Positions 1-64,000 of a stretch of 64,000 bases of DNA are shown piece by piece. The stretch is from sequence record KX397371.1, one strand, 5' to 3'. How positions within the stretch are numbered: the stretch's first letter is position 1; the number at the start of each line of letters is the position of its first letter. Made by a program: the position numbers and the translations under genes. Below the pieces are notes generated by a model. It ran no database searches. It was not told where the DNA came from and worked only from the letters and a program-made list of their open reading frames with translations.

Positions 1-532
1 TGTCAACCGGCATGATGGGCATCTGCACTTCAATTTCCCAGCCAAGATAATCTTGATCAAAATCAGCGTCTGAGAACCAAACCATAATTTGGTTATCAAC
101 ATCGGATGGACTTTCTACTTTGTCCACCGTGGTTTCGAATTTCCAGCTCACCCAGCGTGGGAACCAGTTACCGTTTGCCTGAATCATGGCACCCGTCTGC
201 ACATTGCTGATTGTGGTTTGGAATTGTCCCACTAACAAACGCTGAAACTCTGACTCGTCATTTTTCGTGTTGCCCAGAATCGCTTGGTTGTAAATCCACT
301 GGGTCAGCGCGAGGACATGGTCAGTAAAGAGTGCCGGTACTTTTATCTTCGTCTCATCGCGAAGATACGTGAACGCCACTAATTCAACCTGAAGGTTAGC
401 CTTAGCGAATTTTTGTTTATTCTTCGCAAAAGACCAACTTTGATCGGATAACTCACCTACTGGAGCAACTGCACCTTCAGGAGCGTTATCGATTAGTGCC
501 GGTATTTCGATGAAGCCTTGTAAATTGAACAT
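1..532 (-). CDS. Virion structural protein, partial (3' end lies beyond window start); probably phiKZ gp157-like tail/baseplate-region protein
   Basis: Not in the ORF track. Manual translation from ATG at 532 (minus) gives an open frame MFNLQGFIEIPALIDNAPEGAVAPVGELSDQSWSFAK… running off the edge. The N-terminus resembles phiKZ-family structural proteins as I recall them; the homolog number is inference. Confidence 0.6.
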   Translation of the reverse strand, partial: MFNLQGFIEIPALIDNAPEGAVAPVGELSDQSWSFAKNKQKFAKANLQVELVAFTYLRDETKIKVPALFTDHVLALTQWIYNQAILGNTKNDESEFQRLLVGQFQTTISNVQTGAMIQANGNWFPRWVSWKFETTVDKVESPSDVDNQIMVWFSDADFDQDYLGWEIEVQMPIMPVD

Positions 533-554
533 AAAAATAAACTCCGAGGTGAGC

Positions 555-1043
555 ATGATAGCTGCAATTATTAAACTGCTTCCTTTTCTCCAGTTGCTTC
601 TAGAAGCATTCAAGCCGGGGGATGGAGAAAAGGTAACCCGAGCCAATAAAATCACAGCACTCGCAATCGTTTTACTTCTGACGTATTCACTCTTTGTGTC
701 GTACGCCTACGTTGACCAGTTTCATAAATTGGTTCAGATTCGAGAACACGACCAGTACGTCGCTCGCCAGAACGACGAGCGTGGAGAGACCATCAAAACG
801 CAGGCGGATGAGTTAAGAACGCTCTACAGCCGCATTTTCGAATGCTTGAGCAATCGACCATATGATGGCGCGAAGGGCGCAGCAAGTGTACCACCTCCTG
901 CTCCAGTGGCGGTACCGCAAACACCGGTTCACACCGAAACCAAAACCGCCGACAACAAGCGCGAGGCTGCTGCTAAGCCGGTAGGTGTAGTAGATATGAG
1001 TCAGTTCCGTCAAGAACTGCTCAAGAACTTAAACGAGGAGTGA
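555..1043 (+). CDS. Inner-membrane protein with periplasmic coiled coil; candidate i-spanin
   Basis: GAGGTG RBS before ATG 555. One TM segment (ITALAIVLLLTYSLFVSYAYV), then a heptad-like helix, a Cys (FECL) and a Pro-rich linker. Overlaps the downstream lipoprotein gene by 4 nt. Confidence 0.5.
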   Translation: MIAAIIKLLPFLQLLLEAFKPGDGEKVTRANKITALAIVLLLTYSLFVSYAYVDQFHKLVQIREHDQYVARQNDERGETIKTQADELRTLYSRIFECLSNRPYDGAKGAASVPPPAPVAVPQTPVHTETKTADNKREAAAKPVGVVDMSQFRQELLKNLNEE

Positions 1044-1510
1044 AAATGAGGGTCATGCTAATTTGCTTATCGCTGTTGCTCACAGCGTGTAGCAGCTGGG
1101 CACCCGTCAAGACGACCACTGCAAACACTGAGTGGTCGGTTCGTGAACTTGGACCACCCCCTGTTTATCCACAAGGGGTAGTAAATCTGGATGACCCGCG
1201 ATACCGTTCGTGGGTGGCAGATGTTAATGCGTATGCGTACTACGTGTTCGTGTACGCCCGTAATCTTAACGATTACGCCAGAGTTCATGGATGGCGGCCA
1301 CCGCAAGTTGCACCCATTTGTGAGAAGTTTGATTTGTGGGTGGTTCATCCCATTCCACAACGCATTACCTTGGACGAACGTGCTCGCCGTCCTGAGGACA
1401 TCTCACGCGATTTGGCAACGCAACTCAAGCGCATTCTACTGAACTACCGTGAAGATCGTAAGTCTTTCCAGAAAGCATACGAAGCCCACCTTAGCACATG
1501 CCTTAACTAA
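1040..1510 (+). CDS. Lipoprotein; candidate o-spanin
   Basis: Signal peptide with lipobox LLLTA-C, and a Pro-rich mature region (GPPPVYP, RPPQVAP, HPIP) with extra Cys residues. Confidence 0.55.
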   Translation: MKMRVMLICLSLLLTACSSWAPVKTTTANTEWSVRELGPPPVYPQGVVNLDDPRYRSWVADVNAYAYYVFVYARNLNDYARVHGWRPPQVAPICEKFDLWVVHPIPQRITLDERARRPEDISRDLATQLKRILLNYREDRKSFQKAYEAHLSTCLN

Positions 1511-1515
1511 AACAC

Positions 1516-1554
1516 GACACCTATTCCTTCGGGGGTAGGTGTCGCTTTATTTTT
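1516..1554 (+). terminator. Rho-independent terminator
   Basis: GACACCTATTCC-TTCG-GGGGTAGGTGTC followed by a T-rich tract, right after the lipoprotein stop. Confidence 0.75.
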
Positions 1555-1598
1555 ACACAACCAACCCATCTAATGTATACCCACAGGAGAGTTTAATC

Positions 1599-2354
1599 AT
1601 GACCGAAGTCACCCCAACCAAACGCACGCCGAATATCTTCGATGCACCCGATATCCATATCCCAACCATCGTCATCGGTATCGACGCCGAGACTAAGTCA
1701 ACCCGCGCCGATGCGTATCCGGTTGCCATTGGGGCAGGGGCATGGGACATCGCCACAATGCGTCTTATCGCGACGCATTACCAGACCATCGACCCGAACG
1801 ATGAGAAGGCCAAAGCCATCTTCCATGAAGACCCATACACCATGGCGTGGTGGCGTGGGGAAGGGGATAACCCAGACTATGCTCCATCGCGTGAAGCGTA
1901 TGCCGAAGCATTCTCCGGCACCATGCCGATGCCAGAAGCGTTGTGGGGGATGTACAACTTCCTTGAGAAGTTCAAATCTCACAAGGTTGCACTGACTATG
2001 CGTGGCCCAGAGTTCGATCAACCGATTCTGATGAACGCCTTTGCCCAGTGTGATGTCCCGACGAGTCTCCTGAAACGTTTCTCAATGCTGGACTCTGACC
2101 GGACGGCTGAGCGTATTATGCACGCTTTCAACCTGACGCCGGACTACCGTGCGGAATCACATAACTGGACGCGCGGTAAAGACGCTTATCTGCACCATGC
2201 CTGTTTTGATGCAGCGCGTGAAGGTTACATTACTGCCCGTATTTATCACTTAGCGCTGGTTGCGCGGTTGCACGGCTTTGACCGTATGCTTGAAGCGCAC
2301 AACCAACTGATGACCGGTGAATATACGGCTATGGATTATCTGAGAGAGGAATAA
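1599..2354 (+). CDS. DEDDh-family 3'-5' exonuclease (Rv2179c/exonuclease VIII-like)
   Basis: ExoI GIDAET, ExoII RGPEFDQPIL, ExoIII HHACFDA. Start placed at ATG 1599 after the AGGAG RBS. Confidence 0.75.
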   Translation: MTEVTPTKRTPNIFDAPDIHIPTIVIGIDAETKSTRADAYPVAIGAGAWDIATMRLIATHYQTIDPNDEKAKAIFHEDPYTMAWWRGEGDNPDYAPSREAYAEAFSGTMPMPEALWGMYNFLEKFKSHKVALTMRGPEFDQPILMNAFAQCDVPTSLLKRFSMLDSDRTAERIMHAFNLTPDYRAESHNWTRGKDAYLHHACFDAAREGYITARIYHLALVARLHGFDRMLEAHNQLMTGEYTAMDYLREE

Positions 2355-3874
2355 TGGACGTTAAAGAGTACGATCATGTCGTCGTCTATACGGACGGTAG
2401 TCGTGTAGGCCCTCCAAATGGTACGGGGGGCGGTATCCACGGGTACGCTTTCAACAGTGGGGTGTTAAATGAAAACACCCCGTACAGCCTGCCGGACGTA
2501 GAGGAGTGTGTCACGACCAACGGGTACAAGAAGTTCCCGAAGGACATTAAGAAGCCCACGGTACCTGAAACAGTTGATTTCTTCGACTGTGTAATTCCCG
2601 TTCCGGCGGAGTTCTGGTCGGACGTGGCAGAACTGATGGCATTTATCAGTCTCTTTGAAAACTCACCTATCCTTGCCAAGAACTACACCATCTATATCGA
2701 TGCGTCTTACGTGGTCAACGCGTGGAACGATTGGATGGACGGATGGCGTAAGCGCGGTTGGACGAAGGCAGACGGTACCCCGATTGCTAACGTCAACCTT
2801 ATCAAGAAGATTGATGAGATTAAGACCCGTTTGCGTCAAGAAGGCCGTTCTATCCGCGTGATCAAAATCAAAGGCCACGCAGGGTTCTACGGTAACGAGC
2901 GTGCAGACATGATGGCGCGTAAAGCCTCATCAATGGTTGCTGCGGGTCAAGGGGTTGAGTACCGTCCGTTGTGGAGCGTCTCCGGTGAGCTGCCTGTGGA
3001 ACCCGAAGCTGAGGTCATGGGTAGCGACGGCAGTTTACTCAACATGCCAAAAATCACCAACACGAAGTTCTGCTATCCGTTAGTGAATGAGGAACACCCA
3101 ACCTTGTCCATTAACGGTGAAAGCTGGAAATACATGTTCGGTGGGAACCACGCAAAGAACAAGGAAGATATCGTGTTCATCGGTAAGATGATACCCGATG
3201 CGCAGTTTGCGGTGTTCCTGAGTAAAGACGGTTGGGATAACATTTACCAGTTGGTCAACAAGCACAACGAATTGGCGTGGGATAATATCCCGCCGATGAA
3301 ACGTTATGACCCAATTGCCATTGTGTACAACACGATGATTAAGCGCAAGAAGTTCCAAGACGCTGCGAAAGAAGGGTTGCCGGTTAATCTGATGAAATTC
3401 AGTGAAGACGGGAACCTGTGGATGTACGATGACCTTGCAATTACGCGTGTCGTGCGCCCAGCGCTGCTCTCTTACCGTGCGTTGGAAATCCGTGATGAAC
3501 TGGCTGCCTTTTTACGCGACGGCGTAGAAGACCGCTCAAGCGTTGTGCTGAACGATATCACCCATCTGCTATTTGATGAGAAAGACAAGCCGGTGAAGAC
3601 CTTCTACCGTAATGTCGATGTCAGCTTCAACGTGAAGGTCAACTACCCTGAAAGTGACAAGCAGATTCCGATTATCCTGACCCGTAATATCGACATGCCG
3701 GATCGTACCGACATGAACCGTATCATGGAGCCAGGCGGTAAATGGTACGTGGCTTGTCGTCGTCCCCAGAAACGTTGCGTGGAGTTTGCTGTAGTCTACA
3801 TTGGTAAGGAATACCATGGACTGTGGTGTGGCTATTATGCCAACAAACGCATCCTGAGAGAAGAGGAAGTGTAA
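2354..3874 (+). CDS. rnhA: Ribonuclease HI with long C-terminal extension
   Basis: VYTDGS, AELMA, IYIDASYVVN, W…GW.KADG.PIAN, IKIKGHAGFYGNERADMMA are RNase HI motifs; about 280 extra C-terminal residues. Confidence 0.85.
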   Translation: MDVKEYDHVVVYTDGSRVGPPNGTGGGIHGYAFNSGVLNENTPYSLPDVEECVTTNGYKKFPKDIKKPTVPETVDFFDCVIPVPAEFWSDVAELMAFISLFENSPILAKNYTIYIDASYVVNAWNDWMDGWRKRGWTKADGTPIANVNLIKKIDEIKTRLRQEGRSIRVIKIKGHAGFYGNERADMMARKASSMVAAGQGVEYRPLWSVSGELPVEPEAEVMGSDGSLLNMPKITNTKFCYPLVNEEHPTLSINGESWKYMFGGNHAKNKEDIVFIGKMIPDAQFAVFLSKDGWDNIYQLVNKHNELAWDNIPPMKRYDPIAIVYNTMIKRKKFQDAAKEGLPVNLMKFSEDGNLWMYDDLAITRVVRPALLSYRALEIRDELAAFLRDGVEDRSSVVLNDITHLLFDEKDKPVKTFYRNVDVSFNVKVNYPESDKQIPIILTRNIDMPDRTDMNRIMEPGGKWYVACRRPQKRCVEFAVVYIGKEYHGLWCGYYANKRILREEEV

Positions 3875-4626
3875 TGCAGAAGTTGCACAGCCAAACGCTT
3901 GTGATGCACACCGCGCAGTTGGTGGAGTCGATGGCGGACTACGCGTTTCTCACGTATGTGAAAGACCGTGCACGGTGTCAGGTGGAAGGGATTCCACCGT
4001 TTGATTGTCGTGAGATTGGGAAGCAGGCCATGGCGGAAGTCGTGGCTGAACTCCTGCTCGATGCGATCATGGGAATTAACGCCAACACCGGTTTCAGTTA
4101 TCGCGGCGTCGTGAAGATGCCGGTTATCCACACTGAGAAGTATCAGAACTGGCGTGATTCAGGTAATTGTGGGATGTTCACCATCGAAGAGATGTTTGAC
4201 GCCCATTGTCGCGAGTTACCACTGGGGCCACTCATCGAAGGCGCTATCCGCTGGTACACCAGTGAGTTTGTCAACGAGATCATGGCACTGATCAACAACG
4301 ATTGGTACTGTGACCGAGAAAATGAACTCGTTATCTTTACCAATCGTGAGTTGCTCGTGAAGCAGATTCTCAACGGGACGGTGGTGTTGCCATTGCTGGC
4401 GAAGGAAGATTACGAATTTGCCGCTGAGGCGGACAGCTTCGAAGCAATTCGTGACGAAGTCTTCCAATGGCCATACTCGTTTGTCACCCAAAACGAGATG
4501 AAGGTGTTGCACGAACGTATTCCGTCTTTCATCCTCTCGCCAGAAGACCAAGATTCCGATGAAGATCCTACGGTCGAACTCTACGTCTTGAAGCCAGAAG
4601 TGATTGATAGAATCAAAAAACTCTGA
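3874..4626 (+). CDS. Hypothetical acidic protein
   Basis: ORF coupled (TAATG) to the RNase H stop; phage-like codon usage. Confidence 0.65.
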   Translation: MQKLHSQTLVMHTAQLVESMADYAFLTYVKDRARCQVEGIPPFDCREIGKQAMAEVVAELLLDAIMGINANTGFSYRGVVKMPVIHTEKYQNWRDSGNCGMFTIEEMFDAHCRELPLGPLIEGAIRWYTSEFVNEIMALINNDWYCDRENELVIFTNRELLVKQILNGTVVLPLLAKEDYEFAAEADSFEAIRDEVFQWPYSFVTQNEMKVLHERIPSFILSPEDQDSDEDPTVELYVLKPEVIDRIKKL

Positions 4627-4647
4627 GATAGATATTATCTTGGTGAG
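4627..4647 (+). promoter_or_regulatory. Early-promoter-like motif copy 1
   Basis: GATAGATATTATCTTGGTGAG, one of 5 intergenic copies; resembles the phiKZ early TATATTAC element. Confidence 0.65.
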
Positions 4648-4668
4648 CAGTCTATAAGGAGTATCAAA

Positions 4669-5403
4669 ATGCTTCGTGTCAACACCCCCGAACTCCTTCT
4701 CTTTAACCCCTCGCTTGTCGAGGGGTTGTTCGACAAGATGTGGGAGCGATACTTTAGAGAGGAGATGAATTCTGACCCGTGGTGGGAACGCTACCGTGGT
4801 GACTTCTTTCTGGACTCTTCGCAGATTACGCTGGATGTGTTCAGCCGCTGTGTCGAAGAAGTAGTACAAGCTGCAAACCTGCGTCGTCCGATGGACTTCA
4901 ATTACATCACGTTTGATTTTTCATGGTACATGGACAATTACAACTACGAATGTGATTTGGGGATAGACGACCAAGAGAAGATTGAAAACAAGATGTTTGA
5001 TTTCTTCCACTTTGCAATTAACCAATTGGTTTCACAGGAGTTCTTAGATGCGGCATGCAAACGACTAACCCCGACATGGGAATCCTTAACGGAACTCGTG
5101 GGGCAGCGTGGCATTGTGGGCTTCTGGTACGAACCCTGTCAAGGCCAGATGCACATGGACTCAGGACGTGACCACGTCTGGGCGGTGCAAGAAGGGGATT
5201 ATGACGCTGAGCTGTATGCTGAGTGGCAAGGTGCGGTTGCAGGCACACTCTTTTACCACGCCACCATTGGCGATGGTAATGAGTTTTATTTATTTAATGG
5301 GTCGCTTATCCAAGACGGACAAACACTTGACCACATCCCACTTGGGGAGATGGTGACACTGTGTCGTCTGACTGAACAAGCACAAACTATCATTGACCTT
5401 TAA
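4669..5403 (+). CDS. Hypothetical acidic/aromatic-rich early protein
   Basis: AAGGAG RBS; 244-aa ORF downstream of the promoter motif. Confidence 0.7.
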   Translation: MLRVNTPELLLFNPSLVEGLFDKMWERYFREEMNSDPWWERYRGDFFLDSSQITLDVFSRCVEEVVQAANLRRPMDFNYITFDFSWYMDNYNYECDLGIDDQEKIENKMFDFFHFAINQLVSQEFLDAACKRLTPTWESLTELVGQRGIVGFWYEPCQGQMHMDSGRDHVWAVQEGDYDAELYAEWQGAVAGTLFYHATIGDGNEFYLFNGSLIQDGQTLDHIPLGEMVTLCRLTEQAQTIIDL

Positions 5404-5415
5404 GGAGTATCTACC

Positions 5416-5784
5416 ATGAAACTTGATCAAGCTATCCAACAGTATGTTACCCAATTCGACCGACACGGCCTGTTCCTGCTGCGCTTCACTAACGAAACCC
5501 AACTGCTGGAGCACAACCCAAAAACGTTTGCCGTGGTGTATGAAAACGACGGCATCGGTGAACCAGAGCGTATGACGCTGCGTAAGCTGCGTCAAGATGC
5601 CATTGAAGCCAAGGTCGTTCATGTTCAACCTGTCGTCTGTGCCCAAGGCTGGCCGGGTAAGCTCGATGTCGAAGCAGACGTGGTGTTAACTGTCGTGCAG
5701 GACGGTGACGTGCGTCGACTGGTGCCTGTAAAATGGCGTACCCTTGACACCCTGCCAGACGGCGTTGAATTCACGGAGTTGTAA
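5416..5784 (+). CDS. Hypothetical protein
   Basis: AAGGAG RBS; tightly packed in the operon. Confidence 0.7.
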   Translation: MKLDQAIQQYVTQFDRHGLFLLRFTNETQLLEHNPKTFAVVYENDGIGEPERMTLRKLRQDAIEAKVVHVQPVVCAQGWPGKLDVEADVVLTVVQDGDVRRLVPVKWRTLDTLPDGVEFTEL

Positions 5785-5786
5785 GT

Positions 5787-6524
5787 ATGGATATGCGTCC
5801 CGTCAGGTTATACCTGCTGACGGCGCTTCACGATCATTTGATGCGTCTCGGTGAGGCGCGTCATATCGCGAAGACAGCGTATCTGATGATTGCGCGAGAA
5901 ATCGCGCGGTCTGACTTACGTGACCGTCACAAATGGCTGTTAACGGATGTGTGCGAGCGTTTGAAAGCACGCGTCTATTCGGATGAACTTACCCGTGCCC
6001 TTTCCTACGTCTGGGTCTATGATGACATTCGGGACGAATCCTTTCTCGACAACAGCGCACGGGTGGTTAAGTTAATCGAACGGGTGACCAACGATTACTA
6101 CGCAACCACGGGTGGCCTCACAACCGAAGTGAATATCCAAAGCTCCATCTTGGATTCGCTTCGTGAGACTGCCAATCATCTCGATGCGCCCATTCTTTTT
6201 TCTACCGACTATGACCTGTTGCGTTTTCGCATCTGGTTTACTGGGGAAATGGATGACGTCGACATGCACGAGCTGTGGTGTCATGACGTGCACAGCATGG
6301 ATGAATGGACGTCCCTGCTTACGACCTACCCATCGGAGAAATACTTGTGGCGTCAAGATCACGAGCCGCTGCTTCCAGAGAGATTAGATGAAGAAGGTTA
6401 CGACATCGAAGCGTTCTGGAAAAACATCACGATTCTCAGTTTGGACAAGCTCTACGTCGAAGCGAAGGAGCGTCTGTGCTCCGAGGATGAAGACCGATGC
6501 GAACTGTACACAGCTATGCACTGA
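5787..6524 (+). CDS. Hypothetical protein
   Basis: 245-aa ORF starting 2 nt after the previous stop. Confidence 0.65.
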   Translation: MDMRPVRLYLLTALHDHLMRLGEARHIAKTAYLMIAREIARSDLRDRHKWLLTDVCERLKARVYSDELTRALSYVWVYDDIRDESFLDNSARVVKLIERVTNDYYATTGGLTTEVNIQSSILDSLRETANHLDAPILFSTDYDLLRFRIWFTGEMDDVDMHELWCHDVHSMDEWTSLLTTYPSEKYLWRQDHEPLLPERLDEEGYDIEAFWKNITILSLDKLYVEAKERLCSEDEDRCELYTAMH

Positions 6525-6913
6525 TGATGTTCCAAGCGTGGTGGCCAAAGCTCACGGAAGGGATTATTGGCGTGTCGGGGTGGGAATATGTGCTGGTGAC
6601 CTCGTACCTGATAGAGTGTGCGAAGAACGGCCTTATCCTGCCCAGTGAACGTCGTCAGGCGATGCTGATGGAGAAACTTGACTCCATGTATCCCGCGGCG
6701 ATGTTCCAACACCGTAAGCATTTGTTCCATGCTGCGCTTGTTGAGTTAGGTGATGAACGTACTGCGATTATCGTGAAGAAAATACGCGATGAGATGGTTA
6801 ATGTGTCACGCGAACTTAATCTGGTTTGGGTCGGTGTGTCGTACACACCGTTAGATGTTGTTCGTTGTCGTTACCAAGTTAATTTCGCAGCCACAACCCG
6901 AGGTGTTGCATGA
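6524..6913 (+). CDS. Hypothetical protein
   Basis: Start re-placed at ATG 6524, coupled to the upstream TGA; overlaps the next gene (ATGA). Confidence 0.6.
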   Translation: MMFQAWWPKLTEGIIGVSGWEYVLVTSYLIECAKNGLILPSERRQAMLMEKLDSMYPAAMFQHRKHLFHAALVELGDERTAIIVKKIRDEMVNVSRELNLVWVGVSYTPLDVVRCRYQVNFAATTRGVA

Positions 6914-7449
6914 AAGTATTATTAGACTTCTCGTTATCAGAATCGCGGGCAAAGCTCGATGCGGTTTTGCTGGCGATGAAGAAGTCATTGGAGTTCGAAG
7001 TCCACAACGCGCTCGCGGAGTATGAGCGTACGTTAAAAGTGGAAACGGGCGATACCTATTGTCTGGTCGATGCCGAGGGGATTGTCAAAACCACGGTCGA
7101 TGGGATGATTGATAAAGTCCGTAACGTCCTCAGTACCCCACTGCCAGTTATGGTGGCACACTGGGACGATGGGGCCGATGTACTTGACCTGATTCGCGAT
7201 GCCTTTGAGAAAGGTGCAGCGAACATGGAAAGTATGGCACTGGGTGATGCTACCGAAGTGTACGTGACCGTCCCGATGAAAGAGGGCGGTAACAACTTTG
7301 AGATGGTGTCTCTGCACGAGGTGCTGAACACGGCCAATTCGCAGGCGATTGATAAGATACTGAACGACGCGTGTGTTAAAGTGCGCGACATCTGTATCAA
7401 AGAGATTGTCTACATTCAGGAAAAACTCTTGAAGGGAGCTACCTGGTGA
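6910..7449 (+). CDS. Hypothetical protein, paralog array member 1
   Basis: Coupled ORF; N-terminus aligns by eye with the next two ORFs. Confidence 0.65.
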   Translation: MKVLLDFSLSESRAKLDAVLLAMKKSLEFEVHNALAEYERTLKVETGDTYCLVDAEGIVKTTVDGMIDKVRNVLSTPLPVMVAHWDDGADVLDLIRDAFEKGAANMESMALGDATEVYVTVPMKEGGNNFEMVSLHEVLNTANSQAIDKILNDACVKVRDICIKEIVYIQEKLLKGATW

Positions 7450-8048
7450 AACTCCACATTAACCTGACCCCCAGTAACTTTGAAAAGCACTGGCCGGAAA
7501 TGATGATGCAAATCCGTGAGTCGATGGATGCGTTCATGCATGAGTTTACCGGCTTGGCGGTAGAAGACAACAAACTTCTCACGCTGCCACTCTGGTCTGT
7601 TTTGTTTGATCCGATATCGCGGTTGTCTAACTCCATGCTGACGTTTGAATTTGACAAGACAGACATCGAAGATAAACGTATTGAGAAGAACATCGAGATT
7701 ATCACCCTCGATACGAAACTCGACAGCGTGCTGGAAGACATTCGCGATGCGGTGAACTACGAGTTGAATGAGTTCAAGACATCCACCACTGCGAATGAAG
7801 CACTCAACGAATGGTTAAAAGAGATGTCTGACGAAACCCGTGGTAAGTTACGGGATGAGTTGGTTGGGTTGGTTCATCGACACATCTCGACACTACTCGA
7901 TATCCTGTTCGCGCAACTGACAGCGGAAATCATCGAAATCTCGTTCCGCTTTCGCCCGCGTCCGGTGTTAGTGTCAACGGATGGTGGTACGAAGATGGTA
8001 GGACGTATATCGGATATGATTCAGGACGTCCCTGACGAACCGGCTTAA
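7446..8048 (+). CDS. Hypothetical protein, paralog array member 2
   Basis: GTGA-coupled ORF, acidic and helical. Confidence 0.65.
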   Translation: MKLHINLTPSNFEKHWPEMMMQIRESMDAFMHEFTGLAVEDNKLLTLPLWSVLFDPISRLSNSMLTFEFDKTDIEDKRIEKNIEIITLDTKLDSVLEDIRDAVNYELNEFKTSTTANEALNEWLKEMSDETRGKLRDELVGLVHRHISTLLDILFAQLTAEIIEISFRFRPRPVLVSTDGGTKMVGRISDMIQDVPDEPA

Positions 8049-8050
8049 CC

Positions 8051-8530
8051 ATGAACGTGTATTTCGATTACGATGACTCGCATATCCGGCAGTTGTGGGT
8101 TGATGCGTTTGACAGTATTCGTATCGATTTGCAAGAGTATCTGCGAAATCAGATGCGTGAGTGCTCGCACACGGAATCGGTTGTTCTGGCGCAAACGTTG
8201 TTACAGCCCACCTATCAGGTGTTTTACAAACAACACGACACTGTGTTTCGGACGGTCGTGGAAAAGGAAGACTTAGACGCATCGGAGTATTCGTTTGAGC
8301 TTGACGATGAAGCATACCGGAAACTCATCACCCAGAGTATCGAGGTGTCGGTTGTGGCAACGAAGAAGACGTGGAATGTCAGGACGTTGCCGGTGTTATT
8401 CGACCGGGATATCGTCTGCCAAAAAATCGAGGCCATTCTCTTCGAGCATTTGGATGAGTTTGTCATTGAGTTGGTTGGGTACATGGAAGCCTTTGTCAAC
8501 GAACTGATAGAGCAACGTCGAAATAAATAA
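8051..8530 (+). CDS. Hypothetical protein, paralog array member 3
   Basis: Last ORF of the operon, followed by a terminator. Confidence 0.65.
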   Translation: MNVYFDYDDSHIRQLWVDAFDSIRIDLQEYLRNQMRECSHTESVVLAQTLLQPTYQVFYKQHDTVFRTVVEKEDLDASEYSFELDDEAYRKLITQSIEVSVVATKKTWNVRTLPVLFDRDIVCQKIEAILFEHLDEFVIELVGYMEAFVNELIEQRRNK

Positions 8531-8575
8531 AAAGCCTACCTACTCCATCGGGAGTAGGTAGCTTTATTTTTTTTA
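8530..8575. terminator. Bidirectional terminator
   Basis: A-tract, CTACCTACTCC-ATCG-GGAGTAGGTAG, T-tract, between convergent genes. Confidence 0.8.
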
Positions 8576-9328
8576 TTTTGAATTGGCCTTTAAGGCTTTC
8601 AGTCTATCCCCGGTCTGGCTTAATGCTTGAATCAGCTCGTTGTTCTGTTTCATGAACAGACCAAACAGCTCAACCCAATCGGATGCCATGTCCAGCATCT
8701 TGACGATTTCAGCAGCGCACTGCGGATGTACCGGCGTTTCTGCTAACTCATCTGTGCTGGCACCGATGCTGGCAATCAGCTTATCGATATTGCGCTTGAG
8801 CTTTTCAGTAACCTCTTTGCTCAGTGCTTTGCTGCGGTTGAACGCCACATCAATCTCACCGGCATTGTGGAAGACCTTCTCAATCGGACGTTGGTCGACC
8901 GACGTTGTGGTGTAAGACGCAGCCAATTTCTTGACGAGGTCTTTCGGGTCAACGTTTTTGAGCGGGTATTTCAAATCTTTGAAGCGGAAACCGACAGGAA
9001 CGGTAAGCATTCCTTTGTCATGGGTAAACGCAGCCAGTTGGCGGTTCACCGGTTCCAGCACGCCATCAATCAGGTTGTCCAGTACAGACCACACCGATTC
9101 CAGACGCTGGATATGGTCAATCATGTACACGTTCAGACCCGGTGGTACGGTGACAAGCATCCCGGAGAAATGCAGGAACTTCTCTTGCTGCATCCATTTG
9201 GACATTGCCGACATGTCATCGTAGTTTGCCGGTTTGATTTCTTGTTCGCTTCCGTTGAACGTCTTAGGAAGCACAGCCGACACTTTCGAGGCAAAAGTAG
9301 AAAGCGCGGCAATCGGGTTCAGGTTCAT
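8573..9328 (-). CDS. Probable virion (head) protein
   Basis: GAGGTG RBS before ATG 9328 (MNLNPIAAL…); helical protein preceded by a TATG late-promoter candidate. The virion role is inferred from promoter type and synteny. Confidence 0.55.
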   Translation of the reverse strand: MNLNPIAALSTFASKVSAVLPKTFNGSEQEIKPANYDDMSAMSKWMQQEKFLHFSGMLVTVPPGLNVYMIDHIQRLESVWSVLDNLIDGVLEPVNRQLAAFTHDKGMLTVPVGFRFKDLKYPLKNVDPKDLVKKLAASYTTTSVDQRPIEKVFHNAGEIDVAFNRSKALSKEVTEKLKRNIDKLIASIGASTDELAETPVHPQCAAEIVKMLDMASDWVELFGLFMKQNNELIQALSQTGDRLKALKANSK

Positions 9329-9351
9329 TTTCACCTCGGTGGAAGGGTAGG

Positions 9352-9394
9352 CTACATACTAAGTCTTTTTACGGTTAAGCCCTGTGTTATGTAG
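9352..9394. promoter_or_regulatory. Back-to-back TATGTAG late/middle promoter candidates
   Basis: TATGTAG on minus (9352-9358) and plus (9388-9394) in the divergent intergenic region; phiKZ late promoters have a TATG core. Confidence 0.45.
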
Positions 9395-9419
9395 ACGACT
9401 AACCCCTGAGGAATTGAAG

Positions 9420-9695
9420 ATGCAAATCAAAATGTTTACGCGTGCCTTGTCCGCGAAATTCGAACCTGAAATCTATTTCACCCCGCTGCGTAAGGATAAT
9501 GAAGGCAATCGTGTTGTGGTTGGTCGTATCCTGAAATCAGAAACGCTGGCTGATGGTAAGCGTCAGTTGACCATCGAAATCGACGATCGTAACAAAAACC
9601 GTTTCAAAGACTTGGGCGAAGAAGCCTGGGTTGAGCAACACTTCGAACTGAATAACAAGCGTCGCCTGATGCTGCCTACCAAAAAACGCGCTTAA
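9420..9695 (+). CDS. Small basic hypothetical protein
   Basis: GAGGA RBS before ATG 9420. Confidence 0.6.
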   Translation: MQIKMFTRALSAKFEPEIYFTPLRKDNEGNRVVVGRILKSETLADGKRQLTIEIDDRNKNRFKDLGEEAWVEQHFELNNKRRLMLPTKKRA

Positions 9696-9707
9696 CGGAG
9701 TTACGAC

Positions 9708-11207
9708 ATGGCAGGTCCAGCAAAACAAGTCATGGGTGAGGTGATTCGCCCACGCTTTAACGTCTACACCATTATGGATCATGCGCTTGGTACGTATGTG
9801 AAAGGTGAAGACGGCCTCTACTACCTGAACGGTGGTTTTGCCCACATCATGGGCTTTGCGGGTCGCGGTAACACCTTTAAGTCGACGCTGATGGATTTCT
9901 GCATCTTCCAGATGCTTATCCGTTATCGTGCTGCGTGGGGGTCGAAGTTCGATACCGAAGTCTCAGCAGCACTCGACCGTCTGGAGCAGGGCTATATCTC
10001 TGCACAGAACGCCAACGGTATCCACGATGGGTCTTCTGTACTGAGCCTCATTGAAGAAGAACGTTATAACCTCGTGGGTTCTGACGTCATGCCGGGCGAA
10101 GAGTATTACGCCAACTACATCCGTGATGAAGTGGAAGGCCGCTTTAAAGCGTACATGGGCGGCAAGGGTGTGCGTGAAACGCCGTTCCCTGATCCGGTAC
10201 GCAAACGCAATAAGACCATGAACGACCCATGGTATTACTCCATCGACTCCCTGTCTGAGTGGCACTCGTCTAAAATTGAAGACAAGCACTCTGAAACCAA
10301 AGTCGGTGATTCAGAGCAGAACGCCCTGAACATGCGTGACTCACTGGAGAAATCCAACATGATGTCACGTTGGCCGTCAGCGCTGGCTCGTGGTGGCTTC
10401 TTCTTAGCCTTCGTTGCGCAGCTGGCTGATGACTCCGGTAAAGCAATGTCGCAGGGCGGCAAAGGCGCGAAGCCTGCTAACGCCAAACTGCTGGATGATG
10501 CGGGCGATGATCTGAAATTCGCGGGCATCCCACGTCGTCAAATTTCCTTCCTGACCAACTCCCTGCTGGTTGCGACCAAGTCGGGTGAGCTGAAACATGA
10601 AGGTAGCTACGACGCGAAGACCGGCGTCAACGAAGAGTTGTACCCGACCAAACGTTCGAAGGCGATGAACGCCTCGGTGAACGACCTGAAAGAAATCGTC
10701 TTCACACAGTATCGTGCGAAGGGCGGCCATACCGGTGTGAAATTCCGTATGGTGTTCTCTCAGGAGATGGGTCTGCTGTATCACCTCTCACTGTGGCATT
10801 ACCTCGATAAGGTACTGAAAACCGAATACGGTTACACCAGTGCTGGTTCAGGTGGCGCTATCAAAGAGCTGGCGATTCTGCCGGGTCTCAAGTTCGGCCG
10901 TACGACGATTCGTGACCTCTGCGATGAGAACGTGCGTCTGCGTCGTGCACTGGAAATTACCGCTGCGCTGGCGTACATGCAGAACAACTACCACCGTCTG
11001 GAAATGAAGTATCACATCTCTCCTCAGGAATTGTATGAGAAGATCAACGAAAAGTGGGACTGGGACGAGATTCTGGATAACACCGTTGAGTATTGGATGT
11101 TCAAAGACCAGGAAGTCAAAGGTGGTAAACGCACACTGACAGCAATGAGTCTGCTGGCAATGGCGGTGGATGGTCTGGAACCGAAGTTCTTAACCAAGAA
11201 AAAGTAA
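9708..11207 (+). CDS. uvsX: UvsX/RecA-like recombinase
   Basis: Walker A GFAGRGNTFKST and Walker B-like YSIDSLS; size and position fit the phiKZ-family UvsX-like gene. Confidence 0.75.
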   Translation: MAGPAKQVMGEVIRPRFNVYTIMDHALGTYVKGEDGLYYLNGGFAHIMGFAGRGNTFKSTLMDFCIFQMLIRYRAAWGSKFDTEVSAALDRLEQGYISAQNANGIHDGSSVLSLIEEERYNLVGSDVMPGEEYYANYIRDEVEGRFKAYMGGKGVRETPFPDPVRKRNKTMNDPWYYSIDSLSEWHSSKIEDKHSETKVGDSEQNALNMRDSLEKSNMMSRWPSALARGGFFLAFVAQLADDSGKAMSQGGKGAKPANAKLLDDAGDDLKFAGIPRRQISFLTNSLLVATKSGELKHEGSYDAKTGVNEELYPTKRSKAMNASVNDLKEIVFTQYRAKGGHTGVKFRMVFSQEMGLLYHLSLWHYLDKVLKTEYGYTSAGSGGAIKELAILPGLKFGRTTIRDLCDENVRLRRALEITAALAYMQNNYHRLEMKYHISPQELYEKINEKWDWDEILDNTVEYWMFKDQEVKGGKRTLTAMSLLAMAVDGLEPKFLTKKK

Positions 11208-11247
11208 TCTGTTGTGGCGGGGCAACCCGCCACTTGAGGAGCAACCC

Positions 11248-11529
11248 ATGCGTTATCAAAATGATATTGTCGAGCGGTTGCGTCAAGGTATTGCAGCAGT
11301 AAATCGTGAGGTGAGTGATCAGCTGGTTGTTGAGCTGAGTAAACCCCACCACAACCTCTCCGATTTTGCACAGTGTACGAATCAATTCTACACCAAGCTG
11401 CTCGGTACAAACGGCGCTAACCAAAACACGTTCAGTATTCCTGAGAATACGGATGCTATCCCTTTCTGGATTGAAGATCTGGAATCCGCAGTCTTGCCTG
11501 TCCTGCGTGTCGCGGGGGCAATGCAATGA
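11248..11529 (+). CDS. Hypothetical protein
   Basis: GAGGAG RBS before ATG 11248; follows the hairpin GTGGCGGG-GCAA-CCCGCCAC (11214-11233). Confidence 0.6.
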   Translation: MRYQNDIVERLRQGIAAVNREVSDQLVVELSKPHHNLSDFAQCTNQFYTKLLGTNGANQNTFSIPENTDAIPFWIEDLESAVLPVLRVAGAMQ

Positions 11530-12194
11530 AATTAGATCCTGCGCGCCGCAAGAAAGCCGAAGCGTTTATCTATCAGCTGTTAACACTCATCGACCCGTCA
11601 GGGATTAACACCGAAGCCGCGAAAGCGTCCCTACCGGGGTTAAGCGACGAAGACTTTAACAAGCTACGCCACGGCATTCCGATTTATAACCCGGCGGGCA
11701 GTAAGGTGCAAATCGACCACATGCGCAACGTAGAAATCTGTCGTGCGTTGGGGTTAGAGTTGTGCCAGCGTCTGTACTTTACGGAACCGAAGACGGGCTT
11801 AGTGCACCGAACTCGTTGGCCGCATATTGTCGTACCCTTACCGGTGCGCCGACAGACGCAGATGCGAGAAAAGAAAATTGCTGTTGCGAAGAACGACCGT
11901 GTTCGCGACAAACTCTCTGGCCAAGTGGTCGGCCCATCCAAAGCGTCTGGGGTATCCTTCCCTGAGTCGTACATTATGTTCTCGGATGGTCTGGACAATA
12001 GCTTGGAAGAGTTCTTGCATGCGCGTGGAGGGAATGAAGCACTACAACGTGCGTTCTACCAATCCATCCGACAAACTGGCCAAGGCCGTATCAAGATACC
12101 CGGTGCCGAACGCACCTCCAGTAAAGCCACTCGTACGTGGAGTGCCTATTACAAAGCCATGGGTATCGGTAACAACATAGGTTCCCCGCAATGA
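11526..12194 (+). CDS. Virion RNA polymerase beta subunit, C-terminal fragment (phiKZ gp149-like)
   Basis: PVRRQTQMREKKI…GQVVGPSKASGVSFPESYIMFSDGLDNSLEEFLHARGGN parallels the RpoB C-terminal L.HMVDDK…QQPLGGKAQFGGQRFGEME…LQEML segment. Confidence 0.75.
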   Translation: MKLDPARRKKAEAFIYQLLTLIDPSGINTEAAKASLPGLSDEDFNKLRHGIPIYNPAGSKVQIDHMRNVEICRALGLELCQRLYFTEPKTGLVHRTRWPHIVVPLPVRRQTQMREKKIAVAKNDRVRDKLSGQVVGPSKASGVSFPESYIMFSDGLDNSLEEFLHARGGNEALQRAFYQSIRQTGQGRIKIPGAERTSSKATRTWSAYYKAMGIGNNIGSPQ

Positions 12195-12919
12195 GAACAG
12201 GACGTCGCTATCTGGTAGATATAGATACACTTTTCGACACCCGCTTAGGTTGGGCGAAGGTCATTGCACCCGAGGCGTTAGAGAAGCTCGAGTTAGATGC
12301 TTTTCGTAAACGTCACACCGATATCTGGGCAGAAGCGATTGGTATCCAAAACTGGTCCGAACAACTCAAACAACGTGACAAGCGCGCGTTGTTCCTGTCA
12401 GACCCGACAGAGTTTCTGTTAGGTTTGAAGAATCAGGTGCTCGTTGACTTGACCACATTAGTAATGTCGTCGCCTATTGACCGACCGACTGTTACGATTA
12501 ACATGTGGCCTTACACCGACCTCACGGCTGAACAATCGGATGCGTTCTTGCAGAACTTCCGTCAGCTGTACAACGAGGTTAAGGTGGACATGGTCTATAT
12601 CGATCACAAAGATCTTTCACCTGGACGTCTCGACAGCATGTGGGACATCTGGTACATGTTCGACTGGTTTAATTGGGTCACTGTCCACGCGGGAAATTTT
12701 GCGAAAAAAATACCCCAGTTTAAAATCCACCCGCCAGCGTTGCTGACGGACGGACTTACGACTGAGGCGATTGAAGCGATAGAGCGCGACGGGGTCAATC
12801 CGTTCAGTGCCTTGACACGGTTCATGGAAGAACTGGTCACTATCGATCCGGTGGATGCCCGGCTGTATTCTATTCTTCGTCCCCTGAATTCCCCGGACGA
12901 GCAAACGCCACAGCCATAA
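12191..12919 (+). CDS. Conserved jumbo-phage protein with HAD-like N-terminal motif
   Basis: LVDIDTLFDTR resembles the HAD DxDxT motif; function unproven. Confidence 0.5.
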   Translation: MRTGRRYLVDIDTLFDTRLGWAKVIAPEALEKLELDAFRKRHTDIWAEAIGIQNWSEQLKQRDKRALFLSDPTEFLLGLKNQVLVDLTTLVMSSPIDRPTVTINMWPYTDLTAEQSDAFLQNFRQLYNEVKVDMVYIDHKDLSPGRLDSMWDIWYMFDWFNWVTVHAGNFAKKIPQFKIHPPALLTDGLTTEAIEAIERDGVNPFSALTRFMEELVTIDPVDARLYSILRPLNSPDEQTPQP

Positions 12920-13334
12920 TGGCATTCACGTCAATCTTTTCGCCAACGGGTGCCAGCTCGCCTTCTTTGTGTTCCTGTTTGGGGACGTTAGGAAGCGCGG
13001 GTTGGTACCCGGTGTTTTCTTCGCTGTTATCGTCGTGACGTTGGATACGCACACCCGGACGACCAAGCACGACCGAGTTCAGTGCATTGGCCACGTCTTG
13101 TGCAGCTCCGGCTGTTTTCTGGGCAGCGTCGGCACGACGTTTACCGAGGATTTGTCTGTCGACACCCGACAGCATTTTCTCAAGGGAGTTGACGAGGTCT
13201 TTGTCCTTGTGGACACTCTCGTCTTCCATGATGAGGTTAGCCACGCGAATACGGGCTTGACGGGTTTGGCGGAGAAGCGACTCTTCGTCATCAACATCTC
13301 CGTCGAAGGCTTGGTACTTCACTTCTTCGCTCAT
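12870..13334 (-). CDS. Hypothetical protein
   Basis: GAGGA RBS, 154 aa; the 3' end overlaps the convergent gene by 50 nt. Confidence 0.6.
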   Translation of the reverse strand: MSEEVKYQAFDGDVDDEESLLRQTRQARIRVANLIMEDESVHKDKDLVNSLEKMLSGVDRQILGKRRADAAQKTAGAAQDVANALNSVVLGRPGVRIQRHDDNSEENTGYQPALPNVPKQEHKEGELAPVGEKIDVNAIMAVAFARPGNSGDEE

Positions 13335-13363
13335 GGGTATTCCTCTTTTTAAAAAAGAACTCA

Positions 13364-13384
13364 GACAGATATTATCTTGATGAG
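13364..13384 (+). promoter_or_regulatory. Early-promoter-like motif copy 2
   Basis: GACAGATATTATCTTGATGAG. Confidence 0.65.
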
Positions 13385-13408
13385 ATTATCTCAACTAAGG
13401 ATCAACTT

Positions 13409-13942
13409 ATGTTGTTCGAATGGCTCACGTTTCCTTTAAAGCGATACGCCCATAAGCGGCGTAGAAGCTATTTAGAGGCCGAGTTCCATAAGAATACCCA
13501 GAATACTTATCAGAGGGTCCTAATAGGCTTAGCGTTGCTTACAGAACCTCTGGAGTATAACGGTAATACTTACCGTAGTATTGACCTGATGGGTAATCTG
13601 GAACTCCGGTGTAAAAGCTTCGATATTGTTCATCAGCGGTTTGCCTTTCTGCTGCGTGAATACGATCGGGTGCTAAACACCACTGGACGCAATCCAGACT
13701 GGAGTCCCTATCCTGCGGTGATTGACACCCAACAGGATAAACCGATGTTGCGTTGGTTCGATGAGTATTTCGGAACAAGCAGCACGGATGTCGTACGGCA
13801 GAAGTTACGTCGAACGTACGAATTGTTAGAGACTTATCGAGACGTATACAGCAGTAAAACCAATCCAGAACAAGATGTGCTGTTTAACCTGACGCGCCAT
13901 CTCGTTCGTGAGTTAGAGACCATAGTGGAACACTACCTCTAA
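13409..13942 (+). CDS. Hypothetical protein
   Basis: AAGGA RBS, 177 aa. Confidence 0.65.
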   Translation: MLFEWLTFPLKRYAHKRRRSYLEAEFHKNTQNTYQRVLIGLALLTEPLEYNGNTYRSIDLMGNLELRCKSFDIVHQRFAFLLREYDRVLNTTGRNPDWSPYPAVIDTQQDKPMLRWFDEYFGTSSTDVVRQKLRRTYELLETYRDVYSSKTNPEQDVLFNLTRHLVRELETIVEHYL

Positions 13943-13973
13943 TCCGTTCATCTCCTTGGAACAAGGGCGAACT

Positions 13974-14816
13974 ATGAGTAAGAAAAATAGCAAGTTGAAA
14001 AAGTTGCTGGCAGAAGGCGTCCCAGACGATACCCCCATTGGGATATACCTTCGTACAGCATACTGGAATCTCGTGAAACACGAAATGCGTTTAGCTCCGG
14101 TGGACTGGATGGTGTTGTTGAAAGCGTACGTGGCGGATGAACGCTTCGTGGGTCGTTCAACAGCAGAGCCAAAGGAGCGTGAAAGTCGGCTGATTAACGC
14201 CTTAACCGGTGGCTCGGTAAGGGGTGTCAGTGTGGACTTCACTTGGGTGCGGTTCATTGAAAGTTTGGTGATGTTGCGCATCGAAACGTTAACGTTAACT
14301 GCGAAAGCAACCCGTGGTAAGTTTGGGGCAGCGAAGATCGTGCACGCTTCCTGTAATCCTAAACAAGAACTGCTGCGGATTGTGGACGGGGAAATGGACG
14401 AAGACCTGAAAGGGTCGGCGAGTCAAACGTTAAACGCGTTCTTCAAAGACCGGCAGCGCACAGCGTCGCAGGTCATGGAGCACATCTTACTCAAAGTCTT
14501 ATGGAGCTTCTTTGTTGAATACAACATCGACTCTGAGATGTGGCGCAAACTGTCAACGGCTTATGTTAATAACCCGAAGAACTGTCCGGCGCTGTCTAAC
14601 CGACGCAACGACAAGCGACACAATCTGCAATCGGCTATTCGTTACACGAAGAAGATTTCTTGGAAGAAGTTCCTTGAAGCGCTGAAAGCGATTGATGTTC
14701 GTGAGTTTCGTTGTGCGTTCTTGTGTACCAACGACAAGAACCAGTCCTTCGAGACAGAAATCGTCGTTGACCTAACCCAACTCGTTTTCTGGAGTAACCG
14801 CAATGAGTCTGAATAA
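13974..14816 (+). CDS. Hypothetical protein with internal duplicated domain
   Basis: The two halves share a pattern (W..LLKAYV…RLINAL…FTWVRFIESLVML vs WRKLSTAYV…NLQSAI…ISWKKFLEALKAI). Confidence 0.6.
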   Translation: MSKKNSKLKKLLAEGVPDDTPIGIYLRTAYWNLVKHEMRLAPVDWMVLLKAYVADERFVGRSTAEPKERESRLINALTGGSVRGVSVDFTWVRFIESLVMLRIETLTLTAKATRGKFGAAKIVHASCNPKQELLRIVDGEMDEDLKGSASQTLNAFFKDRQRTASQVMEHILLKVLWSFFVEYNIDSEMWRKLSTAYVNNPKNCPALSNRRNDKRHNLQSAIRYTKKISWKKFLEALKAIDVREFRCAFLCTNDKNQSFETEIVVDLTQLVFWSNRNESE

Positions 14817-16131
14817 ACTGGGCGGGTTTTCTAACTCGCTTGAAAGCAAAGCGAGCGGTGCGATCGACCGGGTCAACAATGTCCAAAACGCGGCGGTGAA
14901 TACTGTCAATAATGTACAGAACGGGGTGAACAACGCCGTTAACACTGTACAGAACACCGTAGACAGTGCAGAGCGGGGGATTCAATCCGCTCAGAACCTC
15001 TACAACGACAGTGTGGAAAAAGCCGGGAAAGCCTACGACAGTCTGACCAGTGGGGCCAGCAGTATCAAGGAGAAACTCGGCAACCTGTTTGGAGGTAGCG
15101 ACTTAGCCACTTCTAACGCGGTCAAGGCACCGGGATCGGCAGCATCGGGGACATCGCCCGGTAGCCGTATCGCAGGCTTTTCAACCGATCCGAAAGAAAC
15201 GCTTCCGAGCATCAACCCATTAAACCGTGAAGTGGCTGAACCGTTCAAGCCTAAGAACGAAGCCGCTAACGGGGTGCTCGATTACCTGAAACCCGGTAAG
15301 GCAGGCAGTCTGCTCTCACAAGGGTTCAGTAAGCTTACCGCGTTACGTGACAGTGCGCTGAGTGCGGTTGGTACCGACTATGCTTCCGTCAAGAAGCGCA
15401 TTGAGTCGACCATGCAAGTCGCCGGTCAGTTAGCCCGTCTGCCGGGTGAGGTGCAGCAAGAGATTAACTCGTACGTCTCTGCGGTCAACCAAACCCGTAA
15501 CGAAATCACCGCGGTAATTGATGGGGCAACCCAAACCTTTAAGTCCTTCAAAGACTTCGATGATTATCTGGCAATCGACAGTTTCATTGAAAGCTTCAAG
15601 GGCAGTAACAGTCTGGCCAATTTTGATATTGGTACAACCTCTGGTCTCATCTACGGCTTATCCAGTAAACTGTCTGAGTACGGTCTGCCGGGGAAAACCG
15701 TGTCCATGGTCGATGCCATTACTGACCCGGTTGCCAAACGCGCCATGTACGGCGAGTTACTGGTGCAAGCGGCAAGTGTCGGGAACATTGACACCGTGGA
15801 GTTCTACCTGACCAAACTCGAACCCGGCCAAGGGTTGGAGCTGGCGAATGATGTTATCCAGAAATTGTTCGGGAGCCTGCAAGTCGACACTGGCGTAGGA
15901 TTGAAATCTTACGGCACCCGCTTGCTGAGCATCTGTAATTCACTCGATCCGAAATGGGACAAGACGAAAGTCGCCCCAGCGCGTACCGAGTTGCTGAATT
16001 ACACGTACTGCAATATCAATGCATTGCAGGCACTGTTAACGACTGACAAACGCAAGTATGTGTGTGCGGCAGGTAGCCGTCGCCTACAACGTGCAGATGT
16101 GTTGGTCAACCAGTTCTTCCCGGCAGCCTGA
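14803..16131 (+). CDS. Probable virion structural protein with N/V/Q-rich N-terminal repeats
   Basis: 442 aa with repeats VNNVQN/VNTVQN; structural role inferred. Confidence 0.55.
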   Translation: MSLNKLGGFSNSLESKASGAIDRVNNVQNAAVNTVNNVQNGVNNAVNTVQNTVDSAERGIQSAQNLYNDSVEKAGKAYDSLTSGASSIKEKLGNLFGGSDLATSNAVKAPGSAASGTSPGSRIAGFSTDPKETLPSINPLNREVAEPFKPKNEAANGVLDYLKPGKAGSLLSQGFSKLTALRDSALSAVGTDYASVKKRIESTMQVAGQLARLPGEVQQEINSYVSAVNQTRNEITAVIDGATQTFKSFKDFDDYLAIDSFIESFKGSNSLANFDIGTTSGLIYGLSSKLSEYGLPGKTVSMVDAITDPVAKRAMYGELLVQAASVGNIDTVEFYLTKLEPGQGLELANDVIQKLFGSLQVDTGVGLKSYGTRLLSICNSLDPKWDKTKVAPARTELLNYTYCNINALQALLTTDKRKYVCAAGSRRLQRADVLVNQFFPAA

Positions 16132-16143
16132 AGGTAAAAGATT

Positions 16144-17178
16144 ATGACAAACGTTGAAATGAGAGAACTGCGTGACCTGATTGCTCTGGTACGCGGTTCG
16201 GACTGGGAACCCGAAGTACGCGATCGCATTGCTGCCCGGTTAATACTGGCTCAACTTCAGGGGCCAAACTGGACACATGCGTTCAACAAATCACTGCCAC
16301 TCGAACAACGGGTGATGGGGTTTGATTCATCAGCAATGGATAGAACGTTAGCGAGCAGACTGGCGACATCGCTGGGCTTGTCGTTGGTCGAGCAAATCGG
16401 CCAGTTCGATCCACGCTGGTTTGATGGGGAACTTTCCTACCTGTCTGCGAACCCCCAGTTCCGTGAGAAGATTGTGCGTCGTTTACGCTCGGTCGGTTAC
16501 CGGAGTCTGGCCACAGACAAGATTCCGTCTACGGACGGACTCAACCATTACAACATTTATTCGCAGTCTCGCAACCCGGTAGGTCAATTGGCAAGTAACT
16601 TTGCCTCCAGCCCTGATGGGTCGTACTTCGACACGCCACATGGCCCGTATCGTACGCTGGAAGGGTATTACCATGTCCTGCGCGTACTGGATTACTTTCT
16701 GTACATTGATGCTGAGGAGAAGATTTCTGATTACCCCCTCTATCAGTTCAATGGCAATCCTATCGAACGTGATCTGTTCATCCTCGAATGCTTCAGCATG
16801 AAGTTTCCTGAGATTGACAGAATGCGGGAGGTTGATGGGGCAGAAGGGATACGGACAGGGCGGGTGTTGAAGAAGGCTGTTTACGGTGGGTCACGTTACC
16901 GTCCGGGTGCATTCTCTGAGCACGTCGAGCGCTGTTTTATGAAGGCGGTCGTGCACAAGTTGCATAAACTTAAACTGGATGGCGTGTGTCTTGGGAATAT
17001 CATGGCGGAGATTCATCAGCAGGGTATTCCGTTTGAGCACTACTACGTGATGAACGGGAAGATTCACATTCCAAACCATGCGGACTGGTTACCCGGTCTG
17101 TATACGCGGATTGTGGAAAACATCGACCCGTATGCCGTGGACTTCGACCCAGAGGACGTCATCAAACAACTGGGGTAA
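16144..17178 (+). CDS. NADAR (YbiA/T4 gp30.3)-like domain protein
   Basis: NIYSQSRNPVGQLASNF…F.TPHGPYRTLEGYYH…DGAEGIRTGR resembles the NADAR SNF/xEG/AxxxGR pattern. Confidence 0.55.
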   Translation: MTNVEMRELRDLIALVRGSDWEPEVRDRIAARLILAQLQGPNWTHAFNKSLPLEQRVMGFDSSAMDRTLASRLATSLGLSLVEQIGQFDPRWFDGELSYLSANPQFREKIVRRLRSVGYRSLATDKIPSTDGLNHYNIYSQSRNPVGQLASNFASSPDGSYFDTPHGPYRTLEGYYHVLRVLDYFLYIDAEEKISDYPLYQFNGNPIERDLFILECFSMKFPEIDRMREVDGAEGIRTGRVLKKAVYGGSRYRPGAFSEHVERCFMKAVVHKLHKLKLDGVCLGNIMAEIHQQGIPFEHYYVMNGKIHIPNHADWLPGLYTRIVENIDPYAVDFDPEDVIKQLG

Positions 17179-17184
17179 ATCGAT

Positions 17185-17844
17185 ATGTCGTTTCTTGACA
17201 CCATTGATGAACTGGAACGGGGTGAAGAAGAAGGTGTCATGAAAGTGGCACGGGAATCTATCTCGACCGAAACTGAGAAAGAGTATTGTCTTTGGGTGAA
17301 GCCCACTGCGGAAGGCTGGGAGTGGCTACGTGAGCAACAGGCGTCGTTGTACATTGACACCCTGATGCCCATTAACCGTGGCAAGCGCCGTGTGCGGTTA
17401 ACCGAAGACCATAAAGCCGTGCTGACCGTGAAGCGTTTTGCTGACGAAGGGTGTATCGAAGAGAACTCCGATATCGGGTTTGATACGGCACTTACCTTCT
17501 ATCAGGACGACTTCGTGTCGCATTTGGTCAAACGCATCCATCTACCCGCGGGTGAGTTAGAAGCCAAAGGCGGTAAGCATTGGGACATTGACGTGTTCTA
17601 CCGTGCCGGTGGTCATCCACAACTGCTGAACGCAGACGACTACGACGCACTGCTCAACACCATGAAGCAGGGCAGCTCGTACGGCGAGTGGGTGAAGGTG
17701 GAATTGGAAGTAGAGCGGTTTGAAATGGAATCGATTCGCGAACATATTCCGTTTGCGGTTGAAGACGTCATTCCGTCACGCCCAACCAAGCCCGAAGACC
17801 AGGAGTTCATTCGCAACTACTGGGACGTGGACACACGTCTGTAA
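17185..17844 (+). CDS. CYTH/triphosphate tunnel metalloenzyme
   Basis: ETEKEY (ExExK), RVRL, LTVK, IEENSDI, KRIH, WDIDVF, KVELEV. Confidence 0.7.
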   Translation: MSFLDTIDELERGEEEGVMKVARESISTETEKEYCLWVKPTAEGWEWLREQQASLYIDTLMPINRGKRRVRLTEDHKAVLTVKRFADEGCIEENSDIGFDTALTFYQDDFVSHLVKRIHLPAGELEAKGGKHWDIDVFYRAGGHPQLLNADDYDALLNTMKQGSSYGEWVKVELEVERFEMESIREHIPFAVEDVIPSRPTKPEDQEFIRNYWDVDTRL

Positions 17845-17850
17845 TAGATG

Positions 17851-17886
17851 ACCGCTCCTTCGGGAGTGGTTTTCTTTTTTCTTTTT
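17851..17886 (+). terminator. Rho-independent terminator
   Basis: ACCGCTCC-TTCG-GGAGTGGT followed by a long T tract. Confidence 0.8.
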
Positions 17887-17903
17887 ACACCATGCTGGCT
17901 AAC

Positions 17904-17910
17904 TATGTAG
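17904..17910 (+). promoter_or_regulatory. TATGTAG promoter candidate
   Basis: Third TATGTAG copy, after the terminator and 21 nt upstream of the thyA operon's first gene. Confidence 0.4.
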
Positions 17911-17931
17911 AAATCCTAAGGAATAACTAAA

Positions 17932-18360
17932 ATGAATACACTGTCTTTCGAAGCGGGTAAAGGGTTAAGCGTTAACGGACATCTGGTACCGGACACCAAC
18001 AACCACCATTTTGAAAAGCTCTACCGTCGTATCGGGGTAGGGCGTAAGGTCAACCTGAAAATCACCAACGAGATTGCCCTCAATGGCAACGTGGCGGCTT
18101 TAGGTCCGATGTATGGCTTCCGTCCAAGCCAAGATGCAGCAGCTGCCCTGATGCAGCACGGTGAGTTTAGCAGCGGTGTGTACGCGTTCCGTTTACTCGG
18201 TTCGCTGCGGCGGGTGTCGAACAAACACGTTGGTCAGGGCATGACACCGACCGTTTTACAGAGCGGTGAGATTATTGTCCTCGTACATTCCAATCACGAA
18301 TATAAGTCGGGTTTGGATTTCATGATTAGCTATTCCGAAGTGGAGAGTGCAGATGTCTGA
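17932..18360 (+). CDS. Hypothetical protein, possibly degenerate trimeric dUTPase fold
   Basis: AAGGA RBS; SGVYAF…SNKHVG..MTPTVLQSGEIIVLVHS loosely tracks dUTPase motifs 2-4 without the catalytic residues. Confidence 0.35.
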   Translation: MNTLSFEAGKGLSVNGHLVPDTNNHHFEKLYRRIGVGRKVNLKITNEIALNGNVAALGPMYGFRPSQDAAAALMQHGEFSSGVYAFRLLGSLRRVSNKHVGQGMTPTVLQSGEIIVLVHSNHEYKSGLDFMISYSEVESADV

Positions 18361-19237
18361 TAGAACTTACCCCGTCTTAAAGAACTTTGAACGTGTCGAT
18401 GCGTGGAACAACGATTCCGACATTTATCGTCACGGTAATGTTCATCAGCAGTCTCTGAAAATGTATCGCCATCTTGGTGAGCTGTGTGAGGGTGTCCAGA
18501 AAATGAAACAGCTGGACGTGGCCTCCGCAATGGGCAAGTTTGTGGTGGCATTGGTCGGCGTGGCGTCCTTTGCAGGGGTTGACGCAGAGGAGCTGGATGA
18601 GCTTTACAGCTACGCGGGCAGAAAAGCTACTCCGTGTACCCCAGCGCAAGCTGCGTGCAATCTGGTGCGTTCTACGACCTCTATGGTTAACGATATCAAC
18701 CAGTGGTTGTCTCCTGCTGGTACTCAGATGGCCAGAGCGATTGCAACGTCCTCTATCTGCGAAGTTTTCTGTTTACTGAAACAGAACGCGTCCCTCAATG
18801 CTATCGTGTTAGACCGCACCATTGAGAACGCCACGAACGTGCTCTGTGCGAAGAAAGGCAAAATGGATGAGTTCGGTTTGTTCCATGCAGAAGAAACCAC
18901 CATTGCCACCTCCAGAACCGGTTTTGTCCATCGCGGTGTGGGCGAGTGGATTAAATTGGCCATCAATCGAGATTTGGAAGGTCGCTTCGCAGAGCTGACC
19001 TCGCAGTTGCAGTTCGAATCGAACAGCGGTGAAGTCAGGCTGCGGGTTGAGGAGTCGATGAACAGCCACCTCGAGTTTACTTTGACCAAACATATCCGCA
19101 TGAAGCCTACTGTTAAACATCTTCTTAATGACCTTACCCCGGCAGTCGTGGTGACGCAAGAAGGTGATCGTCTGGAAGTTACGTCTAACAGCGATCTGCA
19201 AACGTTGTTCACTGAATTGGAAAAGGTAACCGAATAA
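18353..19237 (+). CDS. Degenerate MazG-like protein (paralog of 22386-23219) with extra C-terminal domain
   Basis: W…[21 protein letters not shown]…[12 protein letters not shown]…[15 protein letters not shown] aligns with the intact copy, but the acidic ligands are mostly replaced. Confidence 0.6.
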
Positions 19238-20298
19238 TGAAACAGTATTTGGAATTGATGCACACCGTGTTGAACGAAGGTCACGAGAAAGCTGACCGTA
19301 CCGGCACGGGCACCATCTCTATTTTCGGGCATCAGATGCGTTTTGACCTGCGCAAAGGGTTCCCGCTGGTCACCACCAAAAAGCTGCATCTGCGCTCTAT
19401 CATTCATGAGCTGTTGTGGTTTTTGCAGGGCGACACCAACATCCAGTATCTGAAAGACAACGGCGTAAGTATCTGGAATGAATGGTCGGATGAAAATGGC
19501 GACCTTGGCCCTGTGTACGGACACCAGTGGCGCGAATGGGCAGATGTCAAACTCGTCAGTCACTGGGACGAAGCGTCCAAGAAAGTGTTGTACGATCGTG
19601 GTTATCAGTTCAGCGGGGCTATCAATCGTGATGACCCATCTAAAACGCTGGCGGTGCTTACTAAGCGATTTGACCAAATCCAAACGGTTATTGACCAGTT
19701 GAGAAACGACCCGGACAACCGTCGCATCATTGTCAGTGCATGGAACGTGGGGGATTTGGACGACATGGCGTTAGCGCCGTGCCATTCCTTCTTCCAGTTC
19801 TACTCCCGCCCGATGATGGGCAAAGAGCTGGACGTGTATCTGGCGGAGTACCTTAAAACCGATGCGCGTTTGGCAGCGAAACACGCCGAACAGGTTGCCC
19901 TTTGTGAAGCTGACCCGCAAGGGGATCACGTTAGCTCGCACATGTTCTGCCTGACCAACGATATACCGACGCGTGTACTGTCCTGTCAGCTTTACCAGCG
20001 CAGCGCAGACGTCTTCCTCGGCGTCCCGTTCAACATCGCATCTTACGCGTTGTTGGTTCACATGGTGGCACAACAAGTCAATATGGTGGCGGGTGATTTC
20101 GTCTGGACGGGTGGTGATACCCATCTGTACTCGAACCATCTGGAACAGGCCACGTTGCAGCTCTCCCGTGTGCCGCATGACCTGCCCAAGCTCGTCATCA
20201 AACGTAAGCCCGATTCTATCTTCGACTATAAGTTCGAAGATTTTGAAATCGTCGGTTATGAATCACATCCAGCGATTAAGGCCCCGGTTGCTATTTAA
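19237..20298 (+). CDS. thyA: Thymidylate synthase
   Basis: DRTGTGT, LAPCH (catalytic Cys), [28 protein letters not shown]; two insertions relative to E. coli ThyA. Confidence 0.97.
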
Positions 20299-20307
20299 GG
20301 AGCGTGT

Positions 20308-20808
20308 ATGTCTGACAACATACTGAAGTTTCCCGGTAAGCCTAATCCTAACCCTATCACCGTGACGCCCCATGAACACCGCGCCCATTTCCCCATTCAC
20401 AGCCGTGACGGGAAGGTGGGTTCGTTTACAGTACCGGTGGGTGATATGTATTGGTGGGCGGCGATTTACGAACAAGTGGCTGCGGCCAATCCGTTTTTCG
20501 AGAACGTCTTTTACTTTTACTCCGAACCTTACGGCTGGCAAAATCAATCCTACACGAAACGTAAAACATCGTGCGAATTGACGATTGACCGCCGAACCCT
20601 GATAGAGATATTGAAAGTGGTGTCTTATACGCACATTCTGTCTCTTGACGGTTACCTGAACGATGACGATTACGAGATAGTCCATGACAATGCCCTGATG
20701 GTGTTGGCTGACGATTTGGAAATCGATTATGCGATGGGGATCTTCATGTCCCCGACAACGAACCCTGACCGGTTCATCATTAATTTCGTGGAATGCCATA
20801 ATGACTGA
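20308..20808 (+). CDS. Hypothetical protein
   Basis: AAGGAG RBS, 166 aa. Confidence 0.65.
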   Translation: MSDNILKFPGKPNPNPITVTPHEHRAHFPIHSRDGKVGSFTVPVGDMYWWAAIYEQVAAANPFFENVFYFYSEPYGWQNQSYTKRKTSCELTIDRRTLIEILKVVSYTHILSLDGYLNDDDYEIVHDNALMVLADDLEIDYAMGIFMSPTTNPDRFIINFVECHND

Positions 20809-21676
20809 CAAACTCAATAACCTGTATTTCTTCTCTGACCGTTTCTACACCATGCCGGGTGACAACTACTCCTTCGGTATCGTTGCAGCAAAAGACACGG
20901 CCGAAGCCAAGTTGATGCTGGGCACCGAACTGGTTGATGGTCTGCCGCTGGGCACCACTAACACATCGGGTCAGATTCTGTGTGCGGAAGAAATCCGTCA
21001 CATCGATCCGCGCGCTGACAGTGTCGCCAAGACCGTGACCGCTGAGCTGTGGAAACTGAACGACGGTGTGGATGTTTCAGAGCGCGTGAAGTATCTGCGT
21101 GAAACCATTTCGAAAATGCAGGGTATTGACTGTAGCGCACTGGAAGTGGACTTCACCCGCTGTCTGCGTATTCCTGGCGGCTGCACCAGCACCGGCAGTG
21201 ACCTGTGGCGCATCATGGTGAAGCACCCAGACTTCCCACAAACTGTACCGATCATGCTGTCCGCACACGGCGACGGTTCAATCACCGGTAACGATGATGT
21301 GAACTTCACCAAACTCGGTGAAACCGAAGAGTACACCTACCACGAAAACGTGGATCGTGTGCTGACGCCTGAATGGCTCCTGCTGGACTTGTTGGAACAG
21401 CATGGCCTGACCCCAGAAGACTGGTACGTGATTGCCGGTACGGCGCGCGCAGCAGCCTATAGCGCTGCCCCGGTAGACGGCTGGGAAGAAGTGAACGAAG
21501 TGTATGGTCAGAATGAAAGTGCGCACGTCATCCGTTTCTGGCTGAACCCAGACTGGCAGAACCTGATTGTGGCGGCTGTGGCGAAAGTGGTTGAGTCCAT
21601 GCCAAAAGAGCCGCTGCCAGAAAACCTCGCCGACGAACTGGCGGGTTCCGAATCTGCGGACGAAGCCGCAGAGTAA
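20801..21676 (+). CDS. Hypothetical acidic protein
   Basis: Start re-placed at ATG 20801 (MTDKLNN…); strong C/T third-position codon bias suggests high expression. Confidence 0.65.
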   Translation: MTDKLNNLYFFSDRFYTMPGDNYSFGIVAAKDTAEAKLMLGTELVDGLPLGTTNTSGQILCAEEIRHIDPRADSVAKTVTAELWKLNDGVDVSERVKYLRETISKMQGIDCSALEVDFTRCLRIPGGCTSTGSDLWRIMVKHPDFPQTVPIMLSAHGDGSITGNDDVNFTKLGETEEYTYHENVDRVLTPEWLLLDLLEQHGLTPEDWYVIAGTARAAAYSAAPVDGWEEVNEVYGQNESAHVIRFWLNPDWQNLIVAAVAKVVESMPKEPLPENLADELAGSESADEAAE

Positions 21677-21698
21677 CTTAACTGAAAAGGTGAATAAA

Positions 21699-22151
21699 GT
21701 GTCTACGACTCTAATCAATTACGATTTAGTAGTGCAAGAACTTTCCAAGGGGTTGGTTGCCCTCGACAGCGAAACGGCGTTGCGTTGCAATATGCTTCCC
21801 CATATCGCGCTCAGTGAGTTCCGCACCATTCGTTATGGTGCCGGACGCCAGAACGGGGTAACCGAACATGCTTCAAAATTAGCTGCGGAGCATAATGGCC
21901 CAGCACTGGTTCTGACGCATGCGGTGTCGTTACGGGACGATTTCATGTTTCGTGTCGAAGGTAACTTTCCGGGTAAGGGCAACATCACTTCGTTATGTGG
22001 GTACTTCCCCGACAATTGGCGAGTTGAGAAGTTCAGTCTCGTTATTGTTGATGAAGCCGGTTTCTTCTTTAAGAAATTTGGCTACGATAAAATCTATCGC
22101 AGTCTGGCAACACAAACGACTGACGATGTTGTGATTCACCTGATTAACTGA
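21699..22151 (+). CDS. Small P-loop/ASCE NTPase-like protein
   Basis: AAGGTG RBS with GTG 21699; AGRQNGVT (RQxGxT Walker A-like) and LVIVDEAG (Walker B). Confidence 0.5.
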   Translation: MSTTLINYDLVVQELSKGLVALDSETALRCNMLPHIALSEFRTIRYGAGRQNGVTEHASKLAAEHNGPALVLTHAVSLRDDFMFRVEGNFPGKGNITSLCGYFPDNWRVEKFSLVIVDEAGFFFKKFGYDKIYRSLATQTTDDVVIHLIN

Positions 22152-22159
22152 GGTTTGTA

Positions 22160-22330
22160 ATGTCCCAAGTAGAAAAAGAGCAGCAAGTCATCACGCAAGC
22201 CGATACCACCACACTGGACGATTTGTTCGGTGGTGATATTCCGGGCGTGGATGAGAATGCGGTGGTTGAAGGCGGTGTCGATGCGGCGGCTGAAGACGAC
22301 AACTGTGCAGGCGGTGCCTGCAAAATTTAA
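22160..22330 (+). CDS. 56-aa acidic peptide ending in an NrdA-like redox tail (DDNCAGGACKI)
   Basis: Below the ORF-track cutoff. GAGGT RBS; manual translation MSQVEKEQQVITQADTTTLDDLFGGDIPGVDENAVVEGGVDAAAEDDNCAGGACKI*; followed directly by a terminator. Confidence 0.75.
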   Translation: MSQVEKEQQVITQADTTTLDDLFGGDIPGVDENAVVEGGVDAAAEDDNCAGGACKI

Positions 22331-22337
22331 CAAGAGC

Positions 22338-22370
22338 GGGTGTCCTTATGGACACCCCTATTTCATTTTT
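22338..22370 (+). terminator. Rho-independent terminator
   Basis: GGGTGTCC-TTAT-GGACACCC followed by a T-rich tract. Confidence 0.65.
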
Positions 22371-22385
22371 TAAGGACTATCAGAA

Positions 22386-23219
22386 ATGCAACAGACTTTT
22401 GAGTTACCGATTGAACACAAAGCCATCATCCTGAATAGCGCTATCTTAGATTTCGTCATGCCTCAGTTGGCGGCTGCCGGTAAACGGATGTCTCGCATTA
22501 CGCGTCTGGCACTCAGCAGTGAAGGCCCACAGACGCTGGTTAACGGTTTTACCTTTGAAGGTGAACCGGCAGAATTCCACGCGATGTTGCGTTATCACAC
22601 CGCGCTCGACTTCCACAAAGAGCCGGTCTACCATAACCGCATCGTCCCGCTGTACCGTGTGTCACAATGTGTGGCCAAAGTCATTGGCTGGTCAACTGAC
22701 CGCGGTATTCTGGAAAACGGCCGTTGGGACTCACAGGGTACGAAGCTGTATGAAGAAGACGGTGAAGCCGCAACTGGCGTGGGTAAAAACAAAAAGCGTC
22801 TGATCATCGACGGTATCGGTGATGCGCTGGTTGTACTCGTTAACGTACTGGAACTGACCAGTATTGATGCCGCAGAAATTGCGCACATTTATCAGCTGGT
22901 ACGTGACACCAAAACCGTGGTGGATAACCCGCACTACCATTTCCACAAAATGCGTAAGAACCTGACCGAAGTGGTCGATGTGGTTTATGAATGTGAAGCC
23001 ATCGATTCACCGAAGAAAGTGGAAATCGGTCGCTTAACGCACGATGAGCGTCAGCAGATGTTGGGTCATGCGCAGCAGGCAATCCATCATGCCAACCAAC
23101 TGGCACGCCATTACGATTACTCGCTGGATGAGTGCTTCTCTCTGGCGTGGGATGAAATCAAAGACCGTAAAGGTTTCCTGAACGCTGACGGTGTGTTCAT
23201 CAAAGAAGCCGACGCTTAA
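22386..23219 (+). CDS. mazG: MazG-like nucleotide pyrophosphohydrolase
   Basis: WSTDRGIL…QGTKLYEEDGE…IIDGIGDALVVL…LDECFSLAWDEIKDRKG…GVFIKE with acidic metal ligands intact. Confidence 0.8.
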   Translation: MQQTFELPIEHKAIILNSAILDFVMPQLAAAGKRMSRITRLALSSEGPQTLVNGFTFEGEPAEFHAMLRYHTALDFHKEPVYHNRIVPLYRVSQCVAKVIGWSTDRGILENGRWDSQGTKLYEEDGEAATGVGKNKKRLIIDGIGDALVVLVNVLELTSIDAAEIAHIYQLVRDTKTVVDNPHYHFHKMRKNLTEVVDVVYECEAIDSPKKVEIGRLTHDERQQMLGHAQQAIHHANQLARHYDYSLDECFSLAWDEIKDRKGFLNADGVFIKEADA

Positions 23220-23251
23220 TTCACGTCCACTAACAATGCAGGAGTAGGACA

Positions 23252-24106
23252 ATGGAATACCAATTATTTCTCATCACGAACGACTTTACCAAATCCTTTG
23301 TGGACGAGTCGTTTCATGCCACGGTAGTTGCGCCGACAGAGGCCGCTGCTCGTTGGATTGTTGCCCAGCAATGTACTGACCTTCCGATGAATGAAGTGCA
23401 GGCTGCGGTAGCTTTTGCAGTGGGTAAGATTGACGCCCCTGCCGAGGGAATAATTTCTTTTGAGTTCGGGAAACGTAATCGCTTCCCACTCGTTAACCTC
23501 GACGCCTACAAGCGCCGTGAAGAGTTCGTTGAAGTTGAGCTACACGGCGGGATACAACCGACGCACGATATTCATCCGCCGGTGCCGGGTGCGGTGGTCA
23601 AATGTTTCGCGAGCAAAGAGCATCCGCGAATCGTGTTGATCCGCAGCACACTCAAAACCAGCACGCCGACCCTCATTGAAGAAGTGGGTGTGACGAACGA
23701 AGCCACATCGGTTCAGCTTTACACTGTTCATTCGCCGTCGGCGTATGCCGAGGTGGCAAAAGGTGAAGTCTTCACCACTGAGTACATCAATCTGTTTGGT
23801 TGTGAAGATGTCCTGCTGTTCCGCACGCTCATCATTCGCAACACCGAGCTGGCGTATCAGGACAAGCGCACGGAAGGGTTATTGCAGGAACTGCAATCAT
23901 TCTTCACCGAAGGGGGCGATCGTAACAGCATGGATGTGGGTATCAGCTACTATCCGGGCCAGAAGTTGACCATTGCTGATCCCGCTAAGGTGGTACTGTG
24001 GGTCATGTCGTTACCGCAGGTCATCACCCTCGACCGGACGATTACGGAAGAGAGCCTCAAGCCGTTTGCAGGCACTAACTGCCACACCCTGAACGCGGGA
24101 GAGTAA
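23252..24106 (+). CDS. Hypothetical protein
   Basis: AGGAG/AGGA RBS, 284 aa. Confidence 0.65.
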   Translation: MEYQLFLITNDFTKSFVDESFHATVVAPTEAAARWIVAQQCTDLPMNEVQAAVAFAVGKIDAPAEGIISFEFGKRNRFPLVNLDAYKRREEFVEVELHGGIQPTHDIHPPVPGAVVKCFASKEHPRIVLIRSTLKTSTPTLIEEVGVTNEATSVQLYTVHSPSAYAEVAKGEVFTTEYINLFGCEDVLLFRTLIIRNTELAYQDKRTEGLLQELQSFFTEGGDRNSMDVGISYYPGQKLTIADPAKVVLWVMSLPQVITLDRTITEESLKPFAGTNCHTLNAGE

Positions 24107-24107
24107 T

Positions 24108-24608
24108 ATGTTTGATGTGGACGTCGTCCCCCAAGGGGACGAGTTCGCAGTACAGATAAACGGCGTCACCATCTGTGTCTGCGACGAACAACGGGCTAAC
24201 TTCTGGCGTTGCTGTACGGGCGCGGATAAAGTCTTCGTCAGCTGTGACGTCGGTGTGTCGTTTGGTGAAGAACCACTGCGGTTGTGTAAGTTCCGTATCA
24301 CTGAAACGGAAATGCGCACGTTCCTCGGACAGGTAGTCTACACCTACGGCCATCTCGACCATGAGAACCGTGTGGGTTGGGTAGAAATTGACCCGACTAT
24401 CATGCGGACGTTACGTCAGGACGCTGAGGAGATTGTTGAGTCACAAAGCATGTGGCTTGATGAGGATGACGTGTACCCGAAAGGGGTACCGTTTATCCTT
24501 ATCCATCCCGAACGCAACAGCCGTACTGGGGAAGCCTTTATTGAGCTGATGTTTATCGAAATGCCGGAGAACGATGATGTCGAAGAAAAAGAACCAGCTG
24601 ACTTTTAA
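24108..24608 (+). CDS. Hypothetical acidic protein
   Basis: GGAG RBS, coupled to the previous gene. Confidence 0.6.
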   Translation: MFDVDVVPQGDEFAVQINGVTICVCDEQRANFWRCCTGADKVFVSCDVGVSFGEEPLRLCKFRITETEMRTFLGQVVYTYGHLDHENRVGWVEIDPTIMRTLRQDAEEIVESQSMWLDEDDVYPKGVPFILIHPERNSRTGEAFIELMFIEMPENDDVEEKEPADF

Positions 24609-25020
24609 TGCTGATAGTCAGACCATCAGCGTAAACGGAAAGAACTGGGGTAACCTCGGATTGGCAGCATGGGTGCTGGAACGTCTGGCGAACCGCTCTA
24701 CCCGTTTCGGGGGTCTCGACTTTGTCATCATCGACGAACCGCTCAAGTACGAACCGTGGCAGAATTTTCATGCCGTCGAAATGTACAGTGCGATTCCGAA
24801 CATGGTAATCTCAAAGGTGCTGGCAGAACAGAACTACCGTGGTGGTTTTACCAACCCGCATTGGGCACTGACCTCGAGTCAGAAGTACGGCATTGAAGTG
24901 CCGCTACTGAACAAAGTCCCACCGGACATTGGTGAAGATGCATTGGTGTTCTTCTTCTCCTACGACCACGCTGAACCAAACAGCGAGTTCCAGTGGACGA
25001 TGCTGCATCAGATGCGTTAA
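24577..25020 (+). CDS. Hypothetical protein
   Basis: GGAG RBS; ends at the bidirectional terminator. Confidence 0.6.
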   Translation: MSKKKNQLTFNADSQTISVNGKNWGNLGLAAWVLERLANRSTRFGGLDFVIIDEPLKYEPWQNFHAVEMYSAIPNMVISKVLAEQNYRGGFTNPHWALTSSQKYGIEVPLLNKVPPDIGEDALVFFFSYDHAEPNSEFQWTMLHQMR

Positions 25021-25070
25021 ATAAAAAGACTACCTACTCCCGAAGGAGTAGGTAGCTTTATTTTTTTTTG
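25021..25070. terminator. Bidirectional terminator
   Basis: A-tract, CTACCTACTCC-CGAA-GGAGTAGGTAG, T-tract; stem identical to that at 8536. Confidence 0.8.
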
Positions 25071-25071
25071 C

Positions 25072-27261
25072 TTACAGGTCACCACGCGCCGTACCGGTGA
25101 ACGCCGTGAAGACGTTGGCCACCATACGGGCAGGAGGGAGGTCGAAGAACTTGTTCATAATCGCACCCTGCGAGAAGGCAGATTTCCATGACTGGAACTG
25201 CACGTTCGCATTCTGCGTGGCTTTCGCCCAACCACTGGTACGTTGGTGTAAGGTTGCGGAACCCAGCACCGCCATGAAGTCGGAGAACTTGTTATCGTCA
25301 TCCCACACGCCGGTATCGGTTACGATAGGCATGTACATGGTGCGTGACATGTCACGGATGGTCACGTTGATGTCACAAGACAGTGGCACTCCGTCAGTAC
25401 GCCAGCCCAGACCACCGACACCGAAGTTCAGACTCACGTTCGTCACCATGGCGTTACGCATCGAGTAGCGACCTCGAGAGTAGGCTTCCAGATAGAACGG
25501 GTGTGTGAACGACTGCTTACCGGTGGCTAACGGGCAGACTGCGGCTAACCAGAAGGCCACGGGGAGAATCAGGTCTTGGAAGACGTCTAAGTCCCCGCCC
25601 GACCAACAGCGACACGGAATGGTAAAGGAGATGTCATCACCGGACGTGTCTGATGAATCCCACACTTCAGGGAAGTCAATCACCGACGAGTTATAGAGTG
25701 ACATAATCCCCGACAGGTGGAGGAAGTCCAACGCCCCTGCAAAGGCTGACTTCAATCCGGTGATTAAACCGTCCACACCATCAATACCGGTTTTCCCGCC
25801 TGCCAGACTCACCTCCAGCGAACGGGCTTTTTGGGTGGCAGAGTTGACCGTACCGGAAATCTCTGGCTCTTTGGTCGAGTTGCTGAACGTACGGGTCGTG
25901 GTGTCGCGTCCGTTAATCTTCCAAGTTACCCACTGTGAACCGTTACTGAGTTCGTCCCCAGCCTGTTGCACAATCCCGTCGGTAATCTTCGAGAACTCCC
26001 CGAACATGGTACCGAAGGTACTCTTCTCCCCTTCGCGCATCCAGTTCTCAATTTTACCGGTGTCTTTTGCCAACGCTTCGCCGTTGTCGTCCGCCCCATT
26101 GTTGTTCGCCATGGTTTGGGCTTGGAGTTGCTGTTGGGCAACGTCTGCCGATTTTAAGAACTGCTGCTCACCACCACCCGCACTGTCAGCGTCTGCAAAC
26201 TTCGCGGTCATGTTATCCAACACTTGGTCTTCACTCATGTCCGGGTTCTCAACACCTTTATAACCGGCACTGGTACGTGCAAGTTGTTCAAGGGTTGACA
26301 GCGAGACTTCAAACGAAGCAGCCTTGTCCAGATACTGGCGACTGTACGTCATGGTCTTGTAGAACGACTGAATCTTCGTGGCCATCTCTGCTTCGGTTTT
26401 GGAGGTGGCTTTGATTTCTTCAATCGTCTTCGCTTGGAAGTTTGCAAGCGTCTGGTAACGGTTAATCATTCGATAGATGTCGAACTCCCCGTTAGACTTC
26501 CAGATATCCGGCAGGCCCGCGTAGATGTCTTCCTTGTTCGCGGTGAAGTTTTTGTTTTTGTCCTCATCGTTCTTGGCAAGCCCGAATGAGGAGAGTATCC
26601 CCGTTGGCACCAGACGACGATAAAGCAACTGCGTGTTGACGATGTTCTGCACAGCACGTAAGTACAGGTGCATGGTCGGCTTCACGTAGTAATACTTCGA
26701 AGACTGTTTGTCGAGGACGGCTTTCATGATTCGTGGGGTGATCAGGATAAGCGCGAACGCGACCGTACCCACGGTGGCCCAGATAGCAGCTGCGGCGGTG
26801 TACGAGGCCAGTGAACGAATGACGCCCGGATAGTCACCTGTACGGGCGAGATATGCGAGCTTCGAGTCGTACATGTTGGCAAAGAAGGCAGCGACACCGA
26901 GATAGCGTGGCTTACCAAAACGGCAGTGCAGATAGAAGGCGTTCTGCTCAATGGATTCGTAATAGTACGCACCTAAGCGATACGACCCTTGGGCGGAGAA
27001 CGACTCAAACCACCGGCGGTTACTCTGCGGGCCGGGGGCTTCTTTGGGTACCGCTAACGCCCCGGTAATCGGTGGGTCAGCAAAGAACGTAAATTGGGGT
27101 GGTGCATTTAACGCGGCGTTACCGCCCACTGTGGTGTCACTGAATGACAGCAGAGCATCGGAGTACGTACGCGTGTTGTAGAAACGGGTATCCCGTGGCA
27201 ACTTCATACTGCCAAACAATCCGTTCACCCACGTTGTGTCGTTGAGCGATCGTGTATCCAC
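25072..27261 (-). CDS. Tail/baseplate hub-associated virion protein (phiKZ gp182-like by synteny)
   Basis: 729 aa directly downstream of the tape-measure gene; GAGG RBS with GTG start. Confidence 0.6.
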   Translation of the reverse strand: MDTRSLNDTTWVNGLFGSMKLPRDTRFYNTRTYSDALLSFSDTTVGGNAALNAPPQFTFFADPPITGALAVPKEAPGPQSNRRWFESFSAQGSYRLGAYYYESIEQNAFYLHCRFGKPRYLGVAAFFANMYDSKLAYLARTGDYPGVIRSLASYTAAAAIWATVGTVAFALILITPRIMKAVLDKQSSKYYYVKPTMHLYLRAVQNIVNTQLLYRRLVPTGILSSFGLAKNDEDKNKNFTANKEDIYAGLPDIWKSNGEFDIYRMINRYQTLANFQAKTIEEIKATSKTEAEMATKIQSFYKTMTYSRQYLDKAASFEVSLSTLEQLARTSAGYKGVENPDMSEDQVLDNMTAKFADADSAGGGEQQFLKSADVAQQQLQAQTMANNNGADDNGEALAKDTGKIENWMREGEKSTFGTMFGEFSKITDGIVQQAGDELSNGSQWVTWKINGRDTTTRTFSNSTKEPEISGTVNSATQKARSLEVSLAGGKTGIDGVDGLITGLKSAFAGALDFLHLSGIMSLYNSSVIDFPEVWDSSDTSGDDISFTIPCRCWSGGDLDVFQDLILPVAFWLAAVCPLATGKQSFTHPFYLEAYSRGRYSMRNAMVTNVSLNFGVGGLGWRTDGVPLSCDINVTIRDMSRTMYMPIVTDTGVWDDDNKFSDFMAVLGSATLHQRTSGWAKATQNANVQFQSWKSAFSQGAIMNKFFDLPPARMVANVFTAFTGTARGDL

Positions 27262-27306
27262 GTTAACCTCACTTATGGAAATGGGGGAGGTTTCCCTCCC
27301 CCGTTG

Positions 27307-30300
27307 TTAGCCCGTCTTACGTGAGACGTTCAGACTTGGGGCTGGTTGTGGGTATGTCTGCGTTGACTTCGGTGCAGGGCCACTCGGTGGGCTGGATGGC
27401 CCCATCGGTGCACCCGACTGCATCAGTTTCCGCATGTCCTCCAGAATCGCTTTGATGTCCTTCGTGACTTGCAGTTGCTGATCCGCAACCGTGGCGTTCG
27501 AGAACCCGCCAGCGGCTGGAGACATATCTGAAGACAGTGGTGCTTGACCTCCGCCTCCAGTCTGTGCAGCGCGTTGTGCAGCGCCTGCTTTGACCTTCTC
27601 CACATCCTTCGGAGAGAGACCATCCGCAGCCGCTTGTTTCGCAACCTCGTCGGCAACGTTTGACATATCGGAACTGCCTGACGCCGTACCACCCGGCAGT
27701 GCGGGGCCGCTCGACATAGTGGCGACTGCATTGTCTGCGGCCATTGCCCCTTTTGTCTCCATTGCCCCGTCTCGGCGGTTTTCGTTATCGGCGGGCAGGT
27801 TTTGGCCTGCACCGGCCGCAGTACCTTCCATGGACGGGTCGTTTGCAGCAGCACCCGAGGAAACCGCAGGACTTGATGACGTTGGCGCACCCGGAGACAA
27901 CCCATTAATAGCTTGTTTTGTCTTCGACGGATCAGCCGTCATTTCGTTCGCAGTTACCGCACCCATACGGCCATTCAATTCACGAATGACCTCATCCAAC
28001 GTACGAAGTCTTCCTTGTTTGGTGTAGAACACACTCTGGTTCCCTGCCAACACTTTGCGGGTAACCGGCGGTGCCGCAGTGGCTGGCGCGTTCGGGTTCT
28101 TCGCCCATGCTTGCATGAACTGACGTCCACCACCCGGACCTAAGAAGTGGTAGAGGTATGCCACCGCAGGCGGTGGTGCCTTACCACCCAAGTCTTTCTG
28201 GGCTTTCATGATGTTATCACGAATGAACTGCACACCCAGAATGGTGTTCGCGTGTGGGTCGAATTGCCCCCCTGAACTGGCCATCAGCTGTCCAGGAATA
28301 CCAAACTGTCGTCCATATTGCCCCAGTTGTGAATCCCAAGTGGAGTTAATGAACTGGAAGAGACCAGCGGCAGACGCATACGGGTTTTTCGCCTTGTAGT
28401 TAAACTTCGACTCGGCATACGCCATCCCCAATGCCACACTCGGTGGTACCCCCATGGAACGCGCAACATCGGATATCATCTGTTTGATGCGCTCCTCACT
28501 GTTCAGTGAGCCAACCGGGTACTTCTCTGCCAACTGCTTATAACTACCCGGTTCCACATCCCCGAGCTTGATACCGACACTGCCCGTGGAAATAGCCGCA
28601 TAGTTCTTCGCACCCCCCATCGCATCCACAGCTTGATTGATGTCCGTTGGTGTACCGGTGAAAGTACCGCCCCCGAACCCACCTGCTGCTTTTGCGGCCT
28701 TCTGGTCTTCTGCCGTAAAGAACGTCGACTCACCGTCGTCCTTGGTCTGGTAGAAGCTCGTGTTGGTGTTCTTGTCTGCCCACTTCGCACGTTTGCCCAT
28801 CGGCTTTTTGTCGTTGAGTAAGTTGCGCACCGCAAGGTCAGCCTCTTTCGAGAGCACCTTCAAGGTTTCCAGTTCTTTCGAGACCGAACCGGGGTCCATG
28901 TTCGGGTCTTGACCAAACGGGTTAATCGCCACTTCCCAGACTGACTGTCGGATATCCGCTTTCATGTTGTAAGCACGGCTGGTCAGTAAGCCCAGCTCAA
29001 ACAGATAACCCCCGGTCAGTTTCACATTCAACGGATCACCCGTTGGCACGAACCGATGGTAACCACAGACGTAGAACATAAAGGTCGGCAGGAAACGACT
29101 GGTGAACCACAGACGCAACTTCTCAGACCGGTTCGGGTCTTTCCACCCTTGCGGTTCGATAACGTCCATCGCTTCTGTCCATTTCCCTTTGTACGATGCG
29201 TTCTTGATGTCGATGTTCGGCAACACGAAGCGTTCCAGCATTTTCAGCTGACCTACAATCGCAGGGTCGAGTTCCTTCAAACCGTACGTTTTGAAACGAA
29301 TCGATTCAAGGGCATCCACATCTTTCTGATTCAAGACCGCGAACTGATCGACCTGAATCTGAATTTGCTCCGTACCGTCCTCCCACCCGTTTGGACGTGG
29401 GGCGTTCTCGCGGGTTTCTTTGTCAGTGGCGGCAAGTGCGCTGAAGGCTTCTTTCACACCGGACTCTTCAATGCCTCGGGCTTCCAGTGCGCCTTTGTTG
29501 AACTTCCGGTTCTTCTTGTCTTCCATACGGCGGTTAATGCCACGGAGCACGTCTTCCTGCACGTCCATGACATCATCGGCGTCGAGTAAGTCAGGCGAGG
29601 TGAAGGTCACCGCGTCCTTAAACTTCTGCCACAAACTCCGGTCAACATTCCGAGGGTCAGTCAGCGCACGCAGATGTGGGGCATCTTTGGTGAGCTGGAC
29701 TTTGTTGAAGATAGACTTCATCTCGGACTTGCTGACTTTGTTTGCGTTCCCGACATCCGCTAACTGGATATCACGCTCTTGGGCATAGAGCGCAGACAAC
29801 CAACGCAGATAAATCGGAATGAAACGCTGGAGCATCATCGCTTGGAAGGCGAGCATCCCGGACTTGTCATCCTCGGCCACACCAAACCCAACGGCTAACT
29901 CCTGCACTTCTTTCGCGCCTAAACCACGACAAGTGGCTTGTCCCGTTTCATTGAAGCTCACGTACTGCTTCAACTGTTTCTCGAGGTAGCGGGCTTTAGC
30001 ACCGTCGTCCGACGACCACTTATCGTAGTCTTGGAAACCGTACTGTGCCAGACGTAAAGTATCGAGGTATTCGGTGTAAGTCGTGGTCGCAATCTTAAAG
30101 GCAGCCCATGTCAGGCCAACCACTGCACCCACGGCCAGAATCACCGGCCAACCGACCGCGGTGACTACCGCACCCGCCGCTGTCGCAACTGGCATGATAA
30201 GCCCACGCATCGCGGCACCCCCGAGCATACGTGCACCCCCGCTCGCCAACCACCATGCACCTTGGCCTAACAGTTTTGCCGGTTTCAGGATGCCCCATTT

Positions 30301-33300
30301 TGCAATGGTTCCCATGACTGACGCAACCGTACCCAAAATGCTCACCAATGGCCCAATGACCGGGATGGACTTGAACATGTCCATAATCCCTTTGGCCTTT
30401 CCACCGGAACGACCACCAGAGCCCGCAGAGGCCCCTTCGTGGTCAGCACGCTTACGGCGGAAGAATTGGAGGTAGTCGCGTTTTTCACCCCCCTCTTTGA
30501 ACTTCATACGACGCGAGAACTTGGCATACATGCCGCGGATGAACCCTTCCTGAGCACCGTTCTCTTCCAACGACGAACGCATGGTGTTAAACCAGCTCAC
30601 TTCTTGCAGGTTCACCATCCGGTTCATACGGTCTAAGAGTTTCGACCCGATAGACTGGGCTTTCCCTTTGGCCGCATTGATCGCTTCTGAACCGGCTTCA
30701 CCGGCTGCGGTGATATCGTCGTGGATCGCATCTTTGAACTTGTTCCGGCTGAACTTGCCTTTACGGTGAAGTCGACTGCGATAGAAATCGGCGGTCTCAT
30801 CATCACGGCCCGCTAAGCGGCGTTCCACATCGTAGCGTGTACCGATGTCAAATTCAGACTCGCGCATGGAATCGCTGAAGTTGTTAAAGCGGTCACGAAC
30901 ACCACCTGCCCAACCCATGAGGCCGTCACGTTTGCCCCGGAACCAATCGGACACACCGGCACGGCCGTTACGGAAACGACGACCCCAACGACGGTTCAGA
31001 CGGGCTCTTACCCCACGACCAAAACGCTGCGCGGATTTGAATGCATCCTTCACACCCTTTCCACCCCCGGCACCCTTTTCCATTTCCTCAGTCCAACCTT
31101 CATCCTCTGGTTCCCCCGGCATACGGCGGTTCAAGAGTTTGTAGATACGGATAAGGATGTGGTTGGTTTTCTTGCCGGTGGTGTTCAGACCACCGAACAG
31201 GGAGTTGTTGCTGAAGAAGTCGCCTCCTCCTTTCCCTTTAAACCAGTTGGCAATCGGGTTGTTGGTTGCCAGATGCTTGAGTCGCCCGGCCCCTTTACGG
31301 AGCATATCCGGGATACCCATCACAAGGTCTTTGCCGCGAGACAACAGACTACCTACCCGACCGATGATACGCTGAAGCGGTGACTTGATGTCACGTCCCC
31401 ATTTGTCCACCAGTTTGAAGTCCGGGTTCTGCATCTCTTGTGCGGTAATAATGTCATTACCGGCATCGTCCACGATTGGCCCTGTGATGTCCTTCACAGA
31501 GAAGACCGGGGTCTTCGTGGCTTTGAGCAGGTACTTGCCTTGACGCATCAGCATAGACGTCATACGCGGGAAGGTTTCCCCTTTCACGTAGATGTCCGGT
31601 GCCGTGGTGAACCACTCTTTGATGCTCTTGGCTTTCGGGGATAAGCGGTCGAGTACCTTCTTCGGTGCCTCGATGACTTTCCGCAGGAAGTTACCGGATT
31701 TGTGGGACATCGCTTTGAACAGCGACTGGAGTTTCCCGCCTTTGTAGTAACTGAGTTTACCCGCTGCCGCTAAATCAGCCGCAGAGAGAATCACGTTACC
31801 GGCGTTGTCAAGGATGTCCATCCCCAACTGAATCTCATCCAACGTCTTCGGATTGTGAAGGTGGTTGCCGTCTTCGCTCAGCTGCCAGTATTCCCCAGCT
31901 TCTAAACGTTTCCCTTGCAAGACCACTTTGCCCCGCTCGTCGTACACATCACGCACGCCAAGCAAACCCTTCCCGAATTCCAGCGCGGAACCAAAGGCAC
32001 CCGAGATGCTACCGGACGCTAAGCCTTTGAGTTTGGAGAAGATACCCGGACCGTCGCCAGCGGAAAACTTGCCCCTTGCCCAACTGCCGAATTTCCCTAA
32101 GCGGTCTTTGGCACCCAAGACACCGCGCTTGGCCAGATTGAACCCACTGCCAGCCGTATCGAACAGAATACCGCCCCAGCGACGCAGCAAACCTGACTCA
32201 CCGAGTATGATACGTCGACGACGTGGACCACCCCCGCGTGGGGCCGGACCATCACCATCACCACCGCCAGTACCGGCACCGTCAGGACCACTACCACCTT
32301 CCAGTGATGCTAATAACACACCCTCTTCATCCATGTTCTTCACATGTTTGAGGATTTCCTGGACGTAGGTGGTTACGTTCGTTGCACGGATAGCCTCTAT
32401 AAGCCTGTCAGTCTCTCCTGACGCGTTTTTACGGTCTTGACCACCTAACAGGTCGACTAAGTTCGTCTCGGTCTCTCCGTAGAGCACACGCGCCATTTGA
32501 CGGGCTGTAATGCCACCACCGTAACGTCCCTTACCTCCAGCCACATCATTCAATGCGGAACCGGCTGATAAGGTGTCTTCGATCCCAGCATCTTCCCCGA
32601 ACTTACGACGGATGTAATCCGCAGTAGCAGAACCGTTTTGCAATTTGCGTTGCAGTTCTTGCTCACGGGTCAATGCACGACCGGTACGGGTCTTACCCAT
32701 GCGGGTGTCATTGAACATCGTGTACGGGTCAACGAAATCTTTATCTGCGGCAAAGACGTTGTTCTTCTTGTCGTAGTTAAAGATACCGGCGTCACGGAGG
32801 ATACGTTCCCCGTAAATGGTCGCGGCTTGGTCAACAGCTTCCTGACGGCGTTTGTAATGCACCTGCACTGACGAGATACGATCGTGCAACTCATTCGACA
32901 GGCCCCAGTTCTCACCCGCGGTTCCGGCCGCGACATGTTTCAGGGCATCGACAACCTTACGGGCTGTGTTACCGCCCATGTAACGGAAGAGTTGGGTTTG
33001 GTCTTTGATGATGGCATCGACGTCCATGGACTTGCCGGTCGCAGCACGCGACTCGATATAGTCCGCCAGTTGTTGACGCTCTTTCGGTTCAAGCGTTTTC
33101 TTCTGGTCGATGTAATCAACGACACCGTTAATAGACTCCTGCGTCTTCTGACGCCCTTTATCATCCGCCAGTCCTTTACGGACACGGTCAGCTAAATCGC
33201 GGCGACTGGTGATGCCGCGGGTTGTCATGTCGTATTCAACGTCAGCGTGTTCGCCGTAACCACGACGAATCGATTTGTTGATTTCAGACAGCAACGCAGG

Positions 33301-34698
33301 AAGTGATTCGACCACGGTGAGATAGAACTTGCGGTCAAACTTCGCCGCACGGTTTAGGTTCTCGACGTTACGCTCATCGAGGAACACGTTCTCCCGTTTC
33401 ATGGGATCGACGATACCGAGGGTGTTCCCCATGCGGAACAGGTTAGCTAAGAACCCTTCGCTTTCTCCCGCAATCGCGGAGTTGGAAATTGTCCCGTCGG
33501 TGGCACCACGCGCAAGGAACTTTGCACGCTCAATCGCGGACATCGCCTGCGGGTTATCTTCTAACCACGCCTTGGATTTCCCTTGGCCTTTTTCAACCAG
33601 TGGCCCCAACAGCTTCTTGGCAAGAAACTTGGTGGCCCAACCGGTGGCTTTGTCACGACCGTTCTTCTTACGGGCATCCGGTGACAGGGAGGAACTGTCT
33701 TCCATCCCAAAGTCATCTTCAACACCCATCCCCATTATTGTCTCAAGAATCCCACGACCATCAGAGAAGGCACCCGAGATTTTCTTCGTGGCTTTCTGAC
33801 GAATGGAGTCCATGAACCCTTCGGCGTATTTCAGGGGGTTCATCCACTCAGCTGCTTGACGACGAACGTGTGCCCAGCGAACTTCTGAGAAGTCCTCTTT
33901 GGCATAGTCCGGCAGCGCGGTGTTTTTGACGATGGCTTCCAGCGCCGGGGTGTTACGGTCAAACTCGGTCTGTTTGAGTTTGGATAAATCTTGCAACGCA
34001 AACAAGGTACGGTAACCCAGTTCAAGTTGCTTACGTTCAACGTTGAGCAACACCCCACGGGTTAAGGCTGCTGTGGAGTTCGTGTCACGAGCAATACTCA
34101 GTACGGCATTGAGCATCGCATCGGACTTCATGTCCTTCACGCCATCACGAATACGATCTTCGGTGGCTTGTTGCTGCGCATCGCGTTGTTCTTGCGCGGT
34201 CATCGGGGCTTCACTGCCCCCACCGCCCTGACCGTTAAAGACTTCCGCCATCATGCGGTCTAAGCCAGCCTGTTCAGGATCGTATTTACCACCCTGAATC
34301 TCGTCACTGCGCGCCCATTTATCTACACGACGCGTAATCGCATCGGGTAAATATTTCTTCATTGTTGGGCCAAGCTGACGGGCTTGGTTCTTAATTACAC
34401 GCTCTGTCTTGACCAGCTCGTCTTTGGTATGAGCGTAAACATCTTTTGCGACCGATTTGGCGTCTTGGTAGCCCTTGTACGCATCGGTGGCAGAATCAGG
34501 CATACCCTTTAAAATGACCTGGTCGCGTTTGCCTTCTGGCCAAATTGCTGACAGCGCGGAACGCTTAATCGTGCGACCGGTCTCCATGATTGGGTTACGT
34601 TTTTTGTCTTTGTTCCGAGGCGGCTCGTCAAAGTCATTCCAATCAAGATCAAGGTTGTCGAAGTTAAAATCATCGACACCATTTTTCTTTTTTGCCAT
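27307..34698 (-). CDS. Tape-measure/tail protein with soluble lytic transglycosylase domain (phiKZ gp181-like)
   Basis: About 2460 aa, helical and G/A/K-rich. SLT motifs at about 28100-28490: GMAYAESKFN, GLFQFINSTW, YLYHFLGPGGG. Start at MAKKK (ATG 34698) is inferred. Confidence 0.85.
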   Translation of the reverse strand: MAKKKNGVDDFNFDNLDLDWNDFDEPPRNKDKKRNPIMETGRTIKRSALSAIWPEGKRDQVILKGMPDSATDAYKGYQDAKSVAKDVYAHTKDELVKTERVIKNQARQLGPTMKKYLPDAITRRVDKWARSDEIQGGKYDPEQAGLDRMMAEVFNGQGGGGSEAPMTAQEQRDAQQQATEDRIRDGVKDMKSDAMLNAVLSIARDTNSTAALTRGVLLNVERKQLELGYRTLFALQDLSKLKQTEFDRNTPALEAIVKNTALPDYAKEDFSEVRWAHVRRQAAEWMNPLKYAEGFMDSIRQKATKKISGAFSDGRGILETIMGMGVEDDFGMEDSSSLSPDARKKNGRDKATGWATKFLAKKLLGPLVEKGQGKSKAWLEDNPQAMSAIERAKFLARGATDGTISNSAIAGESEGFLANLFRMGNTLGIVDPMKRENVFLDERNVENLNRAAKFDRKFYLTVVESLPALLSEINKSIRRGYGEHADVEYDMTTRGITSRRDLADRVRKGLADDKGRQKTQESINGVVDYIDQKKTLEPKERQQLADYIESRAATGKSMDVDAIIKDQTQLFRYMGGNTARKVVDALKHVAAGTAGENWGLSNELHDRISSVQVHYKRRQEAVDQAATIYGERILRDAGIFNYDKKNNVFAADKDFVDPYTMFNDTRMGKTRTGRALTREQELQRKLQNGSATADYIRRKFGEDAGIEDTLSAGSALNDVAGGKGRYGGGITARQMARVLYGETETNLVDLLGGQDRKNASGETDRLIEAIRATNVTTYVQEILKHVKNMDEEGVLLASLEGGSGPDGAGTGGGDGDGPAPRGGGPRRRRIILGESGLLRRWGGILFDTAGSGFNLAKRGVLGAKDRLGKFGSWARGKFSAGDGPGIFSKLKGLASGSISGAFGSALEFGKGLLGVRDVYDERGKVVLQGKRLEAGEYWQLSEDGNHLHNPKTLDEIQLGMDILDNAGNVILSAADLAAAGKLSYYKGGKLQSLFKAMSHKSGNFLRKVIEAPKKVLDRLSPKAKSIKEWFTTAPDIYVKGETFPRMTSMLMRQGKYLLKATKTPVFSVKDITGPIVDDAGNDIITAQEMQNPDFKLVDKWGRDIKSPLQRIIGRVGSLLSRGKDLVMGIPDMLRKGAGRLKHLATNNPIANWFKGKGGGDFFSNNSLFGGLNTTGKKTNHILIRIYKLLNRRMPGEPEDEGWTEEMEKGAGGGKGVKDAFKSAQRFGRGVRARLNRRWGRRFRNGRAGVSDWFRGKRDGLMGWAGGVRDRFNNFSDSMRESEFDIGTRYDVERRLAGRDDETADFYRSRLHRKGKFSRNKFKDAIHDDITAAGEAGSEAINAAKGKAQSIGSKLLDRMNRMVNLQEVSWFNTMRSSLEENGAQEGFIRGMYAKFSRRMKFKEGGEKRDYLQFFRRKRADHEGASAGSGGRSGGKAKGIMDMFKSIPVIGPLVSILGTVASVMGTIAKWGILKPAKLLGQGAWWLASGGARMLGGAAMRGLIMPVATAAGAVVTAVGWPVILAVGAVVGLTWAAFKIATTTYTEYLDTLRLAQYGFQDYDKWSSDDGAKARYLEKQLKQYVSFNETGQATCRGLGAKEVQELAVGFGVAEDDKSGMLAFQAMMLQRFIPIYLRWLSALYAQERDIQLADVGNANKVSKSEMKSIFNKVQLTKDAPHLRALTDPRNVDRSLWQKFKDAVTFTSPDLLDADDVMDVQEDVLRGINRRMEDKKNRKFNKGALEARGIEESGVKEAFSALAATDKETRENAPRPNGWEDGTEQIQIQVDQFAVLNQKDVDALESIRFKTYGLKELDPAIVGQLKMLERFVLPNIDIKNASYKGKWTEAMDVIEPQGWKDPNRSEKLRLWFTSRFLPTFMFYVCGYHRFVPTGDPLNVKLTGGYLFELGLLTSRAYNMKADIRQSVWEVAINPFGQDPNMDPGSVSKELETLKVLSKEADLAVRNLLNDKKPMGKRAKWADKNTNTSFYQTKDDGESTFFTAEDQKAAKAAGGFGGGTFTGTPTDINQAVDAMGGAKNYAAISTGSVGIKLGDVEPGSYKQLAEKYPVGSLNSEERIKQMISDVARSMGVPPSVALGMAYAESKFNYKAKNPYASAAGLFQFINSTWDSQLGQYGRQFGIPGQLMASSGGQFDPHANTILGVQFIRDNIMKAQKDLGGKAPPPAVAYLYHFLGPGGGRQFMQAWAKNPNAPATAAPPVTRKVLAGNQSVFYTKQGRLRTLDEVIRELNGRMGAVTANEMTADPSKTKQAINGLSPGAPTSSSPAVSSGAAANDPSMEGTAAGAGQNLPADNENRRDGAMETKGAMAADNAVATMSSGPALPGGTASGSSDMSNVADEVAKQAAADGLSPKDVEKVKAGAAQRAAQTGGGGQAPLSSDMSPAAGGFSNATVADQQLQVTKDIKAILEDMRKLMQSGAPMGPSSPPSGPAPKSTQTYPQPAPSLNVSRKTG

Positions 34699-34727
34699 TG
34701 TATTTACTTCCAATTCAGGAGCTTAAC

Positions 34728-36341
34728 GTGAAGAAGCTAAACTGGGTTGACATTTACTTGTTAAACGTCAACAAGTCCCTGGTGTCTCAGCTAAGACAAA
34801 TTACTACTACCGACACGTTCCAGGGCATGACGAAAAACTTCCACCCGGAAGGACTTTACTCAACCGAAATCTTCGGCCTGACAGGTAGCGAGCAACGTGA
34901 CGCAAGCTGGGCATACATCGATGTTAAATTAGACATCATTTCTCCAACAGTTTGCTTAGGGCTGTTTGGCCTAAAGAAACTTTATGAGGACATTTGCGCA
35001 GGCAAACGCTTTGCGGTGTGGAATGAGAAAGAAAAAGATTTTGAACCGGCCCTGCCCAGTGATAAAGGCGCAGACACCGGTTATAATTTCTTCTTGTCCC
35101 ATTATAAGGAACTGGCCCCCGCCCGTAACGATTCGTTACGCCGTGATGACTCACTCGACTTCTTCTTCAAATTCCGCGACGTTAGCCTCAGCCGCTATGT
35201 GCTGGTTCTGCCCGCAGGTCTGCGTGACCTGATTGTGCGCGAAGACGGCCGTGACCAAGAAGAAGAAATTGGGGGGATGTATCGCCGACTCATTTCGTTG
35301 GCGCGTGCAGTGCCTGACCGCAACGTCCGTACCGAATTGACTGACCCGGTTCGCTGGAAACTCCAGCAAGCGTACAACGACATCTGGATGTACTTCTTTA
35401 ACATCCTCGATGGGAAAGGCGGCTTTGCACGACGCAAGGTCACCTCTCGTAAGTTGCAGAACGGCACACGTAACGTGTTGTCCTCGTTCTCGACCGGGTC
35501 GAAGGTCATGGGTCGTGAAGACCAAGTGCGTGCCACAGACACCCGTATCGGTTTATACCAAGGTTTGAAATCACTCTTGCCGGTGGCGCAGTATAACATT
35601 CGCGAACGTTATCTGTCCCAAATCCGTGCCGGTGATGGCAACCTCTATGGTATCAACACCAAAACGCTCAAACGCGAACTCCTCGAAGTACGCGGGAAGG
35701 TCTATGACCTGTTTACCACCGATGACGGTATTGAGCGGTTGATTAACCGATTGGAAGTGACTGAGGCGCGCCACCAACCGTTGATGATTGACAAAGACCA
35801 CTTCGTTGCGCTGATTTATCAGGACAACAAACATTTTAAAGTGTTCTTCGACATCGACGATTTGCCAGAAGCCTTCGACCGTAAAAACGTTCGGGGCATC
35901 AGTTTAGGTGAACTGCTATACCTGTCAGGGTATGACCTCTGGAATGACTACTTCATGTTCGTGACGCGCTATCCGATTATCGGGCGCGGTTCGACGTACT
36001 CCTCGACCATAAGATTGGAGACCACCATCTCTTCCCTCTATATTCACGAGCTGGAAGATGACTGGTTAACGCCCAAGAAGAAAGGGGCGATCTCCTTCCC
36101 CGACAACCGCGTTGCGACGTGGGTCGAATCTATGGCACCGCACCCTTCGCGACTGAAAGGGTTGAACGGGGACTACGACGGCGATATGGGTTCAGGCAAC
36201 GTGCCGTTCTCAATTGAAGCATTAGAGGAAAACCGTCGTTGGGTAAACTCCAAGAACTACTGGTTCACGACGGATGGCAGTTTCAAAGTGCAGCCTATAA
36301 ATGACGTGATAGAACGGTCGATTAACGCGCTGTTATTGTAA
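34728..36341 (+). CDS. Virion RNA polymerase beta' subunit fragment carrying the catalytic motif (phiKZ gp180-like)
   Basis: HPEGLYSTEIFG, VLVLPAGLRD, KGGFARRKV, RYP, LNGDYDGD (NADFDGD equivalent); AGGAG RBS before GTG 34728. Confidence 0.9.
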   Translation: MKKLNWVDIYLLNVNKSLVSQLRQITTTDTFQGMTKNFHPEGLYSTEIFGLTGSEQRDASWAYIDVKLDIISPTVCLGLFGLKKLYEDICAGKRFAVWNEKEKDFEPALPSDKGADTGYNFFLSHYKELAPARNDSLRRDDSLDFFFKFRDVSLSRYVLVLPAGLRDLIVREDGRDQEEEIGGMYRRLISLARAVPDRNVRTELTDPVRWKLQQAYNDIWMYFFNILDGKGGFARRKVTSRKLQNGTRNVLSSFSTGSKVMGREDQVRATDTRIGLYQGLKSLLPVAQYNIRERYLSQIRAGDGNLYGINTKTLKRELLEVRGKVYDLFTTDDGIERLINRLEVTEARHQPLMIDKDHFVALIYQDNKHFKVFFDIDDLPEAFDRKNVRGISLGELLYLSGYDLWNDYFMFVTRYPIIGRGSTYSSTIRLETTISSLYIHELEDDWLTPKKKGAISFPDNRVATWVESMAPHPSRLKGLNGDYDGDMGSGNVPFSIEALEENRRWVNSKNYWFTTDGSFKVQPINDVIERSINALLL

Positions 36342-36361
36342 CGTCTCTTTAAGGACTACCA

Positions 36362-39300
36362 ATGCTTCTCATTAAACAATTCAACCAGCGTTTCTCAGTG
36401 CGGCGCACAGATGAGTTCGGGAAACCGCGCATCATCCCGCTTGAGAAACTCCAGATCCCGCGTGGTTCTGTTTTCCACACGGTCGATCTTGACCAAGTGG
36501 TGCTGGCTCCGCCGGTGACCACACCGTATTTCCAAGAGCTGGAGAAGCCCGCTCAGATTCGTCACCATTATCGTCTGCCGGAAGATGGGATTTCGGGTAA
36601 GCCGATTCCGGTACCGGTACAAGGTCAGGAACGTCAGATTCTGGCCTACCATCGTGCGAACCGTCGCTTCCGTCGTCTGACGGATGACACCTTAGTCCGC
36701 CGCGATCCGAAAGTGCTGCTCATCGAGAACTACACCCCGATGCTGCCGCACTACCGTTATCCTGACACGTTGATGTCATGGTACGATCGCCTGCGTAACA
36801 TTCAGGTGTTAATCGCGAACCAATTTAAGTACGACACCGCGGAGTATCTGCGTCAGAACTACATCATCGTTAACCTCGGTTCCACCCTGCCGTCGTTTGA
36901 TAAGTTCAAAACCACCTACAACAACCGTATCAAGAACAAACTGGAACACTTCCAGTCTATCGAGCTGCTGTGGCTGCTCGACCTGTTCGGTTGGGCGCGT
37001 GGCGACCAGAAGGACACTCTGTTTGCAGGCATGGACATGACCCAACTGTCCCGCATGAACTTCATCTTCACCCACAACAGCGGCTTCACGTCGATGAACA
37101 TGGGTGTGGTGGAGCGTATGCGTAAATCTGCCGGTGGCCGTTTAACCGATGATGTCATGTCACGTCACTTCTATCGTACTCTGATTCAAGTGATGACCAC
37201 CCAACCGTCTGACAAGTTCGAAACCGAATTTGTGACACCGGAAGGGGAAGAACAGACTGTCATGCACGATGTTGAAAACGACGACATCGTTGAAGGCTCT
37301 GATGACATCACCGATGAAGATATCGTCAATGACGAACCGGTTGTGAATGACGACGACGTGGACTTTGACACCAACGAAGACTTGGTGATTGAAGCGCCGA
37401 AAGAAGACGTCAAGCCGACCACCATCGTTGTTGAGAAAACTATTGATCACGCGGCAGTGATTAAGCAAGAAGTCGAGAAGTTGGCCGAGGCCGGACGTGT
37501 CACTGCGAAAGCATACAAGTTCCTGAACGAATCCAACCAACGCTTCAACCAATTGCCGAACCCGTACAATCCAAAAGAGACGTACGAGCAAGCGTTAACC
37601 TATTCGGTGAAAGACATTGAAGTCAAGCCGAAGAAAACGCTGGTTAAACCCCTTGTCACAACCGAAGACTGGACGCAGTCAACTGTTGATGCCATGGACA
37701 AGCAGTACAACAGCGTCGTGTTGCCGAAAGACATCCTGTCTGCTGTTGCGTCGTCCCAGCGTTTGGGGATGGCGATTCATGACCACAAAGTGGAGAAAGA
37801 GATTTCCGTTACCGGGAATATCGAACACCACACGCTTCGTCTTCAACCAATCGGCGGGGAGCCAGTAACGGTCCGTTTCCAGACTCCTGCATTGACCGAA
37901 GATGGAACGTGGATGGCAAATGGTACTGAGTACACCATGCGTCGTCAGCGTGTTGATTTACCGATTCGTAAAGTCGATTTCGACACGGTCGCTTTAACCA
38001 CTGCCTACGGTAAAAACTTTGTAAGGCGCAGCGATAAGGTAGCGAACGACTACGGTCGTTGGTTAACGAACGCAATTATCGTGCAGGCGGTTGACCCGAA
38101 GAACACCAACGTCACCGATGCCAAACTGGCAAACGTGTTCGACCCACTCAATACCCTACCGCGGCAATACACCATGGTGGCGCGTCGAGTATCAGGCTTC
38201 AACGCCATGGGTTATCAGTGGAACTTTGATTCGAAGAAACTCAACGAGTTCTTCGGTGAAGAGGGCGTGAAGAACCTTGAAGCGAAAGAGCTGTTGCCGG
38301 TTGCGAAAATGCGTGGGAACAAGTTCATCGGGATGGATGAAAACTCGCAAATCTATAAAGTCGACGGTGACAAAATGGAACCGCAGGGCGACCTGGCCGA
38401 CTTCTTGGGTGTGGATGCTACCAAGTCTCCACGCGAGATGACCGAGCTGTCATTGATGGGCACATCGCTGACGCTGGGCTTCATTTTCTCCTATTACCTC
38501 GGCCTTACCGGGATGCTCAAACACTTCGGGATTCGCTACGAGGTGTTGCCTCCGGGTAACCGCATCGATAAAACGCTGTACGATTCTGTTATTCGTTTAG
38601 CAGACTCGAAAATTGTAGTAATTTGTGACAACGACAAACAACGGATGATTGTCAACGGTCTGGATAAGTATCTGAAACTCCTGACCACTTACACGGAATC
38701 GGAAGTCGATCGTGAAGACATTTACCTGAACTTGATTCGGGATGCAGATGGCCTGACACCACGGTACATCAATGAGCTTCGATTAATGCGGACCGCGTTC
38801 GTCGATGACATGCACGCTCGTATCCTCAGGAAGATGGGGGAACCGGAAACCTTTATCGGGTTGTTAGAACGCGCGAACGAAATGCTGCTGACTGACTACA
38901 CGAAACCGGAAATCAACGGCGATGAAATGATGTTCGTCGGCAACCAACGTATTGCGTATCACGTCTACACGGCGATGGTGCGTGCAATGCGTAACTATCA
39001 AAACGCACCGGGCAGTAACCGTCGCTTTGAATTGAGTCAGGATATGGTGTGGGGCGCTATTAACTCTGACCCAAGTGTGCTGCTGGCACCGGGTGCAAAC
39101 CCGATTCAGTGCACCAAAGAAAAAGACGTGATTACCATGGGCGGGACGGGCGGTCGTAACCGTAAGACAATGGTGTACCATACGCGTGAGTTCCAGGAAT
39201 CTGACCTGGGTATCGTGTCGGGTAACACGGTCGATAACGGGGACGTAGGTATTACTGCCTTCCTGACCAACAACCCACGGTTTGATACGGTTGACGGCAC

Positions 39301-40549
39301 CACCTTCATTCGCAGTAAAGAAGGTGAGGAACACAAGCCGGGTGAAGTGCTGTCGTTTATCGACGGACTGGTACCGGATACGCTGATGGATGATGCGAAG
39401 CGTCAAAACTTCGTGGGTATCCAGTATGGTTCGACCACAACGGTCGTAGGGGCAATGGTACCGCCTTATCGGACTGAGTTAGAGAAGAGCGTTGCACATC
39501 GCACGTCGGTGAAACACGCACGCGGTATCGATAAGCCGGGCAAAATCGTCATGAAGACGGATGAGTTTATCCGTATCAAGTACGACGACGGTGAAGAAGA
39601 AACGTTTGAACTGGGGCGCTGGTACGGAGCACACGAGGGGACGTATTACCCACACACCGTTATCAGTAAATGGAAGCAGGGTGACAAACTGCCCGCGGGG
39701 TCTATCATCACCTTTAACGGTGATCACTTCGAACCGGATCTCTACGATCCAACACAGGTTTGCTTGAAAGAATCCATTCTGGCTAATGTCGCGTTGATTG
39801 AAGCGGAAGAGGTTATTGAAGACTCGAATGCAATTAGTGAGCGGTTCGCTGCGAAAGCACAGTCTGATGTGACCAAAATCAAAGAAGTCACGATTGGCTT
39901 TAACCAGAACATGTTGGAAATGGTGAAAGAAGGCGACCATGTAGATGTGGAGTCAATTCTATGCACCTTCAGCGACAACCTGAACGACGATATGAGCGGC
40001 TTCAGTAAAGAAGCAGCCCAAACCCTGTACGAACTCAGTTCGTTCTCACCGCAAGCCGGTGTGCGGGGACACATCGATAAAATCGAAGTGGTTTACCATG
40101 GTGACCCAGAAGACCTGACTCCATCGCTGAAAACGTTGGTGAATGGGAAAGACCGTCAACGTCGTAAACTGGCAAACGCGCTGGGCAAGGACATTCCAAC
40201 GTCCGGTAGCGTAAACGGGGATTACCGTGTAGACGGTGTGCCGCTGGCGTACAACACGATGTGTGTGAAGTTCTATATCACGCACCGTGTGGACATGGCG
40301 GCTGCTGACAAAATGGTTATCGCTAACCAGTTGAAAACCACGGTACAAGAATTGATGCGTGGCGAGAACTACACTGAACGTGGAGAGGAGCTGGACATCA
40401 TCTTTGGCCGTAACTCGGTGGATGCCCGTATCGTAGGTTCACTGATGCGTATCGGAACATGTAATGCCGCCGGTTTCCATGGCGGTCTTTGTGTCGGGAA
40501 GATTTTAGACGGTGAGGCCGTTCCTGAACTCCCTGCTAAAATCAAATAA
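36362..40549 (+). CDS. Virion RNA polymerase beta subunit, N-terminal/major fragment (phiKZ gp178-like)
   Basis: GTWMANG, DDAKRQ, EDS.AIS, ADKMVIANQLKT, DIIF…S…R are RpoB-like motifs; 1395 aa. Confidence 0.88.
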   Translation: MLLIKQFNQRFSVRRTDEFGKPRIIPLEKLQIPRGSVFHTVDLDQVVLAPPVTTPYFQELEKPAQIRHHYRLPEDGISGKPIPVPVQGQERQILAYHRANRRFRRLTDDTLVRRDPKVLLIENYTPMLPHYRYPDTLMSWYDRLRNIQVLIANQFKYDTAEYLRQNYIIVNLGSTLPSFDKFKTTYNNRIKNKLEHFQSIELLWLLDLFGWARGDQKDTLFAGMDMTQLSRMNFIFTHNSGFTSMNMGVVERMRKSAGGRLTDDVMSRHFYRTLIQVMTTQPSDKFETEFVTPEGEEQTVMHDVENDDIVEGSDDITDEDIVNDEPVVNDDDVDFDTNEDLVIEAPKEDVKPTTIVVEKTIDHAAVIKQEVEKLAEAGRVTAKAYKFLNESNQRFNQLPNPYNPKETYEQALTYSVKDIEVKPKKTLVKPLVTTEDWTQSTVDAMDKQYNSVVLPKDILSAVASSQRLGMAIHDHKVEKEISVTGNIEHHTLRLQPIGGEPVTVRFQTPALTEDGTWMANGTEYTMRRQRVDLPIRKVDFDTVALTTAYGKNFVRRSDKVANDYGRWLTNAIIVQAVDPKNTNVTDAKLANVFDPLNTLPRQYTMVARRVSGFNAMGYQWNFDSKKLNEFFGEEGVKNLEAKELLPVAKMRGNKFIGMDENSQIYKVDGDKMEPQGDLADFLGVDATKSPREMTELSLMGTSLTLGFIFSYYLGLTGMLKHFGIRYEVLPPGNRIDKTLYDSVIRLADSKIVVICDNDKQRMIVNGLDKYLKLLTTYTESEVDREDIYLNLIRDADGLTPRYINELRLMRTAFVDDMHARILRKMGEPETFIGLLERANEMLLTDYTKPEINGDEMMFVGNQRIAYHVYTAMVRAMRNYQNAPGSNRRFELSQDMVWGAINSDPSVLLAPGANPIQCTKEKDVITMGGTGGRNRKTMVYHTREFQESDLGIVSGNTVDNGDVGITAFLTNNPRFDTVDGTTFIRSKEGEEHKPGEVLSFIDGLVPDTLMDDAKRQNFVGIQYGSTTTVVGAMVPPYRTELEKSVAHRTSVKHARGIDKPGKIVMKTDEFIRIKYDDGEEETFELGRWYGAHEGTYYPHTVISKWKQGDKLPAGSIITFNGDHFEPDLYDPTQVCLKESILANVALIEAEEVIEDSNAISERFAAKAQSDVTKIKEVTIGFNQNMLEMVKEGDHVDVESILCTFSDNLNDDMSGFSKEAAQTLYELSSFSPQAGVRGHIDKIEVVYHGDPEDLTPSLKTLVNGKDRQRRKLANALGKDIPTSGSVNGDYRVDGVPLAYNTMCVKFYITHRVDMAAADKMVIANQLKTTVQELMRGENYTERGEELDIIFGRNSVDARIVGSLMRIGTCNAAGFHGGLCVGKILDGEAVPELPAKIK

Positions 40550-40595
40550 CACTCTGGGCGGGTCGCTACCGCCCAGTCAAACTCCGGAGTAAGGT

Positions 40596-40889
40596 ATGTC
40601 AATTTTAGAACAAATCCGTATGCGCCACAATTTGCCGGTCGCCGACAATGTGCAGTCGCAAGAGACGGACAGCTTTTCACCGGTGCAACGCATGAATGCG
40701 ATTACACTGGCAAATGCCGTGGAACTGACCACGGAAGTTATCCACGGGTTAATGCGTGGGAATAACGGCCTCGATGGTCGCATGGGTGAACAGCGTTTGC
40801 TCAAGCGTGATATTGCCGACATGGTCGGTGGTCGTCTGGCAGGTCGTGTGCAGGATGTTATCAGCACCGTGAAGGGGAACAACCAATGA
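40596..40889 (+). CDS. Small virion head protein (probable)
   Basis: GGAG/AAGG RBS; lies between RNAP and head genes as in SPN3US-like phages. Confidence 0.55.
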   Translation: MSILEQIRMRHNLPVADNVQSQETDSFSPVQRMNAITLANAVELTTEVIHGLMRGNNGLDGRMGEQRLLKRDIADMVGGRLAGRVQDVISTVKGNNQ

Positions 40890-42349
40890 TCAATCTGTAC
40901 TCTGTTAACGCTACTACGAATGCCATGCGTTTGCTGAAACAGGCAAGCCTGCGTTTAAGTGCGGATGAAGGTTCTCCGATTGCGCTGCTGAACAAAGCCA
41001 CAAACCAAGGGTCTGTGTTTGACTCTGCCATCACTGATGAGCAGTTCTTCCAAACCCTGCCGCAAATCACGGCACTGCGCCAGCCTGCGCATGGTACTGG
41101 CGAAGACAACGTGATTGTTGATACGGCTGCCGGTGCAGAGTCCATTCGTGTGGAAGACCACGAACCGACCCTGTATGAACTGAAGCGTATGATCAGCCAG
41201 CGTTGTGCGGGGATGCTGGACTTCTCCCGTAACGTGATTCAGCCGTTCGTGCAGGACGTGTTGAAGAACAACCAGATTGCCCCGGTGCAGGAAGTCAAAG
41301 AAGATTGGCAACTGGTTCCAGTGGATACCGATCCGTGTATCAACGAACCGATTGTACAAGCGCTGATTAACAAACTCGACAACCCGACCGGCATGGGCTT
41401 CTCCCACGAAGCGCTGGACGTGAGTGTGCCGGATGTTATCGATGTGCCGGAAACCGGCCGTAAGACCTTTGACCAGTTGGTGAACAAACTGCTGACTGAA
41501 CTGGGTCTGTCCATGTCCGAAGCGATGCGTACGCTGTGTGCGGGTAACGCGGTTGTGCCGAACTCTACACAGGCTCCGCATTACATGAAGCAGAACGTAC
41601 TGTTCCTTCTGCTCAGTGCGTACTTCTTGGAGAACCCGTGGGCAAACTCTGGCGTCAGTGTTGACCGCTGGAAAGCCCAGTTCACCAAAGCCCACTACAG
41701 CTATTGTGGGTGGGTGTACCTGTACGCCGAAGCCGTCGTGGTGCGCACCAAACTCGGTAACATCGTTTACTCTTACGATGCCAACGACAAGAAAGTGTAC
41801 ATCTGTCAGGAAGCGTTGGACAGCTACCTGAACGACAATGGCACGGTTGAAGCCCTGCTGGGTGCGCTCTATCTGCTGGACGACGGCGACACCACCGCGT
41901 CAACCAACAAGCAGTCGCTGTTGGATAAGCAAGATGCGTACGTGGCCGCGTGGGATCGTCGCAGTTCCATTCGCCGTATGGCAGCCGATACCGATTGGCT
42001 GACCACGAACCGTCAGGCGCTGAAGACGGCATTTAATCTGTCCATCGATACCCTCGATGCGGATTACCTGTCCACTGTCGGCGAAAACAAAAAGCTGACC
42101 CCGGCGGAAGCGAAACTGGCATGTGCGTCGTCCATCGACCACCTGTTCAACCGCAGCACCACCGACATCACCGCATTCATTATTCGTACTGCGTGCTGTG
42201 AAGTGTTTGGCGAGTATGAGCTGTCCAATCTGATGCTTTCTATCCACGAAGGCATGATTGAAGGTCAGAAGCCGGATGCTGTTGCCTCAACGTGGATCAC
42301 CAACTACGTTCTGGATTGGCTGTTGCAGGGTGTGCTAATCGAAGAATAA
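40886..42349 (+). CDS. Virion head (inner/ejection-type) protein, probable
   Basis: 487 aa with strong codon bias, in the RNAP-protease operon; role from synteny. Confidence 0.55.
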   Translation: MINLYSVNATTNAMRLLKQASLRLSADEGSPIALLNKATNQGSVFDSAITDEQFFQTLPQITALRQPAHGTGEDNVIVDTAAGAESIRVEDHEPTLYELKRMISQRCAGMLDFSRNVIQPFVQDVLKNNQIAPVQEVKEDWQLVPVDTDPCINEPIVQALINKLDNPTGMGFSHEALDVSVPDVIDVPETGRKTFDQLVNKLLTELGLSMSEAMRTLCAGNAVVPNSTQAPHYMKQNVLFLLLSAYFLENPWANSGVSVDRWKAQFTKAHYSYCGWVYLYAEAVVVRTKLGNIVYSYDANDKKVYICQEALDSYLNDNGTVEALLGALYLLDDGDTTASTNKQSLLDKQDAYVAAWDRRSSIRRMAADTDWLTTNRQALKTAFNLSIDTLDADYLSTVGENKKLTPAEAKLACASSIDHLFNRSTTDITAFIIRTACCEVFGEYELSNLMLSIHEGMIEGQKPDAVASTWITNYVLDWLLQGVLIEE

Positions 42350-42362
42350 CGGAGGGTGTGGC

Positions 42363-43085
42363 ATGAGTGCCATTGAAACCGCACGCCGCGATCCGCGAAA
42401 GATCCATGCTGACTTGGTCGACGAGGGCACTGCCACTATTACCAAAGGGGGATGTTACCTTTACATCCCTGTTGGGTATACCTCGAAAGAACTGGCGTTC
42501 ATTTCTTCAACGATTGAAATCGTGGGGATGTTCGCCATTTCGACTGACCGTAAGACGTACGGTGTCTCGAACGTCACGACGTTTATTGAGATTACACCGT
42601 CTTCGTTTGAAGAGGTGGATGTTGCAGGCGAGCCTTACTACGAGTTCCGCTTTGACCCCGGTACGGTTGTGTTCCCGAACCGTATGTTGCAAGTGGTTTC
42701 CAACCCGGTGTATAACATCGCCTCCTACGTGTACGATTTTGGTAACAGACCGTTTTGGTTTACCATCGTAGACGATGCTGAGCTGTTGTCCGAAGCACCG
42801 TTGTGGAATGGTTTTCGGGTCTTTGCTGACCAGATTACCGCAGACTGTTACGCGGCACACACCCAACGCAAGAAAGGTGACCCGCGTACGTTCTTCCGTT
42901 ACACGCTGAAAAAAGACAGCGATATGTTTGGTCCCGTCCAGTACATCCCTCTTCGAGATGGTTCGCTTAACAAAACCTCTCGACTGGCGAAGCTTGCTGA
43001 CGTCGAGCTGAAACGCGGGATTCGTTCTGCGCTCAGTGTCGATCCGATTCGTGCTGAACCGCTTGAGGATCTCTTCATGAGATAA
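42363..43085 (+). CDS. Fifth virion RNA polymerase subunit (phiKZ gp176-like), probable
   Basis: 240 aa immediately upstream of the prohead protease; GGAGG RBS. Call rests on recalled synteny and the SRLAKL…G..SAL…EPLEDL tail. Confidence 0.55.
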   Translation: MSAIETARRDPRKIHADLVDEGTATITKGGCYLYIPVGYTSKELAFISSTIEIVGMFAISTDRKTYGVSNVTTFIEITPSSFEEVDVAGEPYYEFRFDPGTVVFPNRMLQVVSNPVYNIASYVYDFGNRPFWFTIVDDAELLSEAPLWNGFRVFADQITADCYAAHTQRKKGDPRTFFRYTLKKDSDMFGPVQYIPLRDGSLNKTSRLAKLADVELKRGIRSALSVDPIRAEPLEDLFMR

Positions 43086-43142
43086 TGGGTAACGGCATCG
43101 TCGCCGGTGCCGTTATTCACTGACAATTAACTGGGGTAAACA

Positions 43143-43949
43143 ATGGATTCGAATTTAACCATGCGTTACAACTGTGTAGCGCTTGCGGGGATAAACAAAG
43201 GGCAGACGCTCCAGAAGGACGCGGACGGATATTACTACGTTCTGCTGGGTGCGTTGAACATTTTCAACTCGGAAGGTATCTTCTACGCGTTTAATGAATC
43301 GAAGCATGTCTTCGACCGTTCAAGCGTGTTCATGCGCAAGGTACAGGCCGGTAACCTGTTTGGTGAAGAAGACCACCCGCCGTTTGAGCCGGGTATGTCA
43401 GAAGCCCAATGGATTGAACGCAACGAATGGATTGAAACCAAGAACGTTGCCATGCACATTCGTGAAGTTGAATTAAAACCGACTGATCAAGTGTGTAACG
43501 GTATGCCGGTGGTGGAAATCTGGGGCTGGATTAAACCGAACCGCGATCGTGGTCCGTATCTGGCTGAGGCATTAGAGAACCCGCATCAGAATGTGTGCTT
43601 CTCTCTGCGTGCCATCGTTCGCGAAGGACGTATCGGTGGTACCCTGTGTCGTCGTATTGACCGTATGGTCACCTTCGACTGGGTTATCGAAGACGGCCTG
43701 CAAATCTGCAACAAATACTCTGCGATTGAACGCGGCAGTAAAGTTGCCCGTGAAAGTACCCGTACGTTTGTTGACCGTCCTATCCATCGTCGTACGCTGG
43801 AAGAGATGGCCTTCAACCCGCAAGCGACGTCTAAGATTGCGACAGAGTCACGCCGTGGCGCAGCACGTCAGATTGCACGCGAGTACCTGAACTATTCCGA
43901 GGCCCGTCCTCATACGCGTGTTGTGGGGTTAGGGAAGGGGAGCTGGTAA
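43143..43949 (+). CDS. Prohead protease (phiKZ gp175-like)
   Basis: YYYV.LGALNIFNS.G.FY, GEEDHPP (His), CFSLRA (Ser), TFDWV.E.G; C-terminal AXE sites. Confidence 0.85.
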   Translation: MDSNLTMRYNCVALAGINKGQTLQKDADGYYYVLLGALNIFNSEGIFYAFNESKHVFDRSSVFMRKVQAGNLFGEEDHPPFEPGMSEAQWIERNEWIETKNVAMHIREVELKPTDQVCNGMPVVEIWGWIKPNRDRGPYLAEALENPHQNVCFSLRAIVREGRIGGTLCRRIDRMVTFDWVIEDGLQICNKYSAIERGSKVARESTRTFVDRPIHRRTLEEMAFNPQATSKIATESRRGAARQIAREYLNYSEARPHTRVVGLGKGSW

Positions 43950-44564
43950 ATGGCTGAACATGATGCTTCCTTAGATAAGTGGTTTGAAAACCAACTACCT
44001 CGTGTCGCGAAGAAACTCACGATAAAAGGGATAGAGGTGCCACCTTTACACATCGGCGGTAAGGTGCGTGTCTTTACACCGCGGTTACCCAACAACCCGG
44101 CACCTGGGGAAGATCAGACCATTCCACGCGTTTGCTGCTCATTAACAATCAAGAACTGTTGTGTGGGTGCTCGCCACAACTTTCAGTTCGCAAACGAGAA
44201 CCCACGGTTGTTCATCTATGCGTTCGATGAACGCAGCGTTGTGCAGCCCTCCGTTGAGGTCACAAAGGAACCGAACCGGGCGGGGGAAGTTTGGATTGTT
44301 CCACACCGTATGGCTAACTGGGAAATCAAGCCTCGTGTGATTGGTGAGATGCGCCTGGCCAATATGGCGAAGGATTACACCGAATTGGACTATGTCCTGT
44401 TGGTGTCCGAACCCACGGTATGGGAAAACGGCACAACGTTGAAACCCGACACGGCCTATCACTTCAAAGTGACATGGTCGCCAGAGTTTCGTTTCACGGA
44501 ACCTAAAGTGGTGCCAGTTGATGTCTATCACGATGCCCTGAATGCGTATACCGTCACCCGTTAA
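43950..44564 (+). CDS. Phage protein with FxPRxP…EDxxxPRVCxS…GEVW motif set (possible ART-like fold)
   Basis: Motifs seen directly; the fold is inference. Confidence 0.45.
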   Translation: MAEHDASLDKWFENQLPRVAKKLTIKGIEVPPLHIGGKVRVFTPRLPNNPAPGEDQTIPRVCCSLTIKNCCVGARHNFQFANENPRLFIYAFDERSVVQPSVEVTKEPNRAGEVWIVPHRMANWEIKPRVIGEMRLANMAKDYTELDYVLLVSEPTVWENGTTLKPDTAYHFKVTWSPEFRFTEPKVVPVDVYHDALNAYTVTR

Positions 44565-44612
44565 GTAAGTTCGTGGTCTGCAAATCACACTTACTACACT
44601 GGAGGCAGTAAC

Positions 44613-44909
44613 ATGAAAGCGGTAAACATTGTGATACCTCCTAGCCTTAACATGTTTTCCCCAGAAGAGTTGAAAGCCGTTGGTTTTCATGCGATTCAGG
44701 GAAGGGTGGGTAAAAACGTCTTAGCCGAAGTGTTGTCTGAACGGTTGGATACAAAGCGAAAGATCAATAATGTCATCGCGGCGATTCCACAGCAAGACCT
44801 CACGAAATTCTATCTCGACCTGCAAGCAGCCGGTGCGACGATTGACTATAGCCGGACGTTCTTCTTACAAACCGAGCTATACCGCCGTATTGTTACTGTG
44901 AAGCAGTAA
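44613..44909 (+). CDS. Hypothetical protein
   Basis: GGAGG RBS, 98 aa. Confidence 0.6.
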   Translation: MKAVNIVIPPSLNMFSPEELKAVGFHAIQGRVGKNVLAEVLSERLDTKRKINNVIAAIPQQDLTKFYLDLQAAGATIDYSRTFFLQTELYRRIVTVKQ

Positions 44910-44966
44910 TAAAAAAATACAGCATTACATGTTTTTGTGCGGGGACTTTTTTAAGGATAACATGAA

Positions 44967-45524
44967 ATGATTTATTTGGATAGCGATGGCGTGTTCGCCG
45001 GTTGGCGATTGTACGCACTGCCCAAATACTTTCCGACGATGACTTCACACGAGTTTAACAAACTACCAGAATTGAAGCGCCGGGGGTTGATGCGAGACAT
45101 GTATCAACAGGAGCCTAACCTCTTCTATAACCTTCCACCAAATAACGCAATGATTCAAGTTCTTGAATTCATTGAGAAAGAATGCTTACCGTGGTCTATT
45201 CTTACCTCCGGGTCAGAAGATCACTTTGATCATGATTTGGTGGTAGATTGCAAAGAGCGCTGGTTTGATAAACACTTTGGTGTTCCAGCAGACAAAATCA
45301 TCGTGACTGAAAACTCAGGCGCGAAGGCGGCGTATGCGGGACGAGGGAAACTGCTTGTTGACGATTTCGGTCGCAATTGTCGCGAGTGGGCACTCAAAGG
45401 TGGTACCGCCTATTGGGTTCACACAGATGAGCCAAACGTGCGGGATCTTATTCGCCACATTGGTGCTTTTGCAGAAGATCCTAATATGCTCTGTGGGTCT
45501 ATCCTACAGATACAAGCAGGTTAG
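44967..45524 (+). CDS. HAD-family 5'(3')-deoxyribonucleotidase-like phosphatase
   Basis: IYLDSDGV (motif I), ILTSG (II), K (III), LLVDD (IV). Confidence 0.8.
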   Translation: MIYLDSDGVFAGWRLYALPKYFPTMTSHEFNKLPELKRRGLMRDMYQQEPNLFYNLPPNNAMIQVLEFIEKECLPWSILTSGSEDHFDHDLVVDCKERWFDKHFGVPADKIIVTENSGAKAAYAGRGKLLVDDFGRNCREWALKGGTAYWVHTDEPNVRDLIRHIGAFAEDPNMLCGSILQIQAG

Positions 45525-45532
45525 GTGTTAAG

Positions 45533-45575
45533 GTGGCCATCCCTCAAAAGGTGGCCACGTATTCTATATTTTTTT
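45533..45575 (+). terminator. Probable terminator
   Basis: GTGGCCA…TGGCCAC hairpin followed by a T-rich tract. Confidence 0.5.
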
Positions 45576-45576
45576 G

Positions 45577-45597
45577 GATATATATTACCTAGGTGAA
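45577..45597 (+). promoter_or_regulatory. Early-promoter-like motif copy 3
   Basis: GATATATATTACCTAGGTGAA, containing an exact TATATTAC. Confidence 0.7.
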
Positions 45598-45640
45598 CTT
45601 GCATCCGTAAGTTTTTCAATCGACTATCGAGGAGTAAACA

Positions 45641-45832
45641 ATGAGCGATTTATTACGCAGCTTTCTGCAATTGCATGACGGTTCTAAAGACGCCTGCAAA
45701 GCATTTGAAGCGCAGTCCACGATGGATGAGCGTGCGGTACTGGTCAGGAAACTGGCCGTCGCTGTCAATGACAAAGACACTGTACGTGAAGCTGAAATCC
45801 GTAAACAACTTTTTGGGACTGTAAACAAATGA
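45641..45832 (+). CDS. Small hypothetical protein
   Basis: GAGGAG RBS, 63 aa, coupled to the HD gene. Confidence 0.65.
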   Translation: MSDLLRSFLQLHDGSKDACKAFEAQSTMDERAVLVRKLAVAVNDKDTVREAEIRKQLFGTVNK

Positions 45833-46506
45833 ATCCACAAGACGTCCGTAAACTGACCGAACAAGTTATCCGCCACTTCTACGACTTCTATCGTTACACG
45901 GATAGCGCACACCGTATTGACCACATCCGTTCCGTTATCAGTAACGTGATTCGCATCTGCTACACCAACGGCTGGCAGGAACATCTGAAGCTGGCCATTA
46001 TCGCAGCAGGTGCCCACGATATCTTCTCAACCAAAGAGCTGAGAGCAGAACACCACATCAAAGGTTTTACGTGGGTGCTTGATAATAAGCCCCTGCTGAT
46101 GCGTAAATACAAACTCACCTCCGACGAGTGCTACACCATCGCGTATGCGGTGATGGAACATCGGGGCAGTTTCAAAGGGAACTACAACAGCATCGTCTCC
46201 GAAATTGTGGCGGCGGCTGACCGTGGGATTCCGTCTAAGGATGATGTGACCAACTACATCGGCCGCAGCTACTTGTATGCGCGTGACAACTTAGAGAAAA
46301 GTATTTCGAATGCGAAGTTCCACGCTGTGGCTCACATTCAGGATAAGTTTGGACGCAACGCTTATGCGAAGGTTCCAGACTGGTACCACGAAATGTTCGC
46401 CAGAGAACTGGCTGAACGACGTGACATTATCGACATGCTCGATACCGACTTCTTTACACCAGACTTGGTGGAAGATTTAGAACGTAAACTCAATAACAAC
46501 CCGTAA
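45829..46506 (+). CDS. HD-domain phosphohydrolase
   Basis: AHRIDHI, AAGAHDI (HD), MEHRGS, AAADRG. Confidence 0.8.
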   Translation: MNPQDVRKLTEQVIRHFYDFYRYTDSAHRIDHIRSVISNVIRICYTNGWQEHLKLAIIAAGAHDIFSTKELRAEHHIKGFTWVLDNKPLLMRKYKLTSDECYTIAYAVMEHRGSFKGNYNSIVSEIVAAADRGIPSKDDVTNYIGRSYLYARDNLEKSISNAKFHAVAHIQDKFGRNAYAKVPDWYHEMFARELAERRDIIDMLDTDFFTPDLVEDLERKLNNNP

Positions 46507-46518
46507 GGATTATCAAAG

Positions 46519-47019
46519 ATGGCCAAAATGACTTCTGTTAAAGACCTGATCGCTGACCTGAACGCTGGCGCTACCACCACCCTGGCTGAGCGTCGCCTGA
46601 CTGAAGAGTCCGTTACCAATCTGGTACGTGGTTTCGAAGCTGGTACACCGACCATCAAAGTCACCCCGAACGAAAAGGGTGAGCATAAGCTGACCATCGC
46701 GGACATGGACACCATGGACCAATACCGCGCCAACTTCCACGAAGCGTTCAGCAGCATTACCAAAGATCTGATTGGTGAAGAAGCGCGTAAAGACCCAGAG
46801 CTGGGTGCGATGGAAGTGACGCTGGATGTCGGTAAGACCACCTTCTCCACTGCGTTCGCCCGCCCGACTGGTGACAACCCATCTCAGAAAGAGTGGGCTG
46901 CTTCCATCGGCTTCGGCTACAGCACCATCAAGAATAAGTCACTGGAAGGCGCGCTGCGTCGTGACTTCGCCAAGGGCTTCCTCGAAGTTGAAGAGGAAGA
47001 CGAAGAAGACGAAGAGTAA
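46519..47019 (+). CDS. Hypothetical protein with acidic C-terminal tail
   Basis: AAGGA RBS, highly biased codons, ends EVEEEDEEDEE. Confidence 0.7.
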   Translation: MAKMTSVKDLIADLNAGATTTLAERRLTEESVTNLVRGFEAGTPTIKVTPNEKGEHKLTIADMDTMDQYRANFHEAFSSITKDLIGEEARKDPELGAMEVTLDVGKTTFSTAFARPTGDNPSQKEWAASIGFGYSTIKNKSLEGALRRDFAKGFLEVEEEDEEDEE

Positions 47020-47192
47020 TGGTCAGGATAGTCATCGACCATCACCCGGATGTTATTCCGTTCACGGCGATTCGAAAGGACGGCACGATTGCACCACCCG
47101 AGCAGTTGGGTATGACAATCCGTGTTGTTCCGTCTCTAACGCCTAAGCCTCTGGACGGGGTAGCAAAACTCTATCACCGGAAACGGCGGTAG
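47019..47192 (+). CDS. Possible 57-aa small protein
   Basis: TAATG-coupled to the upstream gene; manual translation MVRIVIDHHPDVIPF…YHRKRR. Confidence 0.35.
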   Translation: MVRIVIDHHPDVIPFTAIRKDGTIAPPEQLGMTIRVVPSLTPKPLDGVAKLYHRKRR

Positions 47193-47251
47193 GGTTACAG
47201 AAGAGAGCTGTCTTATGACAGCTTTCTTTTTTTTGATCTTGAGAGAACATT

Positions 47252-47788
47252 ATGAACGAAATGATGGGTACGATTACCAACGGGATGTTACCGTGCAGAT
47301 TGTCTCGCGAAGAAATTATTGCCCGTATCGGTTTACTGGCCGATATCCATATCCGAGGTTTGCTTTCCTCGCTGACATTGCAGGAGTTCACGGAGATTGC
47401 CGAGTACCCCGTGGAAATCATGACCTGTACCGCCAACGGCTACCAACGTTTTCTGTCCGAAACGACCCCTACCATTATCCAGAAAACGGCCGGGTTTATT
47501 CTGCGTTATAAATCTGCGTTGATTTACGAGCTGGGCAAAGAAGTGTTGAATGTGCTTGAAAAAGAACACATCACGCTGAATGCTTCAGATGTGGCCAAAC
47601 TGGAAGGGGGTGACAAAAACCTATTGACGCTCTGGACGGTTGCGAACCCAACGTTGTCTGACGTTGCACCCACTTCCCGGTACGACATCTTTGCCACCTA
47701 CCTGTTTATCAGCCACATCAAATGGTTGGTCATCCGCTTAGAAGCGGAAGGTGAGAAACCGGCTGCTGCGGCTGAACAGAAAAAATAA
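47252..47788 (+). CDS. Hypothetical protein
   Basis: 178 aa; ends at the bidirectional terminator. Confidence 0.6.
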   Translation: MNEMMGTITNGMLPCRLSREEIIARIGLLADIHIRGLLSSLTLQEFTEIAEYPVEIMTCTANGYQRFLSETTPTIIQKTAGFILRYKSALIYELGKEVLNVLEKEHITLNASDVAKLEGGDKNLLTLWTVANPTLSDVAPTSRYDIFATYLFISHIKWLVIRLEAEGEKPAAAAEQKK

Positions 47789-47832
47789 AAAGCCACCCAC
47801 TCCCGAAGGAGTGGGTAAGCTTATCTTTTTTT
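47786..47832. terminator. Bidirectional terminator
   Basis: ACCCACTCC-CGAA-GGAGTGGGT flanked by A and T tracts. Confidence 0.75.
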
Positions 47833-47835
47833 GCC

Positions 47836-48711
47836 TTAGGCCAGCTGGTTCGCTTTCTGTTCTTCGGAAACAGAGTTGAAACCACCCGCTGTCGCTTGGA
47901 CATCCGGGTTGATACCATCGTACTGCTGAGACGGAGTCAGCCACAGCTTACGCGTCATAGGACGCAGGCCGTAGAGCTTCATACGTTCCAGTTCAGACTG
48001 AGCGGCCTGCATCGGACCCCAACCCGTCCATTGCTGGCTGGTGAAGGTGATGGACAGTTCGTTCGTCTGAGGACCGGCGTTCGGATCACGCTCACCGGTA
48101 TCCTGACCCGCAGTTTCAGGAATCATGTTGGTCAACCACCAAGCGTTCTGCGCTTTACGCTGATACGCATCCGGCTCAATGTACAGCACAGTGAGGCTAT
48201 ACATATCCGGCAGGTGGTCTGGCACGTTCGGGTTGATTGCCACAATACCCGGATGGCCGGTTTGTGGGTCACAGATCCCGTAGACCAGCCACGCGGCCAG
48301 CATGTTCTGGAACACTTTACCGTACTTATCAGGACTGGTGTGGGTCACAGAGGACTGTGCTTCCGTTACCAGACCGGCTTCGTACTGAATACGGTTGTTA
48401 CGACCCTGTTGGGTCTGAACCGCTTCGTGGCTCAGTGTTTTATCCAGACCGGTGATGGTGGTGTGGACTTCGATGAAGGACTTAATAGCCTGACGCCACA
48501 GGGACGGGTTAGGCATGTAGTCCACCCAGCGCGGGAATTCCATGACGCGCGCGATAACGTTACGACGCAGGCGGTGGGCGTTCGTGACGAACTTACCGAC
48601 CTGTCCGACCGGGCCGTTCTGGCCCGATGCGAATGGGTTAACCATGTCGTAAGTACCACCGTCAAAGTGGAACCCCTGGTTGGGTTGAATCAAACGATCT
48701 TTGATAGCCAT
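47836..48711 (-). CDS. Tail tube protein (phiKZ gp30-like)
   Basis: 291 aa directly downstream of the sheath; LYIEPD…AQNAWWLTNM.P…GE…ELSITF resembles tube-family sequence. Confidence 0.75.
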   Translation of the reverse strand: MAIKDRLIQPNQGFHFDGGTYDMVNPFASGQNGPVGQVGKFVTNAHRLRRNVIARVMEFPRWVDYMPNPSLWRQAIKSFIEVHTTITGLDKTLSHEAVQTQQGRNNRIQYEAGLVTEAQSSVTHTSPDKYGKVFQNMLAAWLVYGICDPQTGHPGIVAINPNVPDHLPDMYSLTVLYIEPDAYQRKAQNAWWLTNMIPETAGQDTGERDPNAGPQTNELSITFTSQQWTGWGPMQAAQSELERMKLYGLRPMTRKLWLTPSQQYDGINPDVQATAGGFNSVSEEQKANQLA

Positions 48712-48714
48712 TTA

Positions 48715-50757
48715 TCAGCTCTCCCGACGGTAGACTTTGATAGTGGTGTTGACCTGAGTCAGCAGCACGCCACCGTAAGCAAGCAGATCCAGCGTTACAG
48801 AGTAACCGTTCGATTTGTCTTCTGCGGTGAAGTACGCTTTCGGTACAATATCCGCGATACCGTCCAGACGACCTTCCAGCGCTTCGATAATCTTATCTTC
48901 CAGCATCTTCGCGCGTTCCGCATCAGTCATGCGGTCTTCACCCGACATTGCCGCCCACACACGGTCAGAGACACGGTAGACGTAAGCCATGATGAAGTTG
49001 AACATCGCGTTGTTCAGGACAGATCGTTCTTCGTTGTAGATGGACTGAATCGCCGGGATGAAGTCACGGTAGTAGTCGTAGCTACGCGCAGTGATCAGGG
49101 ACACGTCCCAGTCAGAAGCGTACACGTCCATACCTTTCCACGGCATACTCAGGTCAGTCAGGTCGGTGATAATGGTGAGTTCGCCACGACCGAAACGTTT
49201 CTCCGGTTTAGCAAAACCATTGCCTGCACCCAGATATTGCGAGAACATGTTCGCCAGGGTGTAGTTCATCGGCACCGGCTTCTTGTAAGAGGAGCCGCGG
49301 ATGAATGCAGATTGACCGGTGACCATACCACGCGATGCTGGGGTACCGTATTTCACGGACTCCGGCACGGAGGTGATCATCTCAATCAGGGCCACCTTCG
49401 CACTCTCCTCCGTTTGGAGGTCGTTGCGGCCTTCGTTATAAACGTGGGTCGCCAGAGTGAGGAAGGTATTGCGTGACTTACCGATAAAGTTCACACAAGC
49501 CGATTTGGTGTCGAAGCTGAAACCGGAGTCCCAGAAACAACCCAGTGAGTATTTCAGTTCGTTGTCGTAACGAACTTGGCCACGGTCTGGGAACAGCAGC
49601 ATTTCGCGACGAACGAGTTCATCGAATGCATCGTTACCCATGGTGCCATCGGAGCCGCCTTGCAGGAAGTGAATGTTGCTGCTGCCGAAGACCGCTTTAC
49701 CGGTTTCCGTTGCAGGGTTCACTTGCAGCCCGTCGTACGGCTGGCCAATCAGATCCAGACCACCGAAGATATCGATGAGATATTTGTCGGTAGGTGCGTT
49801 GATCATGTTACCCGCAGCCAGGTCGAGCACGGCTTCAAGTTGGTCATGATAAACGTGGAACGTTTTGAACGGGCCGTAGTTTGGCAGCTCGCCAACATCC
49901 GGGCTAACCTTACGGTAAGCATCGGCAACAACCACTTCGAAGTCCAGCTGCGTTCTCATCGGCTGATAGTATGCGTCAGGTAAGAAACTAAAGTTCACAC
50001 TTGACATACTGTTCAGGGTCTTCCAGATTACCGCAGACGAGACACCCGCCAGAGTTTCAAACCACTGGAGGTTGTAAACACGTCCACCGACTTTCGTCTG
50101 GTAGGCCGAACCCAGTGCCGGTGAGGATTTCTCGCTCAACGGTACCAGTTTGAAACCGAAGCCGTTCGCATCAGCACCCGCGTAAGGCGCTTCAATATCG
50201 AACAGTGGGTACATCTTCGACTTCGCGCCGCCTTCACCGGTCAGTGTACCGTCGATAGGTACCGCAGCGCCGATGGCCGGACTGTTGCTGTCAATAACCA
50301 CGCTGCGCAGTACGATGAGCAGGCCATCAACCTGTGTCTCGATCTTCGCTTTACCGGTGTTATCGTACTGCACGGTACCGCCAGCATCACGCACATACTT
50401 CGGCACTTTCGTGGCGAGTACGTCAGCGTAGAAGCGGATGGACGCCGTTTTCGCGTCATCAGGGATAAGGCGCTGATACATCCCCTCGTTGGCGTTGGCA
50501 TTGAACATCGCCTGGTACGGTGTGTTGAACGTCGCGTATGGGCCGCGGAGATCGAAGATGCCTCGGCCCATTAAGTCGAGGGCGTTGTCGCCACTCAACG
50601 GGAACGCTTCGTCACCAACGCCGCGTGCGCCAAAGGTGAAGATCAGCGGCTTATGAATCGGGTCACCCGTAGGTGCCCTCACAAGGGCGGGTACGGAATT
50701 ATCTTCCATCCCTTCCTTGTAGTTCACGGGCGCGCCGTTACGTGGAATATAGCTCAT
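48715..50757 (-). CDS. Tail sheath protein (phiKZ gp29-like)
   Basis: 680 aa; FLQGGSDG, WDSGF, C-terminal YFTAED..NGYSVTL; GGAG RBS. Confidence 0.85.
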   Translation of the reverse strand: MSYIPRNGAPVNYKEGMEDNSVPALVRAPTGDPIHKPLIFTFGARGVGDEAFPLSGDNALDLMGRGIFDLRGPYATFNTPYQAMFNANANEGMYQRLIPDDAKTASIRFYADVLATKVPKYVRDAGGTVQYDNTGKAKIETQVDGLLIVLRSVVIDSNSPAIGAAVPIDGTLTGEGGAKSKMYPLFDIEAPYAGADANGFGFKLVPLSEKSSPALGSAYQTKVGGRVYNLQWFETLAGVSSAVIWKTLNSMSSVNFSFLPDAYYQPMRTQLDFEVVVADAYRKVSPDVGELPNYGPFKTFHVYHDQLEAVLDLAAGNMINAPTDKYLIDIFGGLDLIGQPYDGLQVNPATETGKAVFGSSNIHFLQGGSDGTMGNDAFDELVRREMLLFPDRGQVRYDNELKYSLGCFWDSGFSFDTKSACVNFIGKSRNTFLTLATHVYNEGRNDLQTEESAKVALIEMITSVPESVKYGTPASRGMVTGQSAFIRGSSYKKPVPMNYTLANMFSQYLGAGNGFAKPEKRFGRGELTIITDLTDLSMPWKGMDVYASDWDVSLITARSYDYYRDFIPAIQSIYNEERSVLNNAMFNFIMAYVYRVSDRVWAAMSGEDRMTDAERAKMLEDKIIEALEGRLDGIADIVPKAYFTAEDKSNGYSVTLDLLAYGGVLLTQVNTTIKVYRRES

Positions 50758-50796
50758 GGAACATCTCCATAAATTCGTCTTTTAAGACCAAACGGT

Positions 50797-50805
50797 CATA
50801 CTAAG
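50797..50805 (-). promoter_or_regulatory. Late promoter candidate CTTAGTATG
   Basis: The same 9-mer occurs at 9355-9363 (minus); both lie upstream of minus-strand structural genes. Confidence 0.5.
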
Positions 50806-50815
50806 GTATCAACTC

Positions 50816-51724
50816 ATGGCACTTGAAAACGCTTACACAGGCAACGTCTTCCGTAGCTTTGACCTGAATTCACTCGCAGCCAGTATTGAACTGGCACGTA
50901 AACTCAACCAAACAGTCGCTCAATCTGACGAGGTTCACTACGTTGTTGAGACAGCCGATGTAAAATCGTTTCCTTTACCGATTGTTATCGGCGACGACGT
51001 GTATGTAGATGCACGCACGTTTACCTCATTGGACAGAAACAATGAGCTAAAAATTCGAAACCCAATCGAACACGCATTGCGTCTCGATCAGGCTCGTTGG
51101 GAATTAGTGTGGAAACGAAACAATAGTCGGCTCGGTGCTTTGATGGCACAGCTTCCATACCACCATGAGATTTATAGCAAGTGGGTAGGCGATGCGATTA
51201 CACATGCGTACGCACTCACTCCATATCAAAGCGGGCAAATCCGCGCAGCGGCCGCTTTGTTCTCTGTGGGTCAGTTCTACAACAACTTCGAAGACGAGAT
51301 GAAGATGTTGCGTTTGCAGCAGGAATTGTCCCGTCAGCTGGGTACGCCGTTTGAGATGTTCGAGGCCATTACCGGCCACACCGACTACCTCTTCCCGCGT
51401 AATGTCGAAGAGTTTGTTGAGATGGTGAAGCTTGCCGACATCACCCCACGCCTAAACGACTTTAGCGTGCTGGCATTACAGCAGATGCTGAACACCAGTT
51501 TCTTCGGGGTTAGCTATGAGAAGCAATTGTGTACCAGTGCGCTGGAATACCCGCCTTCTCTGTTGGTCATGATCCGTGCTTCACTGGAGAACAACATGTT
51601 CAACCGTTCTCGTCTGGGTGGCACGATTAAGAAGTCCGACACCGCGAAGAAGAAAGACAAGTTCTTGTTCACGTACGAACTCATCATGAACCAGAACACC
51701 AAACCCACTAACATCAAAGGTTAA
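50816..51724 (+). CDS. Virion structural protein (phiKZ gp28-like)
   Basis: 302 aa, first of three conserved genes between sheath and terminase. Confidence 0.65.
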   Translation: MALENAYTGNVFRSFDLNSLAASIELARKLNQTVAQSDEVHYVVETADVKSFPLPIVIGDDVYVDARTFTSLDRNNELKIRNPIEHALRLDQARWELVWKRNNSRLGALMAQLPYHHEIYSKWVGDAITHAYALTPYQSGQIRAAAALFSVGQFYNNFEDEMKMLRLQQELSRQLGTPFEMFEAITGHTDYLFPRNVEEFVEMVKLADITPRLNDFSVLALQQMLNTSFFGVSYEKQLCTSALEYPPSLLVMIRASLENNMFNRSRLGGTIKKSDTAKKKDKFLFTYELIMNQNTKPTNIKG

Positions 51725-51735
51725 GAGGTTCCATT

Positions 51736-54261
51736 ATGGAGAACTGGCTGGTCGCCCACGCGGTTGACAACGCTTGGCAGCGTCCGAACCTTGATCGGGC
51801 ACTGATTATTGAACCGTATCGTATCACGCCAAAAACCGGCGCGACCGGCTTTGTCCGTAACGGGCCTGTGTCTGTATCTTTACCCGACGCAGGTTGGTGG
51901 CACGCATACGTGGTGGATAAACTCCACATGAACTGGGGGAACCTCAATATTCCCCCGAACCGTTGGAAGCGGGTATCGGCCTGTGTGAATGCGTTCAGTA
52001 CCTTCATGCAGCTGTACAACGAGAATGGGAAAACGTTCCCAGTGACGAATGCGTTTGTCATGCGTCGTGATACCGGGGAAATCCTGTTAGCGATTCCGCA
52101 GACCGACCGTTACAGCTGGCTGGATACCGACGACATTTACTGGCGTATCTTCCCCGGCTACACCGGTACGGTGGTGGCGAAGCAAGTACACCCGACATTT
52201 GTCGAGTTCTTTGAAACGCCCAACGCCAACAAAATCAAAGATGCAATAGACCGCTACAATTCACTGGTCGGTCAGAACAACGGCTATGTGAGTTTCTGGG
52301 TCAACGGCTCGCTGATTATCAACCCGACCCCGGCGGACATTTCGACGTGGGACGATGTTGAGATTGTGGTGGATGGGCGTGGGATTCGCGTGGTGGATTT
52401 CCGTTGTGGGGATTTACCGACGTTCCAGTCGTCGTTGGATGGGAAACGTAAATACCTGCTCCACTTCCCGAAAACCGCGGACATGGTGTGGATTTTCAAC
52501 AACGACGTTGAGATTCAAATCCTGAACGGACGCGAGGGTCGTTACTACCACCGTCATCGCCACCTGGCCATTCGTCAGGTGACGTTCAACGACATCAGCA
52601 TTCCAACAGAACGACTGAGCCAATTGCGTAACGCCTTCAGCAAACCAATTACCGATTTGGATGACGTGGTTATCCGTGTGGTTATCCGTGAAGACTACCT
52701 TGCAATGGCACCGCTGTTCAACGCCAGTCACATCCACGACCTGTATAAGATGCCTGACAGTGACATCATTGCAGCGATGGTTGGGGCTAACGCTACCGTG
52801 CCTGAGTGGACAGCGAAGGTGTTGGAAAATGCCGCCTTTAATAAAGTGGCCGCGGCGAAGATGTCAAACATCACTCGCGATTTGGCCACGGAGGCTTACG
52901 GGTATAATGCGGTAACGCGTTACGCCGCTGACACGCCACAGAAATTGATGTTGGATAACGGAAAATGGACAGCAACACTGCCTGATCTGTTAGCGTCACG
53001 ATCGGTGGTTTACGAATACGACTCGACTGGAAAGCTACTCGGTTGCTACCCGAACCGTAACGCAGCAGTCTACACGGCGAAGAACGCCACTGCACGTTAC
53101 ATCGAAGGGATTGCAGGTGACGTTGATACGGCGATGAACATCATGGACAACGCGCCCGATTTCTCCATCGCTGAAGGGGAGAACGTTGCGCTGTGGATTC
53201 GTAAGGTAGTCAGTGGTGTCGGCACCAACGAATACACCGAAGCGGTAGAAGGGACAGACTACAAGCGGGAGGGTAACGCCATCCGGTGGAACGTTGACCG
53301 CACACGCCGTTGGCCAACCGTCGTTCGTGATGACCGTCACCTGTTCTTCAGTCAGACCGTAAATGTCAAAGAAGGGCAATTACGTATCCCGATTCTGGGG
53401 CGTTCAAACAGCGAACCGATTCGTACGTTGTGGACGCCAATGGAAACCGTGGAGGTCTGGTTAAACAAACACCCATTGGTCTTTGGGATTGACTACGTCG
53501 TTATCTGGCCAGAGATTGTCATTGTGTGTAAGGTCTGGGCCAGTGACGCTGACGAGAACGTGGTGGATGTCCGTGCCCGTGGCGTAACCGGTAAACTGCA
53601 TGTGCCGAAGTCCGGGTTTGTTTCCAGCGGATTACTGTCTAACAACAGTCACTTCGATGTGCGTGACGACAAGGTCATTCGTATTGTTGCCGGGGGGCGT
53701 ATCCTGACCCGCAATGAGGTGGTCTTCCGTGAAGACAACACGGTGGGTACCGATGTAGTGCCGGACGGTTTCCCCTTCTCAGTGGACGACCCGACGGTGC
53801 CACTACGGGCACTCATCACCGGGGACACGTATGCGTTACGCGATGCATCACGCGACATCGATGCGCGTACCGAGGATTATCTGTCGGCTTGGTATCCAAC
53901 CCCGCCACCGGTCAATCCGGTACCGTTGAAAAGCTGGTATCATCTCTACAGCCCACTGTTGAACAAAGTGCTGTGGGATTACAAGCAAGGGTACCTCCAT
54001 TTGGTAGAAGACGATCCTGAATACCGGATTTCGACTTCACAGCTGGACATCGTCATGGAGGGTTATCTTGACCTGCTGAACTTTGACCCGGCATTCATTG
54101 GCTATGATAAAGCCTTTGTGCGTGTGCATCCGCATTCGCAATACCAGGTTGTAGAGGTTGATGAATTGGGCTTTGCTTTCATGGACCGTGTGAATCAGCG
54201 GTATCTGAAAGGTGAGGTGCAACTTAACCAGTATCTGAAAATCAAAGGTTCTAAAGCATGA
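51736..54261 (+). CDS. Virion structural protein (phiKZ gp27-like, baseplate-region)
   Basis: 841 aa, GAGG RBS, synteny. Confidence 0.7.
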   Translation: MENWLVAHAVDNAWQRPNLDRALIIEPYRITPKTGATGFVRNGPVSVSLPDAGWWHAYVVDKLHMNWGNLNIPPNRWKRVSACVNAFSTFMQLYNENGKTFPVTNAFVMRRDTGEILLAIPQTDRYSWLDTDDIYWRIFPGYTGTVVAKQVHPTFVEFFETPNANKIKDAIDRYNSLVGQNNGYVSFWVNGSLIINPTPADISTWDDVEIVVDGRGIRVVDFRCGDLPTFQSSLDGKRKYLLHFPKTADMVWIFNNDVEIQILNGREGRYYHRHRHLAIRQVTFNDISIPTERLSQLRNAFSKPITDLDDVVIRVVIREDYLAMAPLFNASHIHDLYKMPDSDIIAAMVGANATVPEWTAKVLENAAFNKVAAAKMSNITRDLATEAYGYNAVTRYAADTPQKLMLDNGKWTATLPDLLASRSVVYEYDSTGKLLGCYPNRNAAVYTAKNATARYIEGIAGDVDTAMNIMDNAPDFSIAEGENVALWIRKVVSGVGTNEYTEAVEGTDYKREGNAIRWNVDRTRRWPTVVRDDRHLFFSQTVNVKEGQLRIPILGRSNSEPIRTLWTPMETVEVWLNKHPLVFGIDYVVIWPEIVIVCKVWASDADENVVDVRARGVTGKLHVPKSGFVSSGLLSNNSHFDVRDDKVIRIVAGGRILTRNEVVFREDNTVGTDVVPDGFPFSVDDPTVPLRALITGDTYALRDASRDIDARTEDYLSAWYPTPPPVNPVPLKSWYHLYSPLLNKVLWDYKQGYLHLVEDDPEYRISTSQLDIVMEGYLDLLNFDPAFIGYDKAFVRVHPHSQYQVVEVDELGFAFMDRVNQRYLKGEVQLNQYLKIKGSKA

Positions 54262-55898
54262 CCACTTTATTGACTGATCTTATCGACAGAGACCGCGGCT
54301 TTCGCGTCTGGGGGGAAGGTGACCTCTATGACGAGAAGAAAGGCACCGGCTTTGTCCCCAATCCAAAAGACTGGATTGTGCACGACAACAACATTGTTGA
54401 GCGTGTCTTAACGGTGAACTACGCGACCCCGTCATGGACGGTGGAAGTGATAAACGCCATTCCGGTGAAGAACACGGACAAGATTAACGGGGGCCACTAC
54501 CCGCTGCGTTCGGACAAATACCGTGTTTATTTCGACACCACGAAAAACCCAGCGACAATGGTGGTGGATAACAACATCACCTTCAACGGGCCGGACGTCG
54601 ATGGGATTCGTATCTTCCGCGGGACGGACATTTCGGACAACGGGGAAATTCTGTCAGGCTTCTACAAAAACGGACGCCTTGACAAGAACTACCTGCCGAT
54701 GCAGACCATCTCCAAAGACGGTGTCGAGACCGTTGTTAAATCGCCACTGCCGGGCAGCCTTTTAGCACCGGTGGAACACGGTGAGCAGTTCAGCTACGTC
54801 GTCTATGCCGATTCCGGAGACATTATCGAAATCGGTACCGGGTACTTTATCAAAACCAACCTCGTCATGCCGCAAGACACGGCGAGTCGTCAGATTCTGG
54901 ACATCAAACTGGTGTCGCCGTTCATCGTGGATGACAATGGTACCGTATTGACGCTACCCATTAACATTCCGCTGGATTCTATCCCGCTGTCGGTTGTGGT
55001 GAAATACTCCGACGGTGAGAAGAAGATGAACATCGACGGTTCCCGTGTCATTCTGAATGGGATTCGTAATGCCGGTTCCCATGATACGTATTACCTCTCC
55101 ACCAACGCCGGTAACGAGCTGCCCCTGACGCTCAGCTACCTGATGGCCAAAGGGGAAACGTACTTTGGGGAAAACCTCATCAACGGGACAATCTTCAAAG
55201 ATTATACCGCGGTGACGGAAACGGTGGACGGGGCGTACTCGATGAAACTGTTTGTGGTGCCGAAATGGCTGAATGCCAACCAAGGTTACCGCCTCCAGTA
55301 TTACCTGTACAACCTGACCCGTGGACAGGTTTACGACGCCACAGCAGCGTGCACGTTGACTGGCGGACAAGCGTTTGACCCGATGCTGTTCGGTGTCAAG
55401 CAGCGTCTGAATGTCCAGTGTGACATTTCCAAAGTGGATGCGAAGTTCCGTGCGTTTATTCAGGCACAATCCTTCTCCATCACGCTGGTCAATCCGGGTA
55501 CCGAACTGAACACCAACTACTTCCTCGAATATCTGCCTGATGGGCTGAAATACGGTGAAGGCATTTGGGCCACGTTCAAATACTCGAACGTCAACTACTC
55601 GGAAATCGATGTGCGTTGTGGTAAAGCGACAAAAGCCGAATGGCTGGCCGCGCTCTACGACCCATCCTACCCGCTGTACGACCGCCGTAACGAATCCGGC
55701 CCGCTGGAGCCGACCCACTTCGAAATCCACGTCGGTGGACAAGTGGTGACAGCATCAGTAGATGACTGGATGAGTGTCAAGGTTGTGAACTACAAAGTGG
55801 CGCTTGACGATACGCTGGTGATTCGCTGGTTACGCCGTACACCAACGGACACCCTGCAACTCGCTTGCTCCCCGATGTTGGCACACAACATCAGCTAA
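54258..55898 (+). CDS. Virion structural protein (phiKZ gp26-like)
   Basis: 546 aa, coupled, synteny. Confidence 0.7.
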   Translation: MTTLLTDLIDRDRGFRVWGEGDLYDEKKGTGFVPNPKDWIVHDNNIVERVLTVNYATPSWTVEVINAIPVKNTDKINGGHYPLRSDKYRVYFDTTKNPATMVVDNNITFNGPDVDGIRIFRGTDISDNGEILSGFYKNGRLDKNYLPMQTISKDGVETVVKSPLPGSLLAPVEHGEQFSYVVYADSGDIIEIGTGYFIKTNLVMPQDTASRQILDIKLVSPFIVDDNGTVLTLPINIPLDSIPLSVVVKYSDGEKKMNIDGSRVILNGIRNAGSHDTYYLSTNAGNELPLTLSYLMAKGETYFGENLINGTIFKDYTAVTETVDGAYSMKLFVVPKWLNANQGYRLQYYLYNLTRGQVYDATAACTLTGGQAFDPMLFGVKQRLNVQCDISKVDAKFRAFIQAQSFSITLVNPGTELNTNYFLEYLPDGLKYGEGIWATFKYSNVNYSEIDVRCGKATKAEWLAALYDPSYPLYDRRNESGPLEPTHFEIHVGGQVVTASVDDWMSVKVVNYKVALDDTLVIRWLRRTPTDTLQLACSPMLAHNIS

Positions 55899-55940
55899 CA
55901 CCTTCCTCCTCCCCGGTTGGGGAGGAGGCTAGGAGGAACC

Positions 55941-58052
55941 ATGATATTACGTGAACGTGATTGGGGTTTCTATCCGGGCGCTTTAGCGGATGACACCACC
56001 AAGAACAAACACTTTATGTATTTCGCTGACACCCTCAAAGGGCTCGGTGTAAAGCACTGGTATTTGCATCTTGCACTTCTCGACCCGGAACTGCAAGGTG
56101 TTGATCCGCACGACCCACACCTGACTGTTGAGCAACAGGCGCGTGTGATTGCAGAATGTGCACGTAACCCATGGTACTACATCCGTGAATGCCTGCGTGT
56201 TCCTGCGGATGGTACTGACGGTGTACCCTTTAAGATTGACCGCGGTAACTTTGCGATGTTTTGGATTTTCTTCAATAACATCGACGTGGCCATCGAGTTC
56301 CTTCGTCAGCACGGTAAGACCGTCGGGATGTGTTCGCTCCTGAGTTGGCTGCTGCGTTTCCTTGAGAAGTCGCGTACGATTCTGGTCACCAAAGGACCGG
56401 TACTGCGTGAGGAAACAATCACCAAACTGAAAGAGCTGCGCAACTGCCTGCCGAAATACCTGTGGCCTATCCACCCAGATGACCCTGACAACAAAGAAGC
56501 CTTTGCCTGTATGGCGCAGGGCAACAAACTGATTACTGCGATTGGTCAGAACGACGAACAATCTGCAAACGGTGTGGGCCGTGGTTTAACCGCCGGTCGT
56601 CTGTTCTCGGATGAGGGCCCCTTCACCAACAACATCCACATCATTCTTCCGGCCGCGCTGGCATCCGGTACGGCTGCCCGTAACATCAACGAAGAATCCG
56701 GTGTGCCTTACGGTAACGTGTTCGCAACAACGCCCGGCGATCTGGCCACCCCAGAAGGTCAGTACATGTACGAACTGATGACTTCGGGGATTAACTGGGA
56801 CGAGCGTTATATCGACATCCCAACCCGTCAGCAGTTGATTGACATGATTCGACACAACTCCACGTCGAAGATGCCACGTATCATGTTCTACGCGAAGTTC
56901 AACCACCGTCAACTGGGTACCTCTGATGCGAAACTCGCAGATATGATTGCGAACGCCACGGGTAGCCCAGACCAAATCCGCCGTGACTTCGGTGGTGAAT
57001 GGACTACCGGTGGTTTCAACAAACCGTTCTCCGGTGACGATGCTCGCCGTATGAACGGGTCGCGTATGCGTGCCACGTACAAGGACATCAGTCCAGCCAA
57101 CTACATCACCGATTGGTATTACGGTGAAATGGAAATGGCAACGAAACTCCATGACCGCCACATCATCGGTCTGGATACGTCGGAAGCGGTAGGTCGAGAT
57201 GCGATTGCCATGTCGATTGTCAACTCGGTGACCGCAGAGTACGCCGGGAAGATGACCGTGAACGAAACCAACGTCATTGGCTTTGCCATTCACTTGGCGG
57301 ACTTCATGGAGCGGTTCCCGAATACGGTACTTATCCTCGAACGTAAGTCGACCGGTTCATCGGTTGCAGATGCAATCATCCTTCAATTGCAGTCTCGCGT
57401 CCGTGACTTGCACCGTCGTCTGTATGTCAGGATAACGGACACCAACAGCCGTAACGACGATTTGTATAAGGAGTATGCTCGCGGGCCAGCAGGCGGAAAC
57501 GCTGAACGGTTCTGGGACAAATTCCGTAAGTACATCGGCTTCACTACGGATGGTGATAAACGTCGGAAATTATATGGTGAGGTCTTCACCATGGCTCTCC
57601 GTTTATCAGCCCACTTGTTACGCAGTGGTGAACTCATCGACCAAATCCTTGGTTTGGTGGAGCGCAGCGGACGTATTGACCACCAGAAATCCGGTCATGA
57701 TGACTTGGTCATTTCTTGGCTACTGGCAATGTGGCTGCTCTTGTTTGGTAAGAACCTGAATCACTACGGGATTACCAACAACCGACTAATGATTCGAAAT
57801 CGCAATATCCTTGTAGGTGGAGATGTTACTGGAGACGAGGACGCGATGGTTGAAGAGGAGGAGAAGCAACAGCAACTGATGGGTGAGATTGAAGAAGTGA
57901 TGAAGCAAAGTGTGGGCGTGACGTGTCCTGTACGCCAAATGACCTTGCGTAATCGCCTCCAGTCCCTCATCGCACAACTTAACACTGATATGCGCAACGT
58001 CGCATCGATGGAAAGCTTGAAAGAGCTTATCCAGCGCCAGAGGATGAAGTAA
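55941..58052 (+). CDS. terL: Terminase large subunit
   Basis: LRQHGKT (Walker A), FSDEG (Walker B), nuclease GLDTS…GRD and GHDDLV; AGGAGG RBS before ATG 55941. Confidence 0.9.
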   Translation: MILRERDWGFYPGALADDTTKNKHFMYFADTLKGLGVKHWYLHLALLDPELQGVDPHDPHLTVEQQARVIAECARNPWYYIRECLRVPADGTDGVPFKIDRGNFAMFWIFFNNIDVAIEFLRQHGKTVGMCSLLSWLLRFLEKSRTILVTKGPVLREETITKLKELRNCLPKYLWPIHPDDPDNKEAFACMAQGNKLITAIGQNDEQSANGVGRGLTAGRLFSDEGPFTNNIHIILPAALASGTAARNINEESGVPYGNVFATTPGDLATPEGQYMYELMTSGINWDERYIDIPTRQQLIDMIRHNSTSKMPRIMFYAKFNHRQLGTSDAKLADMIANATGSPDQIRRDFGGEWTTGGFNKPFSGDDARRMNGSRMRATYKDISPANYITDWYYGEMEMATKLHDRHIIGLDTSEAVGRDAIAMSIVNSVTAEYAGKMTVNETNVIGFAIHLADFMERFPNTVLILERKSTGSSVADAIILQLQSRVRDLHRRLYVRITDTNSRNDDLYKEYARGPAGGNAERFWDKFRKYIGFTTDGDKRRKLYGEVFTMALRLSAHLLRSGELIDQILGLVERSGRIDHQKSGHDDLVISWLLAMWLLLFGKNLNHYGITNNRLMIRNRNILVGGDVTGDEDAMVEEEEKQQQLMGEIEEVMKQSVGVTCPVRQMTLRNRLQSLIAQLNTDMRNVASMESLKELIQRQRMK

Positions 58053-58279
58053 TGACTCAACTCTTTTATTTAGCGGTAGCAATAGTTTGGATCGCCATGT
58101 TTGTGTCCATACACCACATTCACGGCGTTGTTAAACAACATGCCATTCAGAACAATCTCTCCACGATGGTCTTGCTTCGATCGCAAGCCTTTGCGATTAC
58201 CGGGATGATTGTGCTGGGTGCCATCGCGACATCAGGGATGCATTACGTTTATACGCTGCACCAACTCTCGGTTCTGTAA
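58052..58279 (+). CDS. Small two-TM membrane protein
   Basis: Two hydrophobic segments; TAATG-coupled to terL. Confidence 0.55.
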   Translation: MTQLFYLAVAIVWIAMFVSIHHIHGVVKQHAIQNNLSTMVLLRSQAFAITGMIVLGAIATSGMHYVYTLHQLSVL

Positions 58280-58297
58280 GTCCGTCTGCTGGCAAGA

Positions 58298-58353
58298 TAA
58301 AAAAGAATAGGCACCTACCCCCAAAAGGAGTAGGTGCCGTTCTTTTATTTTTT
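58298..58353. terminator. Bidirectional terminator
   Basis: GGCACCTAC…GTAGGTGCC hairpin flanked by A and T tracts between convergent genes. Confidence 0.7.
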
Positions 58354-59732
58354 TAGCTTGCGATTGCGCGCACGAGGAAGTAAAGCAGTAACGCATTACG
58401 CACGGCGGCCAGTGCCGCGGTATGGGTCAGGTGGGTCTCCTTCTTCACCAGTTTCTCTAAGCGGTCACGCAACGACAGGACGTATTCGTTGGTGGACTTT
58501 GAGGACTGGTAGAGCGCGCGCATCCGGTTCAACAAGAACGCCACGTCTTTGAAGTTGATGCGGTTGGTCACAATCAAATCAAAGGCATGGGCCAGCGCAT
58601 CGTTCATGATACTTTCGACTTCACTACGCTGCTTCCCAAGAGGCAGAGAGGCAATGTAGAACAGCACCGTCTTCATGGCCACCGGGGAGGCTTTCGGTAC
58701 CATCTCGAGGGCCACGCGTGCTAACTCTTCTTTGTAGAAGTTGTTGATGTCGTACGAGGAGTCAATCAACGTTTGCTTGGCGGTGTTCAGTGCGGTGACT
58801 TTGTCGCGGATAATCGACTCGCCATCCAAATCAATACGGGACGATTGACTCAGCACACGGGCGTTAGAGCGGCGTACCGCATCCAGTACCGCGTAGTAGT
58901 CCTTCACCGTCTGTTTGGTACGGGTGTTCAAGTCCGTGATAAAACGGATGAGCAGATCGGGGTGGTTGAACGCCTTCACTTCGTTGTAGTGCGGGCACTC
59001 CTTCGACACGAAGTATTCCGCACGATCGGTCATGTGCAGCCCCCAGTTCCCCATGCGACGAATATCGAATTTCAACGACAGCATGGAGTACGCCGCTTCG
59101 GCGGCCGGAAGGTCAACCGGCTTCGGGAAGAAGTGGTAGTAGATACTCGAGTAGAATTTGAACTGGAGCAACTTCACCAAATCCACCGCTGCGCCGTAAA
59201 TCTCTTTGTCGGAGAATTTCGGGTACATGGCGTGAATCATGTAGGCGATGGTCAAGTTGAAGGTGTTACCCGCAACAGCCCAATCCGCGTTAATGGTTTT
59301 GGTTTGGGCAATCTCGGCTTCCAGTAAGTCTTCGTCCACCTCAAGCACTTCATCGAACAGGCGATTACGGTCACTGTCGTAGAAACGGATGGTGTGCACC
59401 CCAAGGAGGTTGGAGCCAAACCATTCCACGTTCCCCTCGCGGTTGAACACACCGGAAACGTACAGGCGAATTTTGGTGGCCAAACGACGGTCAATGGTCA
59501 CGTTCTTAAACACACCATCGAACGCCTTGCGCAGGGCTTCGGTCTTGACGGCCTCTGAGGCCACAAGCTGGCCAGCGGGGATATACCCGCCTAAACCGTA
59601 GTCGTAAATCAACCCGTTATCCAGAGGAATGTCCCACTCATCTGGAATGCGATTACGAGACGATTCGCCGACCGCTAACTCTTTTCCATCACGATAGCAA
59701 CCCGTCGTGAAGTCAAAAACAAGCTCGGACAT
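58353..59732 (-). CDS. Virion structural protein (phiKZ gp32-like, probable)
   Basis: 459 aa, GAGGA RBS, N-terminal ASE possible processing site; homolog number from recall. Confidence 0.6.
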   Translation of the reverse strand: MSELVFDFTTGCYRDGKELAVGESSRNRIPDEWDIPLDNGLIYDYGLGGYIPAGQLVASEAVKTEALRKAFDGVFKNVTIDRRLATKIRLYVSGVFNREGNVEWFGSNLLGVHTIRFYDSDRNRLFDEVLEVDEDLLEAEIAQTKTINADWAVAGNTFNLTIAYMIHAMYPKFSDKEIYGAAVDLVKLLQFKFYSSIYYHFFPKPVDLPAAEAAYSMLSLKFDIRRMGNWGLHMTDRAEYFVSKECPHYNEVKAFNHPDLLIRFITDLNTRTKQTVKDYYAVLDAVRRSNARVLSQSSRIDLDGESIIRDKVTALNTAKQTLIDSSYDINNFYKEELARVALEMVPKASPVAMKTVLFYIASLPLGKQRSEVESIMNDALAHAFDLIVTNRINFKDVAFLLNRMRALYQSSKSTNEYVLSLRDRLEKLVKKETHLTHTAALAAVRNALLLYFLVRAIAS

Positions 59733-59755
59733 AACGATTCCTCTAAATTTTTACG

Positions 59756-59780
59756 GATAGATATTATCATTTTGATAATA
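59756..59780. promoter_or_regulatory. Early-promoter-like motif copy 4, embedded in a palindrome
   Basis: GATAGATATTATCATTTTGAT; TATTATCA-TTT-TGATAATA is an inverted repeat. Confidence 0.6.
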
Positions 59781-59800
59781 CCATAAGGAGTTTTTAAACC

Positions 59801-60931
59801 ATGAAGAAATTACTCAGAAAACAAGACTGGAATCATAAGTACCATTCCCCGGAGTTCGACAAGTCCACGCCAGTGGTTGTCTGGAAACTCGACCACGGTT
59901 GTCTGTGCACCTTGCGCACCGTGGGTGGGATGGTCGTAATTGAAAATGGCACCTATTCTGCCGCCAACACCCTACTGGCTCGCTTGCTGGCCGAAGCGGG
60001 TATCACTGGCGACATCACCATCCATACCACGGCACTGATTCCACAGAACGTGTCTCGTTGGTTGACGTGGTGGTTGTCAACGGAGCCGGAAGAGGATGAC
60101 CCGCATCTGCGGACACTCACCGTTTCAACAATGGGGCAGATTCCCACAAAGAAACTGCCATTCCAAGTAAACGTAATTAAACCCGCGACAATGGCAGCCT
60201 ACGAAGTCCTCGACTACGTACGCCAAAGTTCTCGCAACCCCTCTGTCTCACAATTCCTTGTGGAGCACGGGGAACAGGTATACCGTCTGGAACCAGAACG
60301 TCGGACGGAGGCAAAGATTGTAGACTGTACGTCACGCGGATATGTTTTACGTACCCAGTCCAATCACGTCTTCTTAACGAATATGGTCTCGAGACGGATA
60401 CAGGCGCAACTCAAGGCTAAGAACTTGAGGCCCGAAAACCTCATCGGTGCCACCGTGAGGGTAGAGTACACAATGTTTACCGACGGGAACCGTCTGTGTA
60501 ACTATAAGTCACCCATTGTGTATCGCTGTACCGATTTGGACACATTGTGTCCAGATGCCATCCCCCCATACGATGGTCCCTTCATGTTCATTAGTAACCA
60601 GCCATCCAACAACGCGCTGTTGACAGCCACTCGATGTGGACGGGCGAGGATTACACAAAACGGGGATTCTATCATTGGGTGCGATGGGGAGTCCGAACTG
60701 CAACTGTTCCGCTTCACCAGGGACGTCGAGGACGGCTGCTATGCAGCTACCCTTGAACGACAAGGGCAGTCGGAGGATTGGCGCTTTGAATCTGATTTGG
60801 CTACAGACGCACTCGATCCAGATGCGTTCGTACGTTGTGTGGAAAACCACCTTTACCACACGACAGGGTATCGCCTACAGGGAATCAGACTCAAATACGT
60901 TGATAGGACAAACACCCCAACGATGACATAG
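59801..60931 (+). CDS. Degenerate ATP-dependent DNA ligase/nucleotidyltransferase-OB fold protein
   Basis: VWKLDHG at motif I position (K29), and LIGATVRVEYTMF…YKSPIVYR resembling the ligase OB domain and motif VI; AAGGAG RBS. Confidence 0.5.
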   Translation: MKKLLRKQDWNHKYHSPEFDKSTPVVVWKLDHGCLCTLRTVGGMVVIENGTYSAANTLLARLLAEAGITGDITIHTTALIPQNVSRWLTWWLSTEPEEDDPHLRTLTVSTMGQIPTKKLPFQVNVIKPATMAAYEVLDYVRQSSRNPSVSQFLVEHGEQVYRLEPERRTEAKIVDCTSRGYVLRTQSNHVFLTNMVSRRIQAQLKAKNLRPENLIGATVRVEYTMFTDGNRLCNYKSPIVYRCTDLDTLCPDAIPPYDGPFMFISNQPSNNALLTATRCGRARITQNGDSIIGCDGESELQLFRFTRDVEDGCYAATLERQGQSEDWRFESDLATDALDPDAFVRCVENHLYHTTGYRLQGIRLKYVDRTNTPTMT

Positions 60932-60942
60932 GAGTAAACGCT

Positions 60943-61464
60943 ATGCTTGCTACACCTACCTGTACTGCCCAAAACGTAAACGGTCTGCGTGTAGTTTGCC
61001 AGGATAATAGACTGGCAAATCTGTGTGATGAAGGTATCATCACCGCCATGATTAACTACAACCCATTGGGAGACTACGGTCGCCGCAACCCCACCGAACT
61101 GCTGTCTATCGCAGCGGTAATTAAGCGCATCTTCGGGAGCCTCACGGTTGCTGAATTTAGTCGCTTCATCGACAGCCGAGAAGACATCTCGGTCGGTTTC
61201 TTAGCCCTGCTGCAAGACGGTGCAGCCTCATTTGAAATGGGCTTAGGTAACTTCCTTGACTTTGAGTCAGGATTCGAAAACGGGGTGTTCTTCGTAAGTC
61301 GAGACCGCTACAATGGCGTTTGGAACTATCTGGCTAGATCAGGCGTCAACGTTCCGCCCAGTATCCGCAATATGCAGCTGTATGATGTCAACATCTTCGG
61401 AGAACCGGGGCTGTGGATCAAACCTGTCTATCTAGGAACTGACGGTTCTAGTATCCGTTCGTAA
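60943..61464 (+). CDS. Hypothetical protein
   Basis: AGGAG RBS, 173 aa, followed by a terminator. Confidence 0.65.
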   Translation: MLATPTCTAQNVNGLRVVCQDNRLANLCDEGIITAMINYNPLGDYGRRNPTELLSIAAVIKRIFGSLTVAEFSRFIDSREDISVGFLALLQDGAASFEMGLGNFLDFESGFENGVFFVSRDRYNGVWNYLARSGVNVPPSIRNMQLYDVNIFGEPGLWIKPVYLGTDGSSIRS

Positions 61465-61468
61465 CGTG

Positions 61469-61506
61469 TGACTGTGCTGCCTTCGGGTGGCACAGTCAAT
61501 TTTTTG
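61469..61506 (+). terminator. Rho-independent terminator
   Basis: TGACTGTGCTGCC-TTCG-GGTGGCACAGTCA followed by a T tract. Confidence 0.8.
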
Positions 61507-61530
61507 TTTGTTTGATTAAAAAAGATTTCA

Positions 61531-61551
61531 AATATATATTACCTTAGTGAG
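61531..61551 (+). promoter_or_regulatory. Early-promoter-like motif copy 5
   Basis: AATATATATTACCTTAGTGAG, containing an exact TATATTAC. Confidence 0.7.
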
Positions 61552-61600
61552 ATTGGCCTATCAATCTTAACTCAACCTATTGACTATCGAGGAATTAACT

Positions 61601-62224
61601 ATGTTCAACTTCACTAAAGTAGCCGCCCTGTCTTCTCAGAACCTGAACCTGTCCGTTGAAGAGAATGAAATGATTCGCTTCATCGAGCAAACCGCGAAGA
61701 GTGTCCCGGTATTCGATTTCTACGTGTCTGGCGAGACCGCTATCGCGTTAACGGTGGAAAACAATACCGTGACCTTGGTCTGGGGTAAAGAGTTCACTCT
61801 GGAGCTTCTGGAGGACTTTGTGCGCCATACCTACCCAAGCATGAAAAACTTCTTGGTGTACCTGAAACAAGAAATCCCATGCCCGGCTGGTTGGAAACAA
61901 ACTTCCGTGTGCTTCTCGCTGGTCAATCCCGCAGGCCACATCGGCGATTACACCGCTACTGATTTGGGTAACGGTTTCATGAACATCCAAACTCGCTACG
62001 GTGCAGCAGTCATCGGAGTAGCCGGTGCGGCGGGTACGCTGATTCTGTCTGATGAGCCATGCAGTGCACAGACGTGGGGCTTGATGTATGACATCGCTGG
62101 GAACTTTGCGAAAGAGGGTCGCCCGTTTACCGTACAGTCTACCACGCCGAAGTGGAATGAGTCCCTGTATCAAAACAGCGACTTCGAATTCCGTTCGCAG
62201 TCGATTTCAAAAACGTATGCCTAA
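61601..62224 (+). CDS. Hypothetical early protein (monocistronic)
   Basis: GAGGA RBS before ATG 61601; has its own promoter motif and terminator. Confidence 0.7.
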   Translation: MFNFTKVAALSSQNLNLSVEENEMIRFIEQTAKSVPVFDFYVSGETAIALTVENNTVTLVWGKEFTLELLEDFVRHTYPSMKNFLVYLKQEIPCPAGWKQTSVCFSLVNPAGHIGDYTATDLGNGFMNIQTRYGAAVIGVAGAAGTLILSDEPCSAQTWGLMYDIAGNFAKEGRPFTVQSTTPKWNESLYQNSDFEFRSQSISKTYA

Positions 62225-62232
62225 TCAAAAAC

Positions 62233-62260
62233 GGGGAGCTTCGGCTCCCTATTTTTTTTG
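62233..62260 (+). terminator. Rho-independent terminator
   Basis: GGGAGC-TTCG-GCTCCC followed by a T tract. Confidence 0.8.
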
Positions 62261-62756
62261 TTTTTTTGTGGCCCCATGCTGATACCCAATGCAAAATTGT
62301 ACACTTTTTAACCATGGGGTAAATTCACTCTGAATGCGTTTCTGGGATGGGGTGCATCTGACCCAGTACACTTGGGTTCCCAATACCCCATTCGTGCAGC
62401 AGGGAATCGTACAGCGCGAAATTGGGCTGGTTGCAAACCGGTTTCCGGGTGTGGGGTCGGCTGCGCGACCGCCGATGCCGATCACACGTTGGGGTGCGCT
62501 TGCGCGTTTTCAGGATCTAATTCAGGAATTCAGGACAAACGAATCTTCGTGAGTTTGGCTGAATTTGGTTGTTTTTTAACCGCTTACTCTCCCCGGCCTT
62601 TAGCCGGGATCGAGATTAGTTCAATTTAAAAATTTTTGTTTTAAAAACAAGCACTTGGGTTATATCCTACCCCCGATCCTGAACCCCCTCTGGGGTTCAG
62701 TTAAAAAGTCCTTTCATTATACGCGTGCACGCGCACGCCATTTCCTACAGGATCTT

Positions 62757-62851
62757 TTAAAAGAATTAATAATATTATTAAATATATATATCCCGTAGGG
62801 ATAATATTAATAATTTAAATATATATAAACCCTACGGGTTTTAAATAACTA
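62757..62851. repeat. AT-rich palindromic element with two triloop hairpins
   Basis: Perfect palindrome TTAATAATATTATTAA (62766-62781), TATCCC-GTA-GGGATA (62789-62803), AAACCC-TAC-GGGTTT (62827-62841), and direct repeat TTAAATATATATA. Confidence 0.8.
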
Positions 62852-63372
62852 ACGCGCGTGATCCTTATTACGAGTTCTAATCCGGAAACCGGGGATCGGG
62901 GGAAAGTCGATTTACAAGTTTTCCCAGTTCTATGCACGACGAACCAAACGCTTGCCCAGACATCCCTGGGCCTTTTTCGAGAATCCACGATGCGGGTTCT
63001 GGACAAAGCCAGCGGGACAGCCTAACACTTCCCAACGCGTTTCAGGTTTCGGTCAGAGACTCGGACTTCGCATTCCGACGAGACCGGTACCGTGGTAGCC
63101 CCACGGGAGACTCACCGCTTTCGGGCCGTCACCCGATACGATGCCATGGAACTTACCCGTGGTCTGCGCGTGAACTCTCCCTGGGGTGTGACCAAATTCG
63201 AATTCGGCTTGCGGCCGATACCCGTACACGGTTTAGCCCCGTGTACACCGGAGAACCTTCCGACAGGAGTGTGATCCAAATCTTGGCGGCTCGGAAAGAC
63301 GAGAGGGGGATGCCCCCCACGCTGTGAAGCGCCAGGGCGTCGCTGAATTAAATTCTAACCAGGAGTGTGACC

Positions 63373-63753
63373 ATGTCTGCCATGACCCTCGAAGATTTTG
63401 CTCCAACCCGAATGCCCGACGATGTGACGTTCGTTCGCGACGGAACTCCGGTACCTGTTGCCGATGTGGTGGCTTGGTTACGCACTGGTTGCCCGAAGAC
63501 TCACCACCTGACCGCTGCCCTGCTCGAAAAACATTTCGAGTCGATTGCGTTCCAACCGTTCCCCAACGGTCTGGCCATGGCCGCGGTAGGCAAGCTCAAA
63601 CGTGAGAGCGGTGATTACCACCTCCCGGTTTGTGTGAACACGCCGTACTCTCACGGTGAACTCGCAGCCGTCGGCGAGCTAATCCGCACCGAGGCCCGAC
63701 TTAGTAATCCCCACTTCGGGAAATTCTTCACCGTCCCCGGTTGGGAAAAATAA
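63373..63753 (+). CDS. Hypothetical protein
   Basis: AGGAG RBS before ATG 63373. Confidence 0.6.
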   Translation: MSAMTLEDFAPTRMPDDVTFVRDGTPVPVADVVAWLRTGCPKTHHLTAALLEKHFESIAFQPFPNGLAMAAVGKLKRESGDYHLPVCVNTPYSHGELAAVGELIRTEARLSNPHFGKFFTVPGWEK

Positions 63754-63809
63754 TATTTTTTACAAACTTGGGTGTTCCTGTGTTCAAACCACAGCACCGG
63801 AGAAAAACC

Positions 63810-63989
63810 ATGACACCAGAACAACGTCGTCGTCGTGACGAGGAAGAACGCCGCCGTCGCCAATCTGCACAGCGCGGTAGCACGCCGGGTTACATGCCGG
63901 TCGATGATTCGCCGTACTACGGCGGAAACGATTCGCCATCGGGTTGCGATACCGGCTCAGACAGTGGCGGCTCTTGCGGCTGTGACTAA
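63810..63989 (+). CDS. Small protein with R/E-rich N-terminus and D/S/G/C-rich tail
   Basis: GGAG RBS before ATG 63810; MTPEQRRRRDEEERRRR…SGCDTGSDSGGSCGCD. Confidence 0.6.
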   Translation: MTPEQRRRRDEEERRRRQSAQRGSTPGYMPVDDSPYYGGNDSPSGCDTGSDSGGSCGCD

Positions 63990-64000
63990 ACGAGGTTAGC

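Follow-up and report, generated by a model that had tools for sequence, protein, structure and literature searches.

A conserved SPN3US-type jumbo-phage gene block, probably of three transcription units, encodes a free-standing NrdA-tail microprotein

The gene block described here is best explained, with a probability of about 0.62, as a conserved piece of an SPN3US-type jumbo-phage genome whose three transcription units serve different purposes. The window that we analyzed, 64,000 nucleotides of sequence record KX397371.1, matches Erwinia phage vB_EamM_Parshik, an SPN3US relative, with 100% identity. An earlier sequence-only reading had described the block as a single nucleotide-control island. 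Its genes were all found on the plus strand at the positions given in that reading, except that GenBank starts gp238 at 16159 rather than at 16144. Six of its eight gene calls were borne out, the small P-loop call held at the family level only, and the call of a degenerate dUTPase failed.

The order of gp236-gp247 is colinear across Machinavirus, Seoulvirus and Erskinevirus phages, and Derbicusvirus also retains the portion with ThyA, gp245, gp246 and MazG. Terminator hairpins after gp239, gp246 and gp250 are common to Parshik and SPN3US. The first (17850-17871, plus strand) is an intrinsic terminator with a UUCG loop and a T-run directly 3' of gp239, and has its equivalent after SPN3US gp225. 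The second (22338-22357, plus strand), located between gp246 and gp247, has a T-rich tail and is a probable terminator or attenuator; a homologous hairpin (GGGTGTCC..GGACACCC) follows SPN3US gp234. The third (25030-25055), a bidirectional terminator with an equivalent hairpin in SPN3US, ends the co-directional run against the convergent gp251. Since these conserved hairpins split the gene run, the block appears to form three transcription units and not one. The first would end with gp238 and gp239, the second would comprise gp240-gp246, and the third would start with gp247 and be completed by gp248-gp250 (23252-25020, plus strand), three genes beyond the region covered by the sequence-only reading that match only PHROG families of unknown function.

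The AlphaFold2 model of gp238 (16159-17178; pLDDT 90.6) shows a helical N-terminal domain (residues 1-98) followed by a NADAR-fold domain (about 100-339). There was no Pfam match, including to the NADAR family PF08719; in VIA-align, the best three of 48,161 chains were all NADAR structures (YbiA 2b3w, Z 9.3; Phytophthora 8bau, Z 9.0; Geobacter 8bat, Z 6.9), with the fourth-ranked match falling to Z 5.1, and a BFVD search matched many viral models carrying NADAR names. Residues 100-339 of gp238 superpose on YbiA and on the other two NADAR crystal structures. The domain retains a Glu within a T-x-E-x-Y-[YF] helix and, near the final strand, a His; E168, R175 and H294 are invariant in the family alignment. 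Compared with AdfN (T4 gp30.3) and the bacterial NADAR/YbiA enzymes, gp238 differs in lacking a Pfam NADAR match, in having the invariant Arg175 in place of the usual partner Lys, and in carrying the additional 98-residue helical domain, which is found in Machinavirus only; T4 gp30.3 is half its size. NADARs act on ADP-ribosylated nucleic acid and not on signalling nucleotides. Judging by the model, gp238 is probably an ADP-ribosylglycohydrolase of the phage AdfN/gp30.3 kind, and would most likely serve as an anti-DarT1-type counter-defence by removing ADP-ribose from the nucleic acid of the phage. Phages use NADARs against DarTG1 (PMC11825919, PMC11125620), and a His at this last-strand-region position is the hallmark of phage NADARs (PMC11125620).

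The neighboring gp239 (17185-17844) had been called a CYTH protein, and this was supported by a confident AlphaFold2 model (pLDDT 86.8) whose best Foldseek matches, with E-values as low as 8e-5, were almost without exception triphosphate tunnel enzymes, including NE1496, GBAA_1210, the vaccinia capping triphosphatase, VTC, YgiF and TTM3. It shares the eight-stranded tunnel fold of the triphosphate tunnel metalloenzymes (TTMs; NE1496 triphosphatase, CyaB-type cyclases, poxvirus and mimivirus RNA triphosphatases) and conserves a Glu-x-Glu on strand 1, an R-x-R, a Lys and an E-x-E on a late strand. Unlike these enzymes, it does not match the Pfam CYTH family PF01928, has Glu33 in place of the lysine of the ExExK signature (ExExE), and is predicted to lose a 24-residue propeptide to a protease. 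Its homologue SPN3US gp225 rides in the capsid as a low-abundance head protein of unknown function, cut at ARE-24 by the prohead protease (PMC10052503). The first 24 codons of gp239 (17185-17256) probably encode a corresponding propeptide ending in V-A-R-E, with S following the cut; V21, A22, E24 and S25 are invariant in a five-sequence alignment, and a wider set of 24 sequences keeps E24 throughout and A22 almost throughout. Because the homologue is a cleaved head protein, gp239 is unlikely to be a replication-phase pool enzyme. By homology, it would be a head-packaged triphosphatase-type enzyme of the CYTH/TTM class (the packaging having been shown for SPN3US), trimmed after E24 and probably ejected together with the virion RNA polymerase. 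We found no mention of a CYTH-family head protein in the literature examined.

The second unit would be a thymidylate/deoxynucleotide unit. The thymidylate synthase gene (gp242, 19237-20298) matches Pfam PF00303 at 2e-116 and an NCBIfam equivalog at 458 bits (cut-off 405 bits); its catalytic residues are intact, about 90 residues are inserted, and the product would make dTMP, as shown for the family. Upstream lies gp241 (18353-19237), whose first 8 nt lie within gp240 and which has an ATGA in common with the ThyA start. As had been proposed, gp241 is a degenerate MazG: it matches PHROG MazG families at 1e-12 to 3e-8, aligns with the gp247 family in hhalign at 95.7% (E 9e-9), and has a C-terminal extension, but its metal-binding acidic residues are gone (YEEDGEAATG is altered, SAMGKFV is present, and WDEIKDRKG is replaced by TNVLCAKKG). 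Translationally coupled to ThyA, this dead paralogue would probably serve as a non-catalytic partner.

The intact MazG (gp247, 22386-23219) opens the third unit. It matches phrog_7855 (2e-121), phrog_1992 (1e-36) and phrog_715 (6e-24), while its Pfam MazG score of 15.5 bits is under the 22-bit cut-off and a PDB sequence search gave no match. With phage MazG and other all-alpha NTP pyrophosphohydrolases it shares these three MazG PHROGs and the EExxE and D...D motifs (E123, E124, E127, D142, D146, E257 and D260 are invariant in the family alignment), from which it looks like an active MazG-like nucleoside triphosphate pyrophosphohydrolase. It differs from them by a long N-terminal extension, by the sub-cut-off Pfam score, and by the accompanying paralogue with every acidic ligand replaced. 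Probably gp247 hydrolyses dUTP, dCTP or non-canonical dNTPs, an activity that would feed dUMP to ThyA in a genome without dUTPase and dCMP deaminase; indeed, searches of the 100% complete sister genome Huxley found no NrdA, NrdB, thioredoxin (Trx), glutaredoxin (Grx), dUTPase or dCMP deaminase. Huxley encodes DHFR at 60.7 kb and thymidylate kinase (Tmk) at 94.8 kb, and these ThyA pathway partners are more than 95 kb from the block.

Of the ten genes, four (gp240, gp243, gp244 and, in part, gp245) were given no role; these remaining genes of the second unit had few matches. The 142-residue gp240 (17932-18360), conserved in SPN3US-like phages, matches phrog_9744 only, with no hit in Pfam, NCBIfam, PDB or Atlas; its call as dUTPase-like was not supported, as, in addition, a six-frame search of the sister genome with the dUTPase family PF00692 gave no match and hhalign against a real dUTPase reached 0.4%. 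The poorly conserved gp243 (20308-20808) and gp244 (20801-21676) match only phrog_9376 and phrog_10453, respectively, and neither had a match in PDB profile searches. For gp245 (21699-22151), Pfam and PDB matches were weak and of P-loop type only (AAA_14, AAA_22, ResIII, CobU, UvrB). An exhaustive search retrieved 23 relatives, whose distant members have RQxGKT and hhhhD(D/E)A motifs, which supports P-loop family membership; in Parshik, Walker B (VIVDEAG) is retained, whereas the lysine of Walker A is gone (GAGRQNGVT, with GVT in place of GKT). The gene lies directly upstream of the tail microprotein gene in all SPN3US-like phages, and in the Derbicusvirus CR5 its homologue follows the tail gene, directly upstream of MazG.

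The last gene of the second unit, gp246 (22160-22330), encodes an acidic microprotein of 56 residues ending in EDDNCAGGACKI. In agreement with its call as an NrdA-tail peptide, its profile matches nothing in PDB other than class Ia NrdA C-termini (the final 12-15 residues of the chains), among them the NrdA peptide of 1qfn. It has the same C-x4-C-K-I terminus after acidic residues as the class Ia ribonucleotide reductase (RNR) alpha tail (E. coli NrdA 747-761), but stands alone in genomes without NrdA. We found 47 such free-standing C-x-G-G-A-C-K-I microproteins in IMG/VR viral contigs, 26-80 residues long and devoid of the catalytic barrel, as well as relatives on Neisseria chromosomes. The family spans Machinavirus, Seoulvirus, Erskinevirus, Derbicusvirus, and unrelated 60-kb and 190-307-kb phages. 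In the family alignment, C49, G52, A53, C54 and K55 are invariant. NrdA occurred in 0 of 36 tested records with a non-NrdA tail protein as compared to 16 of 43 control records, a contrast that is inflated by relatedness (taking about 7 independent lineages gives a P of about 0.04). On this sequence evidence, gp246 represents an undescribed family whose tested phage carriers all lack a reductase of their own. Its members recur beside ThyA, ThyX, dNMP kinase or MazG; this neighborhood in unrelated phages, together with the Derbicusvirus retention, makes a deoxynucleotide role of the ThyA-MazG sub-block plausible.

Yeast Sml1 and S. pombe Spd1 are small disordered RNR regulators, and eukaryotes have small disordered RNR inhibitors. 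gp246 is similarly small, acidic and probably disordered, and would also act at the R1 tail/active-site interface, although its sequence is unrelated and it is a copy of the tail with which Sml1 competes. It could accordingly be imagined as a bacterial-virus Sml1 counterpart that blocks the entrance of the NrdA active site or soaks up reduced Trx or Grx1, since the tail is the natural ligand of both the NrdA active site and Grx1, with 1qfn among the profile matches. We consider it unlikely that gp246 inhibits in this way and shuts down host dNTP synthesis or Trx-dependent host functions rather than helping them: the carriers should need the host RNR, because they have none and their genomes reach 307 kb, and the neighboring genes are those of dTMP and dNTP synthesis.

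Somewhat less likely still is that the whole 7 kb forms one coordinated system, boosting dNTP supply and neutralizing nucleotide-based immunity with dead enzymes as sponges, decoys or regulatory subunits. The conserved order, the plausible deoxynucleotide sub-block, the adjacent folds with affinity for nucleotides or nucleotide derivatives (NADAR, CYTH, MazG twice, ThyA) and the catalytic residues lost in gp241 and perhaps gp245 all agree with it. However, conserved terminators divide the block, the gp239 homologue resides in the head, DHFR and Tmk are distant, and no PADLOC-type or sponge-family match was found. Moreover, in CR5 the NADAR homologue is located elsewhere in the genome, and the CYTH homologue, which Derbicusvirus has, is absent from the ThyA-MazG loci of CR5 and Phobos. 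The pseudo-enzyme theme likewise does not extend to NADAR and CYTH, which retain catalytic-type residues. Least probable is that gp246 is a non-functional remnant of a lost phage nrdA in a block of inherited order without functional linkage: the tail form is identical to phage and bacterial NrdA tails and the carriers lack NrdA, as gene loss would predict, but no NrdA-like frame adjoins any of the 47 free ORFs, these have their own ATG (gp246 also has a GAGG ribosome-binding site), most N-terminal halves bear acidic D/E-L/F motifs unlike the NrdA 'KTLYYxNTRDG' segment, the family is kept across four genera, unrelated phages and Neisseria, and both cysteines, G-A and K are invariant in the family alignment.

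Under the favored reading of three units with different jobs, gp246 is the most novel part of the stretch. Because the phage is without RNR, thioredoxin and glutaredoxin, the microprotein most likely inserts itself into the Trx-Grx electron path of the host's class Ia RNR. There it would be reduced by Trx or Grx1 and engage NrdA, and would thereby tune host dNTP synthesis, up or down, for a phage that depends on the host supply.

The 7,076 bases of the block at 16144-23219 are those of Parshik (KX397371, Machinavirus) at 100% identity and match Machina at 98.7%. GenBank places ten plus-strand genes there, gp238 to gp247, and names only two, ThyA and 'putative MazG'. The sequence-only reading had taken them for a single nucleotide-control and anti-immunity system, partly built of pseudo-enzymes. 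Gene order partly bears this out, with gp236-gp247 colinear in Huxley (a complete sister genome), Caitlin, Asesino, SPN3US and SPAsTU, but in Derbicusvirus (Phobos, CR5) only ThyA ... gp245/gp246 ... MazG remain together. The NADAR homologue of CR5 is located elsewhere in its genome; phage Derbicus has a CYTH homologue, and the ThyA-MazG loci of CR5 and Phobos have none. In Seoulvirus and Erskinevirus an additional small gene separates the CYTH gene from the gp240 homologue, and Seoulvirus has a further one after the gp243 homologue, both missing in Parshik; in the SPN3US locus that we fetched for comparison, the extra small genes without a Parshik counterpart lie at 6191-6553 and 9472-9723. 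Upstream of the block, gp237 (14803-16131) starts with N-x-V-Q-N-type repeats and has weak matches to virion-protein PHROGs.

Three genes, gp239, gp246 and gp250, are followed directly by strong hairpin terminators, at 17850-17871, 22338-22357 and 25030-25055 respectively. SPN3US has hairpins at the same three places, though its DNA is barely alignable with that of Parshik. On this evidence the stretch comprises three transcription units. The first is closed by a predicted counter-defence-type NADAR protein, gp238, and a putative virion CYTH enzyme, gp239. The second, judging by its gene content, would be a thymidylate/deoxynucleotide unit with ThyA, an apparently dead MazG, a lysine-less P-loop protein and a microprotein bearing the redox tail of ribonucleotide reductase (RNR), and the third is headed by the MazG protein gp247. 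The single-system idea is only partly supported. The colinear gene order speaks for it; against it stand the terminators that split the block, the likely virion role of gp239, and the distance to other enzymes of the pathway, since in the Huxley genome, where the block occupies 192-200 kb, dihydrofolate reductase (60.7 kb) and thymidylate kinase (94.8 kb) are encoded far away. The block is a conserved mosaic rather than a single system, and it carries the caution that a neat run of nucleotide-related folds need not mean one system. Six of the eight gene assignments of the sequence-only reading were confirmed, one stands at family level and one fails; NCBIfam and PADLOC searches added nothing beyond ThyA.

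The NADAR-like assignment falls on gp238 (16159-17178). An AlphaFold model built from a 16-sequence alignment (pLDDT 90.6) was compared with 48,161 chains by an exhaustive aligner, and the top three matches were all NADAR structures: E. coli YbiA, a Phytophthora NADAR with ADP-ribose, and a Geobacter NADAR (Z 9.3, 9.0 and 6.9, respectively; 140-149 residues aligned). The next match (Z 5.1) was to a separate N-terminal helical domain, and a dozen NADAR-named giant-virus and phage proteins in the viral model library BFVD also match gp238. Only the exhaustive aligner found the NADAR structures: Foldseek against the PDB gave no match, Pfam gave no family at E ≤ 0.1 (PF08719 NADAR included), NCBIfam gave none, and a sequence search of the PDB with the family profile turned up no NADAR chain. 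The catalytic pattern published for NADAR proteins is a Glu-Lys pair spaced by seven residues, together with a charged residue (E/D/H) in the last strand; in gp30.3-type phage NADARs this residue is His (PMC11543638, PMC11125620). In the gp238 family the segment T-L-E168-G-Y-Y-H-x-L-R175 is invariant, as is H294, before strand 296-298; the position at +7 from E168 is the invariant Arg175 and not Lys. Judged from sequence and secondary structure, the segment and H294 appear to fit the published pattern with Arg in place of Lys. The fold matches and the E168/R175/H294 pattern argue for a predicted NADAR-fold protein that looks catalytically equipped and not degenerate. The first 98 residues of gp238 (16159-16452) form a separate helical domain that is missing from the SPN3US, SPAsTU and Asesino homologues. 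The NADAR domain also matches A0A173GE06 of Erwinia phage RAY (BFVD, E 1e-4), whose name, 'DprA-like', may be a mis-annotation.

The next gene, gp239 (17185-17844), was read as CYTH, and its predicted model (pLDDT 86.8) agrees. Foldseek matches are almost exclusively triphosphate tunnel metalloenzymes (TTM): NE1496, B. anthracis GBAA_1210, the vaccinia D1 and mimivirus RNA triphosphatases, VTC, YgiF, AtTTM3 and SaTTM (probability 1.00, E 8e-5 to 1e-2, with modest TM-scores of 0.36-0.59). There is no Pfam CYTH (PF01928) match at E ≤ 0.1 and the PDB sequence-profile search was empty; UniRef names the Wellington homologue 'CYTH domain-containing'. Within the family E29-x-E31-x-E33 is invariant, such that the signature ExExK reads ExExE, its lysine being Glu. 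R69, R71, K83, K171 and E173 are also invariant, and E175 nearly so. These basic and acidic residues lie at alternate positions of predicted tunnel strands and probably point into the tunnel.

The SPN3US homologue of gp239 is gp225 (55% identity across all 219 residues), a low-abundance head protein whose function is given as unknown in the paper describing it; a 24-residue propeptide is cut from it at ARE-24 by the prohead protease, which favours V at P4 and S at P1' (PMC10052503). Parshik gp239 has the site V21-A22-R23-E24|S25, and its residues 1-24 are a low-confidence helix preceding the first tunnel strand in the predicted model. Since the SPN3US head protein is cut at ARE-24 and the site is kept in Parshik, the CYTH enzyme is most likely a packaged virion protein and not a replication-phase pool enzyme, and it is probably ejected from the virion. 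A pool of conditional-lethal candidates contained amber alleles of SPN3US genes 222, 225 and 235 (PMC5105663), which hints at the importance of these genes and is no proof of essentiality; gene 222 is two genes upstream of the NADAR gene. In our literature searches we found no description of a link between the published head protein and the CYTH fold.

The second unit opens with gp240 (17932-18360), for which the dUTPase-like reading failed every sequence test: there was no Pfam match, the PDB sequence-profile search and the ESM Atlas returned nothing, PF00692 (dUTPase) had no match in the six frames of the Huxley genome, and hhalign against a bona fide dUTPase gave a probability of 0.4%. PDB sequence-profile searches were also empty for gp243 (20308-20808) and gp244 (20801-21676). 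The two MazG readings, one degenerate and one intact, both hold. The intact protein is gp247 (22386-23219), which stays below the Pfam cut-off (PF03819, 15.5 bits vs 22 bits) and returns nothing from the PDB sequence-profile search, and which matches PHROG MazG families at 2e-121, 1e-36 and 6e-24. All of its acidic motifs are kept: E123, E124, E127, D142, D146, E257 and D260 (ExxE ... ExxD type) do not vary among seven sequences drawn from several genera. Its distant paralogue gp241 (18353-19237; hhalign 95.7%, E 9e-9) has every aligned acidic ligand replaced (R/H/L, S/K, N/V/A) and, by this homology, shares the MazG fold family without being plausible as a hydrolase. A single-protein scan of viral contigs found a relative of gp241 in Huxley only. 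The gp240 and gp241 genes overlap by 8 nt (18353-18360), and the stop of gp241 shares ATGA with the ThyA start (19234-19240), an arrangement suggesting that translation of the dead MazG is coupled to that of ThyA. The ThyA gene itself, gp242 (19237-20298), is securely assigned, lying over the curated cut-off (NCBIfam NF002499 equivalog, 458 vs 405 bits; Pfam 2e-116, 388 bits) with the catalytic motifs LAPCH, DRTGTGT and RSADVFLG present. It has 353 residues vs 264 in E. coli-type models, the about 90 additional residues forming two insertions at ~105-135 and ~200-245.

For the 'small P-loop' gene the best candidate is gp245 (21699-22151), a protein with just 23 relatives in an exhaustive search. 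Weak profile matches to Pfam AAA_14, AAA_22, ResIII, CobU and GpA_ATPase (E 0.004-0.2) and to UvrB (E 0.02) point to P-loop families, and the ESM Atlas returned unnamed clusters only. RNase A matches to the profile were rejected as artefacts of tandem-duplicated chains. Distant relatives have RQxGKT and hhhhD(D/E)A, and the Parshik/SPN3US lineage has G-V/I/L-T where GKT stands; in Parshik, A-G-R-Q-N-G-V-T departs from the Walker A pattern GxxxxGK[ST], with Walker B (VIVDEAG) present. The P-loop assignment holds at family level only, and the Walker A lysine is lost. The pseudo-enzyme theme stands for gp241, with its lost acidic ligands, and perhaps for gp245, with this missing lysine; the catalytic-type residues kept by gp238 and gp239 speak against it.

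The protein recognized as an NrdA-tail peptide, gp246 (22160-22330), is a 56-residue microprotein whose C-terminal end, EDDNCAGGACKI, places a C-x4-C redox pair at the extreme C-terminus, as in class Ia RNR alpha. When a profile of 16 family members was searched against the whole PDB, class Ia NrdA chains were the sole matches: the profile aligns end to end with E. coli NrdA 747-761, all 14 PDB matches are NrdA termini, and the NrdA peptide solved with glutaredoxin (1qfn) is also matched. The catalytic ten-stranded barrel (PF02867) is absent from gp246 and was found neither in Huxley nor in any of 36 records carrying such tails; on this evidence gp246 would be a mimic and not an RNR. NrdA, NrdB, thioredoxin and glutaredoxin are all absent from the Huxley genome.

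A word search also found relatives of 40-48 residues in chromosomes of Neisseria and related bacteria, away from nrdAB. Two of them lie at 6001-6132 and 6001-6147 in loci fetched for comparison (L009 and L012), from Neisseria arctica and a related metagenome-assembled contig, and the NrdA of N. arctica itself ends in DDGCAGGACKI. Neither is near nrdAB; one is flanked by a DUF3079 gene and an HxlR regulator, and the other faces a YfbR-like 5'-deoxynucleotidase in convergent orientation.

Searching viruses with gp246 by tblastn gave close relatives only, probably owing to the low-complexity filter, and we instead scanned IMG/VR for the DNA pattern encoding C-x-G-G-A-C-K-I-stop. The scan returned 80 loci, comprising 28 true NrdA ends, 47 free-standing ORFs of 26-123 residues, three longer non-NrdA ORFs and two spurious hits (very short frames of 10 and 15 codons with no ATG). 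The N-terminal halves of the tail microproteins vary, most being acidic and bearing D/E-L/F motifs. At none of the 47 loci is the free-standing tail ORF flanked by an NrdA-like frame, and we therefore rejected the microprotein as the last exon or a remnant of a neighbouring nrdA. NrdA was also missing elsewhere in the records searched: PF02867 was found in none of 33 carriers (20 of them at least 90% complete) and in none of the three records with longer non-NrdA tail proteins (0/36 in total), whereas the positive control recovered NrdA in 9/9 records whose tail ends a long NrdA ORF. For comparison, NrdA is present in 16 of 43 viral records that encode ThyA, span at least 40 kb and have no free tail (Fisher's P = 2e-5 raw; about 0.04 if the carriers count as seven independent lineages). 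The possibility that tail ORFs complement a tail-less phage NrdA was rejected, as NrdA was found in none of the 36 carrier records searched.

The neighbours of the microprotein recur. The P-loop-tail-MazG arrangement was seen at 12 of the 47 free-standing loci. In a group of 60-kb phages a dNMP kinase comes after the microprotein, at roughly +85 to +98 nt, and the six loci that reach far enough have ThyX 1.4-1.8 kb downstream; in two further phage groups ThyA lies 1.3-4.9 kb downstream. Taken together, the exclusivity with NrdA and the recurrent dNMP kinase, ThyX, ThyA and MazG neighbours provide independent support, from genomic context, for a role of the microprotein in supplying deoxynucleotides to phages dependent on the host reductase.

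Some proteins ending in C-x-G-G-A-C-K-I are larger frames, of 267 (L042/L058), 309 (L061), 123 (L084/L098) and 70 residues (L088), the last with two CxxC pairs that resemble a zinc ribbon, and the tail is therefore also fused to other domains; no NrdA was found in the records of L042, L061, L084 and L088.

These observations can be joined in one tentative proposal, to which we give a probability of roughly one in three: the gp246 family would represent an RNR modulator of a new class, partnered by gp241 and gp245, and gp239 would, separately, be a capsid-delivered CYTH/TTM enzyme. The family would then consist of undescribed, widespread microproteins, viral and in some cases bacterial, that end in the redox tail of NrdA; many of them have, ahead of this tail, an acidic D/E-L/F motif that resembles an NrdB tail. 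Phages without an RNR of their own would use the family to gain control over the class Ia RNR of the host and over its supply of thioredoxin/glutaredoxin. The dead MazG and the lysine-less P-loop protein would be non-catalytic partners in the same deoxynucleotide unit, and gp239 would be delivered from the phage capsid together with the virion RNA polymerase; we know of no other CYTH/TTM enzyme delivered in this manner.

Most parts of the block are new members of known families, and a published account had already mentioned CYTH, MazG and NADAR in jumbo phages in a general way (PMC7824862). The parts for which our literature searches found no description are the link between head protein and CYTH fold and the free-standing NrdA-tail proteins. 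Six 'hypothetical' genes, recurring in all the SPN3US-like jumbo phages that were examined, thereby gain testable fold or family assignments (NADAR, CYTH, dead MazG, MazG, P-loop relic and RNR tail). A published head protein, SPN3US gp225, is now linked to the CYTH/TTM enzyme family, which suggests a packaged triphosphatase acting beside the injected RNA polymerase. The tail microproteins offer a handle on the old question of how large phages without a ribonucleotide reductase obtain deoxynucleotides from the host and, because relatives of gp246 sit in Neisseria chromosomes, they point to possible small-protein regulation of the bacterial class Ia RNR.

What the first reader, a model, noticed from the sequence alone, without database searches (positions are those of the whole stretch)
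22160..22330. Free-standing mimic of the ribonucleotide reductase redox tail (…EDDNCAGGACKI)
Seen: an unannotated 56-aa acidic, likely disordered ORF with a good RBS, last in the thyA operon, ending DDNCAGGACKI. Known: E. coli class Ia NrdA ends …DDGCESGACKI, and this Cx4C pair shuttles electrons from thioredoxin/glutaredoxin to the active site on a flexible acidic tail. No RNR gene is in this window. Inference: a trans-acting redox shuttle that accelerates host or phage RNR turnover, or a decoy that captures Trx/Grx or blocks host NrdA.
Basis: partly seen in the sequence, partly recalled or inferred. Interest (0 to 1): 0.78.

Follow-up and report, generated by a model that had tools for sequence, protein, structure and literature searches.

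The report
Free-standing ribonucleotide reductase redox tail
A giant Erwinia phage that has no ribonucleotide reductase of its own encodes a tiny disordered protein ending in the same cysteine-pair tail that this enzyme uses to recharge itself. The protein belongs to an undescribed family found in many phages and in Neisseria-like bacteria.

Summary
The ORF is real. It lies at 22160-22330 (+), encodes 56 aa and is gp246 of Erwinia phage Parshik, annotated only as "hypothetical protein". It is acidic (net charge about -11.5) and predicted to be disordered.

Its last 13-15 residues match the extreme C-terminus of class Ia RNR alpha (NrdA). A family profile searched against the PDB returned almost only RNR alpha chains, each aligned to its last residue.

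It belongs to an uncharacterised family (PHROG 14561 and relatives; no Pfam, NCBIfam or literature hit). In 65 of 76 members the Cx4C-K-I/L motif sits at the very C-terminus, and both cysteines are invariant. The family occurs in about 80 jumbo-phage records, several other phage lineages (mostly inside nucleotide-metabolism clusters) and Neisseriaceae chromosomes.

The key comparative result comes from one phage lineage. Its NrdA keeps every catalytic residue but has lost its tail, and the gene directly upstream (a deoxyribonucleotidase) carries the tail module.

Parshik has no detectable NrdA/B/D/E/F, TrxA or NrdH. The best reading is a diffusible redox arm that host thioredoxin or glutaredoxin charges and that serves host NrdA. 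A decoy or inhibitor role is not excluded. Nothing here is experimental.

The parts
22160..22330 (+). gp246 ORF (56 aa plus stop), the free-standing tail protein
   Evidence: Member of PHROG 14561, E 5e-31. 100% identical to PARSHIK_246.
22150..22153 (+). GAGG Shine-Dalgarno-like motif, 6 nt upstream of the ATG; overlaps the stop codon of gp245
   Evidence: read directly from the sequence
22160..22264 (+). N-terminal variable acidic half (residues 1-35). Carries the LDDLF...IPGVD motif shared by the jumbo-phage subfamily.
   Evidence: alignments; sequences; only AF2 element is helix 19-22
22265..22327 (+). Conserved family module (residues 36-56), VEGGVD-x4-DD-x-C-x-GGA-C-K-I. Nine residues of this module (E37, G39, V40, E45, D46, D47, G51, A53, I56) that were invariant among the closest 14 members vary in the wider set of 53 (four of them, G39, G51, A53 and V36, still at 90% or more).
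   Evidence: invariant columns; pS 0.75 vs pN 0.17 over these codons
22283..22327 (+). Segment homologous to the extreme C-terminus of class Ia NrdA (about residues 42-56). Cys49 codon at 22304-22306, Cys54 codon at 22319-22321. Same register as E. coli C754/C759 (7 and 2 residues from the end).
22338..22371 (+). Terminator-like hairpin (8 bp, 6 GC, 4-nt loop) plus T-rich run directly after the stop codon
   Evidence: consensus match only
19237..20298 (+). Context: thymidylate synthase gp242 (353 aa, with insertion)
   Evidence: Pfam PF00303, E 2e-116; annotation
20801..21676 (+). Context: gp244, function unknown. Its homologue is fused in frame to the tail module in another jumbo phage (L028).
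   Evidence: no PDB relative
21699..22151 (+). Context: gp245, function unknown, immediately upstream of gp246
22386..23219 (+). Context: MazG-like nucleotide pyrophosphohydrolase gp247, immediately downstream. A MazG-like enzyme is fused to the tail module in family member P0076.
   Evidence: PHROG 7855, E 2e-121; P0076 hits PHROG 671, E 2e-30
18353..19237 (+). Context: second MazG-like paralogue gp241, upstream of thyA
   Evidence: PHROG hits; annotation

Best explanation
gp246 is a free-standing copy of the flexible redox tail of class Ia ribonucleotide reductase alpha. It is a disordered, strongly acidic peptide. Its C-terminal Cys49-x4-Cys54-Lys-Ile is proposed to be reduced by host thioredoxin or glutaredoxin, and then to enter the active-site pocket of NrdA and reduce the disulfide left there after each turnover.

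Parshik has no RNR and no thioredoxin-fold reductant that I could detect, so the client would be the host's NrdA. There the peptide would add a diffusible second arm working alongside the enzyme's own tail. This would raise or sustain dNDP output for replication of a 241-kb genome.

Shown: the homology and register of the tail; invariance of the Cys pair; strong purifying selection; constant C-terminal placement; frequent location in nucleotide-metabolism clusters; and a natural lineage in which the tail has left NrdA and sits on the neighbouring gene product.

Inferred: the redox cycling, the client enzyme in this phage, and the direction of the effect.
For: (1) A profile of 14 members searched against the PDB gave 13 hits. 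Twelve were class Ia RNR alpha, and all twelve aligned to their last residue. A family HMM hit 220 of 229 NrdAs, end-anchored over 13-15 residues.

(2) 65 of 76 family members carry Cx4C-K-I/L at the very C-terminus, whatever lies N-terminal of it: nothing, a deoxyribonucleotidase, a MazG-like enzyme or a gp244 homologue.

(3) In L021/L022/L023 the gene order is DHFR | deoxyribonucleotidase with tail module | nrdA | nrdB. That NrdA ends right after ...NTRDGSGDQL. It has no Cys pair but keeps the equivalents of C225, N437, C439, E441, C462, Y730 and Y731. In contrast, 78 of 78 IMG/VR NrdA loci have their own Cys pair and no extra tail ORF within 10 kb.

(4) PDB 1qfn_B is a 25-residue E. coli R1 tail peptide. 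From my own knowledge, it was solved in a mixed disulfide with glutaredoxin-1. That would mean a free tail peptide is a competent Grx substrate.

(5) With mouse RNR, a second reductant acting on the active site in parallel with the tail raised activity up to 3-fold, because the oxidised tail must leave to be re-reduced (PMC4078304).

(6) Gene neighbours are thyA and MazG here; dNMP kinase, thyA and dUTPase in roughly 60-kb phages; dUTPase in roughly 155-kb phages; MazG, TK and NrdD in Vibrio phage ICP2.

(7) Parshik and ICP2 lack class I RNR, TrxA and NrdH.
Against: No experiment bears on this family.

The host's NrdA already has its own tail (Erwinia NrdA ends ...QDDGCESGACKI), so the benefit of an extra arm is assumed. 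The phage tail differs from the host tail at the two residues after the first Cys.

The tail-less-NrdA case is a single lineage (three near-identical contigs). For two other tail-less NrdA lineages (L050; L049/L149) I found no tail gene within the DNA I could reach.

The family-specific VEGGVD block and the N-terminal motifs have no counterpart in NrdA and remain unexplained.

In one phage lineage the gene sits after terminase- and portal-like genes, not among nucleotide genes.

N. gonorrhoeae NrdA keeps its own tail (PMC11226230). In Neisseriaceae the free copy therefore probably does not replace a lost tail; I could not check this within one genome.
Confidence: 0.5

Rival explanations
1. Decoy or inhibitor. 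The peptide competes with the NrdA tail for thioredoxin or glutaredoxin, or sits in the alpha active-site pocket (which nucleotides and the tail share). Either would damp host RNR, in the manner of the small disordered yeast inhibitor Sml1.
For: The tail mimicry is the same as for the shuttle reading. The alpha tail and nucleotides compete for one pocket (PMC11903788). Sml1 is described as blocking R1 regeneration (PMC6382339). Phages carrying the ORF also carry salvage-type enzymes such as thyA, TK, dNMP kinase and dUTPase. Free tail ORFs and tailed NrdA were never seen together in the same stretch of phage DNA (within 10 kb).
Against: A reduced Cys pair that reaches the active site would reduce it, which is productive, not blocking. 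The lineage with a tail-less NrdA next to a tail-bearing gene only makes sense if the module supports turnover. A phage with a 241-kb genome and no RNR depends on host dNDP synthesis. No similarity to Sml1 or any other inhibitor family was found (Pfam: 0 hits).
Confidence: 0.2
2. Address tag or adaptor. The tail module is mainly a docking peptide that brings cargo (deoxyribonucleotidase, MazG-like enzyme, gp244) to RNR alpha or to Trx/Grx. This would assemble a dNTP-metabolising complex. The free-standing form would be a two-ended adaptor whose N-terminal motif binds a phage partner.
For: Three independent fusions exist: to a nucleotide-catabolic enzyme (P0052), to a MazG-like enzyme (P0076) and to a gp244 homologue (L028). 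The N-terminal motifs are subfamily-specific and conserved: IPGLDPDA in phages, LDNLDxLLxxFDG in bacteria.
Against: Both cysteines are invariant, which a pure docking role would not require. Most members (41 of 65 are 40-59 aa) have no cargo. No partner is identified.
Confidence: 0.12
3. A function unrelated to RNR: a generic thiol peptide (metal binding, redox buffering, or a substrate for another Trx-dependent enzyme) whose resemblance to the NrdA tail reflects descent or convergence without a shared client.
For: The shared segment is short, 13-15 residues. Bacterial copies are not linked to nrdAB. In one phage lineage the gene lies in the structural module. In ICP2 the neighbouring enzyme is the class III NrdD; from my own knowledge it uses formate rather than a thiol tail, and its finger loop reads MGCR.
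Against: The match is specific and end-anchored to class Ia alpha only; E. coli NrdE ends differently. The neighbourhood is recurrently nucleotide-metabolic across unrelated phages. There is direct adjacency to a tail-less NrdA.
Confidence: 0.1
4. Not a real gene: a chance ORF or a decayed fragment of nrdA.
For: It is short and of low complexity.
Against: pN is far below pS across 17 loci. There are 66 representative clusters at E <= 1e-3. Synteny is conserved in about 80 phage records. No NrdA-like sequence lies upstream of the tail.
Confidence: 0.01

Closest known systems
C-terminal redox tail of class Ia RNR alpha (NrdA; E. coli C754/C759)
   Same: Same motif, same spacing (Cx4C), same distance from the C-terminus and same terminal K-I. 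Acidic residues lie before the first Cys and the context is disordered.
   Different: Not attached to the catalytic barrel. It is a 56-aa protein of its own with a family-specific VEGGVD block and N-terminal motifs absent from NrdA. It is encoded by a phage with no RNR.
Synthetic E. coli R1 tail peptide bound to glutaredoxin-1 (PDB 1qfn)
   Same: A free peptide with the tail sequence (25 residues, R1 737-761). That it forms a specific complex with Grx1 is from my own knowledge.
   Different: A laboratory fragment, not a natural gene product.
Glutaredoxin domain fused to NrdB in Facklamia ignava (PMC6187632)
   Same: A natural rearrangement of the RNR electron relay, in which one relay component has moved to a different polypeptide.
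   Different: There a reductant is fused onto beta. Here the acceptor tail is detached from alpha.
Sml1 / Spd1-type small disordered RNR regulators of yeasts
   Same: Small, disordered proteins that interfere with the step in which the R1 C-terminus regenerates the active site (PMC6382339).
   Different: No sequence relation (Pfam: none). Sml1 has no redox Cys pair and is an inhibitor. Eukaryotic.
R2 C-terminal peptides that inhibit RNR by competing for the beta-binding cleft (own knowledge)
   Same: A short peptide mimic of an RNR subunit tail.
   Different: It mimics beta, not alpha. The N-terminal half of gp246 gave no NrdB hit in the PDB profile search.

Membership tests
Class Ia RNR alpha C-terminal redox tail | Two cysteines spaced Cx4C, 7 and 2 residues from the C-terminus, followed by K-I/L | tested here: met
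   C49 and C54 of 56. E. coli has C754 and C759 of 761.
Class Ia RNR alpha C-terminal redox tail | Acidic, flexible, disordered segment | tested here: met
   Net charge about -11.5. pLDDT 61, pTM 0.18.
Class Ia RNR alpha C-terminal redox tail | Covalently part of the alpha subunit (ATP-cone, Ribonuc_red_lgN/lgC) | tested here: not met
   56-aa protein with no Pfam domain. No NrdA anywhere in the genome.
Class Ia RNR alpha C-terminal redox tail | Reduced by Trx/Grx and reduces the active-site C225/C462 pair | not testable with these tools
   Inference only. Indirect support from PDB 1qfn and from the tail-less NrdA next to a tail-bearing gene.
PHROG 14561 (with 24014, 38753, 20277): uncharacterised phage small proteins | Profile match over the whole family model | tested here: met
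   E 5.3e-31, residues 7-56 on profile positions 2-51 of 51.
Thioredoxin-fold reductants (Trx, Grx, NrdH) | CxxC within a thioredoxin fold | tested here: not met
   Cx4C, no fold predicted. No Pfam or NCBIfam hit.
Sml1-type RNR inhibitors | Sequence membership in the family | tested here: not met
   0 Pfam families at E <= 0.1.
RiPP or bacteriocin precursor | Adjacent maturation enzyme or transporter; variable core after a conserved leader | tested here: not met
   Neighbours are nucleotide enzymes or housekeeping genes. The conserved part is the C-terminus, not a leader.
Known anti-phage defence or counter-defence proteins (PADLOC) | Profile match | tested here: not met
   0 hits for 7 members.

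The most novel reading that the evidence does not exclude
Phages, and Neisseriaceae, encode diffusible 'spare tails' for class Ia RNR. The electron-relay arm of the enzyme would then be a mobile, exchangeable module. It can leave alpha altogether, giving tail-less NrdAs served in trans. RNR-less phages can also deploy it to take over the recharge step of the host enzyme and drive dNTP supply.
Probability: 0.4. Interest if true: 0.85.

Novelty: new variant of a known kind. Interest (0 to 1): 0.74.

Why it matters
The re-reduction half of the RNR cycle is the least understood part of a textbook enzyme. A recent survey states that class I RNRs almost exclusively carry the double-cysteine tail on alpha (PMC9669993).

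Two things would be new: a natural family of detached tails, and natural alpha subunits that have lost theirs. Together they would show that the relay can work between separate polypeptides. They would also provide small natural probes for how the tail finds the active site and its reductant.

For phage biology it would be a new kind of auxiliary metabolic gene. The phage would bring only the 56-residue part that limits host enzyme recycling, not an enzyme. The gene is conserved in a large clade of jumbo phages used as models (SPN3US) and in the well-studied Vibrio cholerae phage ICP2.

Tried and rejected
- A single-sequence phmmer search against the PDB found no RNR; only the family profile did.
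- Pfam, NCBIfam and PADLOC gave nothing.
- A literature search for the terminal motif and several RNR-tail term sets found no description of the family. A search for SPN3US gp234 returned one unrelated paper. The SPN3US infection-proteome paper (PMC6384053) is not held, and neither is Zhang et al. 2007.
- I considered that the N-terminal half mimics the NrdB C-terminal alpha-binding tail. This is not supported: no NrdB chain appeared in the PDB profile search at E <= 10, and the order of the similar stretches differs from NrdB.
- I considered that gp245 is a thymidine kinase. Only 17 columns around a Walker-B-like stretch align (hhalign probability 7.9%). Profiles of gp244 and gp245 have no PDB relative.
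- A search for relatives of the deoxyribonucleotidase-tail fusion in IMG/VR found none.
- The genome-contig scan used narrow patterns and returned only four Neisseria loci, so the bacterial distribution is a lower bound.
- I could not fetch NrdA from a Neisseriaceae genome that carries the small ORF.
- I could not find a tail gene for the bacterial tail-less NrdA lineage or on the 5.6-kb phage contig L050.
- Salmonella phage Arash was fetched as a possible source of a phage nrdA, but it has none near thyA.

Full report
**What the window is.** Bases 19200-24200 are 100% identical to Erwinia phage vB_EamM_Parshik (KX397371.1; Machinavirus, a 241-kb SPN3US-like jumbo phage). The window corresponds to record positions 177051-241050.

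**The observation.**
- A GAGG motif lies 6 nt before the ATG. A GC-rich 8-bp hairpin with a T-rich run follows the stop codon.
- The protein has 13 acidic and 2 basic residues, pI 4.05.
- AlphaFold2 with a 53-sequence alignment gives pLDDT 61 and pTM 0.18, with no structure beyond a 4-residue helix. This is consistent with intrinsic disorder.

**Is it a real gene?** Yes.
- It matches PHROG 14561 (E 5e-31) and three further PHROGs of unknown function. All four matches reach the family model's last position.
- tblastn finds it in about 80 phage records. All strong hits are enterobacterial jumbo phages: Machinavirus, SPN3US-like Seoulvirus, CR5, Asesino, phiEaH2, Alexandravirus.
- The gene order gp243-gp244-gp245-tail ORF-MazG is conserved.
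- A profile search of 1.84 billion representative proteins gave 66 hits at E <= 1e-3. Nearly all are proteins of 39-120 aa.
- 65 of 76 family members end in Cx4C-K-I/L. The rest look truncated or frameshifted.
- C49, G52, C54 and K55 are invariant in 53 aligned members.
- Over the last 22 codons of 17 phage and bacterial loci, synonymous differences are saturated (mean pS 0.75) while non-synonymous ones are rare (pN 0.17).

**Is it like the NrdA tail?** Yes, and specifically so.
- The single sequence finds nothing in the PDB. A profile of 14 members returns 13 chains, 12 of them class Ia RNR alpha, each aligned to its last residue.
- The N. gonorrhoeae enzyme (7mdi; identified in PMC11226230) ends ...DDGCAGGACKI. 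E. coli R1 ends ...DDGCESGACKI.
- I fetched E. coli K-12 nrdAB from a genome record and confirmed the register. C754/C759 of 761 correspond to C49/C54 of 56.
- A family HMM hits 220 of 229 full-length NrdAs, always end-anchored, over the last 13-15 residues only.
- Erwinia NrdAs end ...QDDGCESGACKI.
- E. coli class Ib NrdE ends differently, so the likeness is to class Ia.
- The VEGGVD block and the N-terminal motifs of the family have no counterpart in NrdA.

**Where else the module occurs.** Named bacterial members are all Neisseriaceae: Neisseria spp., N. leonii, Alysiella crassa. They sit in chromosomal contexts unlinked to nrdAB. The phage contexts are:

| Lineage | Neighbourhood of the tail ORF |
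|---|---|
| Parshik and roughly 224-kb jumbo phages | thyA ... tail, then MazG |
| Roughly 60-kb phages | tail, dNMP kinase, thyA, dUTPase |
| Roughly 155-kb phages | dUTPase, then tail |
| Alexandravirus | two genes after dCMP deaminase |
| Vibrio phage ICP2 (unannotated right end) | MazG-like, thymidine kinase, a 70-aa zinc-ribbon-like protein ending ...EDSDCAGGACKI, class III NrdD |
| L131/L132 (exception) | follows terminase- and portal-like genes |

Three fusions exist, and in all of them the module stays at the extreme C-terminus:
- a 5'-3' deoxyribonucleotidase (P0052);
- a MazG-like pyrophosphohydrolase (P0076);
- a gp244 homologue in another jumbo phage (L028).

**The informative case.** P0052 is encoded directly upstream of nrdA-nrdB, next to DHFR, on three near-identical phage-like contigs.
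- That NrdA (1008 aa, with an intein) stops right after ...YYHNTRDGSGDQL, so it has no Cys pair. It keeps the equivalents of C225, N437, C439, E441, C462, Y730 and Y731.
- The only tail motif on the contig in any frame is the one on P0052.
- Among 120 close relatives of this NrdA, 113 have the Cys pair and 7 lack it. The 7 are this phage, a second intein-bearing phage NrdA on a 5.6-kb contig, and five clusters of a bacterial NrdA in which the two Cys positions read K and A.
- Among 78 NrdA loci from IMG/VR, all have a Cys pair and none has an extra tail ORF within 10 kb.
- A published survey states that class I RNRs almost exclusively carry the tail on alpha (PMC9669993).
- An enzyme that must still form the active-site disulfide, has lost its own tail and sits next to a gene that carries one is most simply served in trans.

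**What this phage lacks.** No RNR is annotated in the 241-kb genome. tblastn with E. coli NrdA, NrdB, NrdE, NrdF, NrdH, NrdI and TrxA, and with ICP2 NrdD, finds nothing credible. ICP2 likewise lacks class I RNR, TrxA and NrdH. Class II RNR and Grx1 were not used as queries.

**Mechanism proposed.** Host Trx or Grx reduces the Cys pair. The reduced tail enters the NrdA pocket and reduces the active-site disulfide. The oxidised peptide then leaves.
- From my own knowledge, a 25-residue R1 tail peptide was solved bound to Grx1; the tool shows only the peptide chain, 1qfn_B.
- The alpha tail and nucleotides share one pocket (PMC11903788).
- With mouse RNR, adding a second reductant that acts while the tail is away raised activity up to 3-fold (PMC4078304).
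- A diffusible arm could therefore lift the recycling limit of host NrdA.
- This is inference. The same mimicry could give a decoy or plug, as with Sml1 (PMC6382339), or an address tag for partner enzymes.
- I rate the shuttle at about 0.5, the decoy at 0.2, the tag at 0.12, an unrelated thiol role at 0.1 and an artefact at 0.01. The remainder is left unassigned, for explanations I have not considered.

**Comparison with what is known.** The module works like the NrdA tail but is not NrdA, because the defining attachment to the catalytic subunit is absent. The nearest precedent for moving a relay component between polypeptides is the Grx domain fused to NrdB in Facklamia (PMC6187632). No database family name and no paper describes a detached tail. 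I class it as a new variant of a known kind.

**Limits.**
- Everything is comparative.
- The tail-less NrdA with a neighbouring tail is one lineage.
- The bacterial distribution is a lower bound, because the scan used narrow patterns.
- Co-occurrence with NrdA in a single Neisseriaceae genome was not checked.
- Expression data for SPN3US gp234 could not be read.

Noticed in passing
L150:1920-5045 (Vibrio phage ICP2_2013_A_Haiti NC_024791.1, record about 46.4-49.5 kb): The last ~5.7 kb of this RefSeq record has no annotated genes. It nevertheless encodes a MazG-like protein, a thymidine kinase, a 70-aa zinc-ribbon-like protein with the NrdA-type tail, and a class III NrdD (Pfam NRDD, E 3e-153).
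   Followed up: yes
L049:932-3208 and L149:934-3210 (bacterial metagenome contigs): A chromosomal class Ia NrdA (758 aa, followed by nrdB and a yfaE-like ferredoxin) keeps all catalytic residues. At the two tail Cys positions it has K and A. Five 90%-identity clusters share this. How this enzyme is re-reduced is unknown.
   Followed up: partly
L028:9110-10180 (IMGVR_UViG_3300011862_000001, 237-kb jumbo phage): The gp244 homologue runs in frame into the tail module, and gp245 is absent. This is a natural fusion linking the unknown protein gp244 to the tail.
   Followed up: partly
window 19237-20298: The phage thymidylate synthase is 353 aa, roughly 90 aa longer than the 266-position Pfam model. 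The Pfam match falls in two stretches, and E. coli thyA aligns over only 72% of it, in three pieces. An insertion is therefore likely.
   Followed up: no
window 18353-19237 and 22386-23219: Two MazG-like pyrophosphohydrolase paralogues bracket the thyA-to-gp246 block.
   Followed up: partly
window 21699-22151: gp245 has a Walker-B-like hhhhDEAGFF stretch reminiscent of thymidine kinase, but the comparison is not significant (hhalign probability 7.9%). It has no Pfam or PDB relative.
   Followed up: yes
L002:4443-4935 (Erwinia phage pEa_SNUABM_10): An extra ~330-nt ORF sits between gp245 and the tail ORF. The tail ORF has a different N-terminus there.
   Followed up: no
L131:10001-10162, L132:5804-5965: In this phage lineage the tail ORF (ending ...CVGGACKL) lies directly after terminase- and portal-like genes instead of among nucleotide-metabolism genes.
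   Followed up: partly
L005:38462-40698 (Parshik record 138462-140698, outside the window): Two adjacent genes annotated as radical SAM proteins (gp173, gp174) sit next to small ORFs. I did not examine them. No link to gp246 was seen.
   Followed up: no
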